A DNA stretch of 64,000 bases from a bacterium (GTDB taxonomy: Bacteria > Patescibacteriota > Saccharimonadia > Saccharimonadales > UBA4665), in the NCBI GenBank assembly GCA_027448765.1, contig DAIDMV010000002.1, positions 366 through 64,365 of the forward strand. Direction: 5' to 3'. Of this stretch, positions 1 to 64,000 are shown one piece after another. The notes under the pieces were generated by a model. It was not told the DNA's origin, made no database searches, and saw only the letters and a program-made list of their open reading frames with translations. A program made the position numbers and the translations under genes. How positions within the stretch are numbered: the stretch's first letter is position 1; every line of letters starts with the position of its first letter.

Positions 1-142
1 TCAAAGGAATAACAAACTATACAAGATTAATAGGTCGGTTATTAACTGTTAACATTAATTAGGTCAAATAGTTTTATGTTTTTAGTCAAGAATTCAATTA
101 ATGATTTTGTAAGATTTTATTGATTTGTTAGTATGAAGATTA

Positions 143-511
143 GTGATGCATAAAGTTGCAGTAATTGAAGACAACCTTAATATCCAAAATATCTATAAGT
201 TTAAATTGGAATTGGGGGGTTATTTGGTTAAAGTGGCCAATAATGGTCTTGAAGCTTTGAGTCTAATAGAAGATTTCAAACCTGAATTAATTCTATTGGA
301 TTTAAAGATGCCAATAATGGGTGGAGCCGAATTATTATCAAAGTTATATGAACTTCATGAAGAGTTGCCTTTTAAGGTTTTTATTCTGACCAATATCAGT
401 TTTGATGAAGTCCCTACTTCGATTAAATTTTTAAAATACGATAAATATTTAGTCAAAGCTCACTTAACACCTTCTCAGTTATTACAAATGGTTGACGATG
501 TTTTTAAGTAA
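143..511 (+). CDS. Single-domain response regulator (CheY-like receiver, no output domain)
   Basis: 122 aa. Receiver landmarks are VAVIEDN (acidic pocket), LILLDLKMP (phospho-acceptor Asp), FILTN and YLVKA (conserved Lys). No output domain. ATG at 146 is a likelier start than GTG 143. Confidence 0.85.
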   Translation: MMHKVAVIEDNLNIQNIYKFKLELGGYLVKVANNGLEALSLIEDFKPELILLDLKMPIMGGAELLSKLYELHEELPFKVFILTNISFDEVPTSIKFLKYDKYLVKAHLTPSQLLQMVDDVFK

Positions 512-541
512 AAACTTAATTTATCGTTTTATAATTACTAT

Positions 542-1051
542 ATGAGTACTAAAAAAGATAATCTAATCATAAGAATTTCTTCATTGTTATTATTTGGTAT
601 AGCTTTTGGATATGTTGAAGCGGCAGTTGTTTTTTATTTAAGAAAAATTATTCATTTTCATAGTAATTACGATTTAACAAAGTACCACGTTATTTTAAAT
701 TTAAAATTTATCACCTTTGTTGATCCGATTCAAGCTTTATTAATTAATTCAAAAATCAATGAGGTTGAAGTGGTGAGAGAAGCTGCTACTATAGTCATGC
801 TTTTTTGTTTAGCCGTTTTAGTTGGTAAAAATAAATTACAGAAATTAGCGGTTTTTATGATTGGTTTTGCGACCTGGGATTTAGCTTATTATTTATTTTT
901 AAAAATTTTAGATAATTGGCCTAGGAGTTTATTCACTAAAGATGTTTTCTTTTTAATACCAGTTACTTGGATTGGACCGATTCTAACACCACTGATTATA
1001 TCAAGTTTAATTTTGATAGGTGGTATATTTTTGTATGTTAAACAGGATTAG
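542..1051 (+). CDS. Integral membrane protein, unknown function
   Basis: 169 aa with about five hydrophobic helices. No family recognised from sequence alone. The 3' end overlaps the convergent CHAP gene by 14 nt. Confidence 0.6.
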   Translation: MSTKKDNLIIRISSLLLFGIAFGYVEAAVVFYLRKIIHFHSNYDLTKYHVILNLKFITFVDPIQALLINSKINEVEVVREAATIVMLFCLAVLVGKNKLQKLAVFMIGFATWDLAYYLFLKILDNWPRSLFTKDVFFLIPVTWIGPILTPLIISSLILIGGIFLYVKQD

Positions 1052-1580
1052 GTAATGTTTTTTTATAAACTATATTTGGTGGATTATGAATAAAATTGAA
1101 ATATTTTGCTTGCTTGATTGTTAGAGTTTTTTGATCAACCACGTCTAAGCCATAAACATTCATTTCGCTAATCGTCCAATTGTCATTAATTGGATTGACT
1201 TTGATTACAAAAGCAACATGACCTAAAGGAGGTTGAGTTGTTTGCATAATAGAATCAACGCTTGGTGTATGGTTGATAATATAACCATCTTGAGCCGCTC
1301 GTTTAGCCCAAGTATTAGCGTTACCCCAGGTGTTTGGTATTGGTTGACCAATTTGTTGTCTTAATAAATAAACCCAGTAGGTACAGTTACCCCAAGCGTA
1401 ATGGTCCGACGGATCAATCGGACCAGTATAAAGTTGATGATTTAAGCTGATGTTATTATTGCCTATTAAAGCGGAAACAGAAATAATTGGTAGTAATAAT
1501 ATTAAGCTTAGTATTGAAATGGTAATAATTAATTCATATTTTAATTTAGCTGGTGTGAGTTGTCTTTTTAAAAAAATCAT
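1038..1580 (-). CDS. Membrane-anchored CHAP-domain peptidoglycan hydrolase (T4SS-associated)
   Basis: 180 aa with an N-terminal TM anchor. CHAP catalytic Cys context is WGNCTYWVY and His context is LGHVAFVI. It is the last gene of the T4SS-like operon, with a 4-nt overlap with the VirB4 ORF. Confidence 0.8.
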   Translation of the reverse strand: MIFLKRQLTPAKLKYELIITISILSLILLLPIISVSALIGNNNISLNHQLYTGPIDPSDHYAWGNCTYWVYLLRQQIGQPIPNTWGNANTWAKRAAQDGYIINHTPSVDSIMQTTQPPLGHVAFVIKVNPINDNWTISEMNVYGLDVVDQKTLTIKQAKYFNFIHNPPNIVYKKTLPNPV

Positions 1581-3289
1581 GATTGATAAATTTCATTAGG
1601 ATTGGTAGTAATAATTGGGTGTTCATGTTTACTGGCTGTGATTTTTACTGCTACATGGTAGGTATCAGCAATAATTAAAGCTTCTCCCTGGTCAGATGTT
1701 AAAAGAAAGTTTTCTTCAAATTCACTGAGATTAAATTCTTGAACAACATTTTTAATTGTCGTTGAGTCTTGTCTCATTAATATTCTTAAACTACTTTGAG
1801 AAGCAATAACTTTTCCATATTCGTTATTAAGAAAATCATTAGCTTGTTGAGAAATAATAGATACTCCTAGATAATATTTTCGTGACCGTCTAGTTAACCC
1901 GGCGATAAATTTAGCACTTTCTTCGTGTTGCATTAATAGCCACCCTTCGTCGATGATTAATAATCTTTTTTTGGGATTTAATTTAACTTGATAATTTACA
2001 AAATTAGAAATAATCATGATCACTAATTGTCTTAAATTATCAGCAATATCCTTAATATCAAAGATAATTAAATTATTAGCCAGATCAATATTAGTTTGAA
2101 AATTAAATATTTCTTTTAAACTACCAGATATAAATTTTTCCAGACGGTTAGCCAAATTCTGGCTACCTAATTCTTTAACTTCATCATATAGATTTTGTAG
2201 AATTGGGGTCTCTTCTTTAAATTTTTCATAAATGTTGATGATAGCTTTATCTAGAATTGATTTATCTTCTGAATTTAAACCATCAACCATCAACGATATA
2301 ATTGAGATAATATTTTGGATATGATCAGACAATGATTCTTTTGTTTGGTGACTTAGTTCAAGGTCAAATAAATTAATTTTTTGTTTTGAGTTTGTTGATA
2401 ATTGAATATATGTGCCGTCAAATTCTTCGGATAATTTTTTATATTCTTGTTCTGGATCAATGATAATAACTTGAACATCTTTAATTAATTGCCTCATTAT
2501 TTCTATTTTCATCGCATAGCTTTTACCAGATCCTGATTGAGCAAAAATAATTGAGTTAGCATTATTTAAATTAAAGCGATCAATAATCACCAAAGAGTTA
2601 TTGTTTTTATTAACACCATATAAAATACCGTTTTCTTGAACCAATTCACTGCTAATAAACGGAAAAGTTAGTGATAAAGCCGTACTGTCTAAGTTTCTTT
2701 TTTGATTGATTAGATCTTTGGCTTTGGGCAGAGTCGATTCATAGGCATCTAATTGTTGGTAGGTAGCATTTTTTGTATAAAAAAGATGACTGGCTAGAAT
2801 AGTTTCAATATTTTTTGTTTTTTCTTCCAAGTCGTTTAAATTGTTAGCTTTAATAGTAATATAGATACCAATTTGGAATAATTTTTCTTGACCTCGCATA
2901 ATTTTATCCCTTAACGATATAGCTGATTGGAGAGGATCAGCTATATCTGGACCAATTAGCTTACCGTTTTTGCGCATTAATCTTTTGGTTGACTCTAGTT
3001 CGGTGATTTTTCTTTGTAGTTTGGGCAAAGCGTCGATACTATTAATTAAATCAATATGATAGCTTAAGTCTATATCGTGGTTGTAATTAATTAGATTATT
3101 TAACCACCCGGTTGAGGCTACATAGGGATAACCTGAAATAAAAATTGTTTTTAAAAGTTGATTATTAATATTTAAGTGATGAGTGTTTTCTTCTAGTCCA
3201 GAGTAACTAATTAAGTCTAGATGATCTTGTTGACCTAATAAAAAATTATTATTTTTAGGATGATTATTTTTTAGTTTAATTTTAATCAT
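1577..3289 (-). CDS. virB4: VirB4/TraE-family type IV secretion ATPase (ATPase part)
   Basis: 570 aa. Walker A is AQSGSGKSY and Walker B is LLIIDEGW. The GYPYVASTGWLNNL...DLSYHI block is typical of Gram-positive-type VirB4. It has 4-nt overlaps with both neighbours. Confidence 0.85.
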   Translation of the reverse strand: MIKIKLKNNHPKNNNFLLGQQDHLDLISYSGLEENTHHLNINNQLLKTIFISGYPYVASTGWLNNLINYNHDIDLSYHIDLINSIDALPKLQRKITELESTKRLMRKNGKLIGPDIADPLQSAISLRDKIMRGQEKLFQIGIYITIKANNLNDLEEKTKNIETILASHLFYTKNATYQQLDAYESTLPKAKDLINQKRNLDSTALSLTFPFISSELVQENGILYGVNKNNNSLVIIDRFNLNNANSIIFAQSGSGKSYAMKIEIMRQLIKDVQVIIIDPEQEYKKLSEEFDGTYIQLSTNSKQKINLFDLELSHQTKESLSDHIQNIISIISLMVDGLNSEDKSILDKAIINIYEKFKEETPILQNLYDEVKELGSQNLANRLEKFISGSLKEIFNFQTNIDLANNLIIFDIKDIADNLRQLVIMIISNFVNYQVKLNPKKRLLIIDEGWLLMQHEESAKFIAGLTRRSRKYYLGVSIISQQANDFLNNEYGKVIASQSSLRILMRQDSTTIKNVVQEFNLSEFEENFLLTSDQGEALIIADTYHVAVKITASKHEHPIITTNPNEIYQS

Positions 3290-3900
3290 ATTATCCCCTT
3301 TTTCAAGTTCTTAATTAATTCTTGATTGATTGGTTGAATTTTATAAATATCGGGATTATAAATTTCATAAAATAAATTAAAGATATCTAAACTGGTTAAT
3401 CGTTTAGTCGATAGTTTTAATTTGGTTAAGTTTTTTTGAATGATATCGCAGTTAATGTTTAATTTATCCTTAGCTTCGATATAGTTATTATTGAAATCGT
3501 CAAGAGGTATAATTAGATAAAATAATCTAGTTAAAATTTTGTTTTTGTGACTTAGATTATTAACAAAGTCGATATAATTATTAATTTGATTTTTGTACTT
3601 AATATAATTAGCTTTATTTTTTAACGACGCTCTAAAATTTGATGTGTAAGTTTTAAGATCTAATTCCCTAACCTGAATATAAATTTGGATTCGTGAAGGT
3701 AGTGCGTTTAAAAAATTTTGATAAATTTCGGTTATTATATCTTTTTCTGATTCACTTTTTAATTCAAAATTAATAGTTGATATTTGAATAATTGCTCGGT
3801 AACGGTGGTCGGAAAGATGAAGTAAATCATCTTCAATACTAACAATGTCTAGCTGTTGTTTTGACGAAGCTTTAGTATTATTTTTTAAAAAATCTAACAT
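3286..3900 (-). CDS. VirB4 N-terminal-domain-like protein (separate ORF upstream of the ATPase)
   Basis: 204 aa. IVSIEDDLLHLSDHRYRAIIQISTINFELKSESEKDII..YQNFLNAL resembles, from memory of the family, the extreme N-terminus of full-length Gram-positive VirB4 proteins. ATGA overlap with the ATPase ORF. 204+570 aa is about the full-length VirB4 size. Confidence 0.5.
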   Translation of the reverse strand: MLDFLKNNTKASSKQQLDIVSIEDDLLHLSDHRYRAIIQISTINFELKSESEKDIITEIYQNFLNALPSRIQIYIQVRELDLKTYTSNFRASLKNKANYIKYKNQINNYIDFVNNLSHKNKILTRLFYLIIPLDDFNNNYIEAKDKLNINCDIIQKNLTKLKLSTKRLTSLDIFNLFYEIYNPDIYKIQPINQELIKNLKKGII

Positions 3901-4372
3901 AAATTTTTCCTTGTTTAGTGATTTTAAAACTAAAATTAGAACTTTTTTGATCAGTTAAATTATCAATAGAAATTGTCTGAAATTTATTTATCTTTGGTTG
4001 ATTGATTTTATGATGATTATTTTTTTTAGGTTTTTTGAAATCTTGGAGATTATAATTTGATGATAGTTGCTTGAATTGATTTTTATTAAAAACGTAGTAT
4101 CTTGGCCTTAAAAGATAAAGTATGATTACGATGAGCCAATTTAAGATAAGCTTATTGTTAAGTCTAATTGCTAGTGCACTGATTGAACTGATTAACAAAA
4201 CCATCAGTATTATTTTATAAACATCAATACTGTTAAATGGAGGAAAAATTAAATAAATGATAAATGATAGGATCAATGGAATTATTAATATAATTAATTG
4301 ATTAAGACTTAAATTATGAGTGATGTGATCCTCTATATTAATTACTTGGGAGGGAATATTAGTAGTTTTCAT
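3878..4372 (-). CDS. PrgI/VirB3-like small membrane protein (assigned by context)
   Basis: 164 aa with two adjacent TM helices near the N-terminus and then a basic, Asn-rich tail. It lies between the VirB6-like and VirB4 genes, as PrgI/VirB3-type components do. Confidence 0.45.
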   Translation of the reverse strand: MKTTNIPSQVINIEDHITHNLSLNQLIILIIPLILSFIIYLIFPPFNSIDVYKIILMVLLISSISALAIRLNNKLILNWLIVIILYLLRPRYYVFNKNQFKQLSSNYNLQDFKKPKKNNHHKINQPKINKFQTISIDNLTDQKSSNFSFKITKQGKIYVRFFKK

Positions 4373-4374
4373 AG

Positions 4375-5556
4375 TTATTTCACAATATTAATGACATAAT
4401 TAGATAATTTTCTGATCGCTTTTGGCGTAACTGAAACGAAATCAAGTTCCATTAACATTTTTTGAGTTTTTAGAAGTGTAATCAGTGTTGCTATTCCAAC
4501 AATTGAGGGCATTAACGGATTAAAATTTTTGGTGTTGTTATCAATTAAACTGCTTAAAATAATCGAAGCTAAAAGTAAAATAATGACATGAACAAATAAA
4601 ACAAAAATTGTTGAAAAGTAAGTTTTAACGCTGATTGTAACGAAATCTCTAAAACTGGGTAGTAAACTTAATAGAAAAATTAAAGGTGAGAGAATGGCGC
4701 CTAAATAGAGCACTACTAAACGCATAATATAATAAACTAATAAGATGACGCATAAGATAACAAAAATTAGTAAAATTAACATACTGACTAAACTTAATCC
4801 ATTACTAGACTTAGCTACTTGATTTAGAATATTCCAAACAGTTAATTTGGGAAAACTATTGTAAAGAGCTTGAACCATATAGTTTGATAGGTTGATTATT
4901 AAATCTATGATAAAAATTGAAGAGTTCATTAAGATAAAGGTAAAAATTATGACTGGGGCCATGTTTTTTAAAGAGATGTCCTCAAGTCCTAGACTTGAAC
5001 TGGTAATGATGTGTAAACCTAAAAGTGTAATCATTAAGATCATCAAGCTGTCGGCAATCCCAACTATGACTAACCAAATTTTTAAAACACTTTGGTTGCT
5101 AGCCATTAATGGTGTTGAGTGGGTAAAGTATATTAGTGCCTGAATAAATGGTTGAGCAATAGAAAAAACTATATTTTTTAATAGACCGATAATACTGTCG
5201 ATTATAATAGTAACAATTCCGTTTTTTGTTGGCTGAACCTTAAGACTCCTAATTGCTGGTACGCTGGCTGTTGTGACATGGCTAGAAAGATTGTAATTCT
5301 GCCACAAAAAATGAACTAAAAAAGCTGAGGCGATAACGATAATAAGCCCAATAATTGATTTTTTAATAATAATTTTAGCATGAAGAAGTTTTTCTGGATT
5401 ACCGGCACTGGTCATATATTCAAAACCAGCTTGAATTAGGAAGAAAGTTGTTAAGAGACCGGCCAAAACACTTAAACCTAAGATAATTGGTTGAATTTGA
5501 TTAATTAAATTCTGATTTAGATTAACTAAATTAAATATTTCAAAAAAATTATTCAT
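4375..5556 (-). CDS. VirB6/TrbL-like polytopic membrane protein with N-terminal pilin-like module
   Basis: 393 aa with many TM segments. Position and topology match VirB6/TrbL. N-terminal residues repeat the pilin-like motif of the upstream gene (GFEYMTSAGNPEKLLHAK versus GFIYITSTGNPTKLEKAK). Confidence 0.6.
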   Translation of the reverse strand: MNNFFEIFNLVNLNQNLINQIQPIILGLSVLAGLLTTFFLIQAGFEYMTSAGNPEKLLHAKIIIKKSIIGLIIVIASAFLVHFLWQNYNLSSHVTTASVPAIRSLKVQPTKNGIVTIIIDSIIGLLKNIVFSIAQPFIQALIYFTHSTPLMASNQSVLKIWLVIVGIADSLMILMITLLGLHIITSSSLGLEDISLKNMAPVIIFTFILMNSSIFIIDLIINLSNYMVQALYNSFPKLTVWNILNQVAKSSNGLSLVSMLILLIFVILCVILLVYYIMRLVVLYLGAILSPLIFLLSLLPSFRDFVTISVKTYFSTIFVLFVHVIILLLASIILSSLIDNNTKNFNPLMPSIVGIATLITLLKTQKMLMELDFVSVTPKAIRKLSNYVINIVK

Positions 5557-5558
5557 CT

Positions 5559-5903
5559 TTATCCCCCAAAGGCGCTGGTGGCTAACTGAGTAACAATATT
5601 AGATAAAACGAAAGCCGCTATCGTAATTGCTAAACCTAGACTAGAAAACAGTAATGTTTTTTTAGCTTTTTCTAGTTTTGTTGGATTACCGGTACTAGTG
5701 ATATAAATAAACCCCCCTATAACAAAAAAGCCGGTCGCTACAAGACCGGCTAAACCTGCTATTGCTTGGATAATTGTTTTTAAAAAATTATCCACTGACC
5801 CCAGGCCAACTGGCGAGGCCGCTAGAGCTTGATTGGGGATAATAATCTCGAGAAAAAGAACGCTAAAGAAGAGCTTTATTTTAAGTTTGTTTAAGTTTTT
5901 CAT
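5559..5903 (-). CDS. T4SS pilin-like protein (VirB2/TrbC-like architecture)
   Basis: 114 aa. A signal peptide ends at QALA-AS, and two hydrophobic helices flank the short loop TSTGNPTKLEKAKK. It is the first gene of the cluster. AAGGAG lies upstream of the ATG. Confidence 0.6.
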   Translation of the reverse strand: MKNLNKLKIKLFFSVLFLEIIIPNQALAASPVGLGSVDNFLKTIIQAIAGLAGLVATGFFVIGGFIYITSTGNPTKLEKAKKTLLFSSLGLAITIAAFVLSNIVTQLATSAFGG

Positions 5904-6076
5904 CTTAATACTCCTTTAATTGACAGGAGTATCACACAATATTTATATAAATGCAATAATATTTTAAAACATAAGAAATTTAAATTTAAATTTATATGAT
6001 TATGAAACGTTGACTATTTTACAAAAAGCTGGGTTTTTTCTATTTAATGATAAAATTATTATAATCTATTGTGATT

Positions 6077-6709
6077 ATGAATAAAATTAAAATTAAAGTC
6101 AGAAGTTTAATAGCTAAATTTGCCAAGTTAATTGATCATTTTTCGGCTGGACAGATTACACCAAATTTTGTGACATATTTTGGTTTAGTTGGTTTTTTAT
6201 TAGTTGGCTATTTAATTATTGTTAATCAAAATATTTTAGCTGCTATTTTTTTAATAATTTTTGGATTATTTGATACCCTTGATGGTGAATTAGCTCGATT
6301 ACAAAAAAGTGATTCGACAAAAGGTATGTTGTTGGATGCTAGTACTGATCGCTTGAAAGAAATAATCTTACTGGCTGCTTTAGCTTTTCAAATTGTGTCT
6401 AGATATCATCAACATCAACCGATTGACGCTTTAGTAGTTGTTCTAGCTTTAGGTACTTCAATTTTAATTAGTTATGTTAAAGCCAAAGGTGAAGCGATTT
6501 TAGCTAGTCAAGATAAAAACATCAGTCATCAAAAATTAAATCGTATTTTTGGCGGTGGTTTAATGAGTTATGAGTTTCGAACTGTTATTGTAATTGTAGC
6601 TTTATTTTTTAATTTAATTATTCCTGCTTTAGTAGTGATCATTGTTTTGGGAACCTATACTTACTTGTTTCGTTTTTTTAAAATTATGAAATATTTGTCT
6701 AGTGAATAA
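6077..6709 (+). CDS. CDP-alcohol phosphatidyltransferase family protein
   Basis: Exact signature D-x2-DG-x2-AR-x8-G-x3-D-x3-D (DTLDGELARLQKSDSTKGMLLDASTD). Polytopic. The ORF track starts at GTG 6071; ATG 6077 is likelier. Confidence 0.9.
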   Translation: MNKIKIKVRSLIAKFAKLIDHFSAGQITPNFVTYFGLVGFLLVGYLIIVNQNILAAIFLIIFGLFDTLDGELARLQKSDSTKGMLLDASTDRLKEIILLAALAFQIVSRYHQHQPIDALVVVLALGTSILISYVKAKGEAILASQDKNISHQKLNRIFGGGLMSYEFRTVIVIVALFFNLIIPALVVIIVLGTYTYLFRFFKIMKYLSSE

Positions 6710-7346
6710 CTTAAAAATAGATTTGCATACCCATTCTACGGCATCACCAGACGGTTCTTTGAATCGCAATGATTATGATTTTATGCTAAAAAATAATTTA
6801 TTAAATTATATCGCTGTGACTGATCACAACACAATCAAACAAGCTCAAATAATTCAAAATAAACTGGGTCAGCAAATTATCGTTGGCGAAGAAATTTTAA
6901 CTCAAGAAGGTGAAATTATTGGTTTATTTTTAACTAAACTTATTCCAGCTAACTTAAGCCTTCAAGAGACTATATCTTTAATTAAAAAGCAGTCGGGCCT
7001 AGTTTATTTACCCCACCCTCTTGAGTCTCAACGTCATGGCTTAAGTTTTCAAACAGTTCAAAAATTTATCTCTTCGATTGATATTATAGAATGTTATAAT
7101 GGTAGAAGTTTATTAAATAATCATCATCGGAAAATAATTGACATGATTGAAGAGTTTGGGTTGGTTGGAGCGGCTAGTAGTGACAGTCATGGAAGAATTG
7201 GTTTTGGTCGGACTTATTCAATTATTGAGGATGGCGAGATTGATCAGAACAATTTGGTGGCAACTTTAAAAACAGCGAACTATCATTATCGACCAGCCGG
7301 TTTGATAGCCAGATTATATCCAACTATTAATCGTTTAAGAAAATGA
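6702..7346 (+). CDS. PHP-domain metal-dependent phosphoesterase
   Basis: 214 aa with the N-terminal PHP motif DLHTHSTASPDG and later His/Asp ligand motifs (VTDHN, HPLE, SDSHG). The GTG start overlaps the upstream gene by 8 nt. Confidence 0.8.
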   Translation: MNNLKIDLHTHSTASPDGSLNRNDYDFMLKNNLLNYIAVTDHNTIKQAQIIQNKLGQQIIVGEEILTQEGEIIGLFLTKLIPANLSLQETISLIKKQSGLVYLPHPLESQRHGLSFQTVQKFISSIDIIECYNGRSLLNNHHRKIIDMIEEFGLVGAASSDSHGRIGFGRTYSIIEDGEIDQNNLVATLKTANYHYRPAGLIARLYPTINRLRK

Positions 7347-7903
7347 TTAAAGATTTACTATTTGTTTTATACTTTTTTGCCCCAGTTGGTTTGGCTAATA
7401 TGGTGCCACCAATTTTAAGTAAAGTTGCTTTCTTGAAAGATTTAAATTTTCCAATTGATTTTAATTATCAATTTCGAGGTAAACCTATCTTTGGCAGTCA
7501 TAAAACTTGGCGTGGATTAATTGGAGGTATCGTTGTAGCTATATTGGTCTTGTGGCTAGAAGTTTATATTTTCAATCATAGTCATTTTATTCAAAGCATT
7601 ACGCCAAAAGATATTAATTATCGTACCCTACCGATCTTGTTGCTTGGTTTTTTATTTGGTTTTGGAGCTTTGATGGGTGATGCTGTCGAAAGTTTTTTTA
7701 AACGTCAAATTGGTATTGAAGCCGGTAAGAGTTTATTCTTTTTTGATCAAACTGATTATATATTAGGAGCTATTTTAACTACTTTTTGGATAGTTAGTTT
7801 AGACTTCAAGCGTTATGTTCTGTTAGTTATTAGTTTTTTTATGCTACATGTAGTTTTTAGTTTAATCGGATATTTAATTAAAGTTAAAAATTCACCACTT
7901 TAA
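7343..7903 (+). CDS. CarS-family (CDP-archaeol synthase-like, DUF46) membrane cytidylyltransferase
   Basis: 186 aa with about 5 TM helices. YFFAPVGLANMVPPIL, PIDF..F.GKPIFGSHKTWRG and GDAVESFFKRQIGIEAGKSLFFFDQTDYILGA match the conserved CarS blocks as I recall them. ATGA overlap with the PHP gene. Confidence 0.75.
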   Translation: MIKDLLFVLYFFAPVGLANMVPPILSKVAFLKDLNFPIDFNYQFRGKPIFGSHKTWRGLIGGIVVAILVLWLEVYIFNHSHFIQSITPKDINYRTLPILLLGFLFGFGALMGDAVESFFKRQIGIEAGKSLFFFDQTDYILGAILTTFWIVSLDFKRYVLLVISFFMLHVVFSLIGYLIKVKNSPL

Positions 7904-8517
7904 TTTTTTGTAATAATTGCTAGATTTTCTATTTGTTTAATTTGAACTTTTTGATGTTTAAAAAATACATCTATAGCCCTACTAACACCAGGTAAAGCCT
8001 CTCTATTGTAATCATCGATTATAATAGTCCCTTTTTTATTAAAAACTGGCCAAATTAATTTTAATGAGTCTAAAATTGAAAAATAAAAATCACCATCTAA
8101 AAAAGCAAAATAAATTTTTTTTGGTAATTCTTGACCAGTTAATTGGTTAAACCAAGCTTTGGTAATGTGTGGTAAGGCTAAATTATTTTTTTTAAAATTA
8201 GTGATCAGGTTGTTTTTAGAACAGCTTAATTGAAATTTTTGAAATTGATCCCCGGCTACCGAAAGATCTTCAGATGTTTTATCTGGTAATCCTTGGAATG
8301 AATCGTAGACAAAAAAATTTGATGGTTGATTATAATTAATTAATAATTTCTGAATAAAAAGACTGGTGGTACCAACATAACAACCCATTTCTACGACACT
8401 ACCATCTAACTGTTGATTAATATTATTTTCTAAATTATCAAGTATAATTTTTATTTTACTTTTATTGATTTGATCAGAGACTAAATTGATTTGGTTAATG
8501 ATGGAACTAGTTAACAT
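7900..8517 (-). CDS. Class I SAM-dependent methyltransferase, TylF/MycF-like
   Basis: 205 aa with VVEMGCYVGTTS (motif I-like) and the acidic motifs AFLDGDFY and IIIDDY. Confidence 0.65.
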   Translation of the reverse strand: MLTSSIINQINLVSDQINKSKIKIILDNLENNINQQLDGSVVEMGCYVGTTSLFIQKLLINYNQPSNFFVYDSFQGLPDKTSEDLSVAGDQFQKFQLSCSKNNLITNFKKNNLALPHITKAWFNQLTGQELPKKIYFAFLDGDFYFSILDSLKLIWPVFNKKGTIIIDDYNREALPGVSRAIDVFFKHQKVQIKQIENLAIITKN

Positions 8518-8892
8518 CTATTTAATATTTTCAATAAATTCAGCTAGTTCAGTTGGTGTTAAATTGGCCTTAATAATATATCCATCAGCCTTTTTTTCGA
8601 TTGATTCTTTAACTTCTTTTCTTTCTTCTAGGTTAGTGGCAATTATAATTTTGGCTTTTAAATTATAATTATTTTTTAAATCGTTTAATACGTCAATTCC
8701 ATTCATTCCTGGTATCATGAGGTCAAGAATAATAATGTCATACTGATCAGTTTTAGCTAATTTAACTGCTTCTAAACCGTTGGCGGTATTGTCGATCTGA
8801 AAGCCTTTTTTTCGCAGGGCTCTTAAGTAAAGCTCAGTGATAAAGAATTCGTCTTCGACTAGTAGAATTTTTTTATTTTGATTATTAGCCAT
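8518..8892 (-). CDS. Single-domain response regulator (receiver only)
   Basis: 124 aa with LLVEDEFF, IILDLMIPGMNG, IIATN and YIIKA. It lies immediately downstream of the histidine kinase. Confidence 0.85.
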   Translation of the reverse strand: MANNQNKKILLVEDEFFITELYLRALRKKGFQIDNTANGLEAVKLAKTDQYDIIILDLMIPGMNGIDVLNDLKNNYNLKAKIIIATNLEERKEVKESIEKKADGYIIKANLTPTELAEFIENIK

Positions 8893-8929
8893 AAACTTAC
8901 TTTATCATAAATCCTTATAATTTATTAAA

Positions 8930-10456
8930 CTAACTTCGGTACAGTGAATGATTTTTAATCCAGCCATGAGCAGTTGAAGTAAAATCTTGGTTAGAGTTAA
9001 AGTCGGGATTTTTTGCTTTAAATTGATTAACTGTTAAAACCGTAAAATGAATATCTGTTCCCTGGTTGACTTTACTGTTTACCCAAATTGAACCTGATTG
9101 AGCCTGGACAATTGATCGACATAAGTACAGACCCAGTCCAGTTCCGCCAATCTGTGAGCGATTATGATGATCTCGATAGTATTTTGTAAAAATATGTTCT
9201 AAGATATTAGCGTTAATCCCTACACCAAAATCTTCAACAATTGTTTCAACTATACCAGCTTGATTTAAAAAGCTTTTAACATTAATTACTTTCGAATTGT
9301 TGGAATATTTAATAGCATTGTCGATTAAGTTAGACAGAACTTCAATTGTTGAAATTTTATCAATAGCAACTAATGGTAAATTGGGATCAATTTTAAGGTT
9401 AATAACAATACCTCTAACTAGAGCTCTAATTTGGAGTGATTTAATTGCTTCGGTTAATGTTAATGCCCAGTCTTCTGGGTGAATATTAAGTTTTAACTGA
9501 TCATTATCAATGCGCGAAACGTTTAAAACATTATTAACGAATGCAGTTAATTGTTGAGCAGTGGCGTCCATTTTAACTAGAAAATCTTTTAATTCTAAAT
9601 TATCATACGAAACTAATTCTTCTTTCATGATCTCAATGTAACCTCTCAATAACGTTAAAGGTGTTCTAAGTTCGTGAATACTAAGAGCGACATAGCTGAC
9701 AGCTTGATCGTCTTGTTGGTATTCCCTTGTGCGATCAATAATCATTAAAATTAATTCAATTTGATAATTATTCTGGTTATTAAAATAGACCGCTAAATCA
9801 AATTGTTTTTCTGGTAAATTGTTTTGAATATTCATTTTAATTCTTGAAAAAATCTTAAAATCAGTAATTCTTTTTTGCCTAATTTTGTTAATCCAGTTTT
9901 CTAAATTTTCTTGATCACTAAAAATCATGTCAGTTAAATCGTCTAGTGATTGGTTTAAAATATCTGATAAATTTTTGTTGATATATTTAGCAAATAATTG
10001 GTTAGAAAAAATAATTTTGTTTTGATCGTTAATGATTAATGTTGGCAGAGGTAAATTATTAAAAATAAAATTTAGTTTATCTTTAGTATGGTTGTTTTGA
10101 ATTGGTTTGTCGACCAATGTAATTAATTGTTGGTTAAGATTAGTCATGAAAGATTTGCCAGTTTTTAGTTTGTTAATATCAGGAGATTCAAGATCATTTT
10201 GAGGACTAAAATGAACAATAGCCTGCCAGATAAATTTTAATGGTTCTAACGTCGATTGAATAACACTATTAATCACAAAACTTAGGATTATTAAATTTAG
10301 AAGTATAATTAAAAGTAAATAAATTAATTCGTTAGTGTGTAATAAATTATGACTTAGAAAGTAGCGATAAGTTAAAAAAGATAAGCTTTCAATTATAAAA
10401 ACTACTATCACTAAGAAAACAATTTTTCTTCTTTTAATTGATTTAATTTCTTCCAC
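8930..10456 (-). CDS. Sensor histidine kinase (2 TM, PAS-like, HisKA, HATPase_c)
   Basis: 508 aa. H-box SIHELRTPLT, N-box LIDNAIKYS, G1 DFGVGI, G2 GGTGLGL. Confidence 0.9.
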   Translation of the reverse strand: MEEIKSIKRRKIVFLVIVVFIIESLSFLTYRYFLSHNLLHTNELIYLLLIILLNLIILSFVINSVIQSTLEPLKFIWQAIVHFSPQNDLESPDINKLKTGKSFMTNLNQQLITLVDKPIQNNHTKDKLNFIFNNLPLPTLIINDQNKIIFSNQLFAKYINKNLSDILNQSLDDLTDMIFSDQENLENWINKIRQKRITDFKIFSRIKMNIQNNLPEKQFDLAVYFNNQNNYQIELILMIIDRTREYQQDDQAVSYVALSIHELRTPLTLLRGYIEIMKEELVSYDNLELKDFLVKMDATAQQLTAFVNNVLNVSRIDNDQLKLNIHPEDWALTLTEAIKSLQIRALVRGIVINLKIDPNLPLVAIDKISTIEVLSNLIDNAIKYSNNSKVINVKSFLNQAGIVETIVEDFGVGINANILEHIFTKYYRDHHNRSQIGGTGLGLYLCRSIVQAQSGSIWVNSKVNQGTDIHFTVLTVNQFKAKNPDFNSNQDFTSTAHGWIKNHSLYRS

Positions 10457-10461
10457 GTTTA

Positions 10462-11889
10462 TTATTTTTTTAATTCTTTAATCGTGTCAGCAATTCTTCT
10501 GAGGCAAGTTTCTTGACCTAAAATTTGCATAGTATCACTCAGTCCTGGACTGTGAGGAGATTGTGTGGTGGCAATTCTAATTAAACTAAATAAGATATTT
10601 GGTTTTTGATTAGTTTGGACTAGCAATTGATTAAGTTTAGTCATTAAATTTTGATCAAATGGAGTAGCTTTTAATTCTTGTTCTGAGACTTGTAATAAAT
10701 TTATTAAGATATCTTTTGGTAAATTTTTTAATTGTTTATCTTGAAAAATTAAATCAAGATTAATTAATTGATCTTCAAAAAAATAACTACTTAATTCGCT
10801 AATCTCTTGACCATATCTAATTCGATCTTGAAAAATTTTGGCAACTTTTAATAAATAATCTGGTGGAAAATTATTAGTTGATTTTGGCCAGAATGGTTGG
10901 AGTAGTTCTAGTAATTGATCGTCGGATAGTTTTTTAATATATTGGGCATTCATCCAGTCTAATCTTTTTTGATCAAATTTAGCACCACTTTTTTGAATAC
11001 GATGAATATCAAATTTTTCAGTAATTTCTTGGATTGAAAAAATTTCTTGAGTGCTACCATCATTCCAGCCTAATGTAACTAAAAAATTCAACAGAGCATC
11101 TTTTAAGTAGCCGGCGTTCATATATTCTAAAATATCTTTGGCGCCGTCTCTTTTAGATAATTTTTTATTACCATTATCATTCATGATTGGTGGCAAAGTA
11201 ACTAGTAATGGTTTTTCGATATCAAGTGCTTCATAAAGATTGAGAAATTTTGGGACTGAAGCGATGAACTCATTTGATCTAATAACATGGGAACATTTCA
11301 TTAAATAATCATCGACAATATGGGCAAAATTGTAGGTTGGGTATCCATCAGATTTAATTAAAATAAAATCATCAACGGCTTCTGGGCCAGCCGATAAGTC
11401 ACCCATTACTTCGTCGTGCCAAAAATATGGCTTAGGGTTTGATAAAAATCTTAGTGGTTGGCCAACCTGCCATTGATTTTTAGTAGTTGGTCGGTAGTCT
11501 CGAAATAAAAATGGCCTTTTGTTTTCTTTGGCTAAATTTCTAAATTGATTTAATTCTTCTTGAGTAGTTAGGTCGGCATAGGCTCGACCTTGATTTAATA
11601 ATTTTATTGCCCATTGATGATATATTTCTAGCCTTTGACTTTGTCTATATGGACCGTAAGGACCATCAATATCTGGGCCTTCGTCATAGTTAATACCAAG
11701 ACTGTTAAGAGTCCTTATAATATGATCAACTGAGTCTTTAACTAATCTATTTTGATCAGTGTCTTCAATTCTTAATATAAATTTACCATTAGATTGCTTG
11801 GCAATTAAATAAGCGAAAAGTGCCGTTCTAACTCCTCCAGCATGCATATAACCGGTCGGACTTGGCGCAAATCGTGTTCTAATCATCAT
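10462..11889 (-). CDS. gltX: Glutamyl-tRNA synthetase
   Basis: 475 aa with RFAPSPTGYMHAGGVRTALF (HIGH region) and KLSKR (KMSKS). Confidence 0.95.
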   Translation of the reverse strand: MMIRTRFAPSPTGYMHAGGVRTALFAYLIAKQSNGKFILRIEDTDQNRLVKDSVDHIIRTLNSLGINYDEGPDIDGPYGPYRQSQRLEIYHQWAIKLLNQGRAYADLTTQEELNQFRNLAKENKRPFLFRDYRPTTKNQWQVGQPLRFLSNPKPYFWHDEVMGDLSAGPEAVDDFILIKSDGYPTYNFAHIVDDYLMKCSHVIRSNEFIASVPKFLNLYEALDIEKPLLVTLPPIMNDNGNKKLSKRDGAKDILEYMNAGYLKDALLNFLVTLGWNDGSTQEIFSIQEITEKFDIHRIQKSGAKFDQKRLDWMNAQYIKKLSDDQLLELLQPFWPKSTNNFPPDYLLKVAKIFQDRIRYGQEISELSSYFFEDQLINLDLIFQDKQLKNLPKDILINLLQVSEQELKATPFDQNLMTKLNQLLVQTNQKPNILFSLIRIATTQSPHSPGLSDTMQILGQETCLRRIADTIKELKK

Positions 11890-11913
11890 TATATTATATA
11901 TATTTTTAATAAT

Positions 11914-12780
11914 TTAGACAGATTCAACAATAGATATTATTTGTTGAATAGATAGAGTTTTATCATGATTATTGAGTTTGTACCAGATATTGTGATTGAG
12001 CCATGTTGCATTGTTAGTTGAGCTGAGATAAACAATGGTTTTGTTGACTTTAATTTTTTGGTAAGTTCCATAATTATAGAGAACAAATTTTTTAATAACT
12101 TGATATGGATTTGAAGCCGTGATTTTAGATTCATTGATTTGATAGTTTTGATTATCGATATTGCTTTTAAAATAATCAGTAAAATTATTCTTTTGAAAAT
12201 TTTGATTTATATTTGAATAACCGGGCAATATGTAACTAGGTAAAGATGTACTAAAACCGACTTTTTGATTTTCTTTTAATAAGAAATTTTTTTGGTTTTG
12301 TTGAAGATTAAGATAGCCAAGTAGAGCTACTAACATAACAACGGCTACTAAACCAACTTGAATTTTATAGTTGAATTTTTTTGATTTTTTAGCAACGTGA
12401 TTAATTTGATTTGATTTTTTTTGATTCTGCAAGGCTTTTTCATAGGCTAATTCAAAAATAGCTTGACTTGGTTCAGCTGTTGGTCGTTCGGTCTCGGTAT
12501 TTTTAAAATTATAACCTGGTGGTGGTAAATTTGATTTTTCTTGATTTTTGGAAGTTGAAAAATTAAGATTAAATTTTTGGATTTGATTCGATTTGGGAAA
12601 TTTTTGACTTCTTTCAAGTCGATTTGGCAGACTATTGTTGATTCGAATAGGCTGTTTAACTAGGTCAGATATTAGGTTAGGTGGTTTTTTTAAATTATCA
12701 CGTCTTAAAGTAGTAGAATGAATAGTTTGATGAGCGGTAATATTATTAATCTTTTTAGAGTTTTTTTTGTTTTCTGTCAT
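11914..12780 (-). CDS. Membrane-anchored hypothetical protein
   Basis: 288 aa. The N-terminal half is basic and Asn/Gln-rich, followed by one TM (VGLVAVVMLVALLGYL) and an extracytoplasmic C-terminal domain. No family recognised. Confidence 0.6.
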   Translation of the reverse strand: MTENKKNSKKINNITAHQTIHSTTLRRDNLKKPPNLISDLVKQPIRINNSLPNRLERSQKFPKSNQIQKFNLNFSTSKNQEKSNLPPPGYNFKNTETERPTAEPSQAIFELAYEKALQNQKKSNQINHVAKKSKKFNYKIQVGLVAVVMLVALLGYLNLQQNQKNFLLKENQKVGFSTSLPSYILPGYSNINQNFQKNNFTDYFKSNIDNQNYQINESKITASNPYQVIKKFVLYNYGTYQKIKVNKTIVYLSSTNNATWLNHNIWYKLNNHDKTLSIQQIISIVESV

Positions 12781-12880
12781 TGTTTTAATCCACTTATGTT
12801 AATTTTAACGCCTCTTGTCTTTAGTTGCAAGTAGTTAGATAATTATTATTATGTCAAAAATTAGTGAAACCATATAAATA

Positions 12881-14362
12881 ATGGATTATTTAAATACCGA
12901 TAAAGCTCGTCGCCAAAAAATTTTATTATTAACTGGCTATGTTTTAATTGCAATTATGGTTGTTTTATCAACTTTAATCTTGGTCTATATTACCGAAGGC
13001 TATAGAATTTCTAAAAACGGCGTGATTCAAAACGGTTTGGTTTTCTTTGATTCTCAACCTAATCCAGCCAACATTTATGTTAATAATAAATTACAACCTT
13101 CAACGACTAATACTAGTTTTTTACTACCTAGTGGTCTTTATAATATTAAGATTTCAGCTCAAGGTTATATGAGTTGGCGTCGTCAAATTCAAGTGATTGG
13201 TGGCACGGTTCAAAATTATGATTATCCATTTTTATTTCCTAGAAAATTGATTACTCATAGTATCGATGTTTTTTCGGCTCAGCCTCAATTTGTCTCTCAG
13301 TCACCTAACCGTCAGTATATGATGGTTCAAAGCACTAACACTCCCACAAATTTTGATATTTTTAATCTCAATTCACCGACATCTGCACCTCAGATTATCT
13401 CTGTCCCGAGCAATGTTTTATATCCCAATTTGGCGCCAACGACTATCAGTAACCAAAGTTGGCAATTAATCCAGTGGTCTACTGATAATCAAAATGTTTT
13501 ATTGCAGTATAACTTTAATCAAACATCAGAATTTATTCTAGTCAATATTGGTAATCCAGCCAAAAGCGTTAATTTGTCTCAGTTGTTTCAAACTTATAAT
13601 TTTAATTCTATAAGTCTGGTTAACAATCAGTATAATTTGTATGATTTGTATAACACAAACACTAAAGTTTTAGATCAAGTTAACTTAAGTAGTCCACTGG
13701 TAATTAATTCTGTCTTAAGCCAAGTGTTAGCTTATAAGAGTTATTTAACCAATACGACTTTATATGTCACAACTCTTAACGCTCCTAGCGGTACAGCCTT
13801 AGTTGAAGAGGAGGTTGGTTCAACAAATTATTATATTGAAAAAATATCGCTCGCTTCCTCATATTTGCTTGATTTAACAGATTATAATGGTGTCCAATAC
13901 GTTGTAGTTGGTCAAAACAATAATCCCGACATCAATATTTATCAAGATCCAGTTGATCAAATTATTAACGACCCCACTCAGAAGCCTTTCCCCATTCAAG
14001 TCTTAAGAGTTAATAATCCAAATTATCTAAGTTTTTCCAGCAATGCTCAATTTGTCATGGTAGAAAGTGGGAATCATTTTGCGGTTTATAACGAACAAAG
14101 TGGCTCAGCTTATAATTATATCGTGCCTTATTCATTACAAGCTCCCCAAGTTCATGCTACCTGGATGGATGGCGATAGAATTGTTTATATTACCAATAAT
14201 CATCTTTTGGTTTTTGATTTTAACGATCAAAATATTCATATTTTAGTGCCAGCCAGTAGTCAGTACTTACCATTTTTTGATAGTAATTACCAATATATTT
14301 ATACGATTATTAATAAAAAAGGCCTAGGTTATTTAACCCAAACCGCCACCTTCGTTCCCTAG
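12881..14362 (+). CDS. PEGA-domain membrane-anchored protein
   Basis: 493 aa with an N-terminal TM. PEGA-like block: SQPNPANIYVNNKLQPSTTNTSFLLPSGLYNIKISAQGYMSWRRQIQV. The C-terminal region is long and beta-rich. Confidence 0.7.
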   Translation: MDYLNTDKARRQKILLLTGYVLIAIMVVLSTLILVYITEGYRISKNGVIQNGLVFFDSQPNPANIYVNNKLQPSTTNTSFLLPSGLYNIKISAQGYMSWRRQIQVIGGTVQNYDYPFLFPRKLITHSIDVFSAQPQFVSQSPNRQYMMVQSTNTPTNFDIFNLNSPTSAPQIISVPSNVLYPNLAPTTISNQSWQLIQWSTDNQNVLLQYNFNQTSEFILVNIGNPAKSVNLSQLFQTYNFNSISLVNNQYNLYDLYNTNTKVLDQVNLSSPLVINSVLSQVLAYKSYLTNTTLYVTTLNAPSGTALVEEEVGSTNYYIEKISLASSYLLDLTDYNGVQYVVVGQNNNPDINIYQDPVDQIINDPTQKPFPIQVLRVNNPNYLSFSSNAQFVMVESGNHFAVYNEQSGSAYNYIVPYSLQAPQVHATWMDGDRIVYITNNHLLVFDFNDQNIHILVPASSQYLPFFDSNYQYIYTIINKKGLGYLTQTATFVP

Positions 14363-14366
14363 TTCT

Positions 14367-15602
14367 CTAGTCTCTAAACGAATAAAGCCATTTAATGGCT
14401 ACAATAATAAAGACGGTTACGATTAATAGTCCGATAATTTTATTAGTTAAGGAACTAAATACTTGTGAAAATAAACTCGGCCCATTGTTTGGTAGTTTGG
14501 TTGGTATTTGAAAATTGTTAACAGTTTTAGGGTTAGTATTATTGCTAGGATTGGGATAAATTTGTTTACCGATTACAATTAATCTATAAAGTGATGTACC
14601 TGGTGGGTCACAAGTGATTAATGTGGCGGTAGCGGTTTGGCCTGGTACTGGTCCTAGAACGCCGACATCGTTTGGCGAAACATCAAAATGAGAGATAACT
14701 TTATAGGTATAGATTTTATCATTATAAGTTAAATAAAAGGTGTCTCCATCAACTAGAGTGTGGAGCAAAACAAATGCAAATTTGTATTTACCAGGGTTTA
14801 AAATATTATTAGCCGAATGGCCGAAGTAAACCGCGTTACCATTTTGACCAGGTAAAACAGTAGTTGGAAAGTGAACAACGCCGCTTTCTAAATTATTTTC
14901 TATGATATATTCATTGGTTGTGTTGACGTTATAGTGGATCGGTATTTGAACATTAATTTTAGGAATGATAACTTCTGGTGTTGGTGATGGGGCTTGATTA
15001 TTAGCGGTTAAAATTAGTGGTGTAGCCGAAGCAACAGAACTTGGTTGAATAAAAGGCGTAATAATGATTTGATTAAAAAAGCTAAATAAGAAAATAAAAA
15101 TAGCTAAAAAACCTATACTTAGGCCAAAAATTAGAGCTTTTAAATGAGCTTTAAAATGAAAATGTTTTTTTTGGTTATCGTAGTAAGTTGGTTGATAACG
15201 GATAGAGCGATCAGATTGTTTAATCAAGCGGTTTAAAAAATTTTTTCTTTGATTGACGATATTTGATTTATGTTCAGCTAAATTTTTTTGATAATTAGCG
15301 TTTTGTTTTTCGATACGTTGATTAGTTGTTTCATAAAATTCTTGCCAAACAATTAATTTTTCTTGATCAGGTAATTGCAGATAATAATTGTGCCATTCAG
15401 TTTGAATTTCAGCAATATCTTTACCAGAATTCATCAGTGATTGGATAAAATGTTGATGTGGACTCGGGTTGGGTTGAATTTCTCGAATTAATTCTTCGTC
15501 TAAAACATTAGGACTATCACCATAGATTTTATTAAGTCTTTGTTTTAAAAAATCTACAGCTTTTGAGTTATTGAGATCTTTGGAGGATTTTGATGGTTGC
15601 AT
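14367..15602 (-). CDS. Sortase-family transpeptidase with long N-terminal extension
   Basis: 411 aa. Catalytic His is in YFGHSAN, Cys in TLITCDPPGT and Arg in YRLIVIGK. There is one TM before the catalytic domain and a C-terminal TM. Confidence 0.8.
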   Translation of the reverse strand: MQPSKSSKDLNNSKAVDFLKQRLNKIYGDSPNVLDEELIREIQPNPSPHQHFIQSLMNSGKDIAEIQTEWHNYYLQLPDQEKLIVWQEFYETTNQRIEKQNANYQKNLAEHKSNIVNQRKNFLNRLIKQSDRSIRYQPTYYDNQKKHFHFKAHLKALIFGLSIGFLAIFIFLFSFFNQIIITPFIQPSSVASATPLILTANNQAPSPTPEVIIPKINVQIPIHYNVNTTNEYIIENNLESGVVHFPTTVLPGQNGNAVYFGHSANNILNPGKYKFAFVLLHTLVDGDTFYLTYNDKIYTYKVISHFDVSPNDVGVLGPVPGQTATATLITCDPPGTSLYRLIVIGKQIYPNPSNNTNPKTVNNFQIPTKLPNNGPSLFSQVFSSLTNKIIGLLIVTVFIIVAIKWLYSFRD

Positions 15603-15663
15603 TATATCTTAGAAGATTACCTTTTTATTATATTATAGTAATCTGCTATAATCTAATTTGTTA

Positions 15664-15750
15664 GCCGCGGTGGTGGAATTGGTAGACACGCTGGACTCAA
15701 AATCCTGTGAGATTTATCTCGTGACGGTTCAAGTCCGTCTCGCGGCACCA
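15664..15750 (+). tRNA. tRNA-Leu (anticodon CAA), type II with long variable arm, CCA encoded
   Basis: Hand-folded. Acceptor GCCGCGG/TCGCGGC, anticodon loop CUCAAAA, variable arm GAGAU-UU-AUCUC, T arm GACGG-TTCAAGT-CCGTC, then ACCA. Confidence 0.9.
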
Positions 15751-16514
15751 GAATTGATAAAATCATAGATTGCACAAGTAATCGATTCAAAAATTTTATT
15801 ATAATTATTGGCCAGATAGTAACTACTTAGAATATTTAAATTAGTTTCCCAATTTTCGGTATTTATTGCTTCTGTCAGACTAATTTTACCGTCATAAAAA
15901 GCTATTAAATTTTGATTAAATTCTGTAATTAAAGCTAGTTTAAATTGTTGACAAAAATGATCGATGATTTGAATTATTTTTGTCAATTCCATGTTAGAAG
16001 TAATGGCTTGGTGGTAATGAAAATTTCTTAATAATTTTTGTAAATTTTTAAATTGGATAATGATGACTGTTTGATTTGGTTGAAAGTTATCAATAATAGC
16101 ATCATGACTAATAACTTTTATTTTATTGATCTCATTAATAATTTTTTCAATTAAGATAATAGTTTCGCTATTGGTTGTAAAACCACCAATCATTGACAGA
16201 ATATCACTATCGAGACTAAGATCTTCAATTAAGCTAAATGTTTCTAGACTAAACGCCCCACTTTGATTAGACGGTGCAAAAATGAGATTGGATTGGTGTT
16301 CTTGAAAAATCTTTCTTAAGCTATTTGGTAAAACTACATGTAGTTGATGATATTTTTTTTGTTGCAGTAAATTATAAGCCGTTGATATTTGTTTAAAATC
16401 AGTACTACTACCACCAATTAAACAAAAATTATTAGCACTAATTTGACTAACGGGTTGATCCCAAAATAAATCAGGAAATAATGGTTGATTAATGTTTTGT
16501 CTTTGCCAGTACAT
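15729..16514 (-). CDS. Hypothetical protein with weak YjeF-C/carbohydrate-kinase-like resemblance
   Basis: 261 aa. LIGGSSTDF, MIGGFTTNSET and VISHDAI loosely parallel the NAD(P)HX-dehydratase blocks. The last 22 nt are antisense to the tRNA-Leu 3' end. Confidence 0.45.
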   Translation of the reverse strand: MYWQRQNINQPLFPDLFWDQPVSQISANNFCLIGGSSTDFKQISTAYNLLQQKKYHQLHVVLPNSLRKIFQEHQSNLIFAPSNQSGAFSLETFSLIEDLSLDSDILSMIGGFTTNSETIILIEKIINEINKIKVISHDAIIDNFQPNQTVIIIQFKNLQKLLRNFHYHQAITSNMELTKIIQIIDHFCQQFKLALITEFNQNLIAFYDGKISLTEAINTENWETNLNILSSYYLANNYNKIFESITCAIYDFINSGAARRT

Positions 16515-17226
16515 ATTGATTATCTTGATAAGTTAATTGATAGTTAACGTTTTTTCTTTCGATTACAATTTTCCAATGTTTAGATTGAGCTAGATCAAAA
16601 AGTGATTGATTGGGATTAAAGGCAATTGGATTCTCGACATAATTCAAAATATATTGATCTCCTAAAGTATCACCAACGGCGTAACTATTTTTATTACTAA
16701 GGTTATATTTTGTAATTAATTGTTTTAAAGCTTTTAGCTTTTGTTGACCAGTCATAACGATGAGCTGAGATTTTTTATTATTGTCAGTTAGATTACTGCC
16801 AGCAAAGTCATCAATTCGATAATATCGAGCTATTAATTTGACAATATCTTTTGGCGAGCCGGAGATAAAAAAAATAGCATAATTTTTAGTCTGTAATTCT
16901 TTAATTAAATTTAAGGTATAGCTGTGAACTTGATCTTTATAAATACTAAAAACGTTTTGACAGATTTGATTAAAATCATCAGAGTTAATTTTATAAACAA
17001 TGCGAGCAGTTTCATTGATTAAATGTTTTTCATATTTTTCGAAACTTTCTTTTGTTTGTCGATTTTTCCAGTCTTGTTTATATTGATTGATAGTTTGAAT
17101 TTGTTGGTCGGTTAATAGCTTGAGATTAATTAATTCGTCAATAATAGCATGGTATAGCTGCCATCTAATTAACGTACCATCAAGATCAAAAACAGCGTAT
17201 TTAGTTTTTAGTTTTTCTGTATCCAT
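16489..17226 (-). CDS. HAD-superfamily hydrolase (subfamily IB-like)
   Basis: 245 aa with motif I AVFDLDGTL, motif II FISGS and a late GDTLGD. Confidence 0.8.
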   Translation of the reverse strand: MDTEKLKTKYAVFDLDGTLIRWQLYHAIIDELINLKLLTDQQIQTINQYKQDWKNRQTKESFEKYEKHLINETARIVYKINSDDFNQICQNVFSIYKDQVHSYTLNLIKELQTKNYAIFFISGSPKDIVKLIARYYRIDDFAGSNLTDNNKKSQLIVMTGQQKLKALKQLITKYNLSNKNSYAVGDTLGDQYILNYVENPIAFNPNQSLFDLAQSKHWKIVIERKNVNYQLTYQDNQYVLAKTKH

Positions 17227-18143
17227 GTAGAAATCCTTTCTGACAGTTCAATTTCTTGTCCATTGAAGCTGTGATCGGCTTGATTAATAATTTCATAATT
17301 TATGAATTTTTCAGTAGTTGCTCCAAGATTTTTTTTAATTAATTGAAAAATGTTTGCGGGTCCATTGAAAGGTATAGTAAATTCATCTAATTGTCCAAAG
17401 ATCATTAGAAGATTTCGATCAATACTGTTTAATTCTTGAAATATTTTTTTGTGCCCCAATCTTTTAAAACTGGCTTCATAATAAGGAAAAATATTATAGC
17501 TGCCATCAGGATTTAGCATATCAAAGCAAGACTGAGCTGACATTGGATAGCAGCCAGAATATTTCGGCATTTTTTTAAACGGTTTATCAAGATTAATAAT
17601 TTGTTTAGCTAGCTTAAGACTAGTAAAAAATTTGTCTTGCAAATTAAGATAATTACAGCCAACATCGTCACTGGCTCCAAGTAAAATATAGGCTGTTACG
17701 TGATCTTTTTTTTGGTTTTTATAATGATATAGAATTGCCTTATTGGCGCCAGTTGAATGACCAATTAAATAAATTTTTTGGTATCCCTGTTGTTGGACAA
17801 AATTAATCGCTCCGTCAATGTCTTTTAGACAGTCTATAATTAGTTCGTTAGTCCAACCTCCTTTAAAATGTATTGATTGATCATCTTTAAATTTTAAATA
17901 TTTTTGATTATGGGCTCCACGGTTATTAAAAGCTAAAAAACTAATTTGATTTGAGTTTAATTGATTAGCTAATTGGTTTATTAGCTTTGGTTTATAGAAG
18001 ACACCATTATCGCCCATACCATGTAACCAAATAGCAATTTTTTTAGTTTTAAGTTGTTGGTTTTCAAATAATAGCCCAGGTAAAATAAGTTGGTCGGTAG
18101 TGATTACTTCAACTAATTTTGTCATTTTAATTTTGTAATTCAA
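17208..18143 (-). CDS. Alpha/beta-fold hydrolase
   Basis: 311 aa with nucleophile elbow GHSTGA, an oxyanion-region HGMGDN and a late DH. Confidence 0.75.
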   Translation of the reverse strand: MNYKIKMTKLVEVITTDQLILPGLLFENQQLKTKKIAIWLHGMGDNGVFYKPKLINQLANQLNSNQISFLAFNNRGAHNQKYLKFKDDQSIHFKGGWTNELIIDCLKDIDGAINFVQQQGYQKIYLIGHSTGANKAILYHYKNQKKDHVTAYILLGASDDVGCNYLNLQDKFFTSLKLAKQIINLDKPFKKMPKYSGCYPMSAQSCFDMLNPDGSYNIFPYYEASFKRLGHKKIFQELNSIDRNLLMIFGQLDEFTIPFNGPANIFQLIKKNLGATTEKFINYEIINQADHSFNGQEIELSERISTWIQKN

Positions 18144-18924
18144 TTGAAATTGGACAATGGTCGGAGCCTAGGATATCAGAGTGGATTTGAGAGGTAATAA
18201 TTTTTTTAGATAGTCTTTGTGATGAAAGAAAATAATCGATTCTCCAACCAATATTACGTTGTCTAGCTTGGGCAAAATGACTCCACCAGGTATATTGATT
18301 GATTTCACTAGGATGTAATGATCGAAAGGTATCAATAAAACCCGATTCAATAAAATTATCTAAACCTTGTCTTTCTTGATCGGTAAAGCCTTTTTTACCT
18401 CGATTAGTTTTGGGATTAGCTAAATCGATTTCTTGGTGTGCTACATTAAAATCTCCACCAACTACAATTGGTTTTTTTTGGTCTAGTTGCCTTAAATAAT
18501 CTAAAAACAGAGGATCCCATTCCTTATATCTTAATTTTAGACGACTTAGATCATTCTTAGCGTTAGGCGTATAAACGCTAACTAAATAAAAATTTTTAAA
18601 TTCTGCCGTAATCACTCTTCCCTCTTGATTGGGGTTGCCATATAAATCAGTTTCAAAATGATTTTTAGTTATTAATTCTTCTGGTAAATTGTATGAGACT
18701 TTAATTGGTGGCTGCTTAGTTAAAATAGCCGTACCACTATAGCCAGCTTTTTCAGCTGGATTCAGAAAAACTTGATAGTCGGTTAAAAAATTAACCTGAT
18801 CTTTTTTGGCTTTAATTTCTTGCAAACAAATTATGTCAGGTTGAGTTTGATCTATAAATTTTGACCAGGCACCTTTATTGTAAACCGCTCTAATACCGTT
18901 AACATTCCAAGAAAAAATCTTCAT
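18127..18924 (-). CDS. xth: Exodeoxyribonuclease III
   Basis: 265 aa with MKIFSWNVNGIRA, LQEIK, GGDFNVAH and SDHCPI. Confidence 0.92.
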   Translation of the reverse strand: MKIFSWNVNGIRAVYNKGAWSKFIDQTQPDIICLQEIKAKKDQVNFLTDYQVFLNPAEKAGYSGTAILTKQPPIKVSYNLPEELITKNHFETDLYGNPNQEGRVITAEFKNFYLVSVYTPNAKNDLSRLKLRYKEWDPLFLDYLRQLDQKKPIVVGGDFNVAHQEIDLANPKTNRGKKGFTDQERQGLDNFIESGFIDTFRSLHPSEINQYTWWSHFAQARQRNIGWRIDYFLSSQRLSKKIITSQIHSDILGSDHCPISIELQN

Positions 18925-18993
18925 CTGTTTAATTATAAACTTTTCTGGTCACTATTTACAGATGATAAAAAAAACGGTAGTATTTTAATTTAG

Positions 18994-19713
18994 ATGTCTC
19001 AATCAAGTAGCAAAAGAATTTTACTTAAAATTTCTGGAGAACAATTAGCTGGTGATTTTGAGGGTGGTATTGATCCTAAAACTGGTTTATGGTTAGCTCA
19101 ACAACTAAAATTAGTTTTTGAGCATAATATTGAAATTGTGATTGTGGTGGGTGGAGGTAATTTTGCCAGAGGTTCTAGGTTAGCGGGTCATGGCATAAAA
19201 AGAGTCACCGCTGATCACATTGGCATGCTAGGTACGATGATGAATGCCTTAGCTTTAACAGATATTTTTGAAAATAACAATTTGCCAACTAGATGTTTGT
19301 CGAGTATTTTTGCCGAACAAGTAGCCGAACCTTTCATCCATCGTTTAGCTAATAAACATTTAGAAAAAGGTCGTATTGTGATTATTGCCGGCGGTATTGG
19401 TCGACCGTTTTTAACGACTGATACGGCAGCCGTTTCACTGGCCTTAGAATTAAATTGCCAAGTAGTTTTAAAGGCTACTAAAGTTAACGGAATTTTTGAT
19501 AAAGATCCTGAAAAATATCCCGAAGCCGTTAAAATTAATAAAATGACTTTTGCGCAGGCCGTTGAAGATCGTAACATTAAAGTTATGGATAAAGCTGCGC
19601 TTGGTTTAGCTATGGAATACAAATTGCCAATTATTGTGCTCGATGCTATGAAAGACCGGGCACTTTATAAAACTATTGTTACAGAATCAATTGAAGGAAC
19701 GATTGTTAGTTAA
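18994..19713 (+). CDS. pyrH: UMP kinase
   Basis: 239 aa with LKISGEQLAG, VVGGGNFARG and TTDTAA. Confidence 0.95.
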   Translation: MSQSSSKRILLKISGEQLAGDFEGGIDPKTGLWLAQQLKLVFEHNIEIVIVVGGGNFARGSRLAGHGIKRVTADHIGMLGTMMNALALTDIFENNNLPTRCLSSIFAEQVAEPFIHRLANKHLEKGRIVIIAGGIGRPFLTTDTAAVSLALELNCQVVLKATKVNGIFDKDPEKYPEAVKINKMTFAQAVEDRNIKVMDKAALGLAMEYKLPIIVLDAMKDRALYKTIVTESIEGTIVS

Positions 19714-19741
19714 TTTTTGAGATTTAAAATTGTAATTTATT

Positions 19742-19829
19742 TGGCGGAGAGAGAGGGATTCGAACCCTCGAGAGTGTTAACTCAACACGCTTTCCATGCG
19801 TGCGCCATAGGCCACTAGGCGACCTCTCC
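19742..19829 (-). tRNA. tRNA-Ser (anticodon GGA), type II, CCA encoded
   Basis: The reverse complement folds by hand. Acceptor GGAGAGG/TCTCTCC, anticodon stem CACGC/GCGTG with loop AUGGAAA, long variable arm, T arm GAGGG-TTCGAAT-CCCTC, then GCCA. Confidence 0.9.
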
Positions 19830-19867
19830 AATCAAATTATTATAGCTAATTCATGCCTGAAATTAAA

Positions 19868-20488
19868 CTAAATATATCTCTTATAATAATACCAAAAATG
19901 CTTTAAGATTAAAGCTGCAATGATTAGTAGCCATAATATAAGAATGTCGAGATGGTGTTTGGTGATGAAAACTTTAAGATGATTAAAAAAATTATTATTT
20001 GGTAAATTAATATAACCATTTTCAATGTTGTAAAGTGTTATATACCAAAAGGTTGTAATTGTGGTGACCCAAACGATCATACAATACGGACAAAGAGCAT
20101 TAATATGATAGACGCTTTCATAAAAAAGCCAGTGAACAAAAACTACACCAAACAAGGCACCAGCTTCTAGACCGAGCCAAAACCATCTTTTAACAATAGT
20201 ACCAACTTTCATAATAACGCCAATGGTTAGCAAGATTGCAAAAGCCGCTAAACCAAGAATTGGATTGGAAAAACCAAAAACTGCCGCTTCTTTGGTTTGC
20301 ATGACGTTACCACAACTAATAATAGGATCAATATTACAATTTAATTGGTAGTGTGGATTTTTTAATAAATGAATTTCATCCGTAATTAAAGTGAAAGCAC
20401 AATAAAGTCCAATTAGACCACCAATAATTAAAATATAAGGTAGAATTCTAGCAAATTTAGTAGCTTTTTGTTTAACGACTTTTTCCAT
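19868..20488 (-). CDS. Vitamin K epoxide reductase (VKOR)-family membrane protein
   Basis: 206 aa, polytopic, with the loop Cys pair CNIDPIISC and the CPYC redox motif. Confidence 0.8.
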   Translation of the reverse strand: MEKVVKQKATKFARILPYILIIGGLIGLYCAFTLITDEIHLLKNPHYQLNCNIDPIISCGNVMQTKEAAVFGFSNPILGLAAFAILLTIGVIMKVGTIVKRWFWLGLEAGALFGVVFVHWLFYESVYHINALCPYCMIVWVTTITTFWYITLYNIENGYINLPNNNFFNHLKVFITKHHLDILILWLLIIAALILKHFWYYYKRYI

Positions 20489-20515
20489 TCTTAAGCATTA
20501 TTATATCAATTTTGA

Positions 20516-21685
20516 TTAGTCAGCACAACCACCTGTGCTGACTAGTTTTTGATTATTTTTATTGTGGTTAAAATAACTTATGACTTTATTGGCTGTTAAA
20601 GCATAACCAATATGATAATAGGTAGTTGATTGAGCGAAAACAATTCCCATCACTTGACCTGTTTGATTAATTAATGGACCACCAGAATTACCTGGAATAA
20701 CTTTAGCGTGTATTTCGTAGATTGAGCGAGTGGTAGTATTGTTGCCGTAAATATTTTGTCCAGTTGCCATTAGTTGATTAAGTATTGAGGCGCCAACAAC
20801 TGTCAGATTGCCGCCACCTGGATAACCTAAAACAGCACCAGGAGTTCCATCGGCAAAAATATTGGATGATAAAGTTAGAGCTTTTAGCCGAAGATTACTA
20901 ACTCTTAAAAGTGCTAAATCAAAATTTGGGTTGAAATAAACAGTTCTAGCTTCAAGTGTTTGTCCAGATAAAGTAGTAATATATGGATGAAGAATACCGG
21001 CTACGACATGAGCATTGGTCATAATTAAATTTTTTTGAACTACGAAACCCGAACCTTCTACAATACCACCACATCCCTGTCCAACAATTTTCACTACTGA
21101 AGGCTCATCAGCTGAAATAGCCGGTTTAAAATTTTTTAAATTCGGAATTGGTATGTTTTTAGTTAGGGTTGGTTCACCCTGTAAGAACACTTGAGGAATT
21201 CCGTTAGGATCAATAATATGGCCCAGATCAGCTATGATTGCTGGTGCTGGTGGTAGATGACGGTTTAAATATGAAATAATTTTTGAATTATTAAGATCAA
21301 TTTGAAGTTGTGGAATAGAAAAGGAATTTAACAAGGCTACACCTAACCAAATTGCTAAAAGAACGGTAATAATACTCATTAAAGAACCCAAAATTCCGTC
21401 TAGAAAATTAATTTTAATAATTAATAATTTTCGTTTAATTTTAATAGCATAATGTTCTAAAATTGTGACACCAATAAAAGCTAGACCTAAAGTTGTCAAA
21501 AGAGCAATAAATGATCTTTCGAAGGAAGTATGAGCAAATTCGATCGTAAATCTTTCTAGATAAGCACCTAATAATAAACCACCAACAAAACCAACGGTTG
21601 AAAAAAATTGTCGTACAAAACCAATATTATAGCCTCTAATTAAGCTAATGATTAAAACAATAATGATGATAATATCTATTAACAT
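20516..21685 (-). CDS. CvpA-family membrane domain fused to a trypsin-like (S1C) serine protease
   Basis: 389 aa with 4 N-terminal TM helices. The protease domain has TNAHVV (His), DLALLRV (Asp) and GNSGGPL (Ser), an architecture like MarP-type proteases. Confidence 0.85.
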   Translation of the reverse strand: MLIDIIIIIVLIISLIRGYNIGFVRQFFSTVGFVGGLLLGAYLERFTIEFAHTSFERSFIALLTTLGLAFIGVTILEHYAIKIKRKLLIIKINFLDGILGSLMSIITVLLAIWLGVALLNSFSIPQLQIDLNNSKIISYLNRHLPPAPAIIADLGHIIDPNGIPQVFLQGEPTLTKNIPIPNLKNFKPAISADEPSVVKIVGQGCGGIVEGSGFVVQKNLIMTNAHVVAGILHPYITTLSGQTLEARTVYFNPNFDLALLRVSNLRLKALTLSSNIFADGTPGAVLGYPGGGNLTVVGASILNQLMATGQNIYGNNTTTRSIYEIHAKVIPGNSGGPLINQTGQVMGIVFAQSTTYYHIGYALTANKVISYFNHNKNNQKLVSTGGCAD

Positions 21686-23055
21686 AGGATTTCTTGCTTA
21701 GCTTGTCCTTTGGGGTATTGCTTTAAATTTTCTGGATGATTTTGCCAATAATCTATGATTGGTTGTAAAATCCGCCAGCTATCAATAATTTCATTAGAAG
21801 TCGCAAACAGATTATTGTCTCCTCTGAACGAATCTAGTAAAACTTTTTCGTATGGGTCTGGTTGATAATGATGAGAAAATGAGTTTTTGTAACTAAAATC
21901 CATAGTAGTAGTTTGGATTTTCTGATCTAAGCCGGGTTTTTTAACAGATAGACAAATATCTATGCCTTCATTAGGCTGTAGCCTAAAAGTAAGTTGATTA
22001 GTATGTTGTTCGTTAACGGCTGAAAAGTTGATAATTATTTCTGATTTTTTTTCGTTTAAAGCTTTACCAGTAGTTAATCTGATTGGTACGCCTTTCCAGA
22101 TGCTATTTTGAATTTCAAGTTGAATCGAAGCAAAGGTTTCGGTGGTTGAATTAGGATTATTGACCTCTTGTTTATAACCCTCGTATTGTGCTCGAAAGGT
22201 ATTAGTGGCTAATGTTTTTTCGTTATTCATTGGTTGAATATTAGCTAGTAGGCTATGTCGAGCTAAATGAATACTGTCATTATTTTTAAGATCAGTTGGT
22301 AATGTCATGGTCGTAACGGTTAACAATTGAAAAAGATGACTTTGAATTTGATCTCTTAAGGCGCCAGTGTGTTCATAAAAATCGACTCGATCTTCAATGT
22401 CGATAGACTCTAAGGTATTGATTTCAATGCTAGCGATATGTTGGTTATTCCAAGCTGTTTGAAATAAGGGATTATAACGTCGAAAAATTAAAATATTTTG
22501 AACGGTTTCTTTAGCTAGATAATGATCAATTCGAAAAATTTGCTGATCGGCAAAATATTGATTAGTTAATCTGATCAGTTGTTGAGCACTAGTTAGATCG
22601 TAGCCAAATGGTTTTTCGACTAGTAGTCTAGTTTGAACAGAATCATTAAATTGGTTTAATTGATTTGAACCCAGTTTAGTAATAATAGTTCCAAAAATTT
22701 CTGGTGGAATTGATAAATAGAATAATAAATGAAGTTTCAATGATTGATCTTGAACGATAATTTGGAGTTTTTGGTAAAGATTTTTATAAGCTTGATCATC
22801 ACTAGAATCAAACTGTTGGACTTCGAAAATTTTTTTGAAATCATTGTATTGTGATTGGTTGTCTTGAGGAACATCACTGTTAAGAAAAATTTGATCAATT
22901 TGAATTTCTCTTCTCGATAAACCAATAATTTTAAAATTTTTTGGTAATAGATTGTTACTATACAGGGCATAAAGAGCTGGTAAGACTTTTTTTTGAGCTA
23001 AATTGCCACTGATGCCAAAGATAATTAAAATGGTCATTGAGTTGGAATCATTCAT
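21679..23055 (-). CDS. zwf: Glucose-6-phosphate dehydrogenase
   Basis: 458 aa with the IFGISGNLA dinucleotide fold, VEKPFG and RIDHYLAKE. Confidence 0.95.
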   Translation of the reverse strand: MNDSNSMTILIIFGISGNLAQKKVLPALYALYSNNLLPKNFKIIGLSRREIQIDQIFLNSDVPQDNQSQYNDFKKIFEVQQFDSSDDQAYKNLYQKLQIIVQDQSLKLHLLFYLSIPPEIFGTIITKLGSNQLNQFNDSVQTRLLVEKPFGYDLTSAQQLIRLTNQYFADQQIFRIDHYLAKETVQNILIFRRYNPLFQTAWNNQHIASIEINTLESIDIEDRVDFYEHTGALRDQIQSHLFQLLTVTTMTLPTDLKNNDSIHLARHSLLANIQPMNNEKTLATNTFRAQYEGYKQEVNNPNSTTETFASIQLEIQNSIWKGVPIRLTTGKALNEKKSEIIINFSAVNEQHTNQLTFRLQPNEGIDICLSVKKPGLDQKIQTTTMDFSYKNSFSHHYQPDPYEKVLLDSFRGDNNLFATSNEIIDSWRILQPIIDYWQNHPENLKQYPKGQAKQEILC

Positions 23056-23056
23056 T

Positions 23057-23965
23057 TTATTTATTTAAATCATGTCCACCAAATTTGTTTCTCATAGCCG
23101 CTAAAAGTTTGGTAGCAAAATTAATTTGTCCGTGTTGAGATTCGACTCTAATGTCGAAAGATTTTTGAATCACTGGCATTGGTAGATTGATTTCATCGGC
23201 TGTTTCAAGTGCCCATTTCGCTTCACCGCTTTCGTGAACAAAACCATCAATACCATCAAGTTCAGGGTTGTCGTTAAAAATTTCTAAACAGAGTGAATTG
23301 AGCCAAGATGTAATCACGCTGTGATGTTGCCAAACTTCAGCCGCATCTTTTAGATTTATTTCTTTAAATGGGCCATTTTTAAGTAAATTATAGCCTTCAG
23401 CTAAACTTTCCATCATGCCGTATTCGATAGCATTATGGGTCATTTTAACAAAGTGGCCGGTGCCATTTTGACCAAAATATTTATAGTCACCTTCCGGTTT
23501 AGCCAGACTTTTAACGATTGGTTCGATTAATTCAAAATTTGCTCGTTGATTGGCTCCGATCATCATTGAAAAACCATTTTTGTAACCGTGAATACCACCA
23601 CTAGTTCCAATATCAATCAGATTATGGCCTAGTGATTCAACCATTTGAGCTCTTTTGATTGTTTGACGGTAATCTGAATTACCACCATCGATAATTAGAC
23701 TATTTTTTGGTAAAAATTGATCCCATTGATTGATTTGTTCATCAACAATTTCAGCTGGAAGCATAATCCATAAAATGATTGGTTCTTGATGACCAAATAA
23801 CTCAATAGCTTGTTTTTTATGTTGAGTAATACTAGCCCCAAGTTCTTGAGCCTTTTGAAGTGGTTCTAAACTTCGATTGATAGCAATAACTTGATGATTA
23901 TCTTCGCATAATTTTTGGACTATTTGGTAACCCATTTTGCCTAAGCCTTGGACAATAATTTTCAT
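23057..23965 (-). CDS. gnd: 6-phosphogluconate dehydrogenase, short (about 300 aa) form
   Basis: 302 aa with the GLGKMG Rossmann motif, GTSGG and HFVKMTHNAIEYG. Confidence 0.9.
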   Translation of the reverse strand: MKIIVQGLGKMGYQIVQKLCEDNHQVIAINRSLEPLQKAQELGASITQHKKQAIELFGHQEPIILWIMLPAEIVDEQINQWDQFLPKNSLIIDGGNSDYRQTIKRAQMVESLGHNLIDIGTSGGIHGYKNGFSMMIGANQRANFELIEPIVKSLAKPEGDYKYFGQNGTGHFVKMTHNAIEYGMMESLAEGYNLLKNGPFKEINLKDAAEVWQHHSVITSWLNSLCLEIFNDNPELDGIDGFVHESGEAKWALETADEINLPMPVIQKSFDIRVESQHGQINFATKLLAAMRNKFGGHDLNK

Positions 23966-24642
23966 GAAATATTAACTCCTATCCATTTATTATATACAAA
24001 AACCTGATTTAATTCATTTAAATAATTAGCTGGAAAATTATTTATATCATTAGAATTAGATTGATGTAGTTGTTTAATAATAGTTTCTTTAGAATCATCT
24101 AAAGCCACTAGATTGATTTGATCAAAACTTTTAAATGAAGTTAGATTGAAAGTAATTCTAGTAAAAGGTTGAGAGTTATAAGCACTAATAGTTTTTGGGG
24201 TTTGAATGGCTGGTGATTTAGGTAGTATGCCGGCAATATGTCCGTCTAGTCCTAAGCCAATTTGAACAATAGTTGTTGATTGTTGATTGATTGAGATAAT
24301 TTTTTTATTAAAATTTTTAACAGTTTCTTCAAGGGACAGATTGTTAGGATCTAAAATACTAATTAATCTAGCTTTTTTGGCTTGGAAATTGGCTTGAAGT
24401 AATTGAAAAAAATTTGAATCAGGATGATTGAAACGACCATATCTTTCGTCAACTAAACTAATGGTTAATTTAGCACTTAAATCGCTTGGTATTTGTTCCA
24501 TGATAGCTACTTCTAAATCGATGTTAGATCCACCCGACAATAACCATAAAGTTGAATCGTTTTGTTTTAATGCTGTTATTAAGCTTTGAGAAATATTATC
24601 AATAACCTGACGACTATTGTTGATTAAGTAATATTGAATCAT
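23962..24642 (-). CDS. pgl: 6-phosphogluconolactonase
   Basis: LSGGS and GLGLDGHIAGILP motifs. The track ORF extends to 24690, but ATG at 24642 (MIQYY...) abuts the upstream stop at 24644 and removes a 47-nt overlap. Confidence 0.8.
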   Translation of the reverse strand: MIQYYLINNSRQVIDNISQSLITALKQNDSTLWLLSGGSNIDLEVAIMEQIPSDLSAKLTISLVDERYGRFNHPDSNFFQLLQANFQAKKARLISILDPNNLSLEETVKNFNKKIISINQQSTTIVQIGLGLDGHIAGILPKSPAIQTPKTISAYNSQPFTRITFNLTSFKSFDQINLVALDDSKETIIKQLHQSNSNDINNFPANYLNELNQVFVYNKWIGVNIS

Positions 24643-24643
24643 A

Positions 24644-25378
24644 TTAATTTCTAAGTTCGATTTTAATAAACCCTTCAGCAAAATCGACACCTATATTTTG
24701 ACCAATTGTAGCGGCATTAGCTTTGAGCCAGACTGAAACTTGATCAATATTATCGATTTGGCTACGATGTTGTTCCAAAGCTTTAATTTTAAGATCAATG
24801 GTTGTCGTGATGTCGACGATAAAATTTTGTTGATTAAAATTGGTTAACAGAATTGTTTTAGTTTTATGTGGCATAAATCCAGCTGCAAAAAGTTCGGGAT
24901 ATGCTAAATGATCTCGAGCGAAAGGATAAATACAATCCAGAGCTGCTTGACCAGCTACTCGATGGTCAGGATGATTAATTGAGCCTCTTTGACTAGAGTA
25001 TAAGACACTGGGGTCCATTGTAATAATTGTATCTGGTTTGACCGTTCTAATAATTTTAATGATATCTTTTTTGAGATCATCATTATTGACCAGATGTCCA
25101 TCGGGGTAATTTAAAAAATAAACTTCTTTACCACCTAGTATGTTGAGTGCGTTTTTTTGTTCTTGTTTTCTAGTTTGAGACAAATCTTGTCGTTTTAGTT
25201 TGGTGTCAGTGGTTCCCTGGCCACCATCAGATAAGATTAAATAGTGAATTTCGGCACCTTGCGAAGCATAATAAGCCATAGTGCCGGCTGCTGAAAAATC
25301 TAAATCATCTGGATGGGCTGCAATGCCTAAAATGATTTGTGGTTTAATTGTGTCTTTGGTTGTATAGTTTTTTGTCAT
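24644..25378 (-). CDS. PIG-L/LmbE-family deacetylase
   Basis: 244 aa with AAHPDDLDF and HPDH zinc-ligand motifs. Confidence 0.85.
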   Translation of the reverse strand: MTKNYTTKDTIKPQIILGIAAHPDDLDFSAAGTMAYYASQGAEIHYLILSDGGQGTTDTKLKRQDLSQTRKQEQKNALNILGGKEVYFLNYPDGHLVNNDDLKKDIIKIIRTVKPDTIITMDPSVLYSSQRGSINHPDHRVAGQAALDCIYPFARDHLAYPELFAAGFMPHKTKTILLTNFNQQNFIVDITTTIDLKIKALEQHRSQIDNIDQVSVWLKANAATIGQNIGVDFAEGFIKIELRN

Positions 25379-25502
25379 GGTGTTATTTTAACAAAATAAA
25401 TTAATAATTGCTGAGTAAATTGAACATAGTTTTTTTATCTGAATTAAAAACTTGGGGTTTATTTTTAGATCTTAAAGTTTGTTTTAAGCTTATCGATAGA
25501 TT

Positions 25503-26192
25503 ATGATAAGTACAATGAGTTCTATGATTAAGTTTAATTATGTTAGTAAAATTTATGGCAAAAGACCTAATGATTTTGTGGCCATTGATGATATAAGCCT
25601 CGAAGTTGAAGCTGGTGAGAGTTTAGCTGTAGTCGGTAAATCTGGTTCCGGAAAATCAACTTTGGTTCATTTGATGGCTTTACTGGATCGTCCAACTAAA
25701 GGCGAGATTTTTATAAATAATAAAAACAGCACTAAATTGCCTAGTAAAAAAATTGATGGTTTAAGAAATAAAAATTTTGGCTTCGTTTTTCAGCAATTTT
25801 TTTTAAATCCTCAAGATTCAGTTATGTCTAACGTGGTTTTACCTTTAATGATTGGTGGAATTAGTCGTTCAGAAAGAAATAAAAGAGGTATTGCAGCCTT
25901 AGAAGATGTTGATTTATTGGAAAAAAGTCATGAAAAAGCCGTTAATTTAAGTGGTGGTCAAAAACAACGATTATGTATAGCCAGGGCTTTAATTAATCAA
26001 CCAACTGTTATATTTGCCGACGAACCAACAGGTAATCTTGATTCTGTTAACGGAAAAATGGTTGAAGACCTTTTATTTCGTTTAAATAAAGAAAAGAAAA
26101 TTACACTTATTATTGTTACTCATGATGAAGACTTGGCTAAAAAGTGTCAGCGAAAAATTAATATTCAAGACGGAAAATTGGTGAAAAAATAA
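25503..26192 (+). CDS. ABC transporter ATP-binding protein (MacB/LolD-like)
   Basis: Walker A GKSGSGKST, signature LSGGQKQR, Walker B IFADEPTGNLD. Confidence 0.92.
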   Translation: MISTMSSMIKFNYVSKIYGKRPNDFVAIDDISLEVEAGESLAVVGKSGSGKSTLVHLMALLDRPTKGEIFINNKNSTKLPSKKIDGLRNKNFGFVFQQFFLNPQDSVMSNVVLPLMIGGISRSERNKRGIAALEDVDLLEKSHEKAVNLSGGQKQRLCIARALINQPTVIFADEPTGNLDSVNGKMVEDLLFRLNKEKKITLIIVTHDEDLAKKCQRKINIQDGKLVKK

Positions 26193-26193
26193 T

Positions 26194-27495
26194 ATGAAAT
26201 TATTTGATTTATTAGTTATGGCCAACTCTAGCTTATGGCATAATAAGCTTAGAACCTTTTTAACTGTTTTAGCGATTTTTATTGGGGCTACTACTTTAAG
26301 TTTAACTAATGGTATTGGTTCTGGAGTTAAGACTTATATAAACTCTCAGATTTCTAATTTGGGTAACCCGTATTCATTAACTATTACTGCTAATAAAAAA
26401 TCAGCACATAAATTCGGAGCAAGTTCGAGTAATGGTCTAACTGTTTATAATCCAAACCAACGAAAAATTCTTGGGTCTTTTGGTCAAAGTTCAGTTGCTT
26501 TAACTAACCAAGATATAGCAAAAATTGCATCAATTAAAAACATTCAACTAGTCAATCCGGTTTATAGTATTTCACCTGATTATATTCAACATGCCAATAG
26601 TCAGAAATATAGTTTTTTGGTTGCTCAATCCTTCGGTAATCTTAAGCTTGATTTAGTTCGGGGCCAGAATGTTAATAACAGTATTAATCAACCTCAAATT
26701 ACAATCCCTGTTAATGATATCTCTAATCTTGATTTGGGAAGTTCTAGTCAAGCTATTGGCCAAAAGGTCCAAATTGCAATTTCTAACAATTTAGGTCAAA
26801 AATCAGTCTTTAGTGCCACTATTGTTGGAGTTCAACAAACTACTTTAATTGGCTCAACTCAGATTTATGTCAATAATTATCTAGCTACGCAGTTACAAAA
26901 TTATCAACAAGAAGGCTTGCCAACTTATAGCCAAAATGTTTATAAATCATTAGAAGCGATTTATCCATCTAATTTATCAACTAAACAACTTAATCAATTA
27001 ATTAGTACCTTAAATCAAGACGGCTATAAGGCTCAAACTATTCAAAATAGAGTTCAAACTGTTTTTACGGTCATTAATTCGGCAACTGATGTCTTAGATT
27101 TTTTTGCTATTATCACCTTAGTTGCAGCTTCTTTTGGCATCATTAATACGTTATTAATGTCAGTTCAAGAAAGAACCAGAGAGATTGGTCTAATGAAAGC
27201 TTTGGGCTTAAGTCGATCAAAAATTTTTACATTATTTAGTATTGAAGCAGCTTTGATTGGATTTTGGGGTAGTTTTCTGGGTATTTTGTTCGCTAATTTG
27301 ATTGGCAGTATAGTTAATAAAATAGTTTCTAATGGTTTTTTGAAATCGTTCCCTGGCTTAAATTTATTTACTTTCCCAGCCCAGTCTTCGATTATTATAA
27401 TTATCGTGATTATTGTGGTAGCATTTTTGGCCGGAACATTACCAGCTAGACGAGCTGCTAACAAGGATGCAATTGAAGCTCTTAGGTATGAATAG
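26194..27495 (+). CDS. ABC transporter permease, FtsX/MacB-type
   Basis: 433 aa. One N-terminal TM, a large extracytoplasmic domain, and three C-terminal TM helices (FtsX topology). 1-nt gap from the ATPase gene. Confidence 0.85.
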   Translation: MKLFDLLVMANSSLWHNKLRTFLTVLAIFIGATTLSLTNGIGSGVKTYINSQISNLGNPYSLTITANKKSAHKFGASSSNGLTVYNPNQRKILGSFGQSSVALTNQDIAKIASIKNIQLVNPVYSISPDYIQHANSQKYSFLVAQSFGNLKLDLVRGQNVNNSINQPQITIPVNDISNLDLGSSSQAIGQKVQIAISNNLGQKSVFSATIVGVQQTTLIGSTQIYVNNYLATQLQNYQQEGLPTYSQNVYKSLEAIYPSNLSTKQLNQLISTLNQDGYKAQTIQNRVQTVFTVINSATDVLDFFAIITLVAASFGIINTLLMSVQERTREIGLMKALGLSRSKIFTLFSIEAALIGFWGSFLGILFANLIGSIVNKIVSNGFLKSFPGLNLFTFPAQSSIIIIIVIIVVAFLAGTLPARRAANKDAIEALRYE

Positions 27496-27538
27496 ATAAT
27501 TTGTTGATGCTAACAAGCAAAAGCTTTATTATGATAAT

Positions 27539-29122
27539 ATGAGTCAGTTAATCGATAGTAATGCTTGGCAAAATTTAATTAATCTGCAAGATAAATATCA
27601 AAAAACATCAATTAAAGATTTGTTTGATAATGATCCTGATCGGGCAAATCGTTATAGTTTTCAACTAGATGATTTAATGATTGATTTGTCTAAGAATTTA
27701 ATCAATCAAGAAATTGTTGATAATTTAATAAAATTAGCTGAATCGGCTAATTTAAGTCAATCGATAGAATCATTTTTTAAAGGTGATAAATTAAATTATA
27801 CTGAAAACCGTCCAGCTCTTCATTTTTTATTGCGTGATCTCAGTCAATCACCTTTTATCTTAGACGGTCTTGATTTAAAACTAAAAGTTAATCAAGTTCT
27901 TGATCGAATGAAAGATTTCAGTCAAAAAATTAATCAATCTGAATTATTTGGCTGTAGCGGTAAGGTTATAAAGAATATTGTTAATATCGGTATTGGCGGC
28001 TCTGATCTTGGACCAGAAAGCGTTTATTTGGCTTTAAGTGATTATGCTAACCCTCGTTTAGTAATAAGATTTATTTCTAATATTGATTATGATAATTTTT
28101 ATACTGTATTAAAAGATTTAGATCCAGCCGAGACAATCTTTTTGATTTCGTCAAAAACTTTTTCAACCGACGAAACCATCGCCAATGCTTTATCGGCTAA
28201 AGCTTGGTTGAGTCAGGCGCTAGGGCCAGATTCTTTTAAGGATCATCTTTTCGCCATTACGGCTAATCCTGATCAAGCCCACCAATTTGGTATATCGACT
28301 GATCATATTTTCGAATTTTGGGATTGGGTTGGTGGACGTTATTCGGTTTGTTCAGCGATAGGTTTAATTATTATGATCAGTATTGGCTGGTCAAATTTTC
28401 ATGAATTTTTAACTGGATTTTATCAAGTTGATCAACACTTTAAAACTACTCCCCTTGTTACCAATGTACCTGTTCTATTGGCTTTAATTAGTATTTGGTA
28501 TCATAATTTTTGGAATTATCGAACTGAAGCTATAATTCCGTATAGTTATCATTTGAGCTTATTACCAGCTTATTTACAACAAGCTGTCATGGAAAGTAAC
28601 GGAAAAAATGTTAATAAAAATGGACAAGTCGTCGACTATTTAACTTCCCCGGTTGTTTGGGGTCAATCTGGTACTAATGCTCAGCATGCTTTTTTTCAAC
28701 TTTATCATCAAGGTACGGAAATTGTACCAGTTGATTTTATTGGTTTTATGTCTTCGACTTATGACGATTCTAAACACCGCAGCAAACTCTTAGCCAATAT
28801 GTTGGCTCAAGCTCAAGCTTTGGCTTTTGGACGAACCGATCAAGTTACAGATATGAATCGTCAGTTTTTTGGTAATCGACCGAGTAATATATTTTTAGCT
28901 AAATCTTTAAGCCCTAAAGCCTTGGGACAGATCATTGGACTTTATGAAGCTAAAATATTTTGTCAAGGTATTATTTGGCAAATTAATTCATTTGATCAAT
29001 ATGGAGTTGAACTTGGTAAGGTATTAGCTGGTCAAATAGAAAATGGACTTAATGCATCAAATCATCATTTTGATTTTGATTCTTCAACTAATTTGTTGCT
29101 TAATTATATACAAAAAAAATAA
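27539..29122 (+). CDS. pgi: Glucose-6-phosphate isomerase
   Basis: 527 aa with IGIGGSDLGP, SKTFST.ET and MESNGK. Confidence 0.95.
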   Translation: MSQLIDSNAWQNLINLQDKYQKTSIKDLFDNDPDRANRYSFQLDDLMIDLSKNLINQEIVDNLIKLAESANLSQSIESFFKGDKLNYTENRPALHFLLRDLSQSPFILDGLDLKLKVNQVLDRMKDFSQKINQSELFGCSGKVIKNIVNIGIGGSDLGPESVYLALSDYANPRLVIRFISNIDYDNFYTVLKDLDPAETIFLISSKTFSTDETIANALSAKAWLSQALGPDSFKDHLFAITANPDQAHQFGISTDHIFEFWDWVGGRYSVCSAIGLIIMISIGWSNFHEFLTGFYQVDQHFKTTPLVTNVPVLLALISIWYHNFWNYRTEAIIPYSYHLSLLPAYLQQAVMESNGKNVNKNGQVVDYLTSPVVWGQSGTNAQHAFFQLYHQGTEIVPVDFIGFMSSTYDDSKHRSKLLANMLAQAQALAFGRTDQVTDMNRQFFGNRPSNIFLAKSLSPKALGQIIGLYEAKIFCQGIIWQINSFDQYGVELGKVLAGQIENGLNASNHHFDFDSSTNLLLNYIQKK

Positions 29123-29150
29123 ACCGGAATATAAAATCCGGTTTATTATA
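29121..29150 (+). terminator. Rho-independent terminator of pgi
   Basis: AAACCGGA (29121-29128) pairs with TCCGGTTT (29137-29144) around an 8-nt loop, followed by the T-rich ATTATATTT. Confidence 0.75.
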
Positions 29151-29279
29151 TTTGTTGATTTGTGAATGGCTTTTCTCCAATACGAGACTTTATTGTGGCG
29201 AGCTATTAAAGTCTGACTAATTGCTTTGCGGTCTATATTAAATTTGGTATAGACTTATATTGCCATAACTGTGTTGGTT

Positions 29280-30182
29280 TTAAGGTTTCTTGTTATTGAT
29301 AGGTTTCTTGTTATTGCTAGGATTGTTATTGTTCATATTGCTAGGATTGTTATTGTTGTTATTGCTAGGATTGTTATTGTTCATATTGCTAGGATTGTTA
29401 TTGTTCATATTGCTAGGATTGTTATTGTTCATATTGCTAGGATTGTTATTGTTGTTCTGGGAATTTTTTGTATTGTGTGAGTTGACTGTGTTATTAGAAT
29501 GACTGTTAGAGGTATTGTTGTTGTTAGATTTGGTTTGATTATAGCTATTGTTGTTCTTAGTAGTTTGATTATTTGATTGAATAGTATTATTGGACTTAAC
29601 AGTATTGCCATTATTGTTGTGTGAAGCAATGGTGTTGCCATTGTTGTTGTTTGAGTTTAATGGTGCGTTATTGGTGTTGTTAGAATATAAATTATTGTTG
29701 GATTTAACAGTTTTATTAAAACTGTTGCTAGTGTTGTAACTATCAGTGTAAGTATTGTTAGTTGTGGTTGTGTCGTTAGTGGTTGAAGTATTAGTTTCAG
29801 TATTGTAAGTGTAAGTATCGTAAGAATCTGTAGTTACAATTCTTGAAATTGGCATTTCTGAACCATTGGCATAATCGCCGACAGCACTGTTTGAATCTGG
29901 ATTAGTGTTAGTTGCGCTAGATGTGTTGCTGCCATTAGAACTAGTAACGGTGACTGATCCATTGCTTTGTTGAGTAGCTGGATTAGAGCAAGTATTAGAA
30001 TTACTATTTGTTTTTTGAGTATCAGAAATATTTTTCATGATACCTGTTGATAAAACATTGAATTGTGCTTTAACGATGTCTGTAGTAATTAAAACAGAAA
30101 TTAAAATTACTAAAGGTAAACCAATCATTAAAATCAAAAGATTTGTATTGATTGCAATATTGGAAGAATTAAATTTAGGCAT
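29280..30182 (-). CDS. Membrane-anchored Asn/Ser/Thr-rich low-complexity surface protein with C-terminal octapeptide repeats
   Basis: 300 aa with an N-terminal TM anchor (LLILMIGLPLVILISVLI). The rest is dominated by N, S and T. The C-terminus carries six copies of NNNNPSN(M/N). AAGGAG RBS. Confidence 0.75.
   Translation of the reverse strand: MPKFNSSNIAINTNLLILMIGLPLVILISVLITTDIVKAQFNVLSTGIMKNISDTQKTNSNSNTCSNPATQQSNGSVTVTSSNGSNTSSATNTNPDSNSAVGDYANGSEMPISRIVTTDSYDTYTYNTETNTSTTNDTTTTNNTYTDSYNTSNSFNKTVKSNNNLYSNNTNNAPLNSNNNNGNTIASHNNNGNTVKSNNTIQSNNQTTKNNNSYNQTKSNNNNTSNSHSNNTVNSHNTKNSQNNNNNPSNMNNNNPSNMNNNNPSNMNNNNPSNNNNNNPSNMNNNNPSNNKKPINNKKP
29313..29456. repeat. Six head-to-tail copies of a 24-bp unit inside the surface-protein gene
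   Basis: The unit ATTGCTAGGATTGTTATTGTTCAT starts at 29313, 29337, 29361, 29385, 29409 and 29433. Copies 2 and 6 end GTT instead of CAT. An 18-bp unit AGGTTTCTTGTTATTGNT x2 lies immediately upstream (29283-29318). Confidence 0.9.
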
Positions 30183-30437
30183 AATACCCCTTCTCCTTGA
30201 TTAATTAATAAACTCCACCTCCAACTCTATTACTAGAGTTTAATAAGCGCTTATACTGATATTTATTTAATACCTATATTTACAAAAATGCAATAATGTT
30301 TTAAAACATTAGCGTTTTATTTCTGTAATTTTTATCTGTTAGTCCGTTGTATATAAAACTTTTACTGATGTCTAGCTGATTTTTTTTGTAATAAATTTTT
30401 ATTTAGGTCTAATTATTTGTATAATTAAAAATTAGTT

Positions 30438-31400
30438 ATGAAATTAGTTATTTTTATACCTTGCTTAAATGAGGAACAAACCTTACCCATCGTTATCGAT
30501 TCGATTCCAAAAAAAATTAAAGGCATTGATAAAATTGAAATTTTAGTTATTGATGATGGTTCAACCGATAAAACATCAGCTGTAGCGAAAAAATTAGGCG
30601 TAACTCGTATCATTAGACATGTTGGCAATAAAGGTCTAGCCTATTCGTTCCGCGACGGCATCAGGGGTTCTTTAGAAATGGGTGCCGACATCATTGTTTT
30701 AACCGATGGAGATAATCAATACCCTCAAGAACGAATTCCGGATCTAATTCAACCAATCTTAAATCAAACAGCTGATTTAGTGATTGCCGATCGGCAAATT
30801 GATAAGATCCCTCATTTTACTAACTTTAAAAAGTTTTTACAAAAATTTGGTACTTGGGTTCTAAATAATGCGGCTGGTACTGATTTACCAGATGGTACAT
30901 CTGGTTTTCGAGCTTTTTCAAAAGAAGCAGCTATCGATATTAATCTGATTACTAGATATAGTTTTGGGATGGAAACAGCTATTCAGGCTGGCAATAAACG
31001 TCAAAGAATAGCAACAATTAAAATTAAAACTAATCCTAAAACTCGAGAATCTCGCTTAATGAGTTCTGATCTAGGTCATGCTAAAAAGTCAGCCGTGGCT
31101 ATCATGAGGGGTTATTTGATGTATAAACCCTATGTCGTCTTTATTACACTCGGTTTTATTATGTTATTAGTTGGTTTGGTGCCTTTTGTTAATTATTTGA
31201 TAATCTTTTTAACCACTAAACATCCAGGTGGACCGCATCATATTCAGTCATTATTATTGGGTGTAGTTTTTTTGGTAGCTTCATTCTTCTCGTTTGCTTT
31301 AGCACTTTTAGCTGATTTGATTAGAATTAATCGTTCTTTACTAGAAGATGTTTTAGAACATCAAAGAAGAGTTGAATATATTAAAAAAACCAAAAATTAG
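30438..31400 (+). CDS. GT2 polyprenol-phosphate glycosyltransferase (Ppm1/DPM1/GtrB-like)
   Basis: 320 aa with FIPCLNEE, VIDDGSTD and TDGDNQY, plus two C-terminal TM helices. Confidence 0.85.
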   Translation: MKLVIFIPCLNEEQTLPIVIDSIPKKIKGIDKIEILVIDDGSTDKTSAVAKKLGVTRIIRHVGNKGLAYSFRDGIRGSLEMGADIIVLTDGDNQYPQERIPDLIQPILNQTADLVIADRQIDKIPHFTNFKKFLQKFGTWVLNNAAGTDLPDGTSGFRAFSKEAAIDINLITRYSFGMETAIQAGNKRQRIATIKIKTNPKTRESRLMSSDLGHAKKSAVAIMRGYLMYKPYVVFITLGFIMLLVGLVPFVNYLIIFLTTKHPGGPHHIQSLLLGVVFLVASFFSFALALLADLIRINRSLLEDVLEHQRRVEYIKKTKN

Positions 31401-32910
31401 ACGAGTAGTGTTTTTTACCTTCAATAATAACGTGTTTGGTGATATGTTTAGCGGTTTTATTGATCGTTTTAACAGTCTGATTATTGATGAGCCAGCTATC
31501 TTCGCTTCTAGATATAAAGGTTAAGACACCACCACCTTCTAAGAACATTAAAACTATAATAATAGCTAAAAAAACTTTAACTTTTGGATGATGTTTTAAT
31601 AATTTGATTAAAAAGAATCCACCAATTGAAGCCATAAAGAGCAAAATTGGAATTAAATAGCGGCCGTTCATTAATTCCAGGACATTAGTATACAGGTAGG
31701 TTTGAAAACCTTCAAAAATTAAGGCAATTAAATAGATTACGATGACTAGAATCATTAAATTGATATAGTCATTGGTCTTAAAGATTTTTTTCCGGTATTT
31801 TATTAAAGCAAATATGACTATAGCGGCTAGAATTAAGAAAGCAGCACTTGGTAGTGGCAGTGGTGGATAATTAGAGAAATGAGTTTTTACTCCACTAACC
31901 GAGAAGAATAAACGATACCAAATCCAATAAACCCATTGTCCTAAATAAATAATAAAATTTTTATTTGGTTTGTAGGCGTTGTTAATTAATTCTTGATGGG
32001 TGACATAATTATGAAACCAAACACTATATGATGAGCATTGAGCCACACTGAGGACGTCATTGCATGGTGGATTAATAGTGTGATATTGAATTAAATTAAG
32101 ACCATCCCTTTGAAAAAATAAAGCTGCGGCAATCACAAAAAAAACTATAATCAGTAGCTTGGATAATTTAGAAATTGATTTAAAATTGTTTTTTAAGTTT
32201 AACCACATGTTTTTAAAAGATTTATCTGATACCTGATAAATTACAAAAATTAAATAAATTCCGATACCGGCCGCAATTGGTTCGTAAGCAAATTTGACTA
32301 ATGAAGCAAAAATAGCCAATATTACAATTGAAGCTAGAAGATTAATATTGAATTGTTTTTTTCTGAGTTGTTTGATGGCTTTAGCGCTTAAATAGGCAGT
32401 TAAGCCGGTCATTAAAAACATCATATTGTCATAATTAATTTGACCGGCCAGTTGTGGTACGATTGGAATAAGAGTAAAGATTAAAATCGATAGATTAGTA
32501 TAAATTTTTGATAGACCAATTTCCAGCATAAATTTATAAAAATAAATTAGACCAATCGTAAATAAAACAACGTCGATTAATCTTAGAAAAATAACTTGGC
32601 TGATTTGATTATGGACGAAGTTAGCATAAATTCTATAAGGAAAACTCATCAGATAATGATAAAGATACGAGGGGTGGACGGCGACATCACCATATGGATT
32701 GCCTCCCCGAGGTTGTTTAGTTAAAAATGGTGACAAATGACGGGCATAAATTCTGATTAACCCAAAATGAAAATTTTCATCAAAAGCTTGAGGATAAGCT
32801 GCTGAAATAGAAATCCAAACGGCCTCTAAAATAAAAAATACTAAAATTGTTATAAAGAAATAATTAGACTTAAAATAACTATTAAATTTCTCCTTAATCT
32901 TTGTTCTCAT
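31381..32910 (-). CDS. GT-C membrane glycosyltransferase, PMT (GT39)-like
   Basis: 509 aa with more than 10 TM helices. The first extracytoplasmic loop carries AFDENFHFGLIRIYA, matching the PMT signature FDE.HF....Y. Confidence 0.65.
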   Translation of the reverse strand: MRTKIKEKFNSYFKSNYFFITILVFFILEAVWISISAAYPQAFDENFHFGLIRIYARHLSPFLTKQPRGGNPYGDVAVHPSYLYHYLMSFPYRIYANFVHNQISQVIFLRLIDVVLFTIGLIYFYKFMLEIGLSKIYTNLSILIFTLIPIVPQLAGQINYDNMMFLMTGLTAYLSAKAIKQLRKKQFNINLLASIVILAIFASLVKFAYEPIAAGIGIYLIFVIYQVSDKSFKNMWLNLKNNFKSISKLSKLLIIVFFVIAAALFFQRDGLNLIQYHTINPPCNDVLSVAQCSSYSVWFHNYVTHQELINNAYKPNKNFIIYLGQWVYWIWYRLFFSVSGVKTHFSNYPPLPLPSAAFLILAAIVIFALIKYRKKIFKTNDYINLMILVIVIYLIALIFEGFQTYLYTNVLELMNGRYLIPILLFMASIGGFFLIKLLKHHPKVKVFLAIIIVLMFLEGGGVLTFISRSEDSWLINNQTVKTINKTAKHITKHVIIEGKKHYSSNFWFF

Positions 32911-32997
32911 ATGATTATTTAATTATTATAGCTTAATAACTGGAATTAAACTTAAAAAATATTACAGTTCGTTAGTTTGAAGTTGTACAATGAATTG

Positions 32998-33897
32998 ATG
33001 AAGAAAAAGTTGCAAATATTTTTTTCAATTTTAATTGTTTTAGTCACTATTTACATTTTTACAGATTATGTTATTAAACATCATCAAATTATTAGTCGCT
33101 TGTTGAAGGTTAATCCGTTGGAAATTATTTTAATCATCTTGCTTTATAGTCTTATTTTTGTGATTTTGTATTATCTTTTAAAGTTTATGGTTCAATATTT
33201 TGATATTAATATTGATAAGAAAGATAATTTATTATTAAATGCTTATTCTTTACTAGCCAATTTTTCTTTTTTTGGTCAGGCTGGTCCTGGTATCAGGGCT
33301 ATTTATTTACGTAATAAATTTAAACTAGCTATTAAAAAATTTATTTTTATAACTCTAATTTATTATTCTTTTTATTCGGTGATTGCGGTCTGTTTAATTT
33401 TATTTGGCAGTAGCTTGAAACTAATTTGGTCGATTTTAATTATTTTGATTGTGGTAAGTGCCAATTTTATAGTTATTAAGTGGTATTTAAAAAAACGCCA
33501 ATTAGATCGCCAGAAACATCTTTTATCGATTAAAAATTTAGTTTATATTTTTTTAGCTACTTTAGCTCAACTAATAATTCAGACGATTATTTATATGATT
33601 GAGTTAGAGTCGATTGGTAAATTTGCCATCCATCAAATTGTCGCTTACAGTGGTTTTGCTGACCTAGCTTTATTCGCTTCAATTACGCCTGGTGGTATCG
33701 GCATTAGAGAGGCTTTTTTAATTTTTTCTGAAAAAATACATCATATTCCTACGGCTAGTATCGTTTTAGCCAGTCTAATTGATCGTTCTGCTTATTTTAT
33801 TTATCTGATTGTTTTATTGATTATTGTTTTATTGTTTCATGGTTTTAAAAAAATAAAAAAATTAAAATTAAATGATAAAAATGAGCTTGAAAAATAA
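32998..33897 (+). CDS. Flippase-like / LPG-synthase-TM-domain (UPF0104) membrane protein
   Basis: Polytopic, with an ITPGGIGIREAF motif. The track ORF starts at TTG 32977; ATG 32998 is likelier. Confidence 0.6.
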   Translation: MKKKLQIFFSILIVLVTIYIFTDYVIKHHQIISRLLKVNPLEIILIILLYSLIFVILYYLLKFMVQYFDINIDKKDNLLLNAYSLLANFSFFGQAGPGIRAIYLRNKFKLAIKKFIFITLIYYSFYSVIAVCLILFGSSLKLIWSILIILIVVSANFIVIKWYLKKRQLDRQKHLLSIKNLVYIFLATLAQLIIQTIIYMIELESIGKFAIHQIVAYSGFADLALFASITPGGIGIREAFLIFSEKIHHIPTASIVLASLIDRSAYFIYLIVLLIIVLLFHGFKKIKKLKLNDKNELEK

Positions 33898-33925
33898 TTT
33901 AAATAGTGTATTATAAGTATTCGTA

Positions 33926-34249
33926 ATGGAAGAAATAAAAATGGAAAATTCTTCAATTGGTCAAGCTGAAGGTAGGTCTTTGACTTGTGGAGAATATTGC
34001 TCAAAAGTGTCTGACTGTTTAGACCAATTAAGAACTGACATGGGTATCCCAGACTGGGAGTATCAAATTATGATCGCTCAAGCTATTAACTCAACCGATA
34101 GACTTAGTGCGGGCGATTATTCACGAGCCAGAACATATATTAGTCACAAATTAGGTATTGATAGTAGTTTCAAGGATTTAGACGATTTTGCTAAAATATT
34201 ATTAGCTCAGCGTAAAGTTTTTGAATCTATCCATTCCAGATCTAAATAA
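33926..34249 (+). CDS. Hypothetical protein
   Basis: 107 aa, soluble. No family recognised. Looks somewhat less AT-rich than its neighbours (visual impression). Confidence 0.5.
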   Translation: MEEIKMENSSIGQAEGRSLTCGEYCSKVSDCLDQLRTDMGIPDWEYQIMIAQAINSTDRLSAGDYSRARTYISHKLGIDSSFKDLDDFAKILLAQRKVFESIHSRSK

Positions 34250-34251
34250 GT

Positions 34252-34677
34252 TTATTGATTCAAGATATTTTTTATAAATCTTTGAATGATGGTTTGATCA
34301 ATAGCCGTAACGGTAACTTTTTCTTGGGTTGTGCTGAGGATAGCTATTTCTCCGATTTTTTTACCAATAAGAGCTTGGGAAATTGGCGAGTTGGGGCTAG
34401 TATTGTCTGAATCAGGAATTAAATTAGGACACAACTTGGGTAAGCCAACAATGTTAACTTTATATTCATCGTGACTAGATTCAACTGTTATTTGACTGCC
34501 AAGACTAACATATTCATCATCATCTTCGGGTGGTAAAAAAACTTTAAAATTATTTATAATTTGATTTTTGGATGGTGATTCAAGATAAAGCCAATATTCT
34601 AACGATAGGATAACAAATTCTCTGTTTTGGAGTTGTAGAAACGTCTGATTGGGGTAAATTTCTTTTTCTCTACTCAC
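34252..34677 (-). CDS. GreA/GreB C-terminal-domain-like protein
   Basis: 141 aa. SPNSPISQALIGKKIGEIAIL parallels the GreA C-terminal SPIG.AL.GK.VGD block. No N-terminal coiled coil. Confidence 0.55.
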   Translation of the reverse strand: MSREKEIYPNQTFLQLQNREFVILSLEYWLYLESPSKNQIINNFKVFLPPEDDDEYVSLGSQITVESSHDEYKVNIVGLPKLCPNLIPDSDNTSPNSPISQALIGKKIGEIAILSTTQEKVTVTAIDQTIIQRFIKNILNQ

Positions 34678-34736
34678 CTTTTTAGAATACTAAAAAATAT
34701 AAAACTAAGCAGTGATATATCTAACACTTTTGTTGA

Positions 34737-35849
34737 TTAACCACCTATATAACCACCTACGTATTGAACTAACAAGTAAGTCCACAAAATACTAAATAGA
34801 ATAATAGTGAAATTAAAAAACCAGACTTTTTTCTGGCTAATTGACCAAATCATTAATGGAACAGCAAAATCCATTAAGGTGTATCTAGGAAAACCTCCAA
34901 ACTTGCCGCCTATAATGGGGATCATTAAAAATAAAAAGCTATACAGAGCTAGAATTTTATCTTTTTGATACCAGTAGATAACGGAGACAACTACAATAAT
35001 TAAAAAAATTAAATTAAAAATAGAAGTATTGTTCAGGCCACTAAAAAATGAGCTCTGTAGCCAACCATGATTTTTTTGAGTTAATAAAAAAGCTAGACCA
35101 TTGTTATACTTAATTTTTAAATAAAACATATAGCTCAACAGACCAAAAGTGCTAACAGTCACACTTAAAATAATTTTCTTGGGATTTAATTTATTTTTTA
35201 TTAGAATTAGAGCCGACAATGGAATTAAAAAAATACCATTAATCCTGGTAGCTGTGGCTAATAAGATCATTATGCTGGCTTTAATATACTTATTTTTAAG
35301 GCTAAAATAGAAAGCACCCAGGGCTAAAAAAGCAAACAGAGCTTCCGTAAAAGTACTTAACATAAAAATGGCACTAGGAAAAAGTGCCCACAGAATTGTT
35401 GCTTTTATAATCTCGGTTCGATTTGTGAGATTAAAATAATTTTTAACAATTTTAATATAAAAATATAAAGCACCAACAAAACTAGCCCAAGACAGCAATA
35501 ACCCACTATCCAAATAAGAATGAGCTACGTTATTGATCAATCTAACCATTAATGGATATAATGGAAAAAAATTAACTAAATAGAAGTGATTATAGCCATA
35601 TTTGGCGATATTGAGATAAATTACGCCATCCCAATTAGCCAGAAACTTAAGGTAGTTTTTAGAAAGATAAAGATTACCGATTTGTTTGGTGACGGGAATA
35701 ATTTGATTATTTTCATAGCCTAAAAAAATAGTTACGATTAAAATTGGTAAAAAAATTACTAATGCCCAAAAAATATCTTCTTGACTTAATTGTTTGCAAT
35801 GACTTTTAAAAATTAGGAACCACTTCTTTAGTTTTGATTCATAAAACAT
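34737..35849 (-). CDS. GT-C membrane mannosyltransferase, PIG-V-like
   Basis: 370 aa, polytopic. ANWDGVIYLNIAKYGY matches the WD..Y..IA..GY motif of PIG-V-type enzymes. Confidence 0.6.
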   Translation of the reverse strand: MFYESKLKKWFLIFKSHCKQLSQEDIFWALVIFLPILIVTIFLGYENNQIIPVTKQIGNLYLSKNYLKFLANWDGVIYLNIAKYGYNHFYLVNFFPLYPLMVRLINNVAHSYLDSGLLLSWASFVGALYFYIKIVKNYFNLTNRTEIIKATILWALFPSAIFMLSTFTEALFAFLALGAFYFSLKNKYIKASIMILLATATRINGIFLIPLSALILIKNKLNPKKIILSVTVSTFGLLSYMFYLKIKYNNGLAFLLTQKNHGWLQSSFFSGLNNTSIFNLIFLIIVVVSVIYWYQKDKILALYSFLFLMIPIIGGKFGGFPRYTLMDFAVPLMIWSISQKKVWFFNFTIILFSILWTYLLVQYVGGYIGG

Positions 35850-35872
35850 GATTATAAATTATTGTAACATCG

Positions 35873-37132
35873 TTAAGAGTTGGCTTCTAGCAATAGGCTA
35901 AAATATTCAGTACCACCAAAAGGAATTTTTTGTTTAATTTTTTGTTTAGCCTCTAAGCTGTTAGCGGTCGTGATTTGAAAATTACCATATTGATGATTAA
36001 TATCATCGATAGCTGTGGTTAAGTCGTTTGTTTGATTAACTTGATCTAATAAACTTAATTGATTACGACTAGTTTTTTGAAGTTGATAGCAACTTATACC
36101 AATTGTTTGAATTGTTAAATTGGGTCGTTGATTAAAAAGATAAAGGGCTTTAGAGTAAATATCATGATCACTAAAGAAGCTTAATTTAAACATTTTTCTT
36201 TTTAACCAATTCTCATGATTAGTAAAAATCATCCACACCAAAACTCCCCTAGCGTCAACATTTTTGTACCTCATTTTTTTACCGGTAGTTTGACATAAAA
36301 ATTGAAGATATGAGTTTAATTTATCGGTTTGATTGGTCGGATGATCAAGCACCCATTGACGACCAACCTGACCGAGTCGAGTTGTTAGGTCATCAACTTC
36401 ATAACCTCGTAATCTCTGGTACCAATCTTCGCCGATAGTACTTCGAAAGACCAAATTTTTAAGAGTTTGATGAGAAGCTTGTAAGAAATCTAGTGGTTGA
36501 TAAATTTGAACTGCGTTAAGTCGAGCAGCATAGTGTTCGGCAATACCTGGTAAATCTGTTAACTGGAGTTGTCGGTAGGTTGATACTAGGTTATGATGGT
36601 CGATTATATCTAGACCGTCTGGCTTGTGTAGAGAGCTGGCTAACTTGGCTAAGAACTGATTAGGTCCAATACCAATATTAATCGTTGTATAATGGCCTAT
36701 TTGATCTCTAACTGCCTGTTTAATATCTTGAGCTATGTTGGTTAATGATTGCTGGTGGAGGCTTGTTGGAGTATTGTGAAAATCAATCATGCCTTCATCG
36801 ATACTCTTCATTTTGATTTTAGGTGAATAATATTGCATGATTTTCATTAATTGTTGATAAACGTAATGATATTTAGGTGGATCACTTTCTAGAACAATAA
36901 TGTTGGGTATGATAGTTTTGACTTCCTCTAAATTCATACCAACTTTAGCCCCTTGTTGTTTAGCTTCATGTGATAGAGCAATTAAACAACACCGCTTAGA
37001 TAGTCGATTAGTAATGCCAATTGGTCGATGTCTTAATGATGGATGGGCTTGTTGTTCAATAGTGGCGAAGGCACTATTAAGGTCAATGTGCATAATGAGA
37101 GGTTTCTCATGATTCAAGTCTGGATTAAACAT
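35873..37132 (-). CDS. Y-family DNA polymerase (UmuC/DinB-like)
   Basis: 419 aa with MHIDLNSAFATIEQ (UmuC-like D.NSF.A..E), SIDEGMIDF and IGIGPNQFLAKLASSLHKPDG. Confidence 0.85.
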   Translation of the reverse strand: MFNPDLNHEKPLIMHIDLNSAFATIEQQAHPSLRHRPIGITNRLSKRCCLIALSHEAKQQGAKVGMNLEEVKTIIPNIIVLESDPPKYHYVYQQLMKIMQYYSPKIKMKSIDEGMIDFHNTPTSLHQQSLTNIAQDIKQAVRDQIGHYTTINIGIGPNQFLAKLASSLHKPDGLDIIDHHNLVSTYRQLQLTDLPGIAEHYAARLNAVQIYQPLDFLQASHQTLKNLVFRSTIGEDWYQRLRGYEVDDLTTRLGQVGRQWVLDHPTNQTDKLNSYLQFLCQTTGKKMRYKNVDARGVLVWMIFTNHENWLKRKMFKLSFFSDHDIYSKALYLFNQRPNLTIQTIGISCYQLQKTSRNQLSLLDQVNQTNDLTTAIDDINHQYGNFQITTANSLEAKQKIKQKIPFGGTEYFSLLLEANS

Positions 37133-37376
37133 TGATGAGAGCCACTAATTTCCAACTTAAAGAGCTGGTATTAAATTCTAATTGATAATCAGTTTGACCA
37201 TCACTAACATTAAAAATATAAAGTATTTTTTGACCACTATGAGTCGGATGCTGTAAACCGACTTCTTTAACAGTAATTAATTGATTTTTGTAATAGAATT
37301 TAGCTGGATAACAATGATTATTTTTAAAAACAGCAATCACCTGAGTTGGTTGATTAATATAAACAGTCGGGTCCAT
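37125..37376 (-). CDS. Small hypothetical protein translationally coupled to the Y-family polymerase
   Basis: 83 aa. AGGAGAAG RBS. 8-nt overlap with the polymerase start. No family recognised. Confidence 0.55.
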   Translation of the reverse strand: MDPTVYINQPTQVIAVFKNNHCYPAKFYYKNQLITVKEVGLQHPTHSGQKILYIFNVSDGQTDYQLEFNTSSLSWKLVALINV

Positions 37377-37542
37377 AAACTTCTCCTAATAATTAATTTT
37401 GAGTTGACGGATTTATAATTATTAGAGTTGAAATTGATAAAAAATTTAACCGTCGATAATTTTCTTAACAATTTAACTAAGAAGTTTAAAGAGATGATCA
37501 GGGCCCGGAGGATGACTATCTACTAGCCATTATAGTACTTTT

Positions 37543-38925
37543 TTAATTAAGTTTGTATTTATTAAAAGTAATTTGTCTAGCTAGTTGATGATCGACAATC
37601 GGTAAAGGATAATCAACACCAATTAAACAGTTACTACTAACCTGCTGACTGATTGGCATTATCCATGGTTGAGCTAAAAATTGACTAGGAACTTGAGTCA
37701 AGGCTGGTAAATATTTCTTAACGTATTGGCCAGTTTGATCGTAAGTTGTTTGTTGTTTAATCGGATTATAAAAACGTCTAAACATTGGGGCTGGATCAAC
37801 CCCAACTGAAGTAACCCACTGCCAATTACCATTATTACTGGCTATGTCATGATCAACTAAATATTTTTCAAAATACTGTTGACCAAGACGCCAATCTATA
37901 TCTAAGTCTTTAGTTAAAAAAGAAGCTACAATTAATCTGGCCCTATTATGGATGAAACCCTCTAGTCTTAACTGTTTCATAGCACTGTCAATGATCGGGT
38001 AACCAGTTTGTGAATTTTGCCAAGCCTCTAAATAGATTGGATTATTAGTCCATTGTAGGTTGCGATATTTAGTTTGGAACTCTTGTTTTAAATTATCTGG
38101 ATAATGATAGAGAATGTAGGCATAAAATTCACGCCAACAAATTTGTCGTAACCAAGCGGTTGAATTCATTGAAGGCTTAAGACTGGCTTCAATCATTAAA
38201 GGACTGATGGTGCCGAAATTTAAATCAGCTGATAAACGAGAAGTACCATCGACACTCAGATCGTCATGATTCTTGAGATAATCATGTAGTTGAGTAGTTA
38301 GAAAATGATCTAACCGTTGATTGGCTGAGTCTTCGCCACCATGGATTTTGTTGGGTGACAGATCGTTAGATTTTATAAATTGATTTAAATAGTTTGGTTG
38401 CAATGTTTTGATATTTTTTTGTGGTAAATGACAATGAATTGGTGTTGGACTGATTAAGCGTCTTTTTTGAGCTAACCAATTATGGTAAAAAGGTGTAAAA
38501 ATTTGATAGTGTTGTTGATTTTTAGTTACAATTTTATCTAGGTTATCCACAATATATTGCCCAGGAAATTGTTTAACAGTTAAGCCTTTTTTAGCTAATT
38601 GATGATAAGTTAGCTGGAGCTTAGGATCATAGTTAAGAGTAGTATAAATTTGATCAATTTTATATTCTTGAGCTAATTGACTTAAAGTATCTAAATAATT
38701 ACCATCTCTTAAAATTAATTGACCACCTATTTTTTTGATCTTTTGATCTAAATTTGCTAGACACTCCATTAAAAAATGATTATGATTTGATGATTTTTTA
38801 CTTAATTGATGTTGATCGAAAATAAAGATGGGAATAATAGATTGATGGTCTTGGCTGGCTTGACTAAGAGCCGGATGATCACTAAGTCGTAAGATTGTAT
38901 TAAACCAGACAATAGCTTGAGACAT
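37543..38925 (-). CDS. phr: Deoxyribodipyrimidine photolyase
   Basis: 460 aa with WFNTILRLSDHPAL, WREFY and GFIHNRARLIVASFLTKDL. Confidence 0.92.
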   Translation of the reverse strand: MSQAIVWFNTILRLSDHPALSQASQDHQSIIPIFIFDQHQLSKKSSNHNHFLMECLANLDQKIKKIGGQLILRDGNYLDTLSQLAQEYKIDQIYTTLNYDPKLQLTYHQLAKKGLTVKQFPGQYIVDNLDKIVTKNQQHYQIFTPFYHNWLAQKRRLISPTPIHCHLPQKNIKTLQPNYLNQFIKSNDLSPNKIHGGEDSANQRLDHFLTTQLHDYLKNHDDLSVDGTSRLSADLNFGTISPLMIEASLKPSMNSTAWLRQICWREFYAYILYHYPDNLKQEFQTKYRNLQWTNNPIYLEAWQNSQTGYPIIDSAMKQLRLEGFIHNRARLIVASFLTKDLDIDWRLGQQYFEKYLVDHDIASNNGNWQWVTSVGVDPAPMFRRFYNPIKQQTTYDQTGQYVKKYLPALTQVPSQFLAQPWIMPISQQVSSNCLIGVDYPLPIVDHQLARQITFNKYKLN

Positions 38926-38945
38926 TCTTAAGAATGGACTGGTCG

Positions 38946-39854
38946 TTAAGTTAAATGATTGATTATTTTTTCAATACTACTAGAAGTTTCTCGAATATTA
39001 TTGGCAATAAAACTTTTAACTGGTCGGTAGGTTGTTGAAACGGTTGAAGTGCCAACTAAAAATAAAATAATAGCAATACTGAAACCAATTCTTGGCCTTA
39101 GTTTTTTAGTTTGAGTATTTCTAAAGGCTGGTGCTGTCCCGATAACTTCTTTTTTAAAGATTTTATTAATATAGTAGGCACCTAAATAATAAAATAAGAA
39201 AGTCACAAAGAAATTATAATAAAAACCTTTTTTAAGTCGTCTAGCTGATGTTAGACTTGGGTTTCTTGGTAAAAATTTAATTTGACCGAAATTTTTTAAT
39301 TGATGTAGAACATGTAATTCATCACCACCTTGCATGGCAATTAAATTATAGCCTTTAAAAAATGATTTTTTGAAGGCTAAGTTAGTTGCTGTTACATAAT
39401 AAGGGTGCTTAACGATAAGACTGTAAAAATAATCAGATATAAATAAGAATTTGGTGTAAGTTTTGCCCCACCAAGGTCCATCAAGATATTGACATGGACC
39501 GGCTACGGCGACTAAATTAGGATTTTTGACGAATGATTGGTGAATATTTTCTAACCAGTTTGGTTTAAAGACAGTGTCGGAATCAGTTGAAATGATTATT
39601 TCCCCTGTTGCGGCATTAGCGCCAGCTTGTCTGGCAAAACAAACTCCAGGTCGACTTTCTTGAACTAATTTAACATTTGGAAATTGACGGATAATTTCGA
39701 CTGAATTATCGGTAGAGTTATTGTCGACTACAATAATTTCGGGTTTTAAATCAGTCTGCTGCTGAGTTAAGGAATTTAAGCAATTATAGATGTAAGCAGC
39801 TTCATTATAACAGGGTATAACGATGCTGTAATGATAATTTCCACTACTTTTCAT
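38946..39854 (-). CDS. GT2 glycosyltransferase
   Basis: 302 aa with SIVIPCYNEA, VVDNNSTD and TDSDT, plus C-terminal TM helices. Confidence 0.85.
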   Translation of the reverse strand: MKSSGNYHYSIVIPCYNEAAYIYNCLNSLTQQQTDLKPEIIVVDNNSTDNSVEIIRQFPNVKLVQESRPGVCFARQAGANAATGEIIISTDSDTVFKPNWLENIHQSFVKNPNLVAVAGPCQYLDGPWWGKTYTKFLFISDYFYSLIVKHPYYVTATNLAFKKSFFKGYNLIAMQGGDELHVLHQLKNFGQIKFLPRNPSLTSARRLKKGFYYNFFVTFLFYYLGAYYINKIFKKEVIGTAPAFRNTQTKKLRPRIGFSIAIILFLVGTSTVSTTYRPVKSFIANNIRETSSSIEKIINHLT

Positions 39855-39933
39855 TGCTAGTAATTATACAGCAAAATTTCAGATTTTAAAAGCTTTTTAT
39901 GTTTATTTATTATTTGATTTAATTGACGAAAGA

Positions 39934-42813
39934 TTATTTTTTGAGTTGTAATTGACAGTCATAATCATCAAACTTAATATCAACGGTTAAATCTGGCTGA
40001 TCAATCGTTTGGTTTAGTTTGGTTGTCAGAGTTTCTTCCATGATTAAGTTTTTTTGATGTTCAGTCGTCTGTTGGATAATTTGGTGATTTGACGTAATGA
40101 TTAACTGAATACGATCATCTACCTGATAATTAGCTTGTTTACGAGCACTTTGAATGTGACGAATTAGTTCCCTGGCTAAGCCTTCTTCTATTAATTGATC
40201 ATTGAGCTTAATATCTAGATCAATCTCATTACCCCATTTTACTTCTTTGACATTGAGTTCATCGGCGATGAGACTTTTATAATAATCAGGTAATTTGGGT
40301 ACGGTAAAACTAGCTAATGGCTGACGTACTTTAATTTTTTGGCTAGCTCGAAGAGCTAAACCTTGATTAATATAGTCCCTAGCTTGAGTCATATTATCTA
40401 GTAAGGTTTGGTCAATTTTTTGAGTTGATGGCCAGTCACTGAGATGGACAGATGTTGGTAATGAAGTTTTGTGAGTTAGTTGTCGCCATATATGGTCGCT
40501 TAAAAAAGGTGAAAACGGAGCTAGTAATTGACAGATAGTGATCAAACTATAGTAAAGAGTTTCGTAAGCTTCGGTTTTGTCTAGGTTGTTGTCACTTTTC
40601 CAGAACCTTCTTCTGGAACGACGAATATACCAATTGCTCAGATCGTCAAGCAGATCAGTGATTTGCTCTGATGCTTTATCTATTCGATAGTTATCTAAAT
40701 GAGTGGTTATTTTTTTAATAACTTGATTAAGCCTGGCTATAATCCATTGATCTAATAAATTTTGACTTTTAGGAACCTGACCAGGATGTTGAGGTGTAAA
40801 ATGATCGACATCAGCGTAGAGTTGATAAAAATTAAAACTGTTATTCAGGGTCATAAAAACTTTTCGTTGAATGTCTCGAAGATGATTAGAAATAAACCTA
40901 ACGTCTTCTCCGTGAACAATTGGTGAGCTAGCCATAAAAAACCTTAGAGTATCTACGCCAAAATTATCAAAAGTTTCATCCATAGGAGCATAGTTCTTTT
41001 TTCTTTTAGATAGTTTTTGACCATCGGCTGCTACTACCCAACCACTACTAATAACATTTTTAAAGGCTGGTTGATCAAATAAACTGACAGCCAAAACATG
41101 AAGAGTATAAAACCAGCCTCTAGTTTGATCAATAGCTTCAGCGATAAAATCAGCTGGAAAAACTTTTTGCCAGTCAATATCTTGGTTAAAAGGATAATGA
41201 TCTTGACCGTAAGGCATCGAACCTGACTCAAACCAACAATCAAAAACTTCTGGAATTCGTCTAGCGATTTTACCTGAGTCGGTTTTAATTTCAACTTGAT
41301 CAATATAGGGTCGATGTAGATCGGTTATTTTGCTAGCATCAACTGCCCTTTCCTTTAGTTCTTTAAGGCTACCGATAATAACAGTTTCTTCTCCGTCGTC
41401 GGTTTGCCAGATCGGTAATGGTGAACCCCAGAATCGATTGCGAGAGATTGACCAATCGCGAGCGTTTTCGAGCCAATTACCAAAGCGACCATCTTTAATA
41501 TGATTCGGTGTCCAGTTAATTTTTTGATTATTGTCTATTAATTTTGGAACAAGATGACTAACCCTGACTAGCCAAGAATCAGTGGCGTAATAAAGTAATG
41601 GTGTATCACAACGCCAACAAAAAGGATAAGTGTGTTTAAAAGTTTCGGCGGCAAAAACATGATTCGATTTTGTTAACAGTTCAATGATTAAATTGTCGGC
41701 TGTTTTAAAGAATTTACCAGCAATATTTTCAGGTAAGCCAAGGTTAGTTTTAATTTTGCCGTATTCGTCTAGAGTAATTAGAATTGGTAATTTGAATTTT
41801 TGACCTAGTTTTAAATCATCTTCACCGAAAGCTGGTGCAACATGTAAGACACCTGAACCATCTTCAATGCTAACAAAATCAGCTGGCCAAACTTTGTATA
41901 AATTATCTTTATAGATCTCGTCTTTTATGTTGCTTAATTTGAAAAGTGGTTGATAACTAAGACCAACTAGATCTTGACCTTTGACTTGGCGAATTATTTT
42001 GTAGTTATCGCTATTAAGGCAGGCCAAACAGTTTTTAGCTAAAATTAAAGTCTCGTCTTGATGATTATCATCTTGTAGGGCGACATAGAGATAATCAGCA
42101 TCAGGATTAACCGCAATAGCACTGTTACCAGGTAAACTCCAAGGTGTAGTTGTCCAACCCAATAAATAGGCGTCTTGGTCGGTTATTTTAAATTTAACGT
42201 ATAAACTTGGATCACTAACATTGTCTTGATAACCTTGATTGAGTTCAAAATTAGATAACGGGGTTGCACAACGAGGACAATATGGTGAAGATCTAAAGTC
42301 TTTATAGACTAAACCTTTTTCAAAAATAGTTTTAAAAACCCACCAAACTGATTCGATATAGTTTTCATCCATAGTTGTGTAGGTCTGAGTGTAATCAGCC
42401 CACCGACCCAATCGAATAAAGAGAGCTTCCCAGATTTCTTTGTATTTAAAAACCGATTCTTTACATTCTTGGTTGAATTTTTCAATGCCATATTTTTCAA
42501 TGTCTTGCTTACCGCTAAAACCGTGTTCTTTTTCAATTGCATATTCGATCGGCAATCCATGTGTATCCCAGCCGACTCTTCTTTTAACTAAAAAGCCTTG
42601 CATGGTTTTATAGCGAGTTATACTGTCTTTAATGGTTGTTTGAACGACATGACCATAGTGAGGTAAGCCGTTAGCAAATGGTGGACCATCATAAAATGTA
42701 AATTCTGATCGACCCTTTCGATTATCTAGACTTTTTTGAAAAGTTTGTTCATCAGCCCAAACTTTCAGTATGTTTTCTTCAATTTCAGCTAAAAAATGTT
42801 TTTGTGTTGGCAT
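39934..42813 (-). CDS. ileS: Isoleucyl-tRNA synthetase (type-2-like motifs)
   Basis: 959 aa with GPPFANGLPHYGHV (HYGH variant of HIGH) and KLSKRKKN (KMSKR-type KMSKS). Confidence 0.95.
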   Translation of the reverse strand: MPTQKHFLAEIEENILKVWADEQTFQKSLDNRKGRSEFTFYDGPPFANGLPHYGHVVQTTIKDSITRYKTMQGFLVKRRVGWDTHGLPIEYAIEKEHGFSGKQDIEKYGIEKFNQECKESVFKYKEIWEALFIRLGRWADYTQTYTTMDENYIESVWWVFKTIFEKGLVYKDFRSSPYCPRCATPLSNFELNQGYQDNVSDPSLYVKFKITDQDAYLLGWTTTPWSLPGNSAIAVNPDADYLYVALQDDNHQDETLILAKNCLACLNSDNYKIIRQVKGQDLVGLSYQPLFKLSNIKDEIYKDNLYKVWPADFVSIEDGSGVLHVAPAFGEDDLKLGQKFKLPILITLDEYGKIKTNLGLPENIAGKFFKTADNLIIELLTKSNHVFAAETFKHTYPFCWRCDTPLLYYATDSWLVRVSHLVPKLIDNNQKINWTPNHIKDGRFGNWLENARDWSISRNRFWGSPLPIWQTDDGEETVIIGSLKELKERAVDASKITDLHRPYIDQVEIKTDSGKIARRIPEVFDCWFESGSMPYGQDHYPFNQDIDWQKVFPADFIAEAIDQTRGWFYTLHVLAVSLFDQPAFKNVISSGWVVAADGQKLSKRKKNYAPMDETFDNFGVDTLRFFMASSPIVHGEDVRFISNHLRDIQRKVFMTLNNSFNFYQLYADVDHFTPQHPGQVPKSQNLLDQWIIARLNQVIKKITTHLDNYRIDKASEQITDLLDDLSNWYIRRSRRRFWKSDNNLDKTEAYETLYYSLITICQLLAPFSPFLSDHIWRQLTHKTSLPTSVHLSDWPSTQKIDQTLLDNMTQARDYINQGLALRASQKIKVRQPLASFTVPKLPDYYKSLIADELNVKEVKWGNEIDLDIKLNDQLIEEGLARELIRHIQSARKQANYQVDDRIQLIITSNHQIIQQTTEHQKNLIMEETLTTKLNQTIDQPDLTVDIKFDDYDCQLQLKK

Positions 42814-43012
42814 AGAACAATCTCCTTATAAGTTATTTTTCGGATCCAGATCAACTGGAGGTACCATCCGAATTCTGTTTTTATGTAAAACAGCCCTTAA
42901 TTGGAGGTTGTAACGGACCTAAATCGCCATAGTTCTAATGAGAAATAAAAAATATTTCCGTTCTTCTAGGAGCTAACGGTTGATAGCCGCTATGATTATT
43001 TATCACGCTTCA
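42814..43012 (-). promoter_or_regulatory. Candidate T-box leader RNA (Ile specifier) of ileS
   Basis: On the minus strand, a hairpin UAGCGG-CUAUCAA-CCGUUA (42992-42974) presents AUC followed by A. A stem III-like hairpin is CUGUUUU-ACAUA-AAAACAG (42893-42875). A T-box-like sequence is AAUUCGGAUGGUACCUCC (42874-42857). The helix UUCGGA/UCCGAA plus UCCAG/CUGGA carries a 7-nt bulge UGGUACC (42872-42839). No U-tract follows. Confidence 0.6.
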
Positions 43013-43018
43013 TTGTTT

Positions 43019-43047
43019 ATTTTAACTTTTAGAATTCGTTAAGTCAA
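43019..43047 (-). promoter_or_regulatory. Sigma-70-type promoter of the ileS leader
   Basis: Minus strand TTGACT, a 17-nt spacer, then TAAAAT. Confidence 0.6.
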
Positions 43048-43132
43048 TTATGTGTAGAGGTTCATATAATGAGATGAGCGTCACTTGCTTGTCTTATAAG
43101 CTAGTTTTAAATTTATTTGAGTCTTAAGTAAT

Positions 43133-44860
43133 TTAACGTTTGTTTGAAACATTTTTTGTTTTAGTCGGACTAATTTTATTCATAATCGGTAATCCGAGCA
43201 TTTTAAAAGCTTTCTCCATAATTAAAATATAGGCTTCCAATATGGTCAATCTAAAGTTTTGATTTGGGCTATCGAGAATTTGATCATTTTCGTAGAATTG
43301 ATTAAATAGTTGGCTGAGTTCATATAAATAATTACAGATAAGGTTTGGTTTAAGTTGATGGGTACTTTGCAGGACTAAATTAGGATAGTCTAAAAATTTT
43401 AGAATTAGTCGTTTTTCGAATTGATCAAGTTGACTAGTTATTTGATCTTGGTGTTTTTGAGCTTTTTGCAAAATGGATTTAGCTCTGACTAAAGAATATT
43501 GTAGATAAACTCCAGTGTTACCTTTTAACTTAATTGATTCTTGAGGATCGAAAATCAAATCTGGTCCAATTTGTTGTTTTAAGAAACTATATTTAATAGC
43601 GCTTAAAACCAAATCAAAATCGGGCTTAGTTTGACTTACCTGCTGAGTAGTTCGTTGAACTAGATCAATTAAATCATAGGCCTGAATAAAATTACCCTTT
43701 CGACTACTCATTTTAATGCCGCCAACTAATTTAACATTACCGTGGGTAAGATGAATGGTTTTTTGGGATAATTCTGGTTTAATTTGTTCCATTGCTTTTA
43801 AGATAACTTTCATATATTCTTGAATGTCGTTACCGGTGATAATAATCGATTGGTCAAAATGATAGTCTTGCCACTTTAATAAATTAAGACCAATATCTTT
43901 GGTTTCGTAAGTTGGTAAACCTTGTTGATTGATAAAGACTCGACTGTGTAGGCCGTATTTTTCACCAGGAAAAATAACAGCTCCTTGACTGGTTTCAAAG
44001 TGACCTTTTTGAAGTTGTTCTTGAACAGTTTTAAGACCAATACTAAATGTCTGGCTTTCTGGATAATACTTATCAAATTTAACGTTGATGGTTTGATAGA
44101 ATTGATCAAAATAATCATAACTCCATTGTCGACAAGTCCAATAAATTTGAGCTAAATTAGATTGATGATCCTGTTCGGCTTGAATTTGATAAATCTTTTG
44201 ATTGATAAGTTTAATTTCTTCTGCCACCGATTGCTCTTGTTCATAAACTGTATTACCTTCGATATAACACTGTACCAACCATTCAACTCGTTGATTATTG
44301 GGCACGGTGTTTAATTTATCCGGAAATTCGCCGCCCAAACTTTTAATAATGCCCCAGATTGATTTGGCAACATGGAGCCCAACATCACCGCCAAAATTGA
44401 CGCGATAAACTTGACCGCCAGCTTGTTCGATAATGTTAGAGATAGCATCTCCGATGATACTGGTGTAAAGATGGCCAACGTGCAAGACTTTAAATGGATT
44501 CGGGTCAGAAAATTCGGTTACAATTTTTTGATTTTTATATAATTCAGTTTGTCCAAAATGATTTTGATTGATAGTTTGCCTTAATTCATCAATGATAGTT
44601 TGATCAGCTAGATAAATGTTAATAAAACCAGGTGGTTTAGTTTCAATCTTTTGAAATGAAAATTGATCTTGTAGTTGATGACTAATTGTTTCAGCAATTT
44701 GAAGAGGATTTTGTTTTAAAGTTTTAGCTAGTTGCAAAGCAATGTTGGTAGAATAATCACCAAATTTTTCATCAGGTTTAGTGATGATCGGGTCAGTTTC
44801 TAAATGATAATTTTCAAGAATAATTTTTTGCAAATAAACTTTAATTTGGTCTTCAGTCAT
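43133..44860 (-). CDS. argS: Arginyl-tRNA synthetase
   Basis: 575 aa with PNPFKVLHVGHL (HIGH) and KMSSRKGN (KMSKS-like). Confidence 0.95.
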   Translation of the reverse strand: MTEDQIKVYLQKIILENYHLETDPIITKPDEKFGDYSTNIALQLAKTLKQNPLQIAETISHQLQDQFSFQKIETKPPGFINIYLADQTIIDELRQTINQNHFGQTELYKNQKIVTEFSDPNPFKVLHVGHLYTSIIGDAISNIIEQAGGQVYRVNFGGDVGLHVAKSIWGIIKSLGGEFPDKLNTVPNNQRVEWLVQCYIEGNTVYEQEQSVAEEIKLINQKIYQIQAEQDHQSNLAQIYWTCRQWSYDYFDQFYQTINVKFDKYYPESQTFSIGLKTVQEQLQKGHFETSQGAVIFPGEKYGLHSRVFINQQGLPTYETKDIGLNLLKWQDYHFDQSIIITGNDIQEYMKVILKAMEQIKPELSQKTIHLTHGNVKLVGGIKMSSRKGNFIQAYDLIDLVQRTTQQVSQTKPDFDLVLSAIKYSFLKQQIGPDLIFDPQESIKLKGNTGVYLQYSLVRAKSILQKAQKHQDQITSQLDQFEKRLILKFLDYPNLVLQSTHQLKPNLICNYLYELSQLFNQFYENDQILDSPNQNFRLTILEAYILIMEKAFKMLGLPIMNKISPTKTKNVSNKR

Positions 44861-44881
44861 GATTAAAATAATAGCATTAAT

Positions 44882-45748
44882 CTAATAATTAATAATTTGA
44901 AAAAATTTTTTATATCTATAATCTAACATTTTTGTGATTGATTCTTTAGATTGAAAAGCATCATGGATCAATTCAAGGCTTATTTTTTTTGTTAAGTTGG
45001 ATTCGCGCGTTCTTGATAGGTCTTCTTTAAAGAAAACTAGTTTGATATTAAGAGGATTAGGATTCAAGGATGAAGGTATGTCACTGCGGCTAGTTTTTAA
45101 TTGAATTTTATGTAACTCATCAAGACTAGTTGATAGAATTTTAATATCAAAAGAAGCTTCAGCTGCTTTATTTAGTAAATCTCCTCCATGGTCGTCATTG
45201 ATTAATGTTGGTAAAGCAAATTGATGAGTTATGTGATATCGTCGATTAATTAAAGTGGTTAATAAAATCTCGTTAAAATGACCATAAATCTGTCGGTATT
45301 GGCTATTATCGTGGTACTTACTGTGATCATCAAGTTGTTGTAAAATTAACGAGTACCTTCGGATTAGATCAATATTATTAGTTTGAAATGTATCCATTTC
45401 TTTTAAACTGGGTGCCTTTTTTTGAATATAAGTTAGGTCAATTAAATCTAGTTGTTGGTGACGAAATTCAGTTTCAAATTTTATGTTATAAGGAACGATT
45501 GGATTTCTATAAATTTCTTCTAAATATGTTTTTGATAAAATTAAACTTTTTGAATTTTGTCGTTTGATTGATTCCAAGATGCCTAATTCGGCAATTAAGT
45601 AGTGTCCAGCCGGGAAATTTTTATCAAGCTCTTCGGCAGCGGTAAAAAAATTAATTGTACCGTCAAGATATTGATTGGCTATAACTCTAGAGCTTAAAGT
45701 AGCGTACTTTTCTGGGTATGTTTTGCCTGCTTTAATTTCAGCGTGCAT
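44882..45748 (-). CDS. Hypothetical protein
   Basis: 288 aa, soluble. No family recognised. 21 nt upstream of argS on the same strand. Confidence 0.6.
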   Translation of the reverse strand: MHAEIKAGKTYPEKYATLSSRVIANQYLDGTINFFTAAEELDKNFPAGHYLIAELGILESIKRQNSKSLILSKTYLEEIYRNPIVPYNIKFETEFRHQQLDLIDLTYIQKKAPSLKEMDTFQTNNIDLIRRYSLILQQLDDHSKYHDNSQYRQIYGHFNEILLTTLINRRYHITHQFALPTLINDDHGGDLLNKAAEASFDIKILSTSLDELHKIQLKTSRSDIPSSLNPNPLNIKLVFFKEDLSRTRESNLTKKISLELIHDAFQSKESITKMLDYRYKKFFQIINY

Positions 45749-45852
45749 AATTATTTACCTCTACTATAATTTTATCACACAATAAATTGTATAATTGTCT
45801 AACTATAAATAATTTTTATGTATTTAGAATTGTTTTAGCTTACAATGTGATT

Positions 45853-47040
45853 ATGAGTATTAATCAAGATAAAGCATTTTTAGATAACCAGACTATCTGT
45901 ACTGGTTTGTCGGGTAATGAGATTTACTGCCTTAATTTGTATGGCTTTCAACCGGGTAATCTATTGGTTGGTAATAGTGTTTTTGCTTTAGGTTTGATTA
46001 GTGGTATGACTTCATCAATCAGAACTACTATTGGAGGTGAAATCAAACAATTGACTAAGATGATAGCCGAAGGTCGAAGATTAAGTTTAAGTCGTTTTGA
46101 AGAAGAATTAAAGAAAACTAATGGTGTAGGTGCGACCGGTTTAAGTAGTCAAATAATATTTCATGCTGGTAATGTTGAATTTTTATCAATTGGTTCAACC
46201 GTTCATCGACAAGACAATGATCTAGGTCAAGCTTTTACTACGGCTTCAGATGGACAAGAATTATTTTGTCAGTTAGATATGGGCTATGCTCCTATTAAAT
46301 TTGTTTTTGGTAATGTGGCTTATTCAATTGGCTTTATGAAAAGTTTTTTTGGTGGATTAAAACAAATTACGAGAGGAGAAGTCAAACAATATAGTGATAT
46401 TTTTGATACGACTCGTCGATTAGCTTTAACAAGAATTATGGATGAAGCTAAATCCTTTCAAGCTAATTCAGTTATCGGTATTAAAACAACTATTTTGCCA
46501 CTTGGGCCTCAAGGTATTCAGGAAATGGTTATGGTTGGGACAGCTAGTTATAACCAACAGCTAGAGTCTTTAGCTCAACAATATGAAACTGTTTTAACTA
46601 GTAATTTAAACGCTGAAGAGATGTGGAATTTATCTCAAGTCGGTTATGCGCCAGTAGGTTTACTGCTTAGTACCAGTGTTTATTCATTAGGTTTTATTGG
46701 TGGTATTAAAGCTAGCTTAAAAAATTTAATTAAAGGTGAAATTTCTGATTTAACTGATATGATTTACGGTGCCAGACAAAAGGCTATTGAAAAATTACAA
46801 AATCAGGCCAACGATTTAGGTGCTAATTTGGTGGTTGGAATTAAAACCTATATTTATGATCTTGGTAGTGGCTTGATTGAATTTTTAGCTATTGGTACAG
46901 CTGTCAAAAAGGTAGAAACTTTAAAAACTAATTCTAACCAACTACCGGTTCAAGCTGTTATAAAAGAAAAAAATACCTTCATTAATAGTTATGATGCTCT
47001 TTATGACTATAGTTTACAAAATCAAAATCCTAAGGTTTGA
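45853..47040 (+). CDS. Protein with three tandem YbjQ/UPF0145-like domains
   Basis: Three internal repeats of about 110 aa each end in ...G(A/N)..(V/G)IKT.I..LG....E....GTA. The track ORF starts at TTG 45787; ATG 45853 (MSINQDK) is likelier. Confidence 0.65.
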   Translation: MSINQDKAFLDNQTICTGLSGNEIYCLNLYGFQPGNLLVGNSVFALGLISGMTSSIRTTIGGEIKQLTKMIAEGRRLSLSRFEEELKKTNGVGATGLSSQIIFHAGNVEFLSIGSTVHRQDNDLGQAFTTASDGQELFCQLDMGYAPIKFVFGNVAYSIGFMKSFFGGLKQITRGEVKQYSDIFDTTRRLALTRIMDEAKSFQANSVIGIKTTILPLGPQGIQEMVMVGTASYNQQLESLAQQYETVLTSNLNAEEMWNLSQVGYAPVGLLLSTSVYSLGFIGGIKASLKNLIKGEISDLTDMIYGARQKAIEKLQNQANDLGANLVVGIKTYIYDLGSGLIEFLAIGTAVKKVETLKTNSNQLPVQAVIKEKNTFINSYDALYDYSLQNQNPKV

Positions 47041-47069
47041 TTGATGTTAGGCTGTGTTAAGATGAGTTG

Positions 47070-47981
47070 ATGTTTGTTCAACGGAAAAAAAATAATATTT
47101 CTTATTTAGTAGTTGCATTATTGTTTTTAATCATTATTACTTTGGCTGCTTGGTTAGTTTGGCATGATCTGTTCAATCAAAATCGAACTAGTCACAACCC
47201 GAACTCAGTCAGTGGTAAGGCCTCAATTTCTTCTCAGTCATTAATCGGACATAATTTTATTATGTCGTCTAAAGTTTTAAATGAAATGTCTGCTAATCGG
47301 GTTGTTTTTAATCGTTTAAAAACAGCTTCTATTTATGTTTTAACTAGTCATAAAAATCCACTCACCCAGCAGACCTTAAAATTACATTTAATTTTAACGG
47401 CTGATTATACCTCAGAAGCTAGTTTGCAAACAGCCATTAGCCATCACGCTATTAGTTCTTCAGTTAAGGCGATTCTTTATGATAATGAACCCTGGACCTA
47501 TACACCTCTCGTGGAACAACAAAATCCCCTACTCTATTACCAGAAAGCTGCTAGCTTAGCTCATCAAAATAATTATATTTTTATTGCTACTCCAGTTTTA
47601 AAAAATACATCAGATATTAATTTTTTTACTGCGATTGCTAAAATAAGTAATCTGATTGATATTCAGTCTCAATATGATCAAGCCGTAGCTTCGACTTATG
47701 CTGGACATGTCATTCCTTTGGCCAAAGCAATTAAAGCAGCTAATTCTAAAGTTATTATTTTATCTGGATTGTCGACTAATCCAGCCGCTGGGGTGCCAAC
47801 AGTGACTCAGTTAATTAATGACGCCAAAGCAGTTGACCATTATGTGAGTGGTTATTGGCTTAATGTTCCAGCTTTACCGGCTGTTTGTAAAATTAATCAA
47901 ACTAACTCTCGTAATCATTATAATGGTCGTTGTGCTGGCCCTCAATTTCCACTAGCGATTAAATTTCTCCAGAATCTTTAA
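47070..47981 (+). CDS. Membrane-anchored or secreted hypothetical protein
   Basis: About 303 aa with an N-terminal TM or signal anchor (LVVALLFLIIITLAAWLV). No family recognised. Confidence 0.6.
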   Translation: MFVQRKKNNISYLVVALLFLIIITLAAWLVWHDLFNQNRTSHNPNSVSGKASISSQSLIGHNFIMSSKVLNEMSANRVVFNRLKTASIYVLTSHKNPLTQQTLKLHLILTADYTSEASLQTAISHHAISSSVKAILYDNEPWTYTPLVEQQNPLLYYQKAASLAHQNNYIFIATPVLKNTSDINFFTAIAKISNLIDIQSQYDQAVASTYAGHVIPLAKAIKAANSKVIILSGLSTNPAAGVPTVTQLINDAKAVDHYVSGYWLNVPALPAVCKINQTNSRNHYNGRCAGPQFPLAIKFLQNL

Positions 47982-47983
47982 AT

Positions 47984-50137
47984 TTAGAGATTAATGTCAG
48001 GTAAAATTTTATTAATGAATTTTGGCATATACCAACTTTTATCTTTTAGTAGAAATATGATAGATGGTACCAACATTAATCTTACGACGGTAGCATCGAT
48101 TAAAACACTTGACGATAAACCAATCGATAACATTTTAATAACAATGTCGTTGGAGCTAACAAAAGCAATAAAAACAGTGGCCATGATTAAGGCTGCGCTT
48201 GTAATTAATCGTCCAGTTGATGATAGGCCAAAAATGACGGCTTGATTAGTATTTTTATCTTGTCGCCAAGCGCCTTTTATCCTGGTTAATAAAAATATTT
48301 CATAATCCATTGATAGGCCGAAAATAATAGCAAACATGATGACTGGTACATATGATTCGATCGGGACATTGTGGTTAAGCCCAATTAGAGATCGCCCATA
48401 ACCAAATTGAAAGACAGCTACTAAAACACCGTAAGCGGCTGAAATACTCAATAGATTTAAAATAGCCGCCTGACAGGCTAATATTAAACTTCTGAATGAA
48501 GCCAAAATCAGTATAAAAGCTAAAACAACCACTAGAATAATGACAATTGGTAATGATTGACTAATTTGATTGCTGAAATCTATATAGGATGGACTCTGTC
48601 CGGTAACATAGCCACTTAATTTATACGGTTTGAGGAGATTATTTAATTGATTGTGGTTAATCAGATTATTAAATAAGTTAGTCGTGCTTTGGCTTTGAGG
48701 TGATGAATTGGGAATTAAACTGGCGATTAAGAGTTGATGATTGGCTGTTGGTTTGAAAGGACTAATTGATTTAACGTCATAAATATTTAAAAAAGATTTT
48801 TGGAGTTGTTGGTTCAGTGATTTAAGGTTTTGGTGGCTATGATTAGTTTTGATAACGATAGTAAATGGTCCATTATAACCGACACCAAAATTTTGTTGGA
48901 TTAGATTATACGATTTTGTCGCTGAATAAGAGCTGGGATAAGCTGAACCGTTATCAACAAAACCCAATCTAAGAGAAAAAATCGGTAGTGCTAGTACAAC
49001 AGTAATAATTAAGCCAACTATTAAGAATATAAGTGGTTGACGACTAACTAATTCAGCGTATTTTTGCCAATTATTTTTTTGATTTTTAGTATTTTCGGCG
49101 ACTGTTTTTCTAACTTTAAATCGATCGATTTTTTGACCAATTAAAGCTAATGATGCTGGAGTTAATGTTAAGCTAGCTAACATAGCAACTAAAACTCCAA
49201 AAACTGCGGCCAAACCCAACTTGCCAATAAACGTAATGCCGGTAGCATAAAGTCCTAATAGAGCGATGATAACAGTCGTGCCAGCTACTACAATAGATTT
49301 ACCGCTAGTTCGGGCAGTATAAGCAATGGCATCTAAGGTTGTTTGATGGTCAATTAATTGTTGGCGAAAACGAGTGATTAAAAATAAGATATAATCAATT
49401 CCAACTCCTAGTCCAAGCATGATTGCTAAGGTTGAGGCATCGGTGCTAAAGGTAATAAATTTAGCTACAATTCCTACTATACCAACAGCAATAATAATAC
49501 CGATAATTGAACTTAATAGAGGTAAAATAGCTGCCAATATACTACCAAAACTGATTAACAAAACTATAATGGCGATCACTATACCAATACTTTCTGACTT
49601 TTTGTCGTTTGGCTTGGGTGTTGTTAATTGATCAAATCCCCCACCTAGTTGCACGTCTAGAGGCTCATTTTTTAAATTTTGCAGCTTATTATTTAAACTA
49701 TTTAAAAAATTTTGACTGAGATTAGCTGGGTTTTGATTAATATCGACGTTGATAATAATAGTTGATTGGTTAGTAGAAATACTAGGAGTAATTGGACTAA
49801 AAGGATTTGATACTTGAGTAATATGACTAAGATGACTGATTTGAGATAGATCAAGTAAAATTTTTTTTTGATATTTTCGAATATTTTGATTAGGGCTATT
49901 GATGACAATCTGTCCACTATATTTAGAAAAAGTCGGATCATTTTTTTTAATTAAATTAGATGCTTGTGTGGTTTCTAAATTACTAAGGTTAAGATTGTTA
50001 GAATAAACTGGGGCCAAATACTTCGATAAAGCCGTGGCGCCAATTAAAATAATTAACCAACTTAAAAGAATTAGCTTAAAATTTTTAGATGAAAAAATTG
50101 CAATTTTCTCAATCAGACTTTTTTTATTTTGATTCAT
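47984..50137 (-). CDS. MMPL-family (RND-superfamily) transporter
   Basis: 717 aa. Two blocks of about 6 TM helices are each preceded by a large extracytoplasmic domain, and the block GLGVGIDYILFL / GLSMDYEIFLL is duplicated. Confidence 0.85.
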   Translation of the reverse strand: MNQNKKSLIEKIAIFSSKNFKLILLSWLIILIGATALSKYLAPVYSNNLNLSNLETTQASNLIKKNDPTFSKYSGQIVINSPNQNIRKYQKKILLDLSQISHLSHITQVSNPFSPITPSISTNQSTIIINVDINQNPANLSQNFLNSLNNKLQNLKNEPLDVQLGGGFDQLTTPKPNDKKSESIGIVIAIIVLLISFGSILAAILPLLSSIIGIIIAVGIVGIVAKFITFSTDASTLAIMLGLGVGIDYILFLITRFRQQLIDHQTTLDAIAYTARTSGKSIVVAGTTVIIALLGLYATGITFIGKLGLAAVFGVLVAMLASLTLTPASLALIGQKIDRFKVRKTVAENTKNQKNNWQKYAELVSRQPLIFLIVGLIITVVLALPIFSLRLGFVDNGSAYPSSYSATKSYNLIQQNFGVGYNGPFTIVIKTNHSHQNLKSLNQQLQKSFLNIYDVKSISPFKPTANHQLLIASLIPNSSPQSQSTTNLFNNLINHNQLNNLLKPYKLSGYVTGQSPSYIDFSNQISQSLPIVIILVVVLAFILILASFRSLILACQAAILNLLSISAAYGVLVAVFQFGYGRSLIGLNHNVPIESYVPVIMFAIIFGLSMDYEIFLLTRIKGAWRQDKNTNQAVIFGLSSTGRLITSAALIMATVFIAFVSSNDIVIKMLSIGLSSSVLIDATVVRLMLVPSIIFLLKDKSWYMPKFINKILPDINL

Positions 50138-50198
50138 AATTAAAGCTTAACAATCGAATTTTTTTGTGTCAAGTGACTACATATTATAGACTAATAAT

Positions 50199-50792
50199 AT
50201 GGTTTCTAATAAGAAAAAAATGTTAAGATTAAGAATTATTAAAATAGCTAATAAAAAATTAGCTGAGGGTGGATATAATAATTTATCGATGAGAGAAATT
50301 GGACGTAATTTAGATGTTCCCTTAATTAATATTCAACGTATTTTTAAAACTAAGGATGACCTCTGGCAGGCTTGCATTGATGATTACTTTAATCAAATCA
50401 AAAAGCACTTAGTTGGTTTTGATCATTTAACTATAGATCAAATTATTGTCAATCAACTTAATTTTCAAATTCATCAAAAAAAAACTATACCAGGCATTAC
50501 GGCCACTATTTGGAATGATCATTCGCCAGGTTATCAACACCGACTTAATTATCTTATTAAACAGATTAAACCACTGATTGATCAGATTGAAACTAATATT
50601 AACTGGGCGATTACACAGCAAAAGATCGAACCAATTAATGCTAAATTATTAATTGCCTTTATGTCTGTTGGTATGGCTTCTTTTTTTAGTACTCCTAAAC
50701 AACTAAAAAATGTTTTTGGCTTAGATTTAAACGATCAATTAGTTAGCGATTTAAGTCAGATAATTCTCAAAGGTATTCAGCCAAGTTGTTAA
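50199..50792 (+). CDS. TetR-family transcriptional regulator
   Basis: 197 aa with an N-terminal HTH (YNNLSMREIGRNLDVPLINIQRIFKTKDDLW). Divergent from the MMPL gene. Confidence 0.8.
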   Translation: MVSNKKKMLRLRIIKIANKKLAEGGYNNLSMREIGRNLDVPLINIQRIFKTKDDLWQACIDDYFNQIKKHLVGFDHLTIDQIIVNQLNFQIHQKKTIPGITATIWNDHSPGYQHRLNYLIKQIKPLIDQIETNINWAITQQKIEPINAKLLIAFMSVGMASFFSTPKQLKNVFGLDLNDQLVSDLSQIILKGIQPSC

Positions 50793-50838
50793 TTATAAAT
50801 ATTAGTCGACTAGTCCCTCGTGTATTTGTATAATAATA

Positions 50839-50867
50839 TTGACAAAAAAGATAAAAAGTAGTATTAT
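50839..50867 (+). promoter_or_regulatory. Near-consensus sigma-70-type promoter
   Basis: TTGACA (50839-50844), a 17-nt spacer, then TATTAT (50862-50867). Confidence 0.65.
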
Positions 50868-50880
50868 CTAGAAACTATTA

Positions 50881-50910
50881 AAAATTGATCTGAAAAAAAT
50901 TGATCTGAAA
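50881..50910 (+). repeat. Perfect tandem duplication of a 15-nt unit in the predicted 5' UTR
   Basis: AAAATTGATCTGAAA occurs at 50881-50895 and again at 50896-50910. Confidence 0.9.
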
Positions 50911-50941
50911 TTTTTAATTTAGATTTTAGGAGAATTTTATT

Positions 50942-51934
50942 ATGTCTAGAGAAAGATATAACAACAGAAGTGTAGTCGGAGAAGTGGCCCATGGAATTAA
51001 AAATATTGCTTTGGTTGGTTGTTTAGCCTTTGCTGCTTATGGAGCTTATCATATATATGAGAATGGTCTTAGTATTGGTGGTATTAACTTACCTAAAGCC
51101 AATGGTAAGGCGCATGCTTCCGGTGCGGTGATTGAACCAACATACAAAGAAACGAAAGATATTATTCAATGCAGCAATCAGATTACTGTTGATGTTGGTG
51201 TTAACGTTCATTCTCGATATATGTGGATTAGCGGCGAAAGTGTTAATCATGTTTATCCTGTTAGATATTTAATGTGTGGTAAAAATGGTTTTTCAGCAAA
51301 TCTTAGTGAAACTATTGGTCCAAAAGGTAAAATTGAAAAAATTGTTGCTACTGATCTTAATTATGCCCCAACCAGTGTTGGTGTTGATTTTAATGACGGA
51401 GCTGTTTTGTGTGAGAATTTACCGGCCAATTCATCACTTAAGAGCATTAATCAGGCTGCTTATAACTATAGAAAAGCTAGACATAATCATCAAAATGTTT
51501 CTTGTAATTTTGGAGCCCATACAACAGGTTTAGGTATTGACACTTCAGCTCAAGCTAATAATGATATTTTTGTTGCTATGCAATTCGCTCAAGATGCTGG
51601 TAGTATTAATCCTCTTCCAGAAAAGATTCAAAATGAAGTTGATCAGACCATTAGCCAGGTTAGTTATAATCAATTGCATCAACAATATCCTGAAGCAAAA
51701 ATTGAAGTTTTATTACCGAAACCAGAAAGTCCAGTGCAAGCTATTGAAAATAATTGGCAAGCCAATGCAACAAACATAAAAGCCGGATTACGATCTTATG
51801 ATGTTGTCAGTAAATCAGGTCAAACTTACTTTGATTTTAAATCAATTTATAATTCTGCTGTTGGTCAAATCTTGTTACCTATGAACTTAAATAAGCAAGA
51901 AATTCATAGCTTAAATCAATTCATGCATTCATAA
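50942..51934 (+). CDS. Membrane-anchored hypothetical protein
   Basis: 330 aa. TAGGAGA RBS. One N-terminal TM (IALVGCLAFAAYGAYHIY) and an extracytoplasmic domain with several Cys. No family recognised. Confidence 0.65.
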   Translation: MSRERYNNRSVVGEVAHGIKNIALVGCLAFAAYGAYHIYENGLSIGGINLPKANGKAHASGAVIEPTYKETKDIIQCSNQITVDVGVNVHSRYMWISGESVNHVYPVRYLMCGKNGFSANLSETIGPKGKIEKIVATDLNYAPTSVGVDFNDGAVLCENLPANSSLKSINQAAYNYRKARHNHQNVSCNFGAHTTGLGIDTSAQANNDIFVAMQFAQDAGSINPLPEKIQNEVDQTISQVSYNQLHQQYPEAKIEVLLPKPESPVQAIENNWQANATNIKAGLRSYDVVSKSGQTYFDFKSIYNSAVGQILLPMNLNKQEIHSLNQFMHS

Positions 51935-51945
51935 GGATTAATAAA

Positions 51946-53619
51946 ATGGGTCAACACAGTATTAAGAAACCATTAAATCGAGTAACACGTAATGGTGCTT
52001 GTTTAATGGCTGATAGTAAACAGCTTGTTAAAGAAACTGCTCATAGTTTAGATAATAGAATAAGTAATACGATTCAAATTGTTGATGATAGTATTAGTAA
52101 TGTAGTTTCAGATGCTAGATTAGAAGTTTCTGAATTATCTAAATGTACTCAACAAAAGGTTAAAGAAATAGCTCCTAAAATTATAACTGCTGTTGTTGAT
52201 GAATTGAGCGGATCATATGAAAAGGCAACCCAAGCTAAGGATAATGCAGCGGAACTGATTAAAGAAACTGCTCAAATTGTTGATAGTGGTATCAGTAATA
52301 CAGTTCAAAACAGTAGACAAGAGTTCTCTGATTTCTCTGAACGCATTCAGCAAAAGATCGGAGAAAATACTCCAAAAATTAAAGCATTAGTAGATCGTGA
52401 AATTCAAGAATCTCGTCAAATTGTTAAGCGTGTATATGTCCAATCCTCAGACGTCTTGAAGTCAACTAATTATTCACGAACCGGAAAAGCTGTTGTTGTT
52501 GGAGTTTTTGTTGTTAATGGTTTAGTTCAAACCAATACAGTTAATGCGTCTCAAAATGTTAGATTTAATCAACAACACAATTCATCTCAGTTTGATAATT
52601 TTCAATTAACTGCTTATAAAAAGAGTAAAGTTGACTCAGATTCATCTGGTTTTATACGACAAGTAGCTCAATATGGACAAACCGTATGGACTCTAGGACA
52701 ACAAGATGGTTTTAGTGTTTCGCAGTGGTCTGGAGTTAATCCCGGAGTTAATCCTAACAATATTCTAGCTGGTCAAACTTATAATATTCCAACGACCCCA
52801 ACTCCTGAATCTACACCAACAACTAATACTCCATCTAATGAAGTACCATCAACTCAAAACACTAGTCTATCAACTACTCCACAATCAAATAATACGACCC
52901 CAACTATAAGCCCTCAATCACCTAATCCATCTGATGTAATTCATTCACATGATCACCTATCACAACCAATTATCGCTGGTCCACCACAATCAAATAATCC
53001 TACTACCCAATCGAATGCTAACAGTTTAACGGCAACTTCTTTAAAAAATCAACCGCAAGTACCGGCTACTAACTTAAATCCTTTCTTAAATCCAAATCCT
53101 TTAAGTATCTCTTCTTTGAAAATTAATAATTTAAATAATGCTTTAGAGGGTACTGTCACTATGCAAGAGGTTATAACTTATTTGCAACAAAATTCAACCT
53201 TAAGTGATACTGCTATTGCCGGTATTGTGGGTAATTTAAATTATGAATCGTCGTTAAATACGGAAAGATATGAAAATACTTTTCCGGCTAATGCTTTAAC
53301 CCCAGCTAATAGCTTAACCACTGCTGAATTAAATAATTCTAGTATGGGCTGGGGTTTAGCTCAATGGACACCGGCTGAAAAAATTATCGGCTGGGCCGAA
53401 AATCAAGATTTAAATCCAAACTCAATGTCAACTCAAGTACAGTTTATTGTAGATAATATTCAAAATTCTCCAGCTCTTTATGAAAACCTTATGGCTGCTA
53501 CTAGTCCTTCTGATGCAGCCGATATTTTTATGAAATATTATGAAATGCCTAGTAACTATAACTCAGCTTCTTCTCGAGAAGCTTACGCTAATCAGGCGTT
53601 TTCCGTAATGCAACAATAA
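51946..53619 (+). CDS. LysM-domain cell-wall hydrolase with phage-tail-lysozyme-like C-terminal domain
   Basis: 557 aa. An N-terminal repeat pair is followed by a TM (AVVVGVFVVNGLV), a LysM-like block (GQTVWTLGQQDGFSVSQW...ILAGQTYNIP) and a P/T/S/N-rich linker. The C-terminal AIAGIVGNLNYESS...GWGLAQWT matches the phage tail lysozyme family pattern. Confidence 0.7.
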   Translation: MGQHSIKKPLNRVTRNGACLMADSKQLVKETAHSLDNRISNTIQIVDDSISNVVSDARLEVSELSKCTQQKVKEIAPKIITAVVDELSGSYEKATQAKDNAAELIKETAQIVDSGISNTVQNSRQEFSDFSERIQQKIGENTPKIKALVDREIQESRQIVKRVYVQSSDVLKSTNYSRTGKAVVVGVFVVNGLVQTNTVNASQNVRFNQQHNSSQFDNFQLTAYKKSKVDSDSSGFIRQVAQYGQTVWTLGQQDGFSVSQWSGVNPGVNPNNILAGQTYNIPTTPTPESTPTTNTPSNEVPSTQNTSLSTTPQSNNTTPTISPQSPNPSDVIHSHDHLSQPIIAGPPQSNNPTTQSNANSLTATSLKNQPQVPATNLNPFLNPNPLSISSLKINNLNNALEGTVTMQEVITYLQQNSTLSDTAIAGIVGNLNYESSLNTERYENTFPANALTPANSLTTAELNNSSMGWGLAQWTPAEKIIGWAENQDLNPNSMSTQVQFIVDNIQNSPALYENLMAATSPSDAADIFMKYYEMPSNYNSASSREAYANQAFSVMQQ

Positions 53620-53621
53620 AA

Positions 53622-55049
53622 TTAAAGAGTTCTAATTTTAATTGTATCGGTTGCTCCAGCTACGCCAAGTTTGGAACCGGAAACGTTAATTACTATATCG
53701 CCTTTGTTAAGTATTTTTTGTTCAATTAACCAATCGGTTAGTTTTGTGCCAACCTGTAGAGTTGCTGGCCGAACATAAACTTTTGTAGCGTAAACAATAG
53801 CTAGTTGGTTGGCTATTTTAGGCTCATTTGTGATAGCTAATAATGGTATAATCGGTCGATAACTTGAGATAGATAATGCTGTAGTCCCTGTTTTGGTTTC
53901 TGCGATGATAGCTTGCACTTGTAGTTGGTCGGCTAATGTTATAATAGCGTTTCCTATGGCAGAAGTAATAGTTGGACTAGCTTGTTTTTTGAAAACTACA
54001 TTTAATGGTGTGTGTTGTTCGGTGTAATTAATGACACGTTTCATGGTTTGAATGGATTCTATTGGGTATTTGCCGGCTGCTGTTTCATCACTTAACATGA
54101 CGCAATCAGCTCCAACTAAAACAGCTGTTGCTATATCTGATACCTCAGCTCGAGTTGGGTCTGGCGCTTCAGTCATAGAAGCGAGCATTTGAGTTGCTAC
54201 GATAGTTGGTTTGTTGTACTGAATACCTAAACCAATTATTTCTCTCTGAATAATCGGGACACTTTCAGCAGGAGTTTCGATAGCTAAATCACCCCTTGCT
54301 ACCATAACGGCATCCGTTATTCGTATAATCTTTTCAATATTTTTAACCGCAGCAGGAGTTTCGATTTTAGCAATTATTTTGGCTGAACTTTTTAAGTGGT
54401 TTAATTTCTCTTTTAACAGTAAAATATCATTTTCTGATTGGACAAAACTGAGAGCTACATAGTCGATATCTTGATGAGCTCCATAGGTAATATCTTCTAT
54501 GTCTTTGGCAGTTAAAATATCACCGTTAAGATCTGTATCTGGTAAATTGATACCTTTTCTTTTGATTAGGATGCCGTCGTTTTCAACTTCAACATAAACA
54601 TTACGGTCTTTAATCTCTTTGACGATAGTTTTGATTTTACCGTCATAGAGCATGATTCTTTCGCCTTTTTGGACTTTTAGGCTTAAATCATATTGGACTG
54701 GTAGTGATTCAACGTCATTAGGTTTTTGAGATTGATGGAAATAAAAGGCTAATTTTTGTCCAGTCTTGACATTAAAAATACCATCAAAATCACCAAGTCT
54801 AATTTTTGGTCCTTGTAGGTCTTGAATAATGGCTACGGGTTTATTGAGTTTTTCTGAAGCATATCTAATCCAACTAATTTGTTGATCTCGTTCGCTATAT
54901 GTTCCATGGGAAAAATTAAGACGAATACCGTTGGCGCCGGCTTGGATTAGATTTTCTATCATTTCATAGCTATTTGTCGCCGGACCAAGGGTTACGATTA
55001 TTTTAGTTCTTTTATATTCTTTAATGTTAATTGGTTTTGATTGATCCAT
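53622..55049 (-). CDS. pyk: Pyruvate kinase
   Basis: 475 aa with RTKIIVTLGPAT, NFSHG and MVARGDLAIE. Confidence 0.95.
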   Translation of the reverse strand: MDQSKPINIKEYKRTKIIVTLGPATNSYEMIENLIQAGANGIRLNFSHGTYSERDQQISWIRYASEKLNKPVAIIQDLQGPKIRLGDFDGIFNVKTGQKLAFYFHQSQKPNDVESLPVQYDLSLKVQKGERIMLYDGKIKTIVKEIKDRNVYVEVENDGILIKRKGINLPDTDLNGDILTAKDIEDITYGAHQDIDYVALSFVQSENDILLLKEKLNHLKSSAKIIAKIETPAAVKNIEKIIRITDAVMVARGDLAIETPAESVPIIQREIIGLGIQYNKPTIVATQMLASMTEAPDPTRAEVSDIATAVLVGADCVMLSDETAAGKYPIESIQTMKRVINYTEQHTPLNVVFKKQASPTITSAIGNAIITLADQLQVQAIIAETKTGTTALSISSYRPIIPLLAITNEPKIANQLAIVYATKVYVRPATLQVGTKLTDWLIEQKILNKGDIVINVSGSKLGVAGATDTIKIRTL

Positions 55050-55098
55050 AAGCCAAGTATTATATAGAAACTTTAATTTGATGTCTAGACGACAGCTA

Positions 55099-55923
55099 TT
55101 ATTTTAGAGATTCGAGGTCTTCTTGGTCTAAAGTAATTTGAAGAGCTGCCATATTTTCTTCAAGGTGTTGAATCGAATTTGTTCCAGGGATTGGTAGAAT
55201 GACAGGTGATTGATTCAATAACCACGCTAAAGCAATTTGATGAACTGAAGCATGATGTTTTTTAGCTATATCCTCTAAACGACTTAAGTTACTTCCATCA
55301 CCACCAATTGGGAAATATGGAATAAAAATTATCTGATTGGCTGTACAGTAATCTAAGATATTTTGGTTTTGGCTTTGATTGATAATGTTATATCGGTTTT
55401 GAACGCTGACAATTTCAGTCATTTGTTGAGCTTTTTGCAGTTGTTCTAAGCTAACATTACTTAAACCGATATTTTTAATTTTACCTTCATCTTTAAGATC
55501 TATTAAAGTTTGGAGTGATTCTTCGAAAGGCACCTTGCTGTCTGGTGAATGCAGTTGATATAAATCAATTGAATCGACGTGAAGTCTTTCTAGGCTACCT
55601 TCAAGAGCTTCTTTTAAGTGTTCTGGACGGCCATCTGGAGTCCATTGACCAGGACCCTGTCTAGTTAACCCACCTTTAGTAGCAATGACTAGGTCGGAAT
55701 AAGGGTGTAGTGCTTCATAGATTAAGTTTTCTGAAACATTTGGTCCATATGCATCAGCCGTATCGATAAAGTTTACTCCCAATTCTACGGCTTTTTTTAA
55801 GACCGCAATTGATTCTTGATGGTTTTTGGGTTCTCCCCAAATACCGTCACCTGTAATTCGCATGGCTCCGTAGCCTAAGCGATTAACTTGAAAATTACCT
55901 AATTTTAATTGATTATTAGTCAT
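55099..55923 (-). CDS. Aldo/keto reductase
   Basis: 274 aa with LGYGAMRITG, FIDTADAYG and GLSNVS. Confidence 0.9.
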   Translation of the reverse strand: MTNNQLKLGNFQVNRLGYGAMRITGDGIWGEPKNHQESIAVLKKAVELGVNFIDTADAYGPNVSENLIYEALHPYSDLVIATKGGLTRQGPGQWTPDGRPEHLKEALEGSLERLHVDSIDLYQLHSPDSKVPFEESLQTLIDLKDEGKIKNIGLSNVSLEQLQKAQQMTEIVSVQNRYNIINQSQNQNILDYCTANQIIFIPYFPIGGDGSNLSRLEDIAKKHHASVHQIALAWLLNQSPVILPIPGTNSIQHLEENMAALQITLDQEDLESLK

Positions 55924-55994
55924 ATTGATTCCCTCTTTATTTAGTTGTCTTATTAAATTATAATTTATAAAGATAATTTTTGGCTTAGAGATTA

Positions 55995-56114
55995 TTAATT
56001 AACAATAAAGCCTAACATAAAGCCAAAAATAAAAACTATTATAATAAGAGTGATAACTATATCTAAACCAATTTGTTTAATTTCTTTGATTTCTGTTTCA
56101 GTTTTTTGTTTCAT
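55995..56114 (-). CDS. Possible 39-aa single-TM peptide (below the ORF-track threshold)
   Basis: MKQKTETEIKEIKQIGLDIVITLIIIVFIFGFMLGFIVN, between the NUDIX and AKR genes. No clear RBS. Confidence 0.25.
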   Translation of the reverse strand: MKQKTETEIKEIKQIGLDIVITLIIIVFIFGFMLGFIVN

Positions 56115-56122
56115 AACCAGAT

Positions 56123-56554
56123 CTAATTAACCATATTTTTATAGTCAATAAAACTTTTTAAACTTAAATCAAACGTTTCGGCTAAATTTAAATTGAAAGC
56201 TTCTTGTGGACTGAGCCATTGACTGTCAAAATGTTTGTCTTGATTGAGTTTTATATTGCCACCAATAAGTTTAGTGTAAACATTAAAATAGATGTAATGA
56301 GCTGATCTTTTAAAATCTTTTGAATCAATTAATTCACCAAAATTAAAAGTTGCAATAGGTTCAACATCTAAGTTGAGTTCATGTTTAATCTGTCGTTGAG
56401 CGGCGTTTAAAATTGTTTCACCAGGTAAAATTAAACCACCTGGCAAAACATATTTTTCAGTCCAATTTTTTGATTTCGTTAAGAAAACTTTATTCTCTTG
56501 ATTTTCAACTATAACACCACAGACAACTTCAATACCTTTAGGATATTCATTCAT
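56123..56554 (-). CDS. NUDIX hydrolase
   Basis: 143 aa with a degenerate Nudix box, PGGLILPGETILNAAQRQIKHELNL. Confidence 0.75.
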   Translation of the reverse strand: MNEYPKGIEVVCGVIVENQENKVFLTKSKNWTEKYVLPGGLILPGETILNAAQRQIKHELNLDVEPIATFNFGELIDSKDFKRSAHYIYFNVYTKLIGGNIKLNQDKHFDSQWLSPQEAFNLNLAETFDLSLKSFIDYKNMVN

Positions 56555-56744
56555 TTTTATAGTATAACATTAAAGTTATTGATGGTTGGTCCTCCTTTTT
56601 TATAAAGTATTTCTTTTAAAAGGGGTACGTCATTCTTGTAAATAAAACAATCGATTAGTCTTAAACTTTCACAAAGTAAAGGTGATTGGATTAATCAAAT
56701 GTAGTCTCCTTGTATTTATTATTTCAGGCTATTATTATCTAATT

Positions 56745-57569
56745 ATGAATAAAAAAATAGTTAGATCCCATGGTTTTTCGCTAGGTTATGTTCTAGGCTT
56801 TATGGTGTTAATTGTAGTTATAATTTTTATCGGATACTATGTTTTTAAAAATACAAATAATCAACAAACTTCATCTACGACTCACAAAAACAATGTTGTT
56901 AGAGTGCAATGGGCGAGTTTTACAGATCAAAAGACTTCCTTGTCTTTTAGATATCCTACTAGTTGGAAATTAAACAAATTGAAAACTAATAGTAACGCTT
57001 CTGCTTCGAATACAATCTATGAAGCCTATAGTTTAGTGTCACCAAACAACAACGAACTATATATTTCTAATACTAATGTTGGCGGTAAGGGAGGCGCGGC
57101 TTCTAATTGTAGTGCGGCTGCTTTTTCCTTGAACGATCCTTGTGTTTCTCAAAAAGTTTATTCTGCTTTAAAGGTTGCTAATCCTTCTTATAATATTTTA
57201 TCGGCCTCTAATTTTTTGTATCACCTCAATCCATATATTCTAGAAGAAAAGTATAATCCTGGTCGACAAACTCATGATTATTTCCCTCTAGCTGGCTATA
57301 ATGGAATTGCGAGCTCTAACCAATTTAAGAATCTTAATTATCAGTCAAACACTAATAGTTATTTAATTTGTTATGAACCATATAATACAGGTTTATCGCC
57401 TACCCCTGGCGTTAGTCAATATCTATATTTAGGCTATCCTTGCAATTATGATGGCACTGGTTTGAGTGCAATTTACAGAGTTCAAAATAAGGCTAGTTTT
57501 CAATCGTCAAACGCAAAACTGGCAATTCAAGTCATGCAATCAATTAGTTTTAAACCTTCTACAAAGTAA
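56745..57569 (+). CDS. Membrane-anchored or secreted hypothetical protein
   Basis: N-terminal TM (LGYVLGFMVLIVVIIFIGYYVF) and a Cys-containing extracytoplasmic domain. The track ORF starts at GTG 56682; ATG 56745 (MNKKIV) is likelier. Confidence 0.6.
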   Translation: MNKKIVRSHGFSLGYVLGFMVLIVVIIFIGYYVFKNTNNQQTSSTTHKNNVVRVQWASFTDQKTSLSFRYPTSWKLNKLKTNSNASASNTIYEAYSLVSPNNNELYISNTNVGGKGGAASNCSAAAFSLNDPCVSQKVYSALKVANPSYNILSASNFLYHLNPYILEEKYNPGRQTHDYFPLAGYNGIASSNQFKNLNYQSNTNSYLICYEPYNTGLSPTPGVSQYLYLGYPCNYDGTGLSAIYRVQNKASFQSSNAKLAIQVMQSISFKPSTK

Positions 57570-57681
57570 GGGTGATTAGATTAATTAAATTAAAATCATA
57601 AGAGCATTTTAATGATATTGCTCGCAAGTTAGGTTACTGTCATCTATTAAATGAATACAATATTTTTGCCAGTGTTCAATA

Positions 57682-57710
57682 TTGACGTATTTATACTTAA
57701 GTACTATAAT
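57682..57710 (+). promoter_or_regulatory. Near-consensus sigma-70-type promoter of the 57739-59457 operon
   Basis: TTGACG (57682-57687), a 17-nt spacer, then TATAAT (57705-57710). A GGAG RBS lies 8 nt before ATG 57739. Confidence 0.7.
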
Positions 57711-57738
57711 ATAGTAATTAAGTAAATGGAGTTATGTT

Positions 57739-58335
57739 ATGGAACAACAAAGTCTTGAAGTGCAAGGGTCTATTTTGCCAATTTTAACAACCGGAGAATT
57801 GGATTGGAAAAGTGTTTATCAAATGGAAATATCTGAATCAGCTTTATTAGCGTTGGCTAAGAATGAATCAGATGATTGTCTGGGTGATGGTCGAGCTTTT
57901 CGTGCTATTAAATCCGGTTTTAATTTTGTTCAAACCTTACTTACCAAATCTGAACAAGTTCCGTCTAGCAATTGTCCTGTTAAAACTATGGGTGATGTCG
58001 TTGAATTGGTCGCTGTTTTTAGGGAGAATAATCCAAAACCTGAAACTGTTCAACATGTTTTAGATCAGGGACACGAAGTTACTAAAGTCGGCTTAATTAT
58101 TGAATCTAGTCGTGACCTTGGTATTAGTATTGATAATTTTTGTGCATTAGTTCAACTATATGCTGGAGATATTGATTATGCTAGGGATCAAGTCGAAAAA
58201 ATAGTAGATGCCATACCCGAAAATAAGCATAAGGTGAGACATGCTAGAGTTAATGATTTTATCGAAAGGCTTCGAGCAGGTGTGTTTGATGATGGTCAAG
58301 ATATAGAATTTGTTGACGAAGAGGTCGCTAATTAA
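57739..58335 (+). CDS. Acidic hypothetical protein (partner of the J-domain protein)
   Basis: 198 aa, soluble and acidic, with a C-terminal DDGQDIEFVDEEVAN. No family recognised. Confidence 0.65.
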   Translation: MEQQSLEVQGSILPILTTGELDWKSVYQMEISESALLALAKNESDDCLGDGRAFRAIKSGFNFVQTLLTKSEQVPSSNCPVKTMGDVVELVAVFRENNPKPETVQHVLDQGHEVTKVGLIIESSRDLGISIDNFCALVQLYAGDIDYARDQVEKIVDAIPENKHKVRHARVNDFIERLRAGVFDDGQDIEFVDEEVAN

Positions 58336-58341
58336 TTTACT

Positions 58342-59457
58342 ATGAGTCCTAAGAAAACCACCAATTCTTTCAGTGATGCCTTAGACGCCATAAATCGTGA
58401 GCGTAATCCCTTAGGAGCATTATTTTGTTCTCCAGAGTTGGTTAGGCGACTTAGCGATGAGGAAGCTTTAAAGATTGTGGTTAATGGTATATATAAGGCT
58501 TTGATGATGCAGTATCATCCAGATAGAGGTGTGACGAAAAATTCAACTAGCACGGATTTATTAACTGGTTTTCGGGCTGCTAAAGAAAAAATAGAGCAGG
58601 ATCCTTCAAAAGCTCGGCAAGAATTTTTATCTCTTCAAAAAACTAAAAAAAATGTTAAAACTGTGGATAAATCTATACTTGAACCAACAAGAGAAGTTTT
58701 ACCACGAAATTTTGTTCAAGAGTCTACAGCTAGCCGTTTATTCGAAGCCTTTATGTCTCGCGAAACAATTAAAGACATTGATTCGGCAAGAATTTTATTT
58801 CAGCCAATGCAATTAAAAGGTAAAGATCAATTATTATCAGTTCAGACTGACCGTGGAAAATCTAACCTAACATTGATGCAGTATGATAATAGCTTTGAGT
58901 TTAATCAGGAGCTTTTAGGGTATTTTAATGATATTGAAAACAAAATTGGACATCAGCCTGTCGCTCTATATGTTTCAAAAAAATCGGCTGATATTGTATC
59001 TCGCGATGGTCATTTAATTGGCATCGAAGGAGCTGAACTTAGACAATATGCCTTTGAAGAAGGTTGGTACCAAATTAAGGGTGAGAAAACTGCCAGCCGT
59101 GATTTTAGAAGTTTAATTCACTTTAAGCCCTTAGATCAAAAAACACAACCAATTCAATTATTTGGTAGTGTACCTCAAGATATTGAAAGAAAAAATGGAT
59201 TTAAAAAATTGGACGGTTATTACGATGATGCAGATATCGTTTATGGTTCATTATCGGGTCAAAATGTCGGTCAACGAACGATTCCGACTTGGGAGATTGA
59301 GTTGTTGATACCTAATAGTATGTTCACTGATATTTTAAACCAGGGTTCATTAAAGCCAATTTTTGAACCAACCGCCGCCACTATTGGAGAATTAAAAAAT
59401 GGACATAAATTAATTTTAGGTCAAGCAATTACTTCGGCAGTGACTTATAGAAAATAG
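58342..59457 (+). CDS. J-domain protein with an uncharacterised C-terminal domain of about 270 aa
   Basis: 371 aa. NPLGALF...SDEEALKIVVNGIYKALMMQYHPDRG...FRAAKEKIEQD follows the J-domain helix II / HPD / helix III pattern, with the HPD codons at 58516-58524. 6-nt gap from the upstream gene. Confidence 0.65.
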   Translation: MSPKKTTNSFSDALDAINRERNPLGALFCSPELVRRLSDEEALKIVVNGIYKALMMQYHPDRGVTKNSTSTDLLTGFRAAKEKIEQDPSKARQEFLSLQKTKKNVKTVDKSILEPTREVLPRNFVQESTASRLFEAFMSRETIKDIDSARILFQPMQLKGKDQLLSVQTDRGKSNLTLMQYDNSFEFNQELLGYFNDIENKIGHQPVALYVSKKSADIVSRDGHLIGIEGAELRQYAFEEGWYQIKGEKTASRDFRSLIHFKPLDQKTQPIQLFGSVPQDIERKNGFKKLDGYYDDADIVYGSLSGQNVGQRTIPTWEIELLIPNSMFTDILNQGSLKPIFEPTAATIGELKNGHKLILGQAITSAVTYRK

Positions 59458-59583
59458 ATTGATTGTAAACGCGATTAAGAATTTTATTTTAGTGTTAAGT
59501 TTTGCAAGAATTATCACAAAACTTGCGTCATACTACAAATCAATTTAAAATAAACATAATCATTAAAATAAAGGAATAAATCA

Positions 59584-60453
59584 GTGCTATCATCAAATTC
59601 TAACAATATCGCGCTAGGCCATAGTCCTGTAAGTAGTGGTTCAGCTGCCCTTGTAGCTATTATATTTGCCGTAGTATGTATTATTGTGTATTTTTTTACG
59701 GCTTTTGTCTTGAGTAAAATCTTTCATAAAGCAAATCGTAAAAAGAGCCTAGCCTATATTCCTGTTTATAATTATTGGATACTTTTTGAAATTGCTGGTT
59801 TACCTGGCTGGTTAGTTTTTTTATACATTTTATCAGTTATTCCGATAATTGGTTATTTGATTGCTTTTATTCTAGGAATAATTTTAGCAGTTAAACTAGC
59901 TAAAAAATTTAATAAATCAATGGTTTTTACTATCTTTGGTTTAATTATTTTTAACGTTGTCGGTTATCTAATGTTAGCATTTGGTAAAGCACAATATAAC
60001 ACTTCAGATGTTCCACCAACTGGCGGAGGCACTACACCCAATCAATTAGATCAAGCAACGACTCAGTCACCTCAGAACGACCTGTCTTCTAACATAATAA
60101 CCCCTAACATGAATGTAACTTCAGATGTTCCACCAGCCGTAGTAGCTGAACCCAATCAAGTTTATAGTGATTCACTGGTTAATCAGACGATACCAAACGT
60201 TGACGTGCCTGAAGCTGTAAATCCTATGTCAACTAATGATCCAGTAGTTATTTCCAATCCAATGGAATCATCAAATGCAGCGATTAATAATCAGCCTAGT
60301 GTAACAAATACTGATAACATGAATCAGGTCAATCCAACAGATAATCTAGCTCAGCCAGCCGAAGATAGCTCTTCTTCTAATAGTTCACCATCATTCCCTG
60401 CACCAGAAAATCAATCAACTGAAACTCAAGATTCATCTCAAAGTAATTTTTAA
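59584..60453 (+). CDS. Small polytopic membrane domain (DUF5684-like) with a long P/S/T/N-rich tail
   Basis: 289 aa. YIPVYNYWILFEIAGLPGW resembles the DUF5684 motif as I recall it. GTG start with AAGGA 9 nt upstream. Confidence 0.55.
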   Translation: MLSSNSNNIALGHSPVSSGSAALVAIIFAVVCIIVYFFTAFVLSKIFHKANRKKSLAYIPVYNYWILFEIAGLPGWLVFLYILSVIPIIGYLIAFILGIILAVKLAKKFNKSMVFTIFGLIIFNVVGYLMLAFGKAQYNTSDVPPTGGGTTPNQLDQATTQSPQNDLSSNIITPNMNVTSDVPPAVVAEPNQVYSDSLVNQTIPNVDVPEAVNPMSTNDPVVISNPMESSNAAINNQPSVTNTDNMNQVNPTDNLAQPAEDSSSSNSSPSFPAPENQSTETQDSSQSNF

Positions 60454-60676
60454 TTTTTATAAATTAATTAACCCTAAAATTGATTTTAATGAATTTTTTG
60501 AAATAATTAAATATCAAAATTTAGAGAATATTAGACGAGTTATATTGATATTTTATTATTTGTAATGAATCCGCACAAAAACATTTTTAACGATTTGGAT
60601 AGTTTGACGTTAAATTTTGATTCTAGAAACATTAGTGAACTTATTAGTTTAAAAGTGTTATAAACAAAAAAATAGA

Positions 60677-61450
60677 TTATAATTTTAGTAATTTTAATAT
60701 TATAAACCGTGGAATTTTATTTAAAATTTTAAATTTTTGTTCAGATATTTGTTCCATTTTTGGTAGTGGTTTAGGTTCAACAATATTGGCAATAACAAAT
60801 CCAGCATTAGTAGCTTCTTGACTGATTTCACCAATGGGTTTATGCCATGTTGTGATGGCGAAATCAGCCTCTCTCGGTAATGTTTTAGGGTTCATGTAGT
60901 CACCTTTAATTAAAACTTCATTGGTTTGTTTATTTTTTGAGTATGATATTTCTCGACTGTGTATTTGTTCGTTACGGTTAATTATTTCCATAGCCGTACT
61001 AACAGGATGATTACATGAAAATAAAAAATATGAATTAGGTTTTAAGATTCTATAGACCTCTTGAAACACTTTTGTCCAATTTTCTATATAATGAATGGCT
61101 AAACTTGAATAAGCAAAATCAAAACTTTGATTTTCAAAAATTAAATTTTCCATATTCATGACTTGAAACTGATATGTAGGATAGGTTTTTTTAGCCATTT
61201 TTATCATATTGGTCGATATATCGATTCCGGTAATTTGCTTGGCACCTTGTTGAGCTAAATAATCACAGTCCTCTCCACTACCACAACCTAAACTAATGAC
61301 AGACATATTTTTTAAATCGGGCAATAAATTATACATAGCTGGTTTTTCATAAAGTGAGTGATAAATAGAATCATCAGGATTACGAACGTGAGCAGTATAT
61401 TGTTTGTAATTTTGATTATACCAATCAATTGAAATCTTATCTGTTGACAT
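60677..61450 (-). CDS. Class I SAM-dependent methyltransferase
   Basis: Motif I is VISLGCGSGED, followed by DIS and an acidic loop. The track ORF starts at TTG 61486; ATG 61450 (MSTDK) is likelier. Confidence 0.8.
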   Translation of the reverse strand: MSTDKISIDWYNQNYKQYTAHVRNPDDSIYHSLYEKPAMYNLLPDLKNMSVISLGCGSGEDCDYLAQQGAKQITGIDISTNMIKMAKKTYPTYQFQVMNMENLIFENQSFDFAYSSLAIHYIENWTKVFQEVYRILKPNSYFLFSCNHPVSTAMEIINRNEQIHSREISYSKNKQTNEVLIKGDYMNPKTLPREADFAITTWHKPIGEISQEATNAGFVIANIVEPKPLPKMEQISEQKFKILNKIPRFIILKLLKL

Positions 61451-61613
61451 CGAAATTAGTTTAACAAAATTTATTAAAAATCTCAATTTAGGTCGTTGAA
61501 TATGATATATCCTTTGAAAACCAAGTTAATTACCAAACCAACAAATCAATTGACAGAGTTATGATTAATTATAAATCGAAAATAAAATGATCTAATGTTA
61601 GTCTATTGTTGAT

Positions 61614-62015
61614 ATGAAGACAGTGGCTAAAATAATTATTCGTGATAACAATTCTAAAATTCTTGTATTAACGCGAAGTAGTACTCATCCAATTTTTGCT
61701 AATCATTTAGATTTTCCTGGAGGCGAAGTAGAATTAAATGAAAACAACAAATTGGCAATAGTTCGTGAAGCCAAGGAAGAAACAGGATTAATTTTATCTT
61801 TAACAAAAATTAAAGTCTTGTTTAACAAAAAAATAAACGATGACCTGTTTTATATTCTTTATAGTTATTCATTAAATGAGAGTGACCCACGGTTAATCAT
61901 GAGTTGGGAGCATAGTTCATATCTATGGATTAATCAGGGTCAGTTATTAAAAGAGCCACTCCCGCCTAAGGTTGATCCTTATTATAAAAATGTCATAGAT
62001 TTTTTGAATAGTTAA
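61614..62015 (+). CDS. NUDIX hydrolase
   Basis: 133 aa with the canonical Nudix box GGEVELNENNKLAIVREAKEETGL. Confidence 0.85.
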   Translation: MKTVAKIIIRDNNSKILVLTRSSTHPIFANHLDFPGGEVELNENNKLAIVREAKEETGLILSLTKIKVLFNKKINDDLFYILYSYSLNESDPRLIMSWEHSSYLWINQGQLLKEPLPPKVDPYYKNVIDFLNS

Positions 62016-62297
62016 AAATTTCAATATAGCGAATATTTTATTTAACTCACTGTAATGTGGAATTGTGCATTTATTGCTTTTAGGTAGTTTTTTTATTTAT
62101 AAGATATCAAAAACTGCATATAAAATCTTAGAACAGAGTTTATTTTCTATATAATGTCAGGGTTGTCATTGGGTGTGGCTATAATGGTTTGCAAAGAGCG
62201 TGGGATTTTTGAGATTGCAGTCTGTCTAATTAATGGGTCCCATATAGTCTTTTAGTTGAGCTTTGTAGCTAATTTGGAGAAGCGTTGCACAATTAAT

Positions 62298-62447
62298 CTA
62301 GGACTTTCGTCTGCTTGCAAACAGGCTATAAATGAATAAAATAATTGCGATTATGAGGAGAATGTGAATCAATCCCCCACCTATATGAACCACAAAAAAC
62401 CCCAAAGCCCATAATATGACTAAAATAATGGCGATAGTTATTAACAT
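62298..62447 (-). CDS. lmo0937-family-like small membrane protein (49 aa, absent from the ORF track)
   Basis: The hand translation MLITIAIILVILWALGFFVVHIGGGLIHILLIIAIILFIYSLFASRRKS matches the LW.LGF....GG.IH.LL.IA pattern of that family. Confidence 0.6.
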   Translation of the reverse strand: MLITIAIILVILWALGFFVVHIGGGLIHILLIIAIILFIYSLFASRRKS

Positions 62448-62593
62448 AATAAACCTTTCACTGATTAATTTTGTGAAATGAAGCCCGGTTGCTGTAGTGA
62501 CATCTTTTGATGTTGCTTGTAGCCTAGTGACTCATTGTTTTTATAATAGTCCTTACTGCTTTGATGGTCTGTGTTCAAGATCACGAGACCTAG

Positions 62594-63248
62594 TTTTCTG
62601 TTATTGTCTGGCATTGGGTTGGTTATGAGTCTAGTTATACTTGGTCAGAGCTACTGCAACAGCTACCAGCCCCGACAATCGTAGTCTGTGATGGTCAGAA
62701 AGGCATACTACTAGCTATTGCTCGTTGTTGGTCGACTACCAAGGTCCAACGCTGTATAATTCCATGTCTGGCAGAACATTAGAACCAAGCTAACCCTGCA
62801 TCCCCAAACTGAAGCTGGGGTAGAACTATTACAACTCACCAAAGATTTACTGAAAGGTATTAAAACTAAAGAAGAAGCCAGTAAGTGGATCAGACAACTT
62901 AAAGCCTGGGAACAAACCTATGGTGATTTCATCAAGGAACGAACATATATATCTATTCCAGTCCCCAACCAAAGAAAATGGTGGTATACACACAGAGGGT
63001 TAAGATCAGCTTACAAACAGCTAGATAAACTAATTAAAGATAAACAGTTATTTACTTATCTAGAAACTGATCTTACTGAAGAATTAATCCCTAAAACTAC
63101 TAATTATGTAGAGGGTGGTATTAACTCTCAACTTAGAACCAAATTGAAGCTTCATAGAGGCATGAATGAAGAGCATCAAAGACGACTAGTTGACTGGTAT
63201 CTTTATAGCCGAACTAAAGACCAAAAACCAACACGAAATTTCCTATAA
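62594..63248 (+). pseudogene. 5'-truncated, frameshifted DDE transposase remnant (IS256/mutator-like motifs)
   Basis: Frame A (62594-62782) reads ...WSELLQQLPAPTIVVCDGQKGILLAIARCWSTTKVQRCII then stops. The +1 frame from about 62760 continues FHVWQNIRTKL...TNYVEGGINSQLRTKLKLHRGMNEEHQRRLVDWYLY to the stop at 63246-63248. The DG..G...A....W....QRC..H...N pattern is transposase-like. No start codon and no inverted repeats identified. Confidence 0.6.
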
Positions 63249-63465
63249 CTTCCATTAACAAATCTTCCTTAGCTACAGAATCATTATTAAGTATGGAAAT
63301 AGTCTTATCTTCTAGCAGCTTATTAAGTTCAATTAAATCTAAATTAGTATTAATATTTAAAGTTATATTAATGAAGTCAACGGTGAGCCAAATAGAACGT
63401 AACTGACGATTTATCCTATCCTCACCTCTGTTATTTTGATCTTTTTTAGCGGTTATATTAGTCAT
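63214..63465 (-). CDS. Hypothetical protein, possibly truncated by the adjacent IS remnant
   Basis: 83 aa. A strong RBS (AGGAGG) lies 6 nt before the ATG. The last 11 sense codons and the stop are antisense to the transposase remnant. Confidence 0.45.
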   Translation of the reverse strand: MTNITAKKDQNNRGEDRINRQLRSIWLTVDFINITLNINTNLDLIELNKLLEDKTISILNNDSVAKEDLLMEVIGNFVLVFGL

Positions 63466-63758
63466 TTTATGCCTCCTAGCAAATTATTAGTTTTGATAAC
63501 ATTTTGAGCAGTAATTTTTGCGAAATTAGTATATTCAACAGATATAAATTCTTGTTCATAAGTAATCCGGCTGAAAAGTTTGCTTATTATTAGCCGTAGG
63601 CTATGAAATCAACACAATAAATAGTACAATACAGTAGTCATATTAGATATAATTTAGATCTGCTGAATGTCAATTTTGAATTTTGGCAAAGAACTATATT
63701 TACAACTTCTAGAAACACCCTGCAATAGTGATAATTTTTAATACATACAGGAGCAGCA

Positions 63759-64000
63759 ATGGTTACAGAAAGATTTAAAGATATAACGCTTCCATTAACA
63801 GGATTTAGGGACTCCGTTGGTCACGAGGTAAGGATCATGCGTTTTCTACAGACCACATATGCGGATTTATTTACCAAGAGTGGTTACGAGGAAATAATGG
63901 TGCCAATTGTTGAGCGAGCTAGTAGCTTTAGCGAGGAAGTTATAGGTGGTTCGCCTTGGCCAGAATGGGATAAGCGTGGGGTTTTCTATCTCCATCTACA
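63759..64000 (+). CDS. Class II aaRS-like (HisRS/HisZ-like) protein, N-terminal fragment (runs off the window)
   Basis: An AGGAG RBS precedes MVTERF.DITLPLTGFRDSVGHEVRIMRFLQTTYADLFTKSGYEEIMVPIVERASSF, which follows the HisRS/HisZ N-terminal pattern (P.G.RD ... GY.EI..P..E....F). Visibly more G+C-rich than the rest of the window. Confidence 0.5.
   Translation, partial: MVTERFKDITLPLTGFRDSVGHEVRIMRFLQTTYADLFTKSGYEEIMVPIVERASSFSEEVIGGSPWPEWDKRGVFYLHL

Follow-up and report, generated by a model that had tools for sequence, protein, structure and literature searches.

A T-box riboswitch upstream of ileS in Saccharimonadales with an ultrashort Stem I and a predicted linker-based sequestrator of the ribosome-binding site

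Results

The ileS leader and its elements

We analyzed a window of 64,000 nucleotides from a bacterium of the Saccharimonadales (GenBank assembly GCA_027448765.1, contig DAIDMV010000002.1, positions 366 to 64,365 of the forward strand) and focused on the leader of a gene encoded on its minus strand. The gene 3' of the leader carries the domains tRNA-synt_1, Anticodon_1 and DUF5915 and is thus an isoleucyl-tRNA synthetase (IleRS) gene, ileS. The elements of the leader are listed in Table 1.

Table 1. Elements of the ileS leader and neighboring features (positions refer to the window)
Feature	Position	Strand	Remarks
Whole ileS leader	43047-42814	minus	
Sigma-70-like promoter TTGACT-17-TAAAAT	43019..43047	minus	10/12 consensus positions matched
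5' extension: UGAAGCG, then small hairpin UGAU-AAAUA-AUCA	42993..43012	minus	
Ultrashort Stem I, UAGCGG[CUAUCAA]CCGUUA	42974..42992	minus	6 bp (one G-U), 7-nt specifier loop
Ile codon AUC in Stem I loop CUAUCAA	42984-42982	minus	next base is the purine A
Stem II: lower helix CCUAG/CUA(U)GG, internal loop AGAAGAA + UUAGAAC (S-turn-like), upper hairpin	42927..42970	minus	
Stem IIA region and F-box CGAUUUAGGUCCGUUAC	42910..42926	minus	loop AGGU (42920-42917), proposed 5' strand of pseudoknot IIB
IIA/B tail and linker UUACAACCUCCAAUUAAGGG	42894..42913	minus	holds IIB 3' strand ACCU, anti-SD and purine string
Anti-SD CAACCUCC within linker	42910-42903	minus	proposed sequestrator 5' strand comprises the whole tail and linker
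Purine string AAGGG (RRRxG)	42898-42894	minus	motif defined in PMC7583486
Stem III, CUGUUUU-ACAUA-AAAACAG, then conserved AA	42873..42893	minus	perfect 7 bp at 42893-42875
Discriminator helix: A1 UUCGGA/UCCGAA, bulge, A2 UCCAG/CUGGA with loop UUGAU	42839..42872	minus	
7-nt T-box bulge UGGUACC	42866-42860	minus	
Proposed sequestrator 3' strand ACUUAUAAGGAGAUUGUU	42816..42833	minus	includes Shine-Dalgarno GGAG 42825-42822
ileS, 959-aa isoleucyl-tRNA synthetase with DUF5915 C-terminus	39934..42813	minus	start ATG 42813-42811

A preliminary description of this DNA had placed a promoter at the upstream end of the leader, and the motif is present there. Matches of this grade are no rarer in the leader region than in shuffles (shuffle mean 2.9 per region), and both hexamers are kept in the closest relative (L023/L002). 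Judging from the motif, transcription would start downstream of it. The 5' extension that follows is restricted to the closest relatives of the window and looks like a partial duplication of the 5' strand of Stem I (AAGCG ... UAGCGG).

Sensor elements

Four elements had been named before: a specifier hairpin of 6 bp whose 7-nt loop displays AUC followed by A, a perfect 7-bp Stem III-like hairpin, a T-box sequence and a two-part helix carrying a 7-nt bulge. We found all of them on the minus strand, the T-box sequence being AAUUCGGAUGGUACCUCC. The same description had called the element minimal. This is appropriate for Stem I alone: elsewhere the leader contains Stem II with its S-turn motifs, the Stem IIA/F-box region with the IIA/B element, and the purine string of the RRRxG-Stem III-AA arrangement, which had been overlooked.

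Stem I is a 6-bp hairpin; the K-turn, the specifier internal loop and the distal platform, which in the long form of Stem I contacts the tRNA elbow, are lacking. In the Rfam alignment 87 positions of the RF00230 model are replaced by 2 nt at this place, in line with the earlier remark that a distal platform is absent. Across 98 aligned leaders Stem I is 100% paired with covariation in all four modelled pairs, and the specifier AUC is invariant (98/98). In Stem II the motifs AGAAGAA / (A)NUAGAAC and CCGUUA of the Stem II/F-box module are present; its lower helix of four pairs is 96.9% paired in the 98 leaders and shows compensatory changes in every pair. Stem IIA is degenerate in the window. 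For pseudoknot IIB, register-consistent pairs in relatives suggest the pairing AGGU:ACCU; these were read from individual variants, mutual information on the 98-row alignment being hampered by gaps. The purine string and Stem III are arranged as AAGGG-[7-bp Stem III]-AA in the window and as AAG(U/C/A/G)G ... AA in the relatives (98/98). The basal pairs of Stem III covary, and the AA on its 3' side is likewise kept in 98 of 98 leaders.

Helix A1 of the discriminator domain is 99% paired with covariation in five of six pairs (98 leaders), and the bulge reads UGGUACC in 86 of the 98. In the window the basal pair of A2 is U-A; the G-U wobble, to which the main role in steric sensing of the aminoacyl group has been ascribed (PMC7583486), is absent. 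Among 97 distinct leaders this pair (pair 307/332) is GU in 37, UA in 23, GC in 16 and AU in 14.

We then compared the leader with the tRNA complement. From the bulge UGGU a discriminator A had been predicted, and the sole tRNA-Ile of the genome has this base together with the anticodon GAU and an encoded CCA. The UGGU of the bulge is therefore complementary to the ACCA end of this tRNA on paper, and the specifier AUC-A agrees with both the IleRS gene and tRNA-Ile(GAU). Covariation in trans between bulge and discriminator was not seen: two relatives with UGGC (G481, G483) still have a tRNA-Ile with discriminator A. In five other genomes with variant bulges tRNA-Ile(GAU) was not found by BLAST; its gene probably lies in unassembled rRNA operons.

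Identity and distribution of the T-box

A search with RF00230, as suggested in the preliminary description, matched the leader with 40.1 bits (E = 1.5e-7 for a 501-nt region, 5.5e-8 for the whole genome), though without reaching the gathering score of 93 bits. This shortfall arises because Stem I is deleted and the specifier hairpin is misaligned onto the F-box hairpin. A lineage-specific covariance model (R1), built from 11 related leaders, scored 126.9 bits on the window and matched in 334 of 401 genomes of the order (~83%). The alignment of 98 leaders is 97.4% paired over the cells of the modelled helices, compared with 32-51% in slid controls, and double changes occur in 20 of the 23 modelled pairs, with covariation in six helices of the element. 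The conservation that had been asked of orthologous ileS leaders was thus found in the AUC loop and largely in the bulge, as well as in the compensatory changes.

Could the element be a chance resemblance in an A+U-rich intergenic region? The Rfam score below the gathering threshold would fit such a reading. Against it stand the genome-wide E-value, the conservation of the element in 334 of 401 genomes, the covariation in six helices, and the agreement of specifier, gene and tRNA. We regard it as extremely improbable and, on the conservation, the covariation and the invariant AUC, as effectively refuted already. By all these sequence features the ileS leader is a genuine isoleucine-specific T-box riboswitch, as first proposed.

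In other Patescibacteria, R1 detected leaders with AUC before IleRS genes and leaders with GUC before ValRS genes, and related Ile and Val T-boxes occur in ~30% of the sampled Patescibacteria. Standard annotation misses these T-boxes because their scores lie below the Rfam cut-off. Metagenome contigs were also searched with the exact 16-mer TCGGATGGTACCTCCA; at least 80 loci (at least 120 matching stretches) were obtained, and the 80 loci listed, none of which matched R1, were discarded as chance hits.

Terminators in relatives and their absence in the window

The leader had been described as having neither a U-tract nor a terminator, and we found no intrinsic-terminator-like site in 42600-43300. 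The first run of at least four U lies 42 nt beyond A1, within the coding region. The genus-level clade of the window as a whole is without a terminator. Among the relatives, 81 of 97 leaders have a U-run 11-24 nt after A1, and the predicted terminator of these 81 is built from the loop and 3' strand of Stem III and not from the 3' strand of the antiterminator. Off-state complementarity using the 3' half of A1/A2 as 5' strand is missing in the window and present in a few relatives, e.g. L024.

These enclosing terminators of the sister Saccharimonadales share the sensor core and the regulated gene with the window. They also share an unusual topology: the predicted off-state helix takes its 5' strand from upstream of the T-box sequence and encloses A1/A2, which stays intact. 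The two differ in the strands used: in the sister leaders the loop and 3' strand of Stem III serve as the 5' strand of a helix that is followed by the U-run, which would terminate transcription, whereas in the window the linker preceding Stem III supplies the 5' strand and the ribosome-binding region the 3' strand.

Complementarity between linker and ribosome-binding site

In the window the duplex between linker and ribosome-binding site (RBS) has an energy of -11.5 kcal/mol, a value reached by 0.3% of shuffles. Linker:downstream duplexes of the window, L023, L240 and L241 range from -11.5 to -14.8 kcal/mol, and at most 0.7% of shuffles reach these energies. The same test gave p = 0.05-0.08 for L004, L005 and L246; the energies for L016, L243 and L242 were non-significant or marginal. 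The predicted probability that the Shine-Dalgarno (SD) is paired to the linker is 1.0 in the window and 0.99-1.0 in seven of ten clade leaders. In the remaining three the linker pairs with the spacer and start codon instead, for example as CCAU:AUGG in L016 and as CCAC:GUGG in L243. The number of expected linker-to-RBS pairs is 10.9 in the window, compared with a median of 1.8 over 87 leaders; a few terminator-type leaders likewise have high values.

In an unfitted MAFFT alignment (A3) the sequestrator helix is 83% paired versus 26-55% in slid controls. Covariation in A3, from about ten related and non-independent leaders, amounted to one double-changed pair (CG to UA), with no measure above the column-shuffle control. 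The proposed sequestrator hence rests on conserved complementarity and energetics and not on covariation. Complementarity of Stem III to the RBS region was better than shuffles in no leader.

The predicted sequestrator coexists with A1/A2 and instead excludes the IIB 3' strand and the RRR purines. Since it is compatible with A1/A2, coupling to the tRNA 3' end would rest entirely on competition with the purine string and the pseudoknot, a competition that lies beyond what secondary-structure programs model. When the linker was blocked in a fold of the full leader, the SD paired with the 5' extension, which we judged spurious, tertiary structure being outside the model. In a fold of the discriminator domain only, blocking the linker cost ~7 kcal/mol and left the SD partly open. 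The most probable off state is a long-range helix in which the IIA/B tail and the linker pair with the ribosome-binding region.

The preliminary description had instead considered pairing of the CCUCC segment with the SD. If this T-box CCUCC (the ACC of the bulge with the 5' strand of A2) were the anti-SD of a genuine Ile T-box, SD pairing would compete directly with A2 and the bulge, and the logic would be closer to the canonical one. ACCUCCA is invariant in ten of ten clade leaders; it gives 4 bp with GGAG, and 6 bp in L241, where the partner is GGAGGU, and in L016 CUCCAUUAAU matches AUUAAU(A)GGAG with -10.8 kcal/mol (p = 0.03). Yet the estimate of about 4 bp is correct for the window and the pairing goes no further there, and duplexes of the A1/A2 segment with the RBS region are no better than shuffles in eight of ten leaders (L241 gave p = 0.05). 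In the ensemble this pairing has a probability of 0.00-0.02, because the stable A1/A2 hairpin must open first. CCUCC also occurs in terminator-type relatives and is thus not specific to the terminator-less clade. We consider this arrangement distinctly unlikely.

A somewhat less unlikely, though still improbable, reading is a genuine sensor that has either lost its expression platform or has one that acts by another route (constitutive expression, RNA stability or processing), so that the linker:RBS complementarity would be incidental, the leader being A+U-rich. This would agree with the absent terminator, the weak covariation of the proposed helix, the weak linker:RBS pairing in group C and the chance linker-to-RBS pairing in some terminator-type leaders. 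However, AUC-A, F-box, RRRxG, AA and UGGUACC are all kept although the IleRS proteins are 68-77% identical, and retention of tRNA-contacting motifs at this divergence argues for selection on a working switch. Moreover, the complementarity exceeds that of shuffles in the four leaders closest to the window, and the 3' partner was re-invented at differing sites (SD, or spacer and start codon) while the linker is always the same.

The long-range helix might also act in transcription attenuation, either as a terminator without canonical U-tract or through factor-dependent termination. It shares its topology with the relatives, an upstream strand pairing across an intact A1/A2, and is followed by the U-rich UUGUUCUAU. 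This reading appears very unlikely in view of the missing terminator-like site and the distance to the nearest U-run. In addition, the helix takes in the SD and stops 5 nt short of the AUG, where it would be expected for translational control, and no Rho RNA-binding domain was detected in the genome, which is 93% complete.

Discussion

Comparison with known T-boxes

Compared with the canonical T-box (RF00230; Bacillus subtilis tyrS and glyQS), the window shares the UGGNACC bulge, the F-box, the RRRxG-Stem III-AA arrangement and the S-turn motifs of Stem II, as well as the purine after the specifier and the matches of specifier to anticodon and of bulge to discriminator. It departs from the canonical form in lacking a long Stem I, the K-turn platform, the distal T-loop motif and a terminator made from the 3' strands of A1/A2, and in having U-A instead of G-U as basal pair of A2.

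Ultrashort-Stem-I ileS T-boxes acting on translation are known from Mycobacterium tuberculosis, M. smegmatis and Nocardia farcinica (Sherwood et al. 2015), and structural and single-molecule work on actinobacterial ileS T-boxes is available (PMC12647780, PMC11297988, PMC7583486). The likeness to these elements that had been remarked on before is apt: TBDB annotates them with an ultrashort Stem I and the specifier in the terminal loop. Like the element in the window, they regulate ileS, present AUC in the terminal loop and lack a distal platform. Stem II, the pseudoknot formed by IIA/B with the linker, the purine string, Stem III and A1/bulge/A2 are found in both. Actinobacterial ileS T-boxes have no terminator, like the leader in the window, and mask the SD when off, as is predicted for the window. 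The likeness is one of described architecture, the window belonging to the Saccharibacteria (Patescibacteria/CPR) and not to the Actinobacteria.

The two differ in the sequestrator. In Actinobacteria it forms at the expense of the antisequestrator, and a large-scale rearrangement between the AntiS and Sequestrator forms has been reported (PMC12647780). In the window the predicted sequestrator leaves A1/A2 intact, so that sequestrator and antisequestrator would not be mutually exclusive. The anti-SD proposed for it belongs to the IIA/B tail and linker and precedes Stem III, unlike the described actinobacterial sequestrator. The ribosome-binding site therefore seems to be hidden by a part of the RNA other than that in described T-boxes.

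Proposed mechanism

We propose the following model. The anticodon of uncharged tRNA-Ile(GAU) would be recognized by the AUC that the ultrashort Stem I presents in its terminal loop, with Stem II and the IIA/B pseudoknot aiding recognition, while the free ACCA end of the tRNA would be sensed by UGGU in the T-box bulge. In the genus-level clade of the window the output would be translation initiation rather than transcription termination. When uncharged tRNA is lacking, the tail and linker strand CAACCUCC...UUAAG, to which the RRR purines belong, would pair with CUUA...GGAG.UUGU in the ribosome-binding region. The resulting helix would mask the SD and enclose Stem III together with the A1/A2 hairpin, which stays intact. 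Once uncharged tRNA-Ile is bound, the linker strand would be retained by the pseudoknot and by docking of the purine string, so that the SD would be set free and ileS translated.

The proposed off-state role of the linker:RBS helix and its opposition by tRNA-dependent docking of the linker would fit reports on related elements. Docking of the RRRxG purine string is confined to the heteroduplex of uncharged tRNA and T-box (PMC7583486), and in the M. tuberculosis ileS T-box the charging state is reported by docking of the linker and by position and stacking of Stem III (PMC12647780). Translation in the clade of the window may be controlled by a readout of linker docking. We lean slightly towards an Ile T-box with translational output through a linker/RBS sequestrator that is opposed by tRNA-dependent docking.

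A broader reading, to which we would give not quite an even chance, is that the Saccharibacteria represent a distinct class of T-box wiring in which the off-state helix comes from the discriminator scaffold and not from the antiterminator strand. Stem III would form the enclosing terminator in most lineages, and the purine-string linker with the IIB tail the SD sequestrator in the genus of the window.

Significance

T-boxes are regarded as belonging chiefly to the Firmicutes and Actinobacteria, while some are assigned to Chloroflexi and Deinococcus-Thermus. We found no paper that mentions T-boxes in Saccharibacteria, Patescibacteria or CPR, and none that describes the enclosing Stem-III terminators of Saccharimonadales ileS T-boxes. 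The Saccharibacteria would thus be a new lineage for T-boxes.

If the proposed wiring is true, the switching strands would be the very two elements singled out in M. tuberculosis, the linker and Stem III. It would then provide an independent evolutionary test of the docking model (PMC12647780) and a compact blueprint for engineering switches that respond to tRNA. Should the reading as a separate wiring class hold, expression would be read directly from the charging-dependent docking of linker and Stem III, and the window would be a natural case of a sensor rewired from transcriptional to translational output with its topology kept. Genomes of less than 1 Mb with few regulators would, as predicted from their sequences, still have an aminoacyl-tRNA synthetase under RNA-based feedback control.

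An isoleucine T-box upstream of ileS

The genome of the window comprises 745 kb in 97 contigs and is approximately 93% complete, the window being part of contig C2. The nearest named relatives of its IleRS are isoleucine-tRNA ligases from Candidatus Saccharimonadales and Saccharibacteria MAGs. Downstream of ileS follow genes for a GT2 glycosyltransferase and a photolyase. On the other side lies argS, which ends 86 nt before the proposed T-box promoter; the gap of 319 nt between argS and ileS contains this promoter, and no T-box was detected before argS.

Features of the window and two further leaders of relatives
Feature	Position	Strand	Description
ileS	39934-42813	-	959-aa class I synthetase; domains tRNA-synt_1, Anticodon_1, DUF5915
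argS	43133-44860	-	adjacent to ileS, same strand
Extra 5' segment	42993-43012	-	before Stem I: UGAAGCG + hairpin UGAU-AAAUA-AUCA
tRNA-Leu(CAA) gene	15664-15750	+	Rfam, gathering level
tRNA-Ser(GGA) gene	19742-19829	-	Rfam, gathering level
L018, leader of a relative	G032:C11:15648-15823		sub-threshold RF00230 match, long Stem I
L022, leader of a relative	G039:C1:83685-83880		sub-threshold RF00230 match, long Stem I

The leader was checked by reading 43250-42600 on the minus strand. All elements listed in the preliminary description were recovered: the promoter TTGACT-17-TAAAAT (10/12 matches), a 6-bp specifier hairpin with the loop CUAUCAA, a perfect 7-bp Stem III-like hairpin immediately 5' of AAUUCGGAUGGUACCUCC, and an antiterminator-like two-part helix with the 7-nt bulge UGGUACC. 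The single tRNA-Ile of the genome has a GAU anticodon and the end GCCC-A-CCA, and is thus compatible with AUC and UGGU as had been proposed. An extra 5' segment is common only to the window and the related leaders L023, L240 and L241; it resembles a partial duplicate of the Stem I 5' strand (AAGCG ... UAGCGG).

At Rfam gathering thresholds two tRNAs are the only matches in the window. With E-value reporting RF00230 aligns to the leader from end to end (42838-43022, E = 1.5e-7), but the score of 40.1 bits stays below the Rfam cut-off. The score is low because Stem I is deleted (87 model positions are reduced to 2 nt, the leader being without a long Stem I) and because the specifier hairpin is wrongly placed onto the F-box hairpin of the model. 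Genome-wide the leader is the sole T-box match (E = 5.5e-8). We file the element as a T-box, a known kind.

A conserved architecture in Saccharimonadales

Sub-threshold RF00230 matches were found in 10 of 60 relatives, mostly before ileS. Eleven such leaders have a common plan, starting with a short hairpin that carries xxAUCRx in the loop. Stem II, which has an internal loop, reads AGC..GAGAAGAA, a variable hairpin and A(N)UAGAAC; the IIA stem and F-box (CGGG..CCCGUUAUAGC) are followed by AAUNAAGNG, Stem III, AA and the T-box helix. For the discriminator, a conserved purine string 5'-RRRxG-Stem III-AA-3' has been described (PMC7583486); in the window it is AAGGG-Stem III-AA.

From these leaders we built a covariance model, R1 (159 positions, 23 pairs), with which the window leader reaches 126.9 bits. 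Within the order 334 of 401 genomes have an R1 match (272 of the 323 of high quality), as do 88 of 121 in the family and 5 of 8 in the genus. In 98 aligned leaders 97.4% of cells are standard pairs, compared to 32–51% with partners slid, and at 20 of the 23 pairs both partners have changed; the alignment was fitted to R1, which biases these pairing figures towards the structure. Considering how slid partners perform and how many pair types occur, we nevertheless regard the helices as secure.

AUC is present in the specifier loop of all 98 leaders and the bulge UGGUACC in 86. Two relatives with a UGGC bulge (L258 and L261 in genomes G481 and G483, leaders L070 and L101) still have A as the tRNA-Ile(GAU) discriminator, in L070 and L101 a C-A mismatch where covariation with the discriminator is normal. 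The pair of helix A2 adjoining the bulge (42859/42845 in the window) is U-A instead of the G-U wobble to which the main role in sterically sensing the aminoacyl group has been ascribed (PMC7583486). Over 97 distinct leaders the basal A2 pair varies freely (GU 37, UA 23, GC 16, AU 14).

Terminators of related leaders

In 81 of 97 distinct leaders a U-run lies 11–24 nt 3' of helix A1, and the segment just before it is complementary to the loop and 3' strand of Stem III (-8 to -22 kcal/mol); for example AAUCACUUCUUUUGG pairs with CUAAAAGAAGUGAUU-UUUUU. The 5' strand of the canonical terminator is formed by the 3' strands of A1/A2 (PMC7583486), an arrangement that is clear in a few leaders only, e.g. 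L024. With Stem III providing the 5' strand, the terminators of the relatives form in place of Stem III, with A1/A2 left intact inside them. In L114 and L115 nearly nothing is aligned as Stem III (CCAAA, CCA), yet a U-run is present and the terminator pairs with the A1/A2 segment instead; this wiring may be a reversion to the canonical one.

The off state in the clade of the window

In the genus-level clade that includes the window the U-run is lacking and the Stem III hairpins are short. Intrinsic termination is unlikely in the window since no terminator-like site was found within 42600-43300, in line with the preliminary description. Factor-dependent termination is likewise unlikely since no Rho domain was found in the genome (approximately 93% complete). 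A loss of the expression platform fits poorly with the finding that all tRNA-contacting motifs are kept across leaders whose IleRS proteins are 68–77% identical.

The terminator-less clade was gathered from genomes and metagenome contigs and is small, with about ten related sequences: group A (window, L023, L240, L241), group B (L004, L005, L246) and group C (L016, L243/L057, L242). The MFE fold of the window leader joins the linker, located between F-box and Stem III, to the ribosome-binding region (ACAA.CUCC...UAAG with CUUA...GGAG.UUGU). Stem III and A1/A2 are branches enclosed by this helix, which does not use the 3' strand of the antiterminator. Pairing of the SD with the T-box's own CCUCC, the alternative sequestration, is improbable: it amounts to no more than 4 bp, and its ensemble probability is approximately 0.

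The duplexes that the 20-nt linker forms with the downstream segment were compared with shuffles. They reach -11.5 kcal/mol in the window (fraction of shuffles reaching this value 0.003), -11.5 in L023 (0.007), -13.1 in L240 (0), -14.8 in L241 (0) and -9.3 to -11.3 in L004, L005 and L246 (0.05–0.08). In the same test neither Stem III nor the A1/A2 segment paired with the downstream segment above shuffles in nearly all cases. For both group A and group B the partition function gives a probability of 0.99–1.0 for the SD being paired with the linker. The linker of group C covers the spacer between SD and start as well as the start codon, not the SD, and CCAU:AUGG in L016 versus CCAC:GUGG in L243 represents a compensatory change. 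The median of the expected linker-to-RBS pairs in 87 leaders is 1.8, compared to 10.9 in the window, and six of the top ten leaders are terminator-less.

When groups A and B are aligned by MAFFT, without fitting to a model, the putative sequestrator helix is 83% paired versus 26–55% in slid controls. A double change occurs at one pair only (CG to UA), and no covariation measure exceeded the column shuffle. The sequestrator therefore rests on conserved complementarity and energetics in about ten related sequences, not on statistical covariation. In a pattern scan of metagenome contigs the matches listed were chance ones, none of them fitting R1.

A possible switching mechanism

The 5' strand of the putative sequestrator includes the purine string's three RRR purines; UAAG (42899-42896) pairs with CUUA. 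It also holds ACCU, which is able to form pseudoknot helix IIB with AGGU in the loop of IIA; register-consistent IIB pairs in relatives include GAC:GUC, GGC:GCC, GACU:AGUC, AUCC:GGAU and UAGU:ACUA. Work on M. tuberculosis uses the term "Stem IIA/B-linker pseudoknot". In the M. tuberculosis ileS T-box a docked linker is seen with uncharged tRNA; a charged mimic makes the linker flexible, and Stem III shifts away (PMC12647780). From this docking and the content of the sequestrator strand we infer, as the simplest mechanism, a tRNA-dependent choice between linker docking and RBS pairing: uncharged tRNA-Ile would fix the pseudoknot and dock the linker, leaving the RBS free, and otherwise the linker would pair with the RBS. 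A coupling of this kind lies beyond secondary-structure computation. With the linker taken out of the fold, approximately 7 kcal/mol are lost and the SD is partly open.

T-boxes elsewhere in Patescibacteria

Across the sampled phylum R1 matched 120 of 401 genomes. Among 20 inspected matches outside the order (L287-L306) some leaders present AUC before ileS and others GUC, located in a short Stem I loop, before valS. This correspondence of specifier and gene is independent support for the T-box reading. Such ileS and valS leaders occur in many non-Saccharibacteria CPR lineages, the majority with U-run terminators.

L018 and L022, with their long Stem I, have genes other than ileS downstream, and some Saccharibacteria therefore have more than one T-box type; the genome of the window has the ileS T-box only. 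In L017/L026, L028, L030, L040, L054, L081 and L094 the first ORF past the Ile T-box and terminator is not ileS (examples start MAKGIVYIMTTAVSG..., MYDEYLDFAKQLAYKAG..., MAQKVLQKAKQSKKDEF...), which suggests either that genes were inserted behind the leader, ahead of ileS, or that an operon is under T-box control.

A search of the running text of a limited set of papers, with an earlier database listing possible, found no paper combining T-boxes with Saccharibacteria, Patescibacteria or the candidate phyla radiation. The TBDB text names Firmicutes, Actinobacteria, Chloroflexi and Deinococcus-Thermus as T-box lineages. T-boxes appear to be undescribed in the lineage of the window, and we file the putative expression platform of its T-box as a new variant.

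Follow-up and report, generated by a model that had tools for sequence, protein, structure and literature searches.

A conserved pair of genes for an acidic protein and a divergent, predicted class C J-domain protein in uncultured bacteria

Gene organization and upstream signals

The DNA studied here is a stretch of 64,000 nucleotides, referred to as the window, from a bacterium of the Saccharimonadales (Patescibacteriota). Two genes of this window follow each other on the forward strand with a gap of only 6 nt: ORF1 (57739-58335), which encodes 198 aa, and ORF2 (58342-59457), which encodes 371 aa and is assigned to the class C J-domain proteins. These coordinates agree with a preliminary description of the locus, in which the two ORFs were likewise read as tightly spaced. 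Two nested ORFs, at 57863-58063 and 58652-58816, are out-of-frame artefacts.

The near-consensus promoter that had been proposed for the pair is indeed present. It is of the sigma-70 type and lies on the forward strand at 57682..57710, with TTGACG at 57682-57687, a 17-nt spacer and TATAAT at 57705-57710, thus matching the consensus at 11 of 12 positions and scoring highest of all sites within 56-61 kb. In such AT-rich DNA the match by itself is within chance: three sites with 11/12 matches and a 17-nt spacer were observed in the window versus 1.69 expected, and 25 of 100 shuffles reached three. Its placement, on the other hand, is correct. All three sites of the window are intergenic and located immediately 5′ of a correctly oriented gene. 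Moreover, relatives have retained the promoter hexamers, in the variants TTGACA or TTGACT and TATAGT. The -10 hexamer is spanned by a 31-bp near-palindrome (57694..57724) composed of two 15-nt arms that are 93% complementary. Its core, TACTTAAGTA, is unique within the window, and the near-palindrome at the -10 box is weaker in relatives. Judging from the sequence, it is a possible operator.

Direct reading of the sequence also reveals a GGAG ribosome-binding site on the forward strand (57728..57731), 7 nt 5′ of the ATG of ORF1. The same reading found no well-placed Shine-Dalgarno sequence for ORF2, and translational coupling of ORF2 to ORF1 is therefore plausible.

Domain structure of the two proteins

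The preliminary description had recognized a J-domain in ORF2, with an HPD tripeptide at residues 59-61. The tripeptide is confirmed: H59-P60-D61 are encoded by the codons at positions 58516-58524 on the forward strand. The J-domain itself holds at the level of the family and not for the single sequence. ORF2 alone scores 12.6 bits against Pfam PF00226 (cutoff 27.8; E = 0.16; 14 residues aligned), which formally is the absence of a J-domain hit above threshold that had been named beforehand as speaking against the domain. This is overturned by the family, which was collected by an exhaustive HMMER scan of 1.84 billion representatives and comprises 13 clusters. Its members are 342-405 aa long, with one exception of 282 aa, and in the family alignment of 15 sequences the distant members are 19-25% identical to ORF2 of the window. 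PF00226 is matched by 12 of these 15 sequences (best E = 2.3e-7). The family profile matches approximately 50 solved J-domains in PDB, the best being 1bqz from E. coli DnaJ (5.7e-6), and the matches include CbpA, DNAJA/B/C, Sec63 and HscB, with almost nothing outside J-domains. When ORF2 is compared with DnaJ 1-76 by hhalign, residues 22-89 are aligned with residues 5-62 of E. coli DnaJ (94.5%, E = 7.7e-8), an alignment that spans helices I-IV of the four-helix J-domain, whose usual length is roughly 65-75 residues. Membership in the J-domain family hence follows from the family-level profile, not from the window sequence taken singly.

The structural prediction is in line with this assignment. 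In the AlphaFold2 model of ORF2 (15-sequence alignment; mean pLDDT 73, pTM 0.58) helices are predicted at residues 40-58, 69-86 and 88-104, and the HPD tripeptide falls between the first two, which form the helix II-HPD-helix III hairpin that a J-domain should have according to the preliminary description. The predicted domain covers residues ~22-96 (58405..58629, forward strand) and carries an 8-residue insert before helix II. H59 and D61 do not vary anywhere in the 15-sequence alignment, and 14 of its sequences also have P60. The helix II position equivalent to DnaJ K26 is K/R in 14 of the 15 and that equivalent to R22 in 12 of the 15; at the latter position the window clade carries Asn. With a pI of 9.5, the J region is basic. 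Taken together, profiles and model indicate that the J-domain of ORF2 is genuine but divergent, and by sequence it is the window's own clade in which the domain is most eroded within the family.

It might be argued that a domain so eroded is vestigial, and that the two proteins form a complex with a structural or regulatory task, a "J-like" scaffold in which Hsp70 is no longer involved. The J-domain of the window clade falls far under the Pfam threshold, and it evolves faster (dN/dS 0.4-0.56) than the C-terminal domain of the same protein. In addition, tblastn found no DnaK, DnaJ or GrpE in the window or in the fetched loci, its only matches being FtsA, so that no DnaK is encoded nearby. However, invariance of the HPD tripeptide at 19-25% identity implies selection for Hsp70 contact, and the basic positions of helix II are also kept. 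We consider a vestigial J-domain very unlikely.

The J-domain is followed by a predicted flexible linker rich in Lys, Ser and Thr (residues ~102-127; 58645..58722, forward strand), where pLDDT is below 50 and dN/dS reaches 0.84-1.3, that is, evolution is almost neutral. The rest of the protein (residues ~128-371; 58723..59454, forward strand) is modeled as a mixed alpha/beta domain of approximately 240 aa, with pLDDT of 80-93 except for a loop at residues 284-312; overall confidence in this model is moderate. With a dN/dS of 0.21-0.31 it is the most constrained part of ORF2. Its conserved positions are W242, G247, L273, G275, P339 and G360. They include no catalytic-type residue, which favors a binding role. 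The region after the J-domain had been described as matching nothing recognizable, and this has held up: the domain has no significant sequence match in Pfam, NCBIfam or PDB, and a Foldseek search with the ORF2 model returned nothing at E <0.01 from PDB and BFVD, and consequently no well-characterized family. The weak Foldseek matches in both libraries are enriched for the core shared by LplA/biotin ligases and PheRS-alpha, at a TM of ~0.1. This likeness of the model may serve as a lead only.

ORF1 was correctly described as a 198-aa acidic protein of no recognizable family. Its pI is 4.55 and its net charge -16, and the ORF1 family is acidic in 7 of 8 lineages (pI 4.2-5.1). AlphaFold2 predicts an all-helical protein with a helical-hairpin core; the model is built from a shallow alignment of 4 sequences, and its pLDDT is 69.9 overall and ~90 over residues 100-150. 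The N-terminal ~30 residues are predicted to be disordered and bear a near-invariant Leu-Pro motif. No Pfam, PDB or fold relative of ORF1 was found: none of 11 ORF1-family members matches Pfam, and the fold search returned only designed helical repeats. Several candidate identities were discarded. First, a PDB profile match to dTor toroids (E = 7e-7) is an artefact of summed repeat matches, no stretch of which passes alone. Second, a J-like domain of the Pam16 type is contradicted by an hhalign probability of 0.7% against the ORF2 family. Third, GrpE (PF01025) combines a long paired helix with a beta domain at its C-terminus; ORF1 does not match PF01025, and its all-helical model has no beta domain. 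Finally, descent from a CbpM-type modulator was rejected because of the missing Pfam match in the 11 members and the helical-repeat character of the model.

Conservation of the pair and its chromosomal setting

In all 11 lineages with readable context, an ORF1 homologue is found directly upstream of the ORF2 homologue and on the same strand. These lineages are the window clade (loci L001-L008 and L019), L009 (Candidatus Microgenomates), L010-12, L013, L014-15, L016, L017, L018, L020, L021 and L022. The upstream genes encode 198-232 aa, and their spacing from the ORF2 homologue ranges from an 11-nt overlap to a 28-nt gap. They are homologous to ORF1, as hhalign aligned the close clade with the distant sequences over 171 columns (97.6%, E = 3e-12). 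Furthermore, an HMM of ORF1 recovered three loci outside its training set (4e-43, 2e-34 and 6e-5), and none of the other ORFs in a set of 623 stop-to-stop segments, each 60 aa or longer, was matched. ORF1 and ORF2 are both under purifying selection (dN/dS <1). The two genes are conserved as a pair, and their earlier treatment as one unit is borne out by this neighborhood comparison across divergent lineages.

The flanks of the pair vary by lineage and include ArgRS and UvrD, AlaRS, MnmA and ATP synthase, GltX, or ABC transporters; a divergent TrmB regulator flanks the pair in three loci. In nine related loci the pair lies in a syntenic block consisting of pyruvate kinase, aldo-keto reductase, NUDIX, a 274-aa gene, ORF1, ORF2 and DUF5684. 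No third conserved gene was found, the downstream genes of the distant loci being unrelated to each other and to DUF5684. Because the flanking genes differ between lineages, the linkage is between ORF1 and ORF2 and does not extend to a larger operon. The GC content of the loci carrying the pair spreads from 31% to 51%, which marks the module as old within its group.

This group is tiny, and all 13 clusters come from metagenome-assembled genomes of uncultured bacteria. Genomes with the pair include GCA_027427915.1, GCA_016199005.1 and GCA_943358135.1. A word-indexed homology search detected only four close relatives per protein, and a contig scan of genomes for related loci detected one close relative; the family-wide alignments contain no conserved stretch that could serve as a query. 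Repeating the search with the 15-sequence profile brought in a single further sequence, P0020 from Candidatus Microgenomates.

The preliminary description took the pair to be less AT-rich than its flanks and to sit in a run of accessory genes ending in a transposase remnant, and suggested horizontal acquisition. The first impression is accurate as far as overall composition goes: ORF1 has a GC of 0.363 and ORF2 of 0.355, which places them 3rd and 7th among 58 genes whose mean is 0.314. By contrast, neither GC3 (0.206 and 0.250; mean 0.227) nor codon-usage distance (37th and 41st of 58) is out of the ordinary. The remnant is also real: a frameshifted pseudogene of a Mutator/IS256-type transposase (PF00872, E = 1e-9) lies at about 62540-63250, and an Rfam search of 61.9-64 kb gave no match. 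However, it is situated 3 kb downstream of the pair, past DUF5684, methyltransferase and NUDIX genes, and the synteny ends before it. The idea of an accessory island does not agree with the conserved synteny, nor with the neighbors of the pair in distant lineages, where housekeeping genes such as those for aminoacyl-tRNA synthetases and ATP synthase surround it. The locus is a native part of the chromosome, and native GC3 and codon usage together with the synteny in nine related loci give no support to horizontal acquisition.

The same data bear on the proposal of a mobile module that hijacks DnaK, be it for defence, as toxin and antitoxin or as effector and immunity protein. Several features might be expected of such a module. 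The pair is a small two-gene cassette, patchy and rare (13 clusters in 1.84 billion representatives), with a transposase remnant 3 kb away in the window and with type IV secretion-like genes near one locus. The dN/dS of the pair (0.27-0.46) is also high compared with that of the adjacent pyruvate kinase (0.04-0.05); such fast evolution is typical of lineage-specific genes. However, at E up to 1 no family of PADLOC-DB 2.0 was matched by either protein of the window, nor by the two distant homologues that were included for each. No relatives of the pair were found on IMG/VR viral contigs or in phage or plasmid records, and a single-sequence scan of PHROGs with both proteins produced sub-threshold noise only. 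Neither protein has a toxin-like or enzymatic signature. Given also the native codon usage and GC3, the conserved chromosomal synteny and the housekeeping neighbors in other lineages, a defence or effector-immunity role, which the preliminary description had raised, is not sustained, and we regard it as highly improbable.

Possible function of the pair

Comparison with known J-protein systems may provide some clues regarding function. ORF2 shares with DnaJ (class A) and DjlA a J-domain with HPD. Unlike DnaJ, it has no G/F region, CXXCXGXG zinc finger or DnaJ_C domain and contains a single Cys in the whole protein. The class A/B domains PF01556 and PF00684 have no Pfam match in any of the 15 family members, and no DnaJ C-terminal domain structures are among the Foldseek matches of ORF2. 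DjlA has a transmembrane segment at its N-terminus, its J-domain at the C-terminus and, in addition, a TerB-like domain. In ORF2, the J-domain is N-terminal, the sequence contains no hydrophobic segment and there is no match to TerB. Accordingly, the statement that this architecture is none of DnaJ, CbpA, DjlA and HscB was correct, as their C-terminal, zinc-finger or TerB domains were not found in ORF2. On the other hand, contrary to what had been supposed, such J-proteins are not uncommon: class C is the largest and most heterogeneous class of J-domain proteins and takes in most of the family; its architectures number in the thousands, and in approximately 100,000 proteins only the J-domain is annotated (PMC10410713). 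ORF2 resembles the members of this class in that the part of the protein beyond the J-domain carries no domain annotation (PMC10410713). It differs from them in general by belonging to a subfamily whose C-terminal domain is specific, conserved and folded, and whose partner gene, located upstream, is obligate.

The closest parallel in organization may be the HscB/IscU/HscA system, where an N-terminal J-domain is likewise combined with a dedicated, non-DnaJ C-terminal binding domain for a single partner. HscB, a protein of ~170 aa, delivers IscU to HscA, and IscU bears the Pro-containing Hsp70-recognition peptide LPPVK. Analogously, a conserved Leu-Pro occurs in the predicted disordered N-terminus of ORF1, and by analogy with LPPVK this peptide is a plausible candidate for an Hsp70-binding site. 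There are also clear differences. The C-terminal ~240 aa of ORF2 are modeled as a mixed alpha/beta, beta-rich domain, whereas that of HscB is the 3-helix HSCB_C bundle. ORF2 does not match PF07743 (HSCB_C), and its only matches of this kind are weak ones to TIGR00714 that come from the J-domain (E = 0.028). Nor is ORF1 related to IscU, and neither a dedicated Hsp70 nor Fe-S genes occur in the surroundings.

These considerations lead to the reading that we prefer, although we give it only about an even chance: ORF2 would be a specialized class C J-domain co-chaperone and ORF1 its dedicated partner. ORF1 and ORF2 would be co-transcribed and probably translationally coupled, so that the two proteins are made together. 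The J-domain would dock to ATP-bound DnaK (Hsp70) through the HPD loop and the basic helix II, and docking would trigger ATP hydrolysis in an HPD-dependent manner, locking DnaK on. The linker would tether the J-domain to the alpha/beta C-terminal domain, which is most likely a binding module that holds the acidic helical ORF1. DnaK would thereby be steered to ORF1 itself, or to cargo held by ORF1, and the hydrophobic Leu-Pro peptide in the disordered N-terminus of ORF1 is a plausible site for DnaK to bind. In this scheme, the ORF1-ORF2 contact, the engagement of DnaK and the role of ORF1 as client or adaptor are what we infer from the observations above.

The main rival to this co-chaperone scheme is suggested by CbpA and CbpM of E. 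coli. There, too, the gene for a J-protein shares an operon with that for a small dedicated partner, whose target is the J-protein itself, and CbpM inhibits CbpA. ORF1 could, in a CbpM-like manner, be a modulator that binds either the basic J-domain or the C-terminal domain of ORF2 and gates or blocks access of ORF2 to DnaK; the pair would then be a co-chaperone that regulates itself, the real client being elsewhere. This would fit the complementary charge of the two proteins, ORF1 (pI 4.2-5.1 in 7 of 8 lineages) being acidic and the J region (pI 9.5) basic, as well as their strict co-encoding. The cbpA-cbpM operon is a precedent, and PDB 3ucs, the J-domain of CbpA solved with CbpM, is among the ORF2-profile matches. 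However, CbpA belongs to class B and has DnaJ_C domains, and CbpM is a MerR-like protein of ~100 aa encoded downstream, whereas ORF2 belongs to class C and ORF1, at ~200 aa, is twice the size of CbpM, helical-repeat-like and encoded upstream. ORF1 is unrelated to CbpM: it resembles neither CbpM nor MerR-like folds, and Pfam gave no match. Moreover, nothing points to another client. A modulator role of ORF1 is possible but rather unlikely; the vestigial J-domain and the defence module are less likely still.

A bolder version of the co-chaperone scheme, which we consider distinctly unlikely, would make the pair a hitherto unrecognized Hsp70-targeting system, peculiar to a small set of bacteria that are ultra-small or uncultured. 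ORF1 would then be a new kind of switch remodeled by DnaK, or a helical-repeat nucleotide-exchange factor or adaptor, and the C-terminal domain of ORF2 either a new fold or a dead enzyme resembling LplA or class II synthetases, put to use in client capture.

J-proteins of class C in which regions lack annotation are very common, and in this respect ORF2 is of a kind already known (PMC10410713). Nothing is overturned by its description, uncharacterized class C J-proteins being numerous. What is new here is the combination of a C-terminal domain with no family, a partner with no family and the strict linkage of both. ORF1 and the C-terminal domain of ORF2, which lie outside Pfam and NCBIfam families, are candidates for new family definitions. 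J-domain proteins determine the targets of Hsp70, and for most class C members the client is not known. In the present case a likely client or regulator can be read from gene linkage alone, because a partner of ~200 aa is kept in 11 of 11 lineages. The pair may thus offer a directly testable J-protein and partner in organisms with very small proteomes.

Genes surrounding the pair

The ORF1-ORF2 pair (an acidic 198-aa protein and a 371-aa J-domain protein; 57739-59457) is flanked by two genes on the same forward strand: a membrane-anchored Ser/Asn-rich protein belonging to no family (56682-57569) and a DUF5684 membrane protein whose tail is long and of low complexity (59584-60453). Conservation of both flanking genes is limited to the close clade, that of the window; therefore, it gives no ground for linking them to the pair. 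Further upstream, the pyruvate kinase gene (53622-55049) is preceded by a gene at 51946-53619 (forward strand) for a protein of 557 aa, which carries a phage-tail-lysozyme domain (PF18013) at its C-terminus. In one relative this gene is split into two ORFs of 277 and 192 aa (compare two related loci carrying the pair, L001 943-2482 versus L002 752-2482).

Between 62.3 and 63.2 kb the DNA is richer in GC and poor in ORFs, which is explained by a frameshifted IS256/Mutator-family transposase pseudogene (~62540-63250, forward strand; PF00872, E 1e-9, scored on a stitched translation), and no RNA was found there by Rfam. The remnant is adjoined by a small ORF on the reverse strand (62298-62447) encoding a very hydrophobic 49-aa protein with two predicted membrane helices.

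Evolutionary rate of the pair

The dN/dS of the pair is 0.27-0.46, compared with 0.04-0.05 for the neighboring pyruvate kinase, corresponding to ~7-10x faster non-synonymous evolution. The flexible linker of ORF2 has a dN/dS close to neutral.

Promoter and potential regulation

A 31-bp near-palindrome at 57694-57724 (TACTTAAGTACTATA / TATAGTAATTAAGTA, 93% arm complementarity) has the promoter's -10 hexamer at its center, and its 10-bp core occurs only once within the window. This near-palindrome may be a repressor operator. In relatives the palindrome is weaker, ~12/15 versus 93% in the window. In three related distant lineages, a TrmB/MarR-type transcription regulator lies just upstream of the pair, in divergent orientation (L017 2454-3203, L020 8477-9211 and L022 3453-4187); the window clade carries no such divergent regulator upstream of the pair.

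Only three 11/12 matches to the sigma-70 consensus with a 17-nt spacer are present in the 64-kb window: 50839-50867 (forward), 55059-55087 (reverse) and the pair's promoter itself (57682-57710, forward). Since all three are intergenic, each immediately 5' of a correctly oriented gene, their placement in the sequence suggests that canonical -35/-10 promoters are in use by this organism.
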